Origin: Phycisphaeraceae bacterium
GTDB lineage: Bacteria; Planctomycetota; Phycisphaerae; Phycisphaerales; Phycisphaeraceae
Assembly: GCA_003551485.1 (NCBI GenBank)
Contig: PUMS01000100.1
Span: 1-27,468, forward strand
DNA length: 27,468 bases
Direction of reading: 5' to 3'
The position numbers and the translations under genes were made by a program. Shown piece by piece: positions 1 to 27,468 of the stretch. A model generated the notes under the pieces. That model did no database searches. It was not told where the DNA came from and saw only the letters and a program-made list of their open reading frames with translations. Numbering within the stretch: the stretch's first letter is position 1; each line of letters starts with the position of its first letter.

Positions 1-2
1 AT

Positions 3-866
3 CAGGACTGGGATGCCATCTTTCTTTTCGACTACAACAGCGGCGCACCCTGGGATGCGCAGCGCATCACCGGCTTCTTTGCCATCGACCAGCACCCGAC
101 GAAGATGGCCAATCTGCCCGCGGCGGCGGCCATGTTCCGCCGCGGCGATGTCGCCCCCGCCGGCCGGCGCGCCACCGTGCAACTCACCCCCGAGCAAGAG
201 GTGGAACTGATCGGCCGTCACGGCCGCGCGTGGAACCTGCTCGATGCCACCGCCCTTGGCCTGCCCCCGCACCTGCCGCTGGTCATGGGCACGGGAATTG
301 AACTGACCGATCGGCCACCTCGCAACACGGCCAACCGCTACCCCGACGCGCCGCGGCCGCCGGTCTTCACCAGCGATACCGGTGAGCTGACCTGGGATGT
401 GTCGCGCCAGGGCCAGGGCGTCGTCACGGTGACGGCGCCGCGCACGCGGGCGGTCATCGGCTTTGGCGACAACCGGCGGTTCGAACTGGGCGATGTGACC
501 ATCACACCGGGGCAGACGCATCAGAACTGGTGTACCATCGCGCTGACGGTGGTGGAAGGCAGCTTCGCCGGACCGGGTCGAGCCCTTCTGGTGCTCACCG
601 GCGAGGCGGGCAACACCGACATGCGCTGGGCCGATGCCCAGCGCAGCACCGTTGGCCGCGACTGGGGCCGGTCGCCGAGCGTGGTCGAGGTGATACCCGC
701 CCGCATCGAACTGCCCCTGCCGCCCGCCCGCGTGATGGCCTGGGCCCTCGATGAGCGCGGCCAGCGAAAGCGCCCCATCCCCGTGGAACCGGCCGGCGGC
801 GGCCGAACCGCCATCCAGACCGGCGGCAACGTCGAGACGATCTGGTACGAGATTCAATGGCAATGA
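3..866 (+). CDS. C-terminal part (5'-truncated by the window edge) of a putative carbohydrate-active / glycoside-hydrolase-like protein
   Basis: The frame of ORF 105..866 is open from position 3 (QDWDAIFLFDY...GFFAIDQHPTKMANLPAAAAMFRRGDV) to TGA at 864-866. The QDWD-x-IFxFxY segment and the beta-rich C-terminus (VIGFG, WCTIALT, LLVLTG..NTDMRW, WALDERGQR, TIWYEI) resemble large CBM/GH-type proteins I recall from Planctomycetes. The product is uncertain. Confidence 0.6.
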   Translation, partial: QDWDAIFLFDYNSGAPWDAQRITGFFAIDQHPTKMANLPAAAAMFRRGDVAPAGRRATVQLTPEQEVELIGRHGRAWNLLDATALGLPPHLPLVMGTGIELTDRPPRNTANRYPDAPRPPVFTSDTGELTWDVSRQGQGVVTVTAPRTRAVIGFGDNRRFELGDVTITPGQTHQNWCTIALTVVEGSFAGPGRALLVLTGEAGNTDMRWADAQRSTVGRDWGRSPSVVEVIPARIELPLPPARVMAWALDERGQRKRPIPVEPAGGGRTAIQTGGNVETIWYEIQWQ

Positions 867-997
867 ACCAGACCATGGCGATCTTCGCGCCAGGGCGACC
901 TGCCACAGCGGCCCCTGGCGGTCCGGCATTCGACCCGCGCGATGGTGCGATGCCGCAGCCCATCACCTCTTGCCCGCCTGTACCGGAGGAGGAAGGG

Positions 998-2011
998 GTG
1001 GGCGTTGAATCGCAGTGGGGTGGATGCTCCGGTCGTTGGATTGGAGTTGTTGTCGGCGTGTCTCTTCTGGTCATCCTGTCCACCGCAACGGGCGCTGACA
1101 CCGAAGCGCCACCCCAGGCGCCTCCGTTGCCAGACCTGTCCGGGCAGCGCATCGTTCTTGAACGCCCGCTGCCCCAGCGCAGTGAACTGCGCTATGCCCT
1201 TTACCGCCTGGAACTGACCCATCCCGCCGACCCGGCGCCCGATAGGGCCGCCGAACGGGCCGGCCTCGAGCGTTTCGCTTCGATCCCCCGCGCCGGGGTG
1301 CAGCGGCCGGTTTTCGCCGACGAGCGCACCATCCTGCTGGTGGTCGATGCCGGCCGGCCGGTCAACCCCGCCGCTGACATGCCCCGGCAGCGCCATCGAA
1401 AGCCCGGCCCGCGAGTGCCCGCCGAAGATGAGGCCCTGGCACGCAGCGCCGCCGAGGCGCTGGCGGACCAACCCGATGCCACCACCTCCAGCGAACGCGC
1501 CATCGTGCTCAGCCAGACCGTCGCCCGCTGGTGGGCCGATGAGAGCGAAGAGGGCCACCCCGCCCTCGCGGCGATTACCCCGTGGCCGCGGCCATTGGGC
1601 GAATCGGCCCCCGCCGCGTGGTCGCTGGCCGCTGCGCTGCGGTCGCAGGGCATTCCCGCACGGGTCGTGGCCGGGCTGGTCTACGCCTACGAGCCGGCCG
1701 AGGCAGACAAGAACGAGCAAGAGCACGAGCAGGAGCAGGCCGACGCCGAACCCGCCTTCACCTTCCGCATGTGGGTGCAGGCCTGGGTGGGCGGCGATGA
1801 ACAGCCGCGCGAGGGCCAGCCGCCACCGATCGGCGCCCGCTGGGTGGACCTGGATGCCACCGACCCCGCCGACCACACCGGCCGCATCGCCCTGGCGAGC
1901 GGTGTGCTCGAAAACCAAGACCTTCACCCGGATGCCGCGGCACTGGCTGACCTTCTCGATCGGCTGCGCATCGAGGTCATCTCGCCGCGCCCCTTTCCGG
2001 GAGACCGCTGA
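998..2011 (+). CDS. Transglutaminase-like (TGc-fold) domain protein with an N-terminal signal/TM segment; catalytic Cys and His appear substituted
   Basis: ORF 857..2011. Probable GTG start at 998 after GGAGGAGGAAGGG (ATG at 857, 863 or 875 are alternatives). Hydrophobic stretch WIGVVVGVSLLVILSTATG. TGc-type motifs LAAALRSQGIPARVVAGLVY, FRMWVQAW and RWVDLDAT. The stop codon overlaps the next start (TGATG at 2009-2013). Confidence 0.7.
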   Translation: MGVESQWGGCSGRWIGVVVGVSLLVILSTATGADTEAPPQAPPLPDLSGQRIVLERPLPQRSELRYALYRLELTHPADPAPDRAAERAGLERFASIPRAGVQRPVFADERTILLVVDAGRPVNPAADMPRQRHRKPGPRVPAEDEALARSAAEALADQPDATTSSERAIVLSQTVARWWADESEEGHPALAAITPWPRPLGESAPAAWSLAAALRSQGIPARVVAGLVYAYEPAEADKNEQEHEQEQADAEPAFTFRMWVQAWVGGDEQPREGQPPPIGARWVDLDATDPADHTGRIALASGVLENQDLHPDAAALADLLDRLRIEVISPRPFPGDR

Positions 2012-2898
2012 TGGCCGCATCGGCATCGCCACCCCCCAGCGCTGATCCCGGCCCCCTGCCTCGAGCGCCCGCGCGTCCGGTGGACGGCCATAAGGGCACC
2101 TTCGGCACCGTCATCATCGTCGGTGGCTGCGCCACGATGCCCGGGGCGCCGGCCCTTTGTGCCCGGGCGGCCATCCGCGGCGGGACCGGGCTGGTGCGTA
2201 TCGCCGCGCTGCCCAAAGTGCTGGCCATGAGCCTGGTCATCGAGCCTCACGCCACGGGCATCGAACTGCCCGAACAACCGCAACCGGGCTGGCTCGATGC
2301 CCACGACCCCGCCCGCCGCGCCGTCCTGGCCGTCGGTCCGGGCCTGAGCACGGCCCCCTTCGCCAGGCACACGCTGGCCGGACTGCTCGACGACCCCCGC
2401 GCCATGGTCCTGGATGCCGATGGCCTGAACCTGCTGGCCGAGCTTGGCCCCACGCAGATCGCCCCCAGCCCCGACACCGCCACCGGCCCGCGCATCCTCA
2501 CCCCGCACCCCGGCGAGTTCGCCCGCCTGGCCGAAGCGCTGGACATCCCACCCATCGGCCACGACAGCGATTCCCGCCGCGCGGGCGCCCGGACAATGGC
2601 GCAGCGCCTCGGCGGGGGCGCGGTGGTCGTGCTCAAGGGCGCCGGCACCGTCATCACCGATGGCATCCACACGGCCATCAACCCCACCGGCCACCCCGCC
2701 CTTGCCGTGGGCGGCAGCGGCGACGTGCTCACCGGCCTCATCGCCGCCCTGCTGGCCCAGGGCATGCCCCCCTTCAACGCCGCGCGGCTTGCCGCATGGA
2801 TGCACGGCGCTGCGGCCGAGCTCTGGGCCACCCGCCGCGGCCCCGCCGGCCTGCGCGCCGTCGAACTGGCCGACCTGCTACCCCACGTCCGCCCGTGA
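2011..2898 (+). CDS. nnrD: ADP-dependent NAD(P)H-hydrate dehydratase (YjeF C-terminal / carbohydrate kinase family), standalone
   Basis: Motifs GHKGTFGTVIIVGG..PGAPALCARAAIRGGTGLV, GPGL, DADGLN, LTPHPGEFARL, VLKGAGTVI and LAVGGSGDVLTGLIAALLAQG. Confidence 0.93.
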   Translation: MAASASPPPSADPGPLPRAPARPVDGHKGTFGTVIIVGGCATMPGAPALCARAAIRGGTGLVRIAALPKVLAMSLVIEPHATGIELPEQPQPGWLDAHDPARRAVLAVGPGLSTAPFARHTLAGLLDDPRAMVLDADGLNLLAELGPTQIAPSPDTATGPRILTPHPGEFARLAEALDIPPIGHDSDSRRAGARTMAQRLGGGAVVVLKGAGTVITDGIHTAINPTGHPALAVGGSGDVLTGLIAALLAQGMPPFNAARLAAWMHGAAAELWATRRGPAGLRAVELADLLPHVRP

Positions 2899-3066
2899 CC
2901 GCGCTCCACCACATCCCGCCGGGGGCCGCTGGTGGTTTGCCCACCAGTGCATATGACATCCACCAGAGACGTTGGCTGGCGAGTCGCCCGTTGCACCCGA
3001 TGCATCCAGCCCCATCCGGCTTGGAAACCATGGCACACCCCGACGGGTCAATGCGCTATACGGGAA

Positions 3067-3095
3067 TTGTCCAGCCCCTTTGCGGCCCATAAAAT
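3067..3095 (+). promoter_or_regulatory. sigma70-type promoter upstream of groES-like/aroA
   Basis: TTGTCC (3067-3072), 17-nt spacer, TAAAAT (3090-3095), in the intergenic gap about 55 nt before the GTG start. Confidence 0.6.
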
Positions 3096-3150
3096 GTTGA
3101 TTCGCGGTCGTCGGCCGCGCCGCAATTGTGGAAAGGTGGTCTGGAACACT

Positions 3151-3477
3151 GTGGAAACCGTTGAACCCATTGGCAAGCGGGTGCTGATCCGCAAGGATGA
3201 GGACAAGAAGCAGACCAAGTCCGGCATTCATCTGCCGGACAAGATGGAGATACCCACTCTCACCGGGCGCATCGTCACCGTCTCGGCGGAGATTGCGGCC
3301 AACAGCGACTACCCCATCGAGCAGTACGACCGGGTGCTGTTCAACCCCAAGGGCGCCATTCCCGTGGACTTCGAGGGCGACAACCGCCTCTTTGTCGTGC
3401 CGGTGGAGAACGTGGTGGCCGTCTTCCGCAAGGCACGCGGCGGGGTGGCCAGCCTCGATGAGCCGGAGCAGGCGTGA
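3151..3477 (+). CDS. groES: Co-chaperonin GroES (Cpn10) family protein, orphan (no groEL adjacent)
   Basis: Part of ORF 2932..3477. GTG at 3151 after GAAAGGTGG. Sequence VEPIGKRVLIRK..KQTKSGIHLPD..GRIVTV..DRVLF..LFVVPVENVVAV matches the Cpn10 pattern (PLGDRV, mobile loop TxSGIxLP). Confidence 0.85.
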   Translation: METVEPIGKRVLIRKDEDKKQTKSGIHLPDKMEIPTLTGRIVTVSAEIAANSDYPIEQYDRVLFNPKGAIPVDFEGDNRLFVVPVENVVAVFRKARGGVASLDEPEQA

Positions 3478-4781
3478 CCGAACAGCTTGCGCTCAATCCC
3501 ATCGCGCCGTTTGACGTGGCGCTGACCCCGCCCGGCTCCAAGAGCCTCACCAACCGCGCCCTGCCGCTGGCGGCTCTGGCCGAGGGCGACTCGGTGCTGC
3601 ATCGGCCCCTCTGGGCCGATGACACCCGCCACCTGCTGGCCGCGCTGCGCGCTCTGGGGGTCGATGTCCGCGGTGAGAATGGGGCCGAGATGATCGCCAT
3701 TGCCGGGCGCGGCGGGCGCCTGCCGGGCGGGGGCGGCACGGGGCCGATCCGCCTCGAGGTGGGCAACGCCGGCACGGCATACCGCTTCCTCACCGCCGCG
3801 CTGGCGGTCGGCGAGGGCATCTACGAGCTCGACGGCATCGCCCGGATGCGCCAGCGCCCCATCGGCCAGCTCACCGGGCCGCTGCGGCAACTCGGGGCCG
3901 ACATCACCGACCTCGGCCGGCCCGGTTTCCCGCCGCTGCGCATCACCGGAAGGCCGCTGCGCGGCGGGCGGCTCGAATTGGGGCCGACCCTCTCCAGCCA
4001 GTTCATCTCCGCCCTGCTGCTGGTGGGGCCGCTGCTGCGCGGCGGGCTGGAGCTGAGCTTCACCGGCCCGCTCATCAGCCGGCCTTATGTCGAGATGACG
4101 CTGGCTGTGATGCGGTCGTTCGGCATCACCGCCGAGGCTGAGGCGGACCTGAAGCGCATCGCCGTGCCGGAGGGGCGCTACCTCGGCCGCGAGCTGAGCA
4201 TCGAGCCCGATGCGTCCAACGCCAGCTACTTCCTGGCCGCCGCGGCCATCATCCCCGGCAGCCGGTGCAGGATCGAGGGCCTGGGGCGCCGCAGCGTCCA
4301 GGGCGATGTGGGCTTCGCCGCGGTACTCGAGCGGATGGGCGCAACGGTCGAGATGGGCGATGAGCACATCACTGTCACCGGGCCCGATCGCCTCCGTGGC
4401 GTGGAGGTGGACCTCAACGCCATGCCGGACATGGCCCAGACGCTGGCCGTGGTCGCCCTCTTCGCACAGGGGCCGACCACGATCCGCGGAGTGGGCAACC
4501 TGCGGGTGAAGGAGACCGATCGCCTCGAGGCCCTTCGCTGCGAGCTGGGCAAGCTCGGGGCGAAGGTGGACATCGAGGGCGAGACGTTGCACATCCACCC
4601 GCCGCAGGACAATCGCACCCGACCGGCCACCATCGCCACCTACGATGATCACCGCATGGCCATGAGCTTCACCCTGGCGGGACTCCGCAGCGAGGGCGTG
4701 GTCATCGCCGACCCCGGATGCGTGGCCAAGACCTTCCCCGACTATTTCCAGTATGTTGCCCGCCTGAGCCAGGGCCGCTGA
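3474..4781 (+). CDS. aroA: 3-phosphoshikimate 1-carboxyvinyltransferase (EPSP synthase)
   Basis: Motifs PPGSKSLTNRA, GNAGTAYRF, RMRQRPI, SSQFISALL, DASNASYF, MPD, RVKETDR, DDHRMAM and KTFPDYF. The GTG start overlaps the groES stop (GTGA). Confidence 0.97.
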   Translation: MTEQLALNPIAPFDVALTPPGSKSLTNRALPLAALAEGDSVLHRPLWADDTRHLLAALRALGVDVRGENGAEMIAIAGRGGRLPGGGGTGPIRLEVGNAGTAYRFLTAALAVGEGIYELDGIARMRQRPIGQLTGPLRQLGADITDLGRPGFPPLRITGRPLRGGRLELGPTLSSQFISALLLVGPLLRGGLELSFTGPLISRPYVEMTLAVMRSFGITAEAEADLKRIAVPEGRYLGRELSIEPDASNASYFLAAAAIIPGSRCRIEGLGRRSVQGDVGFAAVLERMGATVEMGDEHITVTGPDRLRGVEVDLNAMPDMAQTLAVVALFAQGPTTIRGVGNLRVKETDRLEALRCELGKLGAKVDIEGETLHIHPPQDNRTRPATIATYDDHRMAMSFTLAGLRSEGVVIADPGCVAKTFPDYFQYVARLSQGR

Positions 4782-4907
4782 GCACCGTCACCGCCGACCC
4801 GCGCCCGGTCGCGAGCCCCAGCCCGCTGCTCCACAGGCCCCCGCAGTGCCCCCGCCGCCGCCCGCCTGGCAGCCCTCGTCACCGACCGCAACCCCGCAAA
4901 GCCCGCC

Positions 4908-6779
4908 ATGGACTCCGCCCCCCCAAGCCGCCGCGCCTTCTGGACCACCGCGAAGGTACTGCTCAACTACAAGCGCCAGCTCGCCCTGAGCCTGCTGGGC
5001 GCGGTGATTGCGGGCCTGTGCTTCGGTGCGGGGCTGGGCATGGTCCTGCCGGTCATGAAAATTCTGCTCGAACAGCAGCAGACGCTGGATGTGCTCATCC
5101 ATAACTACATCGGCGGCGGAGCCGAGGCCACCGGCACACTGGCCGACCACATCGGCGACTGGCTCGCCGGCCGGGTGCCGGCCGACCCGTTTCACGCCTT
5201 CATCGGTGTGATGGCCATCGTGGCGGTGCTGACGGTGGTGGGCAACTTCGGCCGCTTCATCCACGGCTACATCGCCCTGACCGTGGCCCACCGCGCCACG
5301 ATGCTGTGGCGTAACCGCCTGTTCGACCGGCTGGTGCATGCACCGCTGGCCGAGGCGATGTACGCCGGCAGTTCGAAGCAGGTCAGCCGTCTGATCCACG
5401 ACACCAATCACCTGACGGTCGGCTACAACGCGCTGATCGGGAGCACCGTGGTCGAGTTGACCAAGATGACCGCCGCGCTGTCGCTGGCGTTCGTCATCAA
5501 CTGGCAGCTCACACTGGTGGCCCTGGCCGGTGCGCCGCTGATCGGCCTGCTTGCCAATTACTTCGGCCGGCGCATCCGCCGCGCGGTCAAGGGCGTGCTC
5601 GAGCGGGCCGGCGAGATGGTCGGTATCGCCTCGGCGGCGCTGGCGCACCTGCGGGTGGTCAAGACCCACGGGGCCGAAGGCTACGAACGGCGGCGCTTCC
5701 GCTGCGTCACCCGCGACATCTACCACCAGCAGATGCGCATGCGCAAGGCCCAGGCGCTGGCCTCGCCGGCCAACGAGGTCATCTCGCTCATGGGCGTCCT
5801 GGCGGTGGCGGTGATCGCCGCGTGGTTCGTACTGCGACAGAACACGCCGCCGGAAGAGTTCTTCGCCGTCATGGCCATGCTCATCGGCGCCGGTTCGAGC
5901 GTCAAGCCGCTGACGCGGGTTCACACCAAGCTCAAGGAAGCCGAGGCCGGCGCCCAGCGCGTCATGGCCGCCTACAACCTGCCCATCGAGCCGACCGAGC
6001 CGAAGGTCCGCAGTCGATACCCCAGCCTGCCGCGCCACAGCCGGAGCATCGTCTTCGACCGCATCCACTACACCTATCCCGGCAACGAGCGCCCGGCGCT
6101 GGTGGATGTGAACCTGACCGTCGAGCACGGCCAGCGCATCGCCATCGTCGGCGGCAACGGCTCGGGCAAGACCACGCTGCTGAGCATGCTGCCGCGGCTG
6201 TTGGAGCCCGATGAAGGCCGGGTGCTGATCGATGGGGTCGACATCGCCGGGGTCAACCTTCGCAGCCTGCGCGACCAGATGGCGGTGGTCACGCAGGAGC
6301 CGGCGCTGTTCGCCGGCACGATCGCCCAGAACATCACCTACGGCCGCGGCTGGATCCGCCAGGAGCGGATCGAAGCCGCCGCCCGCGCCGCCTACGCCCA
6401 CGAGTTCATCACCGAACTGAGCCGCGGCTACCAGACCCGCCTGGCCGAGCACGGCGTGGGCCTCTCCGGCGGCCAGCGCCAGCGCCTGTGCCTGGTACGT
6501 GCCATCCTCCGCCAGCCGGCGATCCTGATCCTCGATGAAGCCACCAGCCAGATCGACGTCGACTCCGAGGAAAAGATCAACCGTGCGCTGCGCGAGTTCA
6601 GCCGGGGCCGCACCACCTTCGTCATCGCCCACCGCTTCAGTACGGTCATCGACGCCGATCTGATCGTCCTGATGGACGATGGCCGCATCCTCGACCTCGG
6701 CCCCCACGACGACCTGATCCGCCGCTGCCCCCCCTACCGCATCCTCGCCCAGACCCAGCTCGTCCCCGCCGAGGCGTAG
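4908..6779 (+). CDS. ABC exporter, fused permease plus ATP-binding domain (MsbA-like)
   Basis: N-terminal transmembrane domain, Walker A GGNGSGKTT, Q-loop VVTQEPALF, signature LSGGQRQR, Walker B ILILDEATSQID and H-loop IAHR. Confidence 0.93.
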   Translation: MDSAPPSRRAFWTTAKVLLNYKRQLALSLLGAVIAGLCFGAGLGMVLPVMKILLEQQQTLDVLIHNYIGGGAEATGTLADHIGDWLAGRVPADPFHAFIGVMAIVAVLTVVGNFGRFIHGYIALTVAHRATMLWRNRLFDRLVHAPLAEAMYAGSSKQVSRLIHDTNHLTVGYNALIGSTVVELTKMTAALSLAFVINWQLTLVALAGAPLIGLLANYFGRRIRRAVKGVLERAGEMVGIASAALAHLRVVKTHGAEGYERRRFRCVTRDIYHQQMRMRKAQALASPANEVISLMGVLAVAVIAAWFVLRQNTPPEEFFAVMAMLIGAGSSVKPLTRVHTKLKEAEAGAQRVMAAYNLPIEPTEPKVRSRYPSLPRHSRSIVFDRIHYTYPGNERPALVDVNLTVEHGQRIAIVGGNGSGKTTLLSMLPRLLEPDEGRVLIDGVDIAGVNLRSLRDQMAVVTQEPALFAGTIAQNITYGRGWIRQERIEAAARAAYAHEFITELSRGYQTRLAEHGVGLSGGQRQRLCLVRAILRQPAILILDEATSQIDVDSEEKINRALREFSRGRTTFVIAHRFSTVIDADLIVLMDDGRILDLGPHDDLIRRCPPYRILAQTQLVPAEA

Positions 6780-6825
6780 GCCCGGAAAAAGCGACACCGC
6801 TGAACACCGTCCGCTTTGGCCACCG

Positions 6826-6917
6826 GCAGAGAAAAAGGTGGCAGCAGAGAAAAAGGTGTCAGGACCCTTTGCCGTAAAAAGGTTCCTGGCACCTTTTCTT
6901 CCTCACCTTTTCTTCCT
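6826..6917. repeat. REP-like palindromic element: ~20-bp inverted repeat with duplicated outer arms
   Basis: AAAAGGTGTCAGGACCCTTT (6851-6870) and AAAGGTTCCTGGCACCTTTT (6878-6897) form an inverted pair with 2 mismatches. They are flanked by GCAGAGAAAAAGGTG x2 (6826-6840, 6844-6858) and CACCTTTTCTTCCT x2 (6890-6903, 6904-6917). Confidence 0.75.
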
Positions 6918-6975
6918 CGGTTTTCCGGATGCGGGTTTTCGAGTTCGGTGAAAGGTGGCTAGAGTCTGATCTGCC

Positions 6976-8403
6976 ATGAAAGCCAAACAGCTCCACAAGC
7001 TCGGTGTGCCGCGCGGCAAGGCCACGCGGTTGACGTTGCGGCTGATCGATGCGGCGTTGTCCAGCGGGGTGGGCAAGGATGAGCTTCGGCCGCGCATCGC
7101 CGCGGTGGTGGCCGATCCGGCCGGCTCGGTCGAGGACCCGATCTTCGGTGACCTGGCTCGAATGCTGCTGCCGCACGACCACCCCGACTCGCCCCACCGC
7201 GACTACAAGCCTCACCCCGAGGGTTCCGCACCATGGCGGCAATGGGGCGAGGACCTCGATGCCAATGCCCTCGAGCAGATGGACAACGCCGCGAGGCTGC
7301 CCATCGCGGTGCGCGGGGCGCTGATGCCCGATGCCCATGTCGGCTACGGCCTGCCCATCGGCGGCGTGCTGGCCACGGACAATGCCGTCATCCCCTACGC
7401 CGTCGGGGTGGACATCGCCTGCCGGATGAAGCTGACCGTGCTCGACCTGCCCGCCGATCTGCTGCAAAAGCAGTCGCAGCGGCTGATCGATGCCATCGAG
7501 CGCAACACCCGCTTCGGCATGGGGGCCAATTTCGGCAAGCATCCCTGCGACCACCCGGTGATGGATGAGGACTGGTCGATCACCGCGATCACCCGCCAGC
7601 AACGGGACAAGGCCCACCAGCAGCTCGGCACCAGCGGCAGCGGCAACCATTTCGTCGAGTTCGGCGAGTTGCTGATCGAGGATGCCCAGGCCGCGCGGAC
7701 GCTGGACCTGCCCGGGCCGGGCACCTACCTGGCGCTGCTCAGCCACAGCGGCAGCCGCGGGCCGGGGGCGACGGTGGCCGGGTACTACTCGCGCCTGGCG
7801 ATGCACCGCCACCCCGAACTGCCGCGCCACCTGGCGCACCTGGCCTGGCTGGACCTGGACCGGGCCGAGGGACAGGGATACTGGGCCGCGATGGAGTTGA
7901 TGGGCCGCTACGCCAGCGCCAACCATGCCTGCATCCACCGCAACATCCTCAGGCACCTGGATGCGCAGGCGGTGATGACGGTCGAGAACCACCACAACTT
8001 CGCCTGGTGCGAGCGTCACGAGGGCCGCGACCTCATCGTCCACCGCAAGGGCGCCACGCCCGCGGGCGAGGGTGTGCTGGGGGTGATCCCCGGCTCGATG
8101 ACGGCCCCGGCGTTCATCGTTCGCGGCCGGGGCGAGCCGGCATCGCTCAACTCCGCCGCGCACGGCGCCGGCCGGGTGATGTCCCGCCGCGAGGCCCGTC
8201 AGACCTACCGGTGGAAACAGGTGCGCGACTACCTCGAGCATCGCGGCGTGACGGTGCTCTCAGCCGGCCTGGATGAGGTGCCCTTCGTCTACAAGGACAT
8301 CGAGAAGGTCATGAGCCTCCAGCAGGACCTGGTCGAGCCCCTGGCACGCTTTCAACCGCGCATCGTCAAGATGGCCCCCGAGGGCGAACGGCCCGAAGAC
8401 TGA
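6976..8403 (+). CDS. rtcB: RtcB family RNA 2',3'-cyclic phosphate/5'-OH ligase with an N-terminal extension
   Basis: Motifs MPDAHVGYGLPIGGV, VGVDIACRM, LGTSGSGNHF, SHSGSRG, ENHHNFAW, HRKGATPA, IPGSM, SAAHGAGR and DEVPFVYKDIEKVM. Confidence 0.95.
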   Translation: MKAKQLHKLGVPRGKATRLTLRLIDAALSSGVGKDELRPRIAAVVADPAGSVEDPIFGDLARMLLPHDHPDSPHRDYKPHPEGSAPWRQWGEDLDANALEQMDNAARLPIAVRGALMPDAHVGYGLPIGGVLATDNAVIPYAVGVDIACRMKLTVLDLPADLLQKQSQRLIDAIERNTRFGMGANFGKHPCDHPVMDEDWSITAITRQQRDKAHQQLGTSGSGNHFVEFGELLIEDAQAARTLDLPGPGTYLALLSHSGSRGPGATVAGYYSRLAMHRHPELPRHLAHLAWLDLDRAEGQGYWAAMELMGRYASANHACIHRNILRHLDAQAVMTVENHHNFAWCERHEGRDLIVHRKGATPAGEGVLGVIPGSMTAPAFIVRGRGEPASLNSAAHGAGRVMSRREARQTYRWKQVRDYLEHRGVTVLSAGLDEVPFVYKDIEKVMSLQQDLVEPLARFQPRIVKMAPEGERPED

Positions 8404-8422
8404 CGCCGAAAAGGGAAAGGGC

Positions 8423-8460
8423 AAGGGATACCCCTGCATCCCTCGGGGGTCCGAATTACC
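8423..8460. terminator. Two adjacent hairpins between convergent genes (possible terminator)
   Basis: AGGGAT-acccctgc-ATCCCT followed by GGGGGT-ccgaatt-ACCCCC, just after the rtcB stop. No clear U-tract. Confidence 0.3.
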
Positions 8461-8542
8461 CCCCTTGAGAGCGTTGTGGGCCGGGGGAAGGTTCTGAATC
8501 GGGCCGTTGCGTTGGCCAGCGGGATCGCTTCCGGAGCGCAGT

Positions 8543-9940
8543 TCATTCCACGCGTCGGAAACGGCACGGTGTCGCCGGATTGTCGGGGTTGAAGAGCCAG
8601 GCGGTGATGCGGCCGGCCTCGATCACGGGTTGCAGGTCCCAGCACACCTCGGAGGCATCCATGCTACTGCCGTCAGCGCTGATGGTGCCATCGGGCCGCG
8701 GCACCAGCGGAAGGACCACGTGGCGGAAGCGAAGGTGCGGCCGGCCATCGACCTCATCCACGGCCAGATCACCGTAGCCCGGATGCATGAATCGGCCGCA
8801 TACCTTAGTGACGGGCCACGGGGCGCTGGGGCGGGCGAATCGGTCGGCGAGGCGTTTCTCGCCGCTACAGCGCAGGGTGCGTTTGCGCTCGAGGAAGCGC
8901 TGCGGCCACGGCAGCGGCTCCCAGCCGATGGCACGGTCCAGCAGCGAGAAGGCCAGCAGTTCCGCGGCCTCGCTCGAGGTGCGGTTGGCCAGGGCGCAGG
9001 CGGCGGCACGCCGCTGGGGCACCGCCAGCAGGTGCGACACATAGCCGCGAAAACCGCCTGCCCATTGCAGCATCCATTCGCCGCGATAGACCACGCTGCG
9101 GCCGGCCAGGGCCACACAGGGCTGGCGAAGCTCCGGCCAGGGCCCAGCCGGCAGCGCCAGCCGCGGTTGTGTCACCTCGGCCCACAGCGCCCTGGGCAGC
9201 AGGTCGCGGCCATCATGCACCAGCGCGCGGGCGAGCCTGGCCAACTCGGTAACCGAGCCGCACACCGCGCTGGCCGGCGCCACGGCCTCGAAGTCGAAAT
9301 CATCGACCAGGACCGGATCGGTTAAGCCGTTGGGCCCGTAGCCCAGGGCACGGTCGGCGTGGATAAACGCTTCCAGCCTCGTCAGCGGTGTGATGCCCAG
9401 CGGCGACAGCAGATGCTGCATCGCCTCGTGCCAGTCGATGCCGGTGGCCTTGAAGACCTCACCAAGGATGGTGAAGTGCAGGTTCTGGTAATGATGGTCG
9501 TTTCGAAAGCCGCGGCAGCAGTCGAAGTGCGGCAGGCGCTCGAGCAGCGCCGCAGGGCTCGTCGGCCCCTGCCACCAGGTCCAGTCGCCCGAGGGCAGGC
9601 CCGTTCGATGCAGCAGGCAGTCGCGCACATCGGCCCGCTCGGTGGCCACATCGTCACCGAACCGCAGTCCGGACACGAACTGCGACACGGGCTGGTCCCA
9701 TCGCAGCTTCCCCTCGGCGATGCGCTGGGCCAGGGCCAGGGCGGTCAGCGGCTTGGAGATCGAATACCACCGTGAGGGTGTGTCCACCGTCATCGGCAGG
9801 CGGTGAGCGCTATCGCGAAAACCCTGGGCCGCCGTGTGGGCTACCTCACCATCGACCACCACGGCGGCGGCCACGGCGGGCACGCGGTGCTGCCCGGCCA
9901 CGGTTGCGAGCAGCTCATCCACTTCCGCAAAACGGTCCAT
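8543..9940 (-). CDS. Serine hydrolase (beta-lactamase class C / penicillin-binding-protein-like family) with a C-terminal accessory domain
   Basis: Part of ORF 8543..10030. Probable start MDRFAEVD at 9940. SxxK motif (YSISKP), LLHRTGLP, YxN motif (HYQN). No signal peptide. Confidence 0.85.
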   Translation of the reverse strand: MDRFAEVDELLATVAGQHRVPAVAAAVVVDGEVAHTAAQGFRDSAHRLPMTVDTPSRWYSISKPLTALALAQRIAEGKLRWDQPVSQFVSGLRFGDDVATERADVRDCLLHRTGLPSGDWTWWQGPTSPAALLERLPHFDCCRGFRNDHHYQNLHFTILGEVFKATGIDWHEAMQHLLSPLGITPLTRLEAFIHADRALGYGPNGLTDPVLVDDFDFEAVAPASAVCGSVTELARLARALVHDGRDLLPRALWAEVTQPRLALPAGPWPELRQPCVALAGRSVVYRGEWMLQWAGGFRGYVSHLLAVPQRRAAACALANRTSSEAAELLAFSLLDRAIGWEPLPWPQRFLERKRTLRCSGEKRLADRFARPSAPWPVTKVCGRFMHPGYGDLAVDEVDGRPHLRFRHVVLPLVPRPDGTISADGSSMDASEVCWDLQPVIEAGRITAWLFNPDNPATPCRFRRVE

Positions 9941-10057
9941 GCGCTCGCTCCGGCGCCGACGGCGCCAACCACGTGGGGGCATGGGGGCCAGGCGCGTGCT
10001 GACAGTCCTGGCCTGAGTGTACGTCACCAATCGCCCGCCGCGGGCACCGCCACCACC

Positions 10058-11230
10058 TCACAGCCCCGCCAGTTCGATCAGCTTTTGCGTCGCCGTTTCC
10101 CTGAAGTCGGCGGTCTGGAACTTCTCCGTCACGCGTGCCAGGGCCTCGACCTGGGCGCAGCGGGCGGCGGGGCGGCTCACCAGCGGCTCCAGCGCCCCGG
10201 TCAGCGCTGCGGGGCCGCCGAAGTAGGGCACCAGTTCCTCGATCGCCCGCGGGCCATCCATCTCCGCCACGAGGTTGGGCAGGGTGAAGGTGCGGGTGCG
10301 AACGATCCAGCGGCCCACCACGTGCCACTGGAGCCGGCTCATGCGGTACATTGCCACCATCGGCCGCTGATGCAGCGCCACGTGCAGTGTGGCCGTGCCG
10401 CTGGTCACCACTGCCAGGTCGCACCAGTGCAGCACCTCCGGCAGGCGGGCCGCCCGCATGGCGATCGTGCCGGGGATGATCGTGTCGCCGTCGCGCTGGC
10501 GGATCATCGGTTCCAGCCGCGCGGCCAGGGCATCGCTGAAGGCCGCCACCGTGGCCACCAGCGAGGGATGCCGCGCCTGTAGCCTCGTAAAGGCATCGAG
10601 CATGGTCGGGGCGTTGCGGTCGATCTCCTTGGGCCGCGAGCCCGGCAGAATTGCCAGCTTCACCTCCCCCTGCGGGAGCGCGGCGACGATCTGCTCATCC
10701 GGCGCCGGGAAGTAGCCCGGCGCAGCGGCGGGGTGGCCGACGAACGTGGCCGCGATGCCGCGCTGCTCGAACCATGGCTTCTCGAACGGCAGCAGGCACA
10801 GGGCATGATCGCTCAGCCGCCGCATCCGCCGCGCCCGCCACGGCGCCCAAGCCCATAGCTGCGGCGCCACCAGGTGGATGATCTTCGCCTCCGGCCGCGC
10901 CCGCCGCACCGCCGCGCAGATCGACCAGTTGGCACCCGGGCTGTCGATGGGCACCAGCGCGGCGATGTCGTGCTCGCTCAGCCACTGCTTCAGCCGCCGC
11001 AATCGCCGCAGGTGCAGGCGCACCTGGGAGATGCCCGGCAGGAGCATGACGGCGTGCTCGGTGGTGTTGTCGATCAGTTCGACGCCCGCGGCGGCCATGC
11101 GGGGCCCCCCGAGCCCACAGATTGACACATCGGGATGCAATTCGCGCAGCCGCGCGGCCACCGCTGCCCCCAGTTCATCGCCGCTGGGCTCGAAGGCGGT
11201 CATCAGGATGCGCCGGCTGGGCGTTTCCAT
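10058..11230 (-). CDS. lpxB: Lipid-A-disaccharide synthase
   Basis: C-terminal part of ORF 10058..11581, start [18 protein letters not shown] at 11230. Motifs [54 protein letters not shown] and LPNL. Confidence 0.93.
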
Positions 11231-11285
11231 CGCATCAGTGTACGGCCTTGCCGTGCGGGGGCACCGCCGCGGCGGTGGCGGTCGC

Positions 11286-11816
11286 TCAGAAGGCCACTCC
11301 CCTGAGCACATGGCCGCGGCCCGCGGCGGGGCTGTCGCCGAGCGCTTCCAAGTCCGCAAGCAATTGCCCGATGGTGCGGCCGAGCACGGGGTGGACCCAT
11401 TCGGCGGCGATGTCGGCCAGTGGCCGAAGCACGAACCAACGTTCGGCCAGCCGCGGGTGGGGCACCCGCAGGCCGGGCATGTCGATGACCGCATCGCCGT
11501 AGAGCAGCAGGTCCAGATCGAGCTCCCGCGGGCCCCAGCGCCGGCGCTTTTCCGCCGATGGCCGGCCGGCGTCGGTCTCAATGCAGCGCATGGCCGCGAG
11601 GAGTGCCGGCGGATCGAGTTCGGTCTGCAAGTGCAGTGCAGCGTTGAAGTAAGGCGACTGATCCACCGGCCCCACCGGCGGGGTCTGGTACACGCGGCTG
11701 CGGGCGATCAGGTGCGTGGTGGCGAGTTGGCCCAGCGCCGTCGCCGCCGTGCGAAGGTGGACGGCTCGGTCGCCGACGTTGCTGCCCAGCCCGATGAAGG
11801 CGTCCGCGGGAGGCAT
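11286..11816 (-). CDS. folK: 2-amino-4-hydroxy-6-hydroxymethyldihydropteridine diphosphokinase (HPPK)
   Basis: Motifs [45 protein letters not shown] and [21 protein letters not shown] at 11816. Confidence 0.95.
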
Positions 11817-11908
11817 CAGAGAAAGGCTCCAGATCGCGGCCCGGTCTGCCACGACACGCACGCGCGGCGGGCTGTAAGCCCACCCGTGCCCAGCGGCAGG
11901 TCTCTGGG

Positions 11909-11938
11909 TTGTCCGGGCGCCACGTCACCCGCTAACAT
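11909..11938 (+). promoter_or_regulatory. Putative sigma70 promoter for cysH, implying a ~140-nt 5' leader
   Basis: TTGTCC (11909-11914), 18-nt spacer, TAACAT (11933-11938). Confidence 0.45.
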
Positions 11939-12086
11939 TACCGTTGGCTCCTCAAAGCGGATGCGCCCAAGTGATTGCCAGCCCCACCCGATGCGGTGGC
12001 AGGCCGACCGGGTTAAGGTCGGCCGGTGGTGCCGGCCCCAAGGGAGCCCGGTCCAAGCCAACCCGAGCCTGAGAAAGGATATCGCC

Positions 12087-12839
12087 TTGACCACCTCGGC
12101 ACTCCCAGCGACCCCGATCGACCTCGATGCGGCCAACCGGCAACTCGCCGACGCCGATGCCCAGCGCATCATCCGCTGGGCGCGCGAGACCTTCGGCGAG
12201 GGCCTGGCGATGACCTCCAGCTTCGGCGCCCAGGCCGCGGTCATGCTCCACCTGGTCACGCGGATCGTACCCGACATCCCGGTGATCTTCATCGACACCG
12301 GCTACCTGTTTGCCGAGACCTACCACTTCGCCGAGCAACTGCGCCGGCGCCTGAACCTGAATCTGCACATCTACCAGCCCGAGATGAGCCCGGCGCGGAT
12401 GGAGGCGGTGTACGGCCGGCTCTGGGAAAAGGGCCTGGAAGGGCTCAACCGCTATGACCAGATCCGCAAGGTCGAGCCCATGCAGCGTGCCCTGCGCGAG
12501 TTGAACGTCACCGCCTGGCTGGCGGGTGTGCGTGGCGATCAGACCGAGCACCGCGCTGCTTTGCGCATCGTTGAAAAAAGCACGGAGGTCTACAAGGTCC
12601 ATCCCATCCTGAGCTGGCACCGCCAGGACGTCGACCGCTACATCAAGGACCACGATCTGCCCCTGCATCCGCTGGTGGCCAAGGGGTACACCTCGATCGG
12701 CGACCGCCACTCGACGCGACCGGTGAAGACCGGCGAAGATGAACGCGCCGGCCGCTTCCGCGGCCTCAAGACCGAGTGCGGCCTGCACCTGCCCCAGACC
12801 GTCGAAGAAGCCCAGAGCCGCGACGGCAGCGGTCTGTAA
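12087..12839 (+). CDS. cysH: Phosphoadenosine phosphosulfate (PAPS) reductase, type lacking the Fe-S cluster
   Basis: 3' part of ORF 10878..12839. TTG at 12087 after GAAAGGA. Motifs [46 protein letters not shown] and [13 protein letters not shown]. The CC and CxxC cluster ligands are absent (YDQIRK; SIGDRHST). Confidence 0.93.
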
Positions 12840-12866
12840 TGCCTGGTCTGAAAATCGCCCGGAAGA

Positions 12867-12886
12867 CCTCGCTCTACCCACCCTAC
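12867..12886 (-). repeat. Solitary half copy of the GTAG-type REP found at 23944-24161
   Basis: CCTCGCTCTACCCACCCTAC is identical over 20 nt to 24142-24161. Confidence 0.75.
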
Positions 12887-12905
12887 AGCATTCCTCGCCG
12901 AGGGG

Positions 12906-12934
12906 TTGTCGGCGTGGGCGGGTGGCGGTAGGAT
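12906..12934 (+). promoter_or_regulatory. sigma70-type promoter driving the cobalamin-riboswitch leader
   Basis: TTGTCG (12906-12911), 17-nt spacer, TAGGAT (12929-12934). It ends about 10 nt before the first riboswitch stem. Confidence 0.65.
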
Positions 12935-12944
12935 AGGGTTGCTT

Positions 12945-13177
12945 GACAGGTGCTCCCTGCCGCGCCGGCCTTGGGCCGGGGTGGCGGGGGGTGAAAAGGG
13001 AAGTGAGGTGACCGGACCTTCGGGGCCGGGATTCCTCCGCGGACGCGCCGCCGTGATGGGTGCTCGCCATCGAGGTGAGCGGCGCTGCCCACCATTGCCA
13101 CTGCCGGTCCCGACACGGGCCGGTGGGAAGGCGGGCAGCGGCCGGACGAACACCCAGAGCCGGAAGACCTGCCTGTC
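12945..13177 (+). promoter_or_regulatory. Cobalamin riboswitch (adenosylcobalamin / Cbl-I class)
   Basis: P1 GACAGG (12945-12950) pairs with CCTGTC (13172-13177). Also AAAAGGGAA..GAGGTG (12994-13010), GCGGACGCGCCGCCGTGA, GCCACTG (13097-13103), GGGAAGG (13125-13131) and the B12-box tail GAGCCGGAAGACCTGCC (13157-13173). Confidence 0.92.
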
Positions 13178-13346
13178 GGGTGCGAACGTGTGTCCTCGCG
13201 GTTGACAGGGACACCGGCCCGGCACTGTCTGCCTGCCCCGGACAGATTTCAAGCCGCTCGGTGCTCCGCCGCGGGTGACCCTTGTTGTCTCATGCAATAC
13301 AGGGCAGCGCCCCGCGCGAAACGGGGTGAGCACAGGAGCATCGCTT

Positions 13347-13964
13347 ATGCAATCGTGGAACGTTTCTCGAGGCTGTCGCTGCGCGCCGGGTTGGGCCCTG
13401 ATGCTGATGGCGGCCGTACTGCCGGCCGCGCCCGCAGCCGAGGCGGTTGTCCTGCCCGACCCGCTCGAGGTCGGAACCGGGCCGGACCGGGCCGAGCTTT
13501 ACATCGAGTTCAAGGATGGGGCGATCTTTCTGTTTGATGTCGGGTTTTCAGAGCAGGTGACGGGGCTGGAACTGCTTCAGATCGTTGAAGCGGAGACGCC
13601 GCTGGAACTGGTTCTTGAGGATTTCGGCTTTGGTCAGTTTGTGGATGGGATGCGTTTCGGTGGGCACGAGAACATCGGCTTCGGTGGGGGTGAGGACTGG
13701 TGGCATTACTGGGTTCGCGAACCGGGCGAGACGGACTGGCATTCTCCCCCGTTCGGCGCTGCGGATCGGACCGTGAACGATGGGGCCGCCGATGGCTGGA
13801 TCTATGGCCGTGCCGGCGAACCGATCTCCGAGTCGGCCATCCCCGAACCGGCCACTGCCCTGCTGGTGGGTGTGGGCGCAACGGTGTTGCTGGTGCGCCG
13901 CCGCCGCGACGGGGCGACGGGGCCGTCACGGCGCAGAGCGGGACAAGGCCAGGCAGGCTGGTGA
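13347..13964 (+). CDS. PEP-CTERM surface protein with a small transcobalamin-C-terminal / DUF4430-like domain (candidate B12-binding protein)
   Basis: ATG at 13347 after AGGAG. Signal peptide ending ...LPAAPAAEA. Core FVDGMRF...DWWHYWVRE..W.S..FGAADRTVNDGAADGWIYG resembles the DUF4430 pattern. IPEP-TM-RRRR sorting signal. The domain identity is by eye. Confidence 0.75.
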   Translation: MQSWNVSRGCRCAPGWALMLMAAVLPAAPAAEAVVLPDPLEVGTGPDRAELYIEFKDGAIFLFDVGFSEQVTGLELLQIVEAETPLELVLEDFGFGQFVDGMRFGGHENIGFGGGEDWWHYWVREPGETDWHSPPFGAADRTVNDGAADGWIYGRAGEPISESAIPEPATALLVGVGATVLLVRRRRDGATGPSRRRAGQGQAGW

Positions 13965-13987
13965 CTCACCAGAGTGGAGGATGAACC

Positions 13988-15220
13988 ATGAACCGCAGTA
14001 ATAGCCTCATGATGTCCGCCGCGGCGATCCTCACCGGCGCCGGGATGATTACTGTCCCGGCGCCGGGGGCCTTCGCCGCGGGTTTCGATCCGCTCGACTT
14101 CGCCGTCGAGGTGGTCGAGTATGTGCCGGGCGACGGTGTGGGCTTCGATATCATCAGCGGTCAGCCGTTCGACAACCCGCAGGTTGCACTGGGGCCGCCC
14201 ACGGTGGACACCACGGGCACCGGCTTCGAGATACCCGCCGACCAGGCGGTGCCCGTGGTGCCGGTTTACCCGGCGTTCCGCGCCCACGAACTGGTCACCA
14301 TTGGCGACGGCGGCTGGCTGACGTTGCGTTTCGGCCGGCCGGTCTACAACGACCCTTTCAACCCCTACGGCATCGACTTCATCATCTTCGGCAACGCAGC
14401 CCAGCAGATCGATGGCTTCCACGTCTGGAACAACGGCGACCCGAATCAGACCACCGTCGGCTCGGGTGCGATCACCGATCGCGGACGGGTGTCGGTCAGC
14501 CAGGATGGTGACACCTGGTACACGTTCACCGATGGCCCGTTCGCTGATGACTTCGCCCCGACGCTGGGGCGGGCATTTGACCCCGACAACCCCTACCGGC
14601 CCGACTCGGACTGGGACTGGAACCACTGGTGGGGCGGGCCGGCCGACCCAGGTGTGCCCCTGCCGCCCGGCGGAGAATTCGCTGACAAGGCCGGCCTGAC
14701 GGTGGCCGAGTATGCCCAGAGCTACCGCGACCCGGTCACGGGGCAGGTCTCGGCCGGCGGCACGGGCTTCGACCTGTCGTGGCTGGAGGTGGAAGGCGGG
14801 CTGGAGTGGATTCAGTACGTGCGGATCGAGCCGGCGGTGCAAGGGGCGAGGCCGGACATCGATGCGGTCTCGATCGTCCGGCCGCGCATCCCCGGTGATG
14901 CCAACCTCGATGGCCACGTGGACCTGCGCGATGCATCCATCCTGCTGGCCCACTGGGGACAGACCGATGTCACCTGGGTCCAGGGCGACTTCACCGGCGA
15001 TGGCGGCGTCGGCCCGGCCGACCTGGCGCTTCTGCTGGAAAACTGGAGCGGTCCCGCCCCGGCTCCCACGGCGATGTTCGATGCACTGGTGGTACCCGAG
15101 CCATCCGCATGGTGGCTGCTGGCCGCGGGTGCCGGCGGCTGCCTGCTGCGCCGCCGGCGCGGCGGGATCTCACTGCCCGTTCCCTCGGGGAGGCAACCAT
15201 GTTCTTTCGCACACCCATAG
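13988..15220 (+). CDS. Secreted PEP-CTERM protein with a type I dockerin-like repeat and an N-terminal BtuH-like / cell-surface domain
   Basis: ATG after GGAGGA. Signal peptide. Core [57 protein letters not shown]. Dockerin [22 protein letters not shown]...[21 protein letters not shown] (about 14894-15045). VPEP-TM-RRRR sorting signal. Confidence 0.8.
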
Positions 15221-16182
15221 CCATGAAACGCCCCCCGAACGGTGCCGGCTCCTGCCCCCCTCTCCCACCGGGAGAGGGGCCGGGGGTGAAGGAGGGTTCG
15301 GACAGGCCGCCGCGATTCTGCCCTCACCCCACTCCTCTCCCGGAGGGAGCGGGGGCCGGAGGGAGCCGGAGCCTCAGCCACGGGCAAACCCCGGTGTACC
15401 CGCCGGCCCAGCGCATCGGTTTTACGCTGATCGAACTGCTGGTGGTGGTCTCGATCATCGCAGTGCTGCTGGCGCTGCTGCTGCCGGCGCTTGCGGCGGT
15501 GCGCGGCGAAGGCTCGGCCGCGGTGTGCATGAGCAACGTCCGGCAGATGGCCACCGCCGCGCATGGCTACGCCGCTGACCATGGCGGCTACTACCCCCCT
15601 TCCTACTACACCCGCCAGGAAGGCGGCCGGATGGTCAGCTACAACTGGGACTTCACCACCTGGCGCGACTGGTCCAACCCCGGCAGCGGCATCGAGGTCG
15701 GCGGCGGCCTGCTGTGGCGCGGCCGGGAAGTGAGCGAAATCCAGCAATGCCCGGCCTTCGACGGGGCCAGCAACACACCGGCCGACCCCCACACCGGCTA
15801 CAACTACAACACCAGCTACATCGGCCGCGACGAGTCGCGCCGGCCCGCCGGCGCGGTGCCGCCGGGCTGGTTCCCACCCCCAGCGCGGCTGGCGGCGGTG
15901 TCGCGCCCGGCCCGGACGGCGCTGTTCGGCGATGGCGAGTACGCCGCCGGCGCCAACAAGTTCATGCGCGCCCCCTGGCCCAGCGCCAGCGACGGCTTCA
16001 CCCACCGCCACGCCGGCACACAGGGCTACCGCCACCGCGGCCGCACCACCGTGGCCTTCGCCGACGGCCACGCCCGCGGCTGGTCAAAGCGCCACACGCA
16101 GACGCTGGCGGCAGTGCAGGACCAGATCGCCGACGGCACGGGCTTCCTTTCACCGGACAACAGCCTCTACGACCTGGACTGA
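15199..16182 (+). CDS. Type IV prepilin-like (N-terminal methylation) protein with a C-terminal H-X9-DG motif (DUF1559-like pseudopilin)
   Basis: G|[24 protein letters not shown] (cleavage between 15420 and 15421), C-x-[17 protein letters not shown] and [12 protein letters not shown] (exact H-X9-DG, 16033-16068). The start is uncertain: ATG 15199 has a GGGGAGG RBS, and ATG 15223 and GTG 15394 are alternatives. Confidence 0.88.
15255..15357. repeat. Inverted pair of CCCTCTCCC..GGGAGAGGG-type REP-like palindromes
   Basis: CCCCCCTCTCCCACCGGGAGAGGGGCCGGGGGTGAAGG (15255-15292) and GCCCTCACCCCACTCCTCTCCCGGAGGGAGCGGGGGCC (15320-15357) are imperfect reverse complements, and each contains an internal hairpin. 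Confidence 0.75.
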
Positions 16183-16356
16183 ACCGCCGCGGCCTGATTG
16201 ATGGACTGCACAGGCCAACCGTGAGCATCGTTCCCCATCCGTCATCCCACGATCGCGTGCATCTGCGGGGCCAACCCATCCATATTGCAGAGGAGGATCA
16301 CCGAAGACGTCTGTGGTTGCGGGGAACCGTTCGCAGTCGGTTGTGACGTGAGGGGG

Positions 16357-18153
<1,797 letters not shown>

Positions 18154-18430
18154 GCGGTTACAATCACAACTCGCGGCCGGGCCCCCTCGCGGGGCGGACC
18201 GGGGCGGTGCCGCCGGGGGCGGGTGGGGCAGGTGGGACCAGAGATTATACGGGGATGGCCGCGAGCCCGGGGGCAGCAGCAAGCGGGCATAAGGCAGCGG
18301 GGTGTGCCGAAAACCCCCGCCCCCTTCAAGCCCCCAGCAGACCACCCATAGCCTGTCGAAGGGGCATGAGAGGACGTCGGCTTGCCCCCGACATTTCCGT
18401 TGAGCGTCCACACACAGATTCTTCGCGTGG

Positions 18431-18459
18431 TTGACGGGGTTGGAGCGGGGCCTTAGCAT
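18431..18459 (+). promoter_or_regulatory. sigma70 promoter for tRNA-Gln
   Basis: TTGACG (18431-18436), 17-nt spacer, TAGCAT (18454-18459), about 95 nt upstream of the tRNA. Confidence 0.65.
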
Positions 18460-18554
18460 GATCCGATAGCAATCGGGGGGCCGCCAGGAGGGGTCCCGTG
18501 TGTGCCCTCCCGGGCGCCTTGGGGATGCCTATCGGGGGCGCCTGATTGCTCCGG

Positions 18555-18627
18555 TGGCCCGTAGTTCAATTGGCAGAACGCCTGACTCTGGATCAGGAGG
18601 TTCCAGGTTCGACCCCTGGCGGGCCAG
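18555..18627 (+). tRNA. tRNA-Gln (anticodon CTG); 3' CCA not encoded
   Basis: Acceptor stem TGGCCCG/CGGGCCA with the U1-A72 pair typical of Gln, D-arm GTTC..GAAC, anticodon arm CCTGA-CTCTGGA-TCAGG, T-arm CCAGG-TTCGACC-CCTGG. The discriminator G is followed by CTT. Confidence 0.97.
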
Positions 18628-18640
18628 CTTACCCCCCCCC

Positions 18641-18674
18641 AACGCCCCACTGCGGTTCGCCGCGGCGGGGCGTT
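18641..18674. terminator. Long GC hairpin with a TTCG loop between tRNA-Gln and the convergent trpB (probable terminator)
   Basis: AACGCCCC-a-CTGCGG-TTCG-CCGCGG-c-GGGGCGTT followed by CTTC. Confidence 0.5.
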
Positions 18675-18786
18675 CTTCATGGAGCATCGGCCTCGAATCA
18701 CCGCAGCGGCCTGCACGCAGCGGGAGGGATGGATGATGGCCCGCGCGCCGTGCCCGTCACCCCGGTAAGACCCATTCGATGCGGCC

Positions 18787-20004
<1,218 letters not shown>

Positions 20005-20186
20005 GGCGGGTGGTCCGGTGGCCTGGTCGGGAATGCGGCCGCTGTCGCGGCGCGGGGGTGGATTGTAGCGGGTCGATGGGCACGGCCGGACCGCGGCGGT
20101 ACCGACCCGCGGTGGGCAGGATCGTCCGCGACCCGGTGACCGGTCGCCCGGTGTCGCGGAGCCATTCCGGGGCCGTTGTGGGAGGC

Positions 20187-20561
20187 TCACGTCTTATGGA
20201 TGGTGACGGTGAGTTTGCGGCTGGCGAACTGCTGCTTGTAGAGCTCGGCCCGCTCGCGGTGAGTGGTCAACAGCAGGGACCTGCCGCGGAAATGGGCCTC
20301 AAGGGTGCGCCGGATGGCCTCCGGGCGCTTCAGGGGGGTGAGCATCTGGACGGTTTCGATGACGTAGTGGATCTCGTTCACATCATCGTTGTGGAGGATA
20401 ACCTGCCATGGCGGCAGCCTGTCGGTGGCCGGGCGTGCCGGCTTGGGGCGCGACCGGGTACCGGTGGCGGCATCGGTGGCGTTCCCCTCATCTGGTCGGG
20501 ACTCAGCGGGGGGTCGCACGGCGGTGCTGTCATCGGGGTGGGGAAGCGATTCAGGCGCCAC
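20187..20561 (-). CDS. clpS: ATP-dependent Clp protease adaptor ClpS
   Basis: Part of ORF 20187..20648. GTG at 20561 after TAAGGAG. Core [18 protein letters not shown]...[19 protein letters not shown]. Confidence 0.9.
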
Positions 20562-20596
20562 GTTCGCACTCTCCTTACACGTTCGCACTCTCCTTA
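20559..20596. repeat. Perfect 19-bp tandem duplication covering the clpS RBS and start codon
   Basis: CACGTTCGCACTCTCCTTA at 20559-20577 and 20578-20596. On the minus strand this reads TAAGGAGAGTGCGAACGTG x2. Confidence 0.95.
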
Positions 20597-20767
20597 AGGG
20601 ATTGCGGCATTGTAAATGCAGCATAGACCCGCCCCGGCACCCGGACAAGCGACAGGGGGAAAAGCCGTGGCGCCGCTGGGTCGGCGTATCTTGGGCTAAA
20701 TGCCGTTGGCGTCCATCCCTGGCGCTGGTGGCCAGGCCTCACGTGGCACCCGGCGGGGCCTCGACGT

Positions 20768-21706
20768 TCAGTACCACCCCTGCTGCTGCGGCCACATCGC
20801 CCGGACCTGTTCGATCTGCTCGGCGGTGCGTTCATCGAGGCCGCGGCCGTTGGAAGCCCCCACGTTGGCCTCGAGTTGCTCGATCGTGCGGGCGCCTGGG
20901 ATCAGGCACGAGATGGCCGCGGGCGTGAGGGCGAAGTGCATGGCCATGCGTGCCATGCCGTCGGGGTAAACCGCGGCGATGGGCTTGAGTTGCTCGGCCA
21001 ACTCGATCCGCCGCGCCGCCTTCTCCTGCCCGGCCAGCAGGGCCCGGTGGCCCTCGGGCACGGGGCGGCCCGCCTCGAACTTTCCGCTGAGTACGCCCTG
21101 GGCCAGGGGCAGTCGGCCCATCAGGCCCACGCCCGCTTTCGCCGCCAGGTCGAACAGCCGCTCGCGAGCCTGCACATGGAGGATGTTGTAGGTGATCTGG
21201 AGCACATCCACCGCCCCCTGCTCGATCAGCCAGACCGCATCCTCAGCGCTGTTGACCGCCACACCGATCAGGCGGATGTCGCCCCTTCGCTTCAGCCGCG
21301 CCATGCCCTCCCGCCAGTCGAAGCGCTGCATGTCCTGTCGGGAGGGACTGTGGAGCTTGTAGATGTCGATGCGGTCGCGGCCGAGGCGCTGGAGGCTGGC
21401 CTCGGCGGCCTGTTGGAGCCGCGCGGAAGAGAAGTCCGGCTCGCGGCCCGGCCCCGGCCGCGAGACCTTGGTCGCCACGAGCACCTTATCATGCCCGCGA
21501 AGGGCCTTGCCCAGCACCGATTCACTGGCACCCCAGTTGTACGATTCGGAGCTGTCGAAGACGTTCACACCCCGTTCGACGGCGCGGCGGACCAGCGCCA
21601 CCCAATGCTCCGGCGGCGGGCCGGGCTCGCCCAGGCGGTTGCAGCCCATGCCGATCTCAGAAACGAGCAAGCCCGTTGCACCCAACGGCCGCTGATGCAT
21701 CTGCAA
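20768..21706 (-). CDS. Aldo/keto reductase
   Basis: Motifs RPLGATGLLVSEIGMG, GVNVFDSSESYNWGASESVLGKAL, VATK, SLQRLGRDRIDIYKLHSP, IGV, QITYN, PLAQGVLSGK and IPGARTIEQLEAN. Confidence 0.93.
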   Translation of the reverse strand: MQMHQRPLGATGLLVSEIGMGCNRLGEPGPPPEHWVALVRRAVERGVNVFDSSESYNWGASESVLGKALRGHDKVLVATKVSRPGPGREPDFSSARLQQAAEASLQRLGRDRIDIYKLHSPSRQDMQRFDWREGMARLKRRGDIRLIGVAVNSAEDAVWLIEQGAVDVLQITYNILHVQARERLFDLAAKAGVGLMGRLPLAQGVLSGKFEAGRPVPEGHRALLAGQEKAARRIELAEQLKPIAAVYPDGMARMAMHFALTPAAISCLIPGARTIEQLEANVGASNGRGLDERTAEQIEQVRAMWPQQQGWY

Positions 21707-21716
21707 CGCTCCGCCA

Positions 21717-23798
21717 TCACGGCTCGAAGGTGATCTTGTCGAACAGGCCCAGCCGCGGCACGGTCACACCGTAGCGCACGCCCTGCTCATCGGCGATGCG
21801 CCGCACTTCGAGGGCCTCATCCTGCATGGCCGATCGCGCGCGTGAGAACGCCAGGTCGCCCACGCGCACCGCCAGGCTCACGTGCCGAAGCGGCGGCGGC
21901 TCGTAGAAGGCGCGGCCGTCCTGCCCGGCGAAGTTGACCAGGTGGACCACCAGCCTGTCACTGTCCCCCTGGCGCCGCAGCACCACCTCGACCCGCGGGC
22001 CGGCATCGGTCCAGATGCGCGGTCCCTGGCCGCGATGGCGCCGAACCAGGCCCGCCAGGAGCTGACCGTACTCGGGCAGGCAGAGATGATGGAAGTGACG
22101 GTCCGGCTGCCAAGGGACGTGAACGCTCACGCCCTGGCCCCACTGCCGCTCGATCAGTCCGGGCCAGTCGGTAACGTGGTCCCAGTAGCACTTTTCCGGT
22201 GGTCCAAAGCGATGCGGTGGAATCATCCGCATCACCGGATCGGCGTCCTCGGGCATCCCCACGTGCACATAGGGGCCGAGCAGGGCCATGAGCTGGCTGT
22301 CATCGAAGCAGCCCAGCCGGGCGCGTTCGGCTTCATCGGGCACCAGGTAGGCCCCGCGCATGTCACTGACGGTGCGAAGCGCCTGCTCCATGCCCAGGCA
22401 GCCCAGCAGCGGCGCCGGCCGCGCCCGGCCCTGCTCATCGTAGCAGCCGGTCTCGAAGCCGGCGATCAGCCGGCGGCCGGCGTCGACGAACTCATCCAGC
22501 CACCGCCCCTCCTGGTCGCCCAGGCACGGCAGGTGCGGCAGAATCATGAGCTGGTAGCTCTGCAACCGCTGCTGCTTGGCCAGTTCCGGCAGGTCGCTCT
22601 CGGCAATGACATCGAACGGCTCATGCGACTGCACCAGTGCCCGGTACCAGCCTCGGAAGGCATCCTGCGTGGCCGCGTGGCGGTCGGCACCGGGGTAACA
22701 GGTGCTGCTGCGGTCGGGCCGGATCAGCGCTGTGGTGGCGCAGGGACGAAGGTCGGCGTAGTCGGCGGCCTCGCGCTGATGGAACTGGCATATCTGCCGC
22801 GCAATGGCGTGGTTTCGGCGATCCCACTGCCGCGTGGTGCCCAGCACGTAGAGGTAGGGGTTGGCGCCGTGGGCCAGTATCTGCGCCAGGCGAAGGCCGA
22901 TGTAATGCGGCTGCTCGGCGGCGAAACGGTAAGGAATGTCCAGAAACAGCACGCTGTTGATGGCCACCGGCACCTGCGGGTGGGCGCCCTGTGACTGCTT
23001 GATGCGCTCACCGGTGTGGTGGGCCCAGTAGGGCAGCGGCCGGTCGATGGCGTTGTTGATCTCGTGCAGGATGACATCGCCCACGCCCGCATGGGCAAAA
23101 AGCACCAGCGGCACATCGGGCCGCCGCTGGTGGATGAAGTCCTTCATCCTCGCGGCCAGGTCGCGGGCGGTGGCCTCCTTGAACTTCTGGTAGGCGCCCC
23201 AGGCCGGGTCGGTCCGGTCCTCGCGCAGTGGCAGGGCCATACCGCTGCTCTCACGAAACGCGCGTCGGCAGTAGAAGCACTGGCAGACGCCGTGGTCGTT
23301 TCCGCTGTAGTCGCGCTGCGCGAAGCCGAACATGTTGAAAAACAGCCCGTCGATGGGGTAGTTGTCCAGAATTTCGGCCAGAATCTCGAAGCTGCAGAAC
23401 TGGTTGTACGGGCCGCTGGGGCAGGCGCTGTAAAGCCCGTTGTATACCTGAGGCCGACCATCGGCGCGCAGGAAGAACCAGTCGGGATGGGCATCGTAGA
23501 CATGGCGGTGCTGCTTGCTGAAGTCCAGCCGCGAGATCACCCGCACCCCGCGGGCGTGCGCGGCCTCGACCGCATCCCGGATCAGGTCGCCGCTGGCCCG
23601 CTCGGCCAGCCAGGGACTGGGGTGCTGATACTCCAGCCGGCTGGGATAGAACGAGACGATGCCGCCGGTGTTGAGAAGCCACGTGTCGGCGTGCATGGCC
23701 TGGATGTCATCCAGTGTCTTCTCGACGTCGAGGGTGGCATCGACCTCGCGCAGGTTGGTCTGGAAGATACGAAACGGCTTGTGCCACCATTGCTCCAT
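21717..23798 (-). CDS. Hypothetical glycoside hydrolase (GHL6-like TIM barrel plus beta-galactosidase-trimerisation-like domain)
   Basis: Start MEQWWHKPFRIFQTNLRE at 23798. Motifs NTGGIVSFYPS, GDLIRDAVEAAHARGVRVISRLDFS, CPSGPY, IDGLFFNMF, CQC..CR..F, LILPHLPCL and LVVHLVNF. No signal peptide. Confidence 0.75.
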   Translation of the reverse strand: MEQWWHKPFRIFQTNLREVDATLDVEKTLDDIQAMHADTWLLNTGGIVSFYPSRLEYQHPSPWLAERASGDLIRDAVEAAHARGVRVISRLDFSKQHRHVYDAHPDWFFLRADGRPQVYNGLYSACPSGPYNQFCSFEILAEILDNYPIDGLFFNMFGFAQRDYSGNDHGVCQCFYCRRAFRESSGMALPLREDRTDPAWGAYQKFKEATARDLAARMKDFIHQRRPDVPLVLFAHAGVGDVILHEINNAIDRPLPYWAHHTGERIKQSQGAHPQVPVAINSVLFLDIPYRFAAEQPHYIGLRLAQILAHGANPYLYVLGTTRQWDRRNHAIARQICQFHQREAADYADLRPCATTALIRPDRSSTCYPGADRHAATQDAFRGWYRALVQSHEPFDVIAESDLPELAKQQRLQSYQLMILPHLPCLGDQEGRWLDEFVDAGRRLIAGFETGCYDEQGRARPAPLLGCLGMEQALRTVSDMRGAYLVPDEAERARLGCFDDSQLMALLGPYVHVGMPEDADPVMRMIPPHRFGPPEKCYWDHVTDWPGLIERQWGQGVSVHVPWQPDRHFHHLCLPEYGQLLAGLVRRHRGQGPRIWTDAGPRVEVVLRRQGDSDRLVVHLVNFAGQDGRAFYEPPPLRHVSLAVRVGDLAFSRARSAMQDEALEVRRIADEQGVRYGVTVPRLGLFDKITFEP

Positions 23799-23943
23799 GG
23801 GCGCGCTCCTCACTGGAAGCCAACGGGTCACTGCCCAGCCTACCCGAATCCATCACCCACGGCACGCGTGCAATGCGTATCGCCAGGGGGCGATTTCATT
23901 GCCATCACCGATCGGGCTTAACCGCCGCGGTAGGCAAGACCCC

Positions 23944-24161
23944 GTAGGGTGGGTAGAGCGAGGCTTGGCGAGCGAAACCCACCACTCCCCGCTGCGAGCA
24001 CGGCTTGCCACCCGATCTCCGCAAAACCACCACGCATTGCAGGGGGATGGCTCAACCCCTCATCCCGCATACCTGACCCTGTGGAAGGACTCGGCGCCTG
24101 GCGCAATCGCCACGGCTTATCGGTGGGTTTCGCTCGCAAAGCCTCGCTCTACCCACCCTAC
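23944..24161. repeat. REPIN-like element: two inverted 40-bp GTAG-type REPs around a 138-bp spacer
   Basis: GTAGGGTGGGTAGAGCGAGGCTTGGCGAGCGAAACCCACC (23944-23983) and its reverse complement at 24122-24161 differ at 1 position. Each has a 5' GTAG and an internal GGTGGGT/ACCCACC stem. Confidence 0.88.
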
Positions 24162-24229
24162 GGTCTACGGCATGCTCCCTTGTTGTCAGGGCAGGCTGCA
24201 AGCCTGCACCACAACCGGCCGTCATCTGT

Positions 24230-25615
24230 TCAGAACGCGAGCTGAAACTGCGTTCGCACGACCACCTGGCCGCGCTCACCGGCGCGGTCCTCACGCCAGC
24301 CCAGGCCGGGCGAGGCCCAGGTCGGGCCGATGCCGTTGAAGGCGTAGCCCACATCCGTGGTCCACTTGAGGTTGTGCTGGTTGAAGAACACGTTCACACC
24401 GGCGCTGAGCACGCTCAGGTCCGGCTCATCGTTGTTGACGTGGCCCCATTCGTAGCGGCCGATCAGTTCGACCATCTCGGTGATGAAGTAGCCGCCCTGG
24501 GCCACCACACCATACTGATCGCTGCCGCCCCCGCCACGCTCACGGGTGTGGCTGCCGACCACCGCGCCGAACAGGCTCCAGCGGTCGCCCTTGGCCAGGG
24601 CATCGACCGTCCAGCGGGCGTTGTGCTCGACCGGCTCCGCAGTGCCGCTGGCACTGGCCTGAAAGTGACCGGCGCCGCCGAGCACCACGGTGGTGTCTGT
24701 GCCGGGAAAGCCGACGTAGTGGATGTAGTCGCCCCACCCGCCGGCGAGTTTGACCTCGGAGCGGCCGGTGAAGGCGTACTCGGCGTTGTCGCTGTCCCAT
24801 CGGGTGTTCATCCGCCGCGCGCCATCGCTGAAGGCCAACCGCAATCGCCATACATCGTCCTGGTAGGTTCCCATCACCCCCTGCGAATAGGCCACGGCCA
24901 TCGACTGCGACACCAGCGAGCGATCGACCAATTGCTGGCGGATTTCAGAGACGAGGTACTCGTAGTTGAACGGCAGCTTGAACTGACCGGCGGTGATCGA
25001 GAATCCCCCGCCCAGGTCCTTGCGAACCCAGCTATCCAGAAGCAGCAGGTTGCCCTGGTTGTTGATCTTGACGATGAACAGATACTGCCACGAGGGGTCG
25101 ATCACGTGACCGGCGAAGCTGAACCGCGAGCTGGTCATGTCGAACCCGCCGCGCGAGCCGTCCACACCGTCGGGGGCGTTGTTCATGCGGCTGAAGGTGT
25201 AGCGCGGCTTGATCACACCGCCGATGCGCAGGTGGAAATCATCCTCGCGACCGCCGATGAAGAACCCGCCGCGATACCCCGCCACGGGCCCGGCATCGAG
25301 CGTGTCGCGTGTGGCGGCATCGTCCATGGCATCGGCGACGATCTGGCGCACCTCCTCGCGCCGGCTCTCGGCCATCCAGGCCTCCTCGCGCTGCCCGCGC
25401 AGCTCGCGCATCTCCTCACGAAGCTGCTGAACCTCCCGTCGCAGCGCCTCGACGTCACCCTCCTGCCCGGCCGTCGCGACCGCAGGATACACAAGAGCGA
25501 CAGAGCCGATAGCCAACAGCAAGCACCAAGCGGTCAGGTGGACTGGGGCCAGGATGCGGGCGATCAGACTCGGGTGACGATGGCTCGCCACCCGTGGACG
25601 GGGCTGCGGTGACAT
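24230..25615 (-). CDS. Outer-membrane porin (OprO/P-like, planctomycete type with an N-terminal coiled coil)
   Basis: 3' part of ORF 24230..26071. ATG at 25615 after AAAAAGGAG. Signal-like hydrophobic stretch, coiled coil (ALRREVQQLREEMRELR), alternating beta-strands, GQFKLPF and a C-terminal VVRTQFQLAF with terminal Phe (BAM-type signal). Confidence 0.85.
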   Translation of the reverse strand: MSPQPRPRVASHRHPSLIARILAPVHLTAWCLLLAIGSVALVYPAVATAGQEGDVEALRREVQQLREEMRELRGQREEAWMAESRREEVRQIVADAMDDAATRDTLDAGPVAGYRGGFFIGGREDDFHLRIGGVIKPRYTFSRMNNAPDGVDGSRGGFDMTSSRFSFAGHVIDPSWQYLFIVKINNQGNLLLLDSWVRKDLGGGFSITAGQFKLPFNYEYLVSEIRQQLVDRSLVSQSMAVAYSQGVMGTYQDDVWRLRLAFSDGARRMNTRWDSDNAEYAFTGRSEVKLAGGWGDYIHYVGFPGTDTTVVLGGAGHFQASASGTAEPVEHNARWTVDALAKGDRWSLFGAVVGSHTRERGGGGSDQYGVVAQGGYFITEMVELIGRYEWGHVNNDEPDLSVLSAGVNVFFNQHNLKWTTDVGYAFNGIGPTWASPGLGWREDRAGERGQVVVRTQFQLAF

Positions 25616-25651
25616 CAGGGCTCCTTTTTTTAGGGTAGGGGGGAACCGCAC

Positions 25652-25680
25652 ACAATAGTGGATGACCTGAATATCGTCAA
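25652..25680 (-). promoter_or_regulatory. sigma70 promoter for the porin
   Basis: On the minus strand: TTGACG (25680-25675), 17-nt spacer, TATTGT (25657-25652), about 35 nt before ATG 25615. Confidence 0.6.
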
Positions 25681-26088
25681 ATCCCCATACAGGCCATCCC
25701 CTTTCCCGCAGCCGCTCAACTCCCCCCTGCCTCGGGGCGCCACGGGTGATATGACCTCCAGTGCCTCCTTGTGCTCCAGTGACTCTGAGACCTTTGGCAA
25801 GTGCCCTGCCTGGCACGCAGCCAATGGCATCCGATGCTTCCCGCCCCAGCCGACCCGGCATTCGCGGCACAGCCGCATCCGCACCGTCCGCGTTCCGCAG
25901 CTCGGCGTGGCATGTAATCAAGTATCTGCAAAAACCGTTGTTATGCGCATGTGCCGGCTCCTTTGATCGCCCAGCACCTGCACCCTGGGCCACACGATGG
26001 AACCCGGCTCTGCCCCCCAACCCTGATCCGGTAACATGTCTGCCCTGCAACGCATCGCTCGACACACCCATTCGGCCCGGAGCCGCCC

Positions 26089-27468
26089 ATGCCGTGGGAA
26101 GCCTGGTTCACACTCGCCCTCATCGCCCTTGCCCTGCTGGCCATGGTGCGCAACTGGGCCGGGCCGGACCTGGTGTTGCTCGGCACCCTGGCGGCGGTCA
26201 CCGCCGTCGGGGCGGTCTTCAGTTCACCGCGGCTGCCCTCGCCGCCGGAGATGGTCGCCGGCTTCGGCCATCCCGCGCCGATCACCGTGGGGGTGCTGTT
26301 CATCGTTGTGGAAGGGCTGATCCGCACGGGCGCGATGATGCGGATCAGCGCGCCGCTGATGGGCCTGCCACGCTCGGCCCGCGAGGGTCAGTTGCGGCTG
26401 ATGCCGCCCGTGGCCGGCCTGAGCGCCTTTCTCAACAACACGCCCGTGGTGGCCATGTTCATGCCCGTGGTCGATGACTGGTGCCGCAAGAGCGGCATCG
26501 CCGCCAGCAAGCTCATGATCCCGCTCAGCTATGCCTCGATCCTGGGCGGCACCTGCACCCTCATCGGCACCAGCACCAACCTCATCATCGCCGGCCTGGT
26601 GCTCACCCAGCCCCAACTGCCGGAGTTGCGGCTGTTCGACATCGCCTGGCTGGGCCTGCCCTGCGCGGTGGTGGGCATCGGGTTCATCATCCTGCTGGGC
26701 CCGCGACTGCTGCCCGACCGCAGCCGCGGGATCGACGCCGCCGCCGACCCGCGCCAATACACCGTCGAGATGATCGTCGAGCCCGACGGCCCCCTTGTGG
26801 GCAAGACCATCGAGCAGGCGGGCCTGCGGCACCTCCAGGGGCTGTACCTGGCCGAGATCGACCGCGATGGGCAGATCATCGCCGCCGTCGGCCCCCAACA
26901 GCGCCTCGCCGCGGGTGACCGGCTGGTGTTCGTGGGCGTGGTCGATTCGGTGGTCGAGCTTCAGCGCATCCGCGGCCTGCGGCCGGCCACGAAGCAGGTG
27001 TTCAAGCTCGACACCGCCCGCGATCAGCGCAGCCTCATCGAGGCCGTGGTCAGCAGCGAATGCCCGCTGGCGGGCCAGAGCATCCGCGAGGGCGGCTTCC
27101 GCAGCGTCTACGAGGCGGCGGTGATCGCGGTGGCGCGCCGGGGCGAGCGGCTGCGGGCCAAGATCGGCGACATCGTGCTCCAGCCGGGCGATGTGCTGCT
27201 GCTCGAGGGCGCCCCGTCGGTGGTCCGGCGATTGCGAAACAGCCGCGACTTCTACCTGGTCAGCGCGGTGGGCGACAGCGCCCCCCGCCGCCACGAGCGG
27301 GCCTGGATCGCCCTGGGCATCCTGGCGGCGATGGTGGCGGTCGTCGGGCTGGGCCTGCTGGACATCCTCACCGGCGCCATGCTCGCCGCCGGGGCCATGA
27401 TCCTGACCCGCTGCTGCCGGGCCAGTGAGGCGCGGCGGAGCATCCACTGGCAGGTGCTGCTGGTCATC
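26089..27468 (+). CDS. SLC13 / DASS-family permease with TrkA-C (RCK_C) domains; 3'-truncated by the window edge
   Basis: Not in the ORF track because it has no stop codon in the window. Read by hand from ATG 26089 (GGAG upstream): MPWEAWFTLALIALALLAMVRNWAGPD...LSAFLNNTPVVAMFMP...SKLMIPLSYASILGGTCTLIGTSTNL...GKTIEQAGLRHLQGLYLAEIDR...GDRL...VIAVARRGERL..IGDIVLQPGDVLLLEG...IHWQVLLVI. Confidence 0.92.
   Translation, partial: MPWEAWFTLALIALALLAMVRNWAGPDLVLLGTLAAVTAVGAVFSSPRLPSPPEMVAGFGHPAPITVGVLFIVVEGLIRTGAMMRISAPLMGLPRSAREGQLRLMPPVAGLSAFLNNTPVVAMFMPVVDDWCRKSGIAASKLMIPLSYASILGGTCTLIGTSTNLIIAGLVLTQPQLPELRLFDIAWLGLPCAVVGIGFIILLGPRLLPDRSRGIDAAADPRQYTVEMIVEPDGPLVGKTIEQAGLRHLQGLYLAEIDRDGQIIAAVGPQQRLAAGDRLVFVGVVDSVVELQRIRGLRPATKQVFKLDTARDQRSLIEAVVSSECPLAGQSIREGGFRSVYEAAVIAVARRGERLRAKIGDIVLQPGDVLLLEGAPSVVRRLRNSRDFYLVSAVGDSAPRRHERAWIALGILAAMVAVVGLGLLDILTGAMLAAGAMILTRCCRASEARRSIHWQVLLVI

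Follow-up and report, generated by a model that had tools for sequence, protein, structure and literature searches.

A cobalamin riboswitch tied to a DUF1559 pseudopilin and exchangeable surface proteins in Planctomycetota: a candidate B12 acquisition cassette

The locus described here belongs to a salt-lake planctomycete genome and lies within a window (the whole stretch of DNA that was analysed) of 27,468 nucleotides. It opens with a cobalamin riboswitch aptamer at 12931-13190 on the forward strand, to which the RF00174 covariance model gives 47.4 bits (E 3.9e-9) against a gathering score of 31.5 bits. The match covers the model in full length (positions 1-189) and includes a good B12 box, and the peripheral loops carry large insertions. 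The riboswitch that an earlier note had recognised by eye is thus confirmed by Rfam, and it is the sole RF00174 match in the genome, a MAG that is 71% complete. Three co-oriented open reading frames, p1, p2 and p3, are located 3' of the riboswitch, with a gap of 23 nt between p1 and p2, and the unit is closed by the convergent lepA (EF4; 16357-18159, reverse strand; TIGR01393 922.8 bits vs a cut-off of 533.9), in agreement with the layout first proposed. The presence of a genuine riboswitch, as judged from sequence, supports the control of the three putative target genes by B12.

The earlier note had proposed a promoter from hexamers (TTGTCG-17-TAGGAT) at 12906-12934 on the forward strand, of which the second runs into the start of the Rfam match. 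They agree with the consensus at 8 of 12 positions, and a sigma-70 consensus scan returned no site in 12800-16400; the assignment as a promoter is weak, unsupported and no better than chance. The leader between the aptamer and the start of p1 (13191-13346, forward strand) has an AGGAG ribosome-binding site at about 13335. Neither an intrinsic terminator or other clear expression platform nor a clear helix sequestering the ribosome-binding site was found in this leader, and its fold stability is at the level of shuffled sequence (z 0.24).

The junction of p2 and p3 also differs from the first description, in which the two genes overlapped. An overlap needs p3 to begin at ATG 15109 or ATG 15199 with a leader of 65-95 amino acids. 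The start at GTG 15394 is likelier, because homologues have short leaders and because 15255-15360 is a dispersed repeat, namely a REP/MITE-like palindromic doublet with more than 200 blastn matches across contigs of the same genome. Hence the junction is more likely a 173-nt spacer that contains a REP-like repeat, and since spacer and repeat part the two genes, the co-transcription of p2 and p3 at this locus is an assumption.

The first gene, p1 (13347-13964, forward strand; its frame is open from GTG 13275), encodes a domain of about 130 amino acids between a signal peptide and a PEP-CTERM anchor. Its description as a small PEP-CTERM protein holds with TIGR02595 (20.4 bits vs a cut-off of 16), and Pfam PF07589 scores 19.1, slightly under its cut-off of 20.7. 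The conserved motifs of the protein are H-x-N-x-G-F-G-G-G-E-D-W-W-H-Y-W and D-G-W-I-Y-G, and the earlier note had remarked on a W-x-Y ... D-G-D/W-I-x-Y type motif, like that of DUF4430 and the transcobalamin beta domain. For the AF2 model (pLDDT 82.9), all of the top 18 Foldseek matches in the PDB are transcobalamin, haptocorrin, intrinsic factor or 3u7z, with probabilities of 0.99-1.0 and modest E-values of about 7e-3, and nothing else than this beta domain and DUF4430 (PF14478; 3u7z) is matched at probability 1.0. The TM score against the isolated beta domain is 0.64-0.69. By this prediction the domain has the DUF4430-type fold of the transcobalamin beta domain, which binds B12. At the sequence level, PF14478 gave no match at E<=0.1 in p1 or in ten long members of its family, and a PDB sequence search with p1 gave nothing better than E 1.3 and no solved B12 binder. 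Unlike transcobalamin-type proteins, p1 stands alone with a PEP-CTERM tail and has neither an alpha domain nor a sequence-level match to them, and its binding of B12 is putative. The p1 family comprises 331 clusters at E<=1e-10.

The second gene, p2 (13988-15220, forward strand), encodes a Sec-type signal peptide, a domain of about 270 amino acids outside any Pfam family, a dockerin and a PEP-CTERM anchor. Both assignments made earlier, PEP-CTERM and dockerin, are upheld. TIGR02595 scores 26.3 bits (cut-off 16), with PF07589 at 19.8, slightly under 20.7; the Pfam dockerin score of 19.8 is below its cut-off of 22.9, the p2 family profile retrieves solved dockerins at E 1.8e-6, and the model has a TM of 0.79 to the dockerin 2y3n_B. 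The best Foldseek match of the AF2 model (pLDDT 86.1) is 8blw_B, with E 2.9e-9 and probability 1.0 at a global TM of 0.28 and an rmsd of 15 A; the next match has E 4e-3, about a million-fold worse. This structure is BtuG1 of Bacteroides thetaiotaomicron, which carries a BtuH-type B12 domain, and by predicted fold the domain of p2 would be BtuH-like. BtuH2 (7BIZ) is not among the top 50 Foldseek matches, no sequence-level match of p2 to BtuH was found, and the PDB profile search finds dockerins only. The search for p2 homologues found 556.

The third gene, p3 (15394-16182, forward strand; start uncertain, with ATG 15199 and ATG 15223 as alternatives), encodes a prepilin-type protein with a class III signal and a glutamate at position 5 (E5). 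It passes the cut-offs for N-methylation (PF07963, 25.9 vs 21.2; TIGR02532, 22.8 vs 16.3) and for DUF1559/SBP_bac_10 (PF07596, 27.1 vs 23.3), and has the H-X9-DG motif as H214-x9-D224-G225, conserved in the subfamily alignment, as the first reading had it. Its N-terminal helix shows homology to pilins of solved structure (E 9e-13 to 6e-7), and Glu5 of the mature pilin is invariant in 23/23 aligned members; for the globular domain of about 190 amino acids no solved relative was found. Identification with a named pilin or pseudopilin was rejected, as p3 scores far below the NCBIfam equivalog cut-offs (GspG 32.2 vs 88.85, ComGC 29.1 vs 75, GspH 21.5 vs 80). It shares with the type II secretion pseudopilins and the type IV and competence pilins (GspG, PilA, ComGC) the class III signal, the G/A-F-T-L-I-E motif and Glu5, but differs from them in that its globular domain is DUF1559/H-X9-DG and its gene is under a vitamin riboswitch, outside any secretion or pilus gene cluster.

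There are several indications that this pilin is a specialised one. The genome encodes at least 24 ORFs with a prepilin motif; p3 scores 281 bits against the subfamily profile, and the other prepilin ORFs score at most 114 bits. In the tree p3 groups with 21 riboswitch-linked homologues (SH-aLRT 93), and 22 of the 23 other prepilin ORFs of the genome fall outside the cluster of riboswitch-linked pilins. In each of five genomes from other families, only the copy next to the riboswitch matches the subfamily profile over its full length (178-228 bits), and the 49-117 other candidates in these genomes score at most 116 bits and cover only the N-terminal-end part of the profile. The suggestion that the pilin is dedicated gains from this, and the sequence comparisons support a distinct subfamily, tied to the cobalamin riboswitch. 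The DUF1559/H-X9-DG prepilin-like family at large has 68 paralogues in Planctopirus limnophila and no known function (PMC10632474). Although p3 passes the Pfam threshold of this family and has its motif, it belongs to a separable, riboswitch-linked subfamily, and the literature searched assigns neither a ligand nor a regulator to any member.

The conservation of the locus was followed in 31 genomes, the window's own and 30 relatives. RF00174 is found in 29 of them (the own genome and 28 of the 30 relatives), nearly always as one copy. At 29 of 30 riboswitch loci, a full-length pilin of the p3 type (164-331 bits) is encoded downstream in the same orientation, and these loci include all 28 riboswitch-bearing relatives. 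Even in a genome without RF00174 (G003), an AdoCbl-II match of 31.7 bits, below the gathering score, lies upstream of the best p3-like gene. The partner proteins vary. Of 30 related loci, no more than 2-4 have a p1 and about 12 a clear p2, and the partners include p2-like, DUF4465/BtuJ-like and propeller proteins. For example, sister cassettes have DUF4465 in the position of p1 and p2 in a genome of the same genus (G001, 151 bits) and in G121 (191 bits), and one genus (g19) has a propeller-plus-dockerin protein. DUF4465, the BtuJ type, has been shown to bind B12 (PMC13398666). Fusions join the parts of the cassette. In one genome (G031) p1 is fused to p2, and two read-through fusions (P0091, P0141) consist of p2, a PEP-CTERM helix, an Arg-rich linker, a prepilin signal and DUF1559, with a consistent membrane topology; a riboswitch of 116 bits lies upstream of a p2-p3 read-through fusion. 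The conserved unit is not the trio: the pilin is constant and the binders are interchangeable. Of the conserved riboswitch and trio expected at first, the riboswitch-pilin link stands, order-wide and recurring elsewhere in the phylum, but the trio does not.

Among 40 riboswitch loci across the phylum, a pilin is found at 8 and a TonB-dependent receptor at 9, and no locus has both. At three loci (L088, L090, L100) BtuF, BtuC and BtuD share an operon with the pilin. At five (L079, L087, L090, L093, L100) it lies 3' of the riboswitch without a PEP-CTERM binder, sometimes by itself and sometimes beside a small lipoprotein or beside BtuF/BtuCD and DUF6580. Since the pilin follows the riboswitch without such a binder in other families, its role is independent of p1 and p2. 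The pilin occupies the genomic slot that an outer-membrane B12 importer has in other bacteria, and this suggests that B12 is captured by a route not described before; the literature search found no description of a riboswitch-pilin B12 cassette.

The physiology of the lineage is that of a B12 consumer. MetH is present in 30 of the 31 genomes, the window's own included, and CbiC in none of the 31; the lineage is B12-auxotrophic and MetH-dependent, without corrin-ring synthesis. Sixteen of the 31 genomes, 11 of the 23 high-quality ones among them, gave no match for a TonB-dependent barrel, and the other 15 carry TonB-dependent receptors elsewhere than at the cassette. The machinery to process the products is at hand. 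The own genome has two exosortase matches (PF09721, 162 and 156 bits), a prepilin peptidase (PF01478, 60 bits), at least four secretins (PF00263) and at least nine T2SS-E type ATPases (PF00437), and no gene for a prepilin peptidase, secretin or assembly ATPase is adjacent to the cassette.

A classical BtuB plus BtuFCD system was considered and set aside, as the operon and the rest of the 27-kb window contain neither a TonB-dependent BtuB nor BtuFCD or another ABC transporter. To this extent the earlier note was right that both are missing, but the absence of an ABC transporter does not extend to whole genomes, as FecCD-type permeases match in 31 of 31, strongly in relatives and weakly in the window's own (34.8 bits). 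PF00593 has no match in the own genome, from which at 71% completeness no absence of btuB can be claimed; that absence rests on the 11 high-quality relatives without a TonB-dependent barrel.

The closest known system is the Btu relay of B. thetaiotaomicron, in which the surface lipoproteins BtuJ, BtuH and BtuG with BtuB, and then BtuFCD, act under cobalamin riboswitches (PMC13616437, PMC8941943, PMC13398666). Like the cassette, it has riboswitch-controlled loci with several interchangeable surface proteins ahead of a membrane transporter, although binding by p1 and p2 is predicted. BtuG1 (8blw_B) is the best match of the predicted p2 fold, the BtuJ family (DUF4465) occurs in the sister cassettes, and the propeller-plus-dockerin protein recalls BtuG only loosely. 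The relay uses a lipoprotein signal, whereas the cassette proteins are anchored by PEP-CTERM and exosortase, often with a dockerin. It has BtuB, whereas the cassette locus lacks a TonB-dependent BtuB, and half of the related genomes yielded no such receptor. Bacteroides has no counterpart of the constant DUF1559 pseudopilin, and sequence identity between its Btu proteins and those of the cassette is undetectable.

These observations are best accommodated by a B12-repressed cassette for corrinoid acquisition, in which the pilin acts between capture outside the cell and BtuFCD-type import, a reading to which we give a probability of about 0.55. At low intracellular cobalamin the riboswitch would permit the expression of p1, p2 and p3, B12 repression being the presumed mode. 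After export of the p1 and p2 proteins, exosortase would act on their PEP-CTERM tails to process or anchor them, and the transcobalamin-beta-like p1 and BtuH-like p2 may then bind corrinoids, either on the cell surface or within the envelope. The p3 protein would be processed by prepilin peptidase and built into a machine like that of type II secretion or the type IV pilus. There it may serve a step between outside capture and a periplasmic BtuF-BtuCD-type importer encoded elsewhere, the step that TonB-dependent BtuB performs in other bacteria, although how it would act physically is something we infer. The pilin need not replace BtuB, because half of the relatives have TonB-dependent receptors elsewhere.

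A direct part in moving B12 through the envelope is something that we only infer for the pilin. In its full form the idea is tentative: the DUF1559 pilin, on a retractile or piston-like pilus or pseudopilus passing through a secretin, might take over from TonB-dependent BtuB and bring B12 through the outer membrane of the planctomycete, whether by itself or with dockerin-bearing binders docked to it. More generally, the DUF1559/H-X9-DG paralogues, of which a genome has dozens, might be substrate-specific uptake pilins. Retracting competence pili take up DNA and are a precedent for pilin-mediated import.

It is doubtful that the pilin is instead an adaptor for export or display, i.e., a minor pseudopilin with whose help the PEP-CTERM and dockerin binders reach the surface by a type II secretion machine, with captured B12 crossing the outer membrane through a porin, a d2 protein or, where present, a TonB-dependent receptor. 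Pseudopilins are classically secretion parts, the p3-family profile matches GspG- and PilA-type helices, the p2-p3 read-through fusions fit a substrate-adaptor pair, and 15 of the 31 genomes have TonB-dependent receptors. However, at the five loci where the pilin follows the riboswitch without a PEP-CTERM binder its role is independent of p1 and p2, and 11 high-quality relatives lack any TonB-dependent barrel.

A pilin that forms no fibre is unlikely as well. After cleavage the N-terminal helix would keep it anchored to the inner membrane, and it would be a periplasmic corrinoid receptor or chaperone passing B12 to BtuF/BtuCD, which suits its operons with BtuF, BtuC and BtuD, the solute-binding-protein style of the Pfam name SBP_bac_10 and the lack of an assembly ATPase or secretin gene in the cassette. 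Yet Glu5, which is required for fibre assembly and not for anchoring, does not vary in the 23 aligned members; a second periplasmic binder would be redundant because BtuF homologues co-occur with the pilin; and the passage of a 1.3-kDa ligand through the outer membrane is left unexplained in genomes without a TonB-dependent receptor.

Finally, B12 starvation could turn on adhesins and a pilus for attachment to organisms that make B12 (algae, cyanobacteria, other bacteria) or for a change of surface or biofilm, as PEP-CTERM proteins, dockerins and pilins typically serve in adhesion and in the matrix and Planctomycetes often live attached to phototrophs. This is highly improbable, since p1 and p2 both appear by predicted fold to resemble B12 binders specifically, variants carry DUF4465, a demonstrated B12 binder (PMC13398666), and the pilin shares operons with BtuFCD.

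The acquisition cassette, as the preferred reading, concerns a lineage that needs B12, often has no TonB-dependent receptor, and whose single B12 riboswitch points at a pilin and exchangeable surface binders. B12 is a keystone micronutrient, and the means by which auxotrophs obtain it shape microbial communities. To our knowledge, the outer steps of its uptake are largely unknown outside Proteobacteria and gut Bacteroides. Two unnamed families of candidate B12 binders, proposed from predicted folds, are defined here, namely that of p1 (about 330 sequence clusters) and that of p2 (several hundred homologues). In Planctomycetota, DUF1559 ranks with the largest families of paralogues, and if the reading is true, one of its subfamilies would gain a ligand, a regulator and a simply testable phenotype, and pilus-mediated nutrient import would be opened to direct experiment. 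If the pilin does act in uptake itself, the 'fishing-rod' uptake that has long been suspected in Planctomycetes would take on a molecular shape.

The best-supported reading of p1, p2 and p3, the three genes that follow the cobalamin riboswitch, is a corrinoid acquisition cassette presumably repressed by B12, in which p1 and p2 would supply binders anchored at the envelope or surface and p3 a system-specific pilin acting between capture and a BtuF/BtuCD importer. All of the evidence is computational. The riboswitch claimed in the earlier note was borne out by the Rfam check: RF00174 matches the plus strand at 12931-13190 over the whole model length (47.4 bits against a gathering score of 31.5, E 3.9e-9), with a well-formed B12 box and three long loop insertions that lower its score against the Rfam model. 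It is the sole RF00174 match in the genome as assembled, a MAG of 3.35 Mb in 494 contigs that is 71% complete. The only TPP riboswitch of this genome (G000:C248:2276-2380, minus strand, 72.8 bits) precedes a 633-aa ORF and not a pilin. The proposed promoter (TTGTCG-17-TAGGAT) is not supported, as it agrees with the consensus at only 8 of 12 positions and a consensus scan is silent there; scans of 12800-16400 found neither a promoter nor an intrinsic terminator. The leader folds into a structure no better than that of shuffled sequence, and no clear expression platform was found.

The co-orientation of the three ORFs, ending at the convergent lepA (TIGR01393, 923 bits), was confirmed, as was the gap of 23 nt between p1 and p2, which follows from the ORF coordinates. 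The start of p1 is most likely the ATG at 13347 (plus strand), with AGGAG upstream and a product that opens with a signal peptide resembling those of its homologues, and p2 occupies 13988-15220 on the same strand. The overlap of p2 with p3 described earlier arose from a p3 frame without a stop as far back as 15109, and it did not survive. Between p2 and p3, at 15255-15360, is a REP/MITE-like palindromic doublet some 105 nt long. Because blastn matches this doublet at more than 200 places on contigs throughout the genome, a long p3 leader was ruled out as real coding sequence. Since this stretch is a dispersed repeat and the homologous pilins have short leaders in the alignment, the p3 start is placed at GTG 15394, with a predicted leader of nine residues ahead of G|FTLIE, and a spacer of 173 nt carrying the REP-like element takes the place of the overlap. 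The three genes would be co-transcribed across this spacer; the doublet may affect mRNA stability or uncouple p3 from p1 and p2. Elsewhere in the 27-kb window the genes are of the housekeeping kind and unrelated to B12 (cysH, EPSP synthase, RtcB, an ABC exporter and others), and a tRNA gene lies just past lepA at 18555-18627 (Rfam tRNA, 66.5 bits). The window sequence is present in DNA runs of salt- and soda-lake metagenomes, and no RNA run is found among the sequencing runs that contain it.

Riboswitch and pilin are conserved together among the relatives. RF00174 occurs in 28 of the 30 nearest genomes, which belong to the same genus, family and order, nearly always in single copy, and a pilin lies downstream in every relative with the riboswitch. 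A full-length pilin of the p3 subfamily (164-331 bits) is found on the same strand in the downstream DNA of 29 of the 30 riboswitch loci, seven of these 29 pilins being absent from the set that built the profile; the lone exception is a second riboswitch of one relative (G002), ahead of a BtuFCD-type transporter. Loci fetched for their p1 or p2 homologues (L002, L003, L005/L006, L007 and L008) have this riboswitch too (57-116 bits), and their gene order is the same. What stands between riboswitch and pilin differs from locus to locus, with the p2 family clear in about 12 loci and p1 in two to four; hence, of the riboswitch and gene trio predicted in the earlier note, it is the riboswitch and pilin that proved to be conserved. 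Their place may be taken by a DUF4465 and PEP-CTERM protein, as in the same-genus genome G001 and in G016, by a PQQ-like propeller with a dockerin, as in the loci of genus g19, or by several other PEP-CTERM proteins that have the anchor alone in common with p1 and p2. DUF4465 is the BtuJ family, divergent members of which have been shown to bind B12 (PMC13398666). The first-gene families c3, c4, c8, c26 and c33 were considered as relatives of p1 or p2 and rejected as different domains, because hhalign aligned the PEP-CTERM tail only.

RF00174 does not match in one relative of 99% completeness, G003, whose best p3-like gene is preceded by an AdoCbl-II match (RF01689, L110:571-673). At 31.7 bits this match falls short of the gathering score, 36.5; it may represent another class of aptamer governing the same pilin family. 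Several other genes recur after the pilin. A small BFD-like [2Fe-2S] protein of about 100 aa follows it in six relatives (L043, L049, L055, L056, L060 and L061) and a thioredoxin-reductase-like flavoprotein in L054, L057, L061 and L103; either could serve a step of corrinoid reduction or processing. A ComF-like gene, with a double zinc ribbon and a phosphoribosyltransferase domain, stands directly after the pilin at L002:8429-9208, L003:8466-9224 and L005:8427-9278, and a small double-zinc-ribbon gene at L100:4476-4871. ComF proteins work with competence pili in DNA uptake, and the presence of these neighbours may be coincidental synteny.

The riboswitch-linked pilins form a dedicated subfamily. 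The p3 product has 262 aa from GTG 15394 and carries the prepilin cleavage/methylation motif and DUF1559, both above the Pfam cut-offs, together with H-X9-DG, as had been read from the sequence alone. Its N-terminal helix is homologous to those of solved pilins and GspG in a profile search against the PDB, in which the globular part has no solved relative; the protein reaches no named pseudopilin equivalog, and the ESM Atlas places it among generic DUF1559 clusters. The literature searched mentions DUF1559 solely as a large family with no known function (PMC10632474). The genome encodes at least 24 ORFs with the prepilin motif. In a maximum-likelihood tree the 22 riboswitch-linked pilins make up one group (SH-aLRT 93), which also contains one very long-branched ORF of this genome and leaves its 22 remaining paralogues outside. 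Likewise, the profile of the subfamily scores p3 at 281 bits and the next paralogue at 108-114. In five genomes of other families and classes, with 49-117 candidate paralogues each, the single full-length match (178-228 bits) is the riboswitch-adjacent copy, and all other candidates are partial matches from the N-terminal end of the profile, at 116 bits or less.

Across the phylum, RF00174 was found in 129 of 150 further genomes (130 of 151 with the MAG itself), mostly in one copy. Among 40 riboswitch loci inspected, from about 35 families, a TonB-dependent receptor starts or sits in nine, often with ExbB or BtuFCD, a p3-type pilin is present in eight, and the two occur together in none; these counts come from sampled genomes and simple ORF calls and ignore kinship. 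In eight of the 40 loci, from other Planctomycetota families, the first ORF after RF00174 encodes an unnamed family, d2, of 459-527 aa with no Pfam match (L071, L075, L081, L083, L085, L091, L094 and L105). It is sometimes followed by BtuF-BtuC-BtuD and is another occupant of the 'BtuB slot'. The pilin itself is joined to the inner-membrane system in riboswitch-led runs, for example with BtuF, BtuD, DUF4465 and a p2-like gene in L088, with BtuF, BtuC and BtuD in L100, and with a lipoprotein, a PP-loop protein, DUF6580 and BtuF in L090. As BtuF co-occurs with the pilin in the same operons, replacement of BtuF by the pilin was ruled out. Two further genes recur in the pilin cassettes, a Diphthami_syn_2 gene of the PP-loop type (PF01902; L046:2245-3015, L090:2718-3416 and L104) and a DUF6580 membrane protein (L079:2940-3797 and L090:2083-2718); a link of the latter to BtuM was sought, and it has no sequence relative in the PDB and no mention in the literature searched.

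In searches with their predicted folds, the products of p1 and p2 have B12 binders as best solved matches. In p1 (205 aa) a signal peptide is followed by a domain of some 130 aa, and the protein ends in a PEP-CTERM tail, which TIGR02595 confirms (20.4 against a cut-off of 16). Its family counts 86 close clusters, and a profile search of 1.8 billion representatives puts the number of representative clusters at 331 (E<=1e-10); among the listed matches, those with a named source come from Planctomycetota MAGs. His, Trp and Gly positions are invariant across the family in H-x-N-x-G-F-G-G-G-E-D-W-W-H-Y-W ... D-G-W-I-Y-G. The first 18 PDB matches of the AlphaFold2 model of p1 (pLDDT 82.9) are transcobalamin, haptocorrin, intrinsic factor, the isolated beta domain of transcobalamin and the DUF4430 protein 3u7z, with probabilities of 0.99-1.0 and TM scores of 0.64-0.69 to isolated domains; unrelated ubiquitin-like folds of low probability come after them. 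The p1 profile found nothing among PDB sequences, and Pfam gave no DUF4430 match for ten long family members. Since the sequence offers no DUF4430 link, the modelled likeness to DUF4430 and the transcobalamin beta domain is one of fold and not of family membership.

Behind its signal peptide, the p2 protein (410 aa) has a conserved domain of some 270 aa that belongs to no Pfam family, then a dockerin and a PEP-CTERM tail. Both named parts stand as previously described, the tail by TIGR02595 (26.3) and the dockerin by its profile match to solved dockerins (E 1.8e-6) and by the model (TM 0.79 to 2y3n_B). Searched against the PDB, the p2 model (pLDDT 86.1) best matches chain B of 8BLW, the Bacteroides thetaiotaomicron lipoprotein BtuG1, at E 2.9e-9 with a low global TM of 0.28. 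BtuG1 is a BtuGH fusion bearing a BtuH-type B12-binding domain (PMC13616437). The next matches are jelly-roll carbohydrate-binding modules (E>4e-3), BtuH2 (7BIZ) is absent from the top 50, and the p2 profile retrieves dockerins and no known B12 binder among PDB sequences. In the ESM Atlas p2 resembles unnamed clusters and a 'LIC_13355 family lipoprotein' cluster (0.91).

In some relatives these genes are fused. Read-through proteins of 631-655 aa join the p2 domain, dockerin, PEP-CTERM helix, an Arg-rich linker, the prepilin motif and DUF1559, as in the database proteins P0091, which has a strong riboswitch upstream, and P0141 (L007:6001-7968). Two other fusions, on simple ORF calls, are p1 with PEP-CTERM and p2 (G031, L103:3359-5017) and an N-terminal domain of about 290 aa with the pilin (G003, L110:619-2295); in P0118 (L008:6001-7947) another N-terminal domain is joined to p2. 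Their predicted membrane topologies are mutually consistent: the PEP-CTERM helix would pass from outside to inside, the basic tail, in the cytoplasm, would act as prepilin leader, and the helix of the pilin would return to the outside.

The physiology of these organisms is in keeping with uptake. The B12-activation domain of MetH is present in 30 of 31 genomes (the MAG, included among the 30, and its relatives) and CbiC in none, and therefore the organisms need imported corrinoid. FecCD permeases match in all 31, weakly in the incomplete MAG. In 16 of the 31 no TonB-dependent barrel was found; among these are the MAG, at its 71% completeness, and 11 of the 23 genomes of high quality, several of which are closed. 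Many of these genomes are thus without the usual outer-membrane importer, and the absence of btuB proposed earlier holds to this extent, the remaining 15 not being barrel-free. The machinery to process both PEP-CTERM and prepilin products is present, as the MAG encodes two exosortases, one prepilin peptidase, at least four secretins and at least nine ATPases of the T2SS-E type.

In the favoured reading the pilin would be mounted on a pilus or pseudopilus and would carry or relay B12 through a secretin; this rests on its constancy, its retained Glu5, its co-occurrence with BtuF and its alternation with BtuB. Less likely, it would be an adaptor for the export or display of the binders, a role weakened by loci with a pilin but without a PEP-CTERM binder. 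A periplasmic receptor anchored in the inner membrane is a third role, likewise less probable. A role in adhesion and not in uptake is unlikely, because the B12-binder folds and the linkage to BtuFCD speak against it.

Among described systems the cassette comes closest to the Btu relay of Bacteroides, where riboswitch-controlled surface binders feed BtuB (PMC13616437). The cassette would work alike in outline; however, BtuB and lipoprotein anchors are missing from it, its sequences show no detectable similarity, and its constant part is the pilin, so it is not a member of that relay. The full-text literature yielded no paper linking a cobalamin riboswitch with a pseudopilin, DUF1559 or PEP-CTERM proteins. 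The cassette is rated as a kind of riboswitch-controlled surface B12 capture that is already known in outline, and the chance that it represents a categorically new import mechanism is put at roughly one in four.
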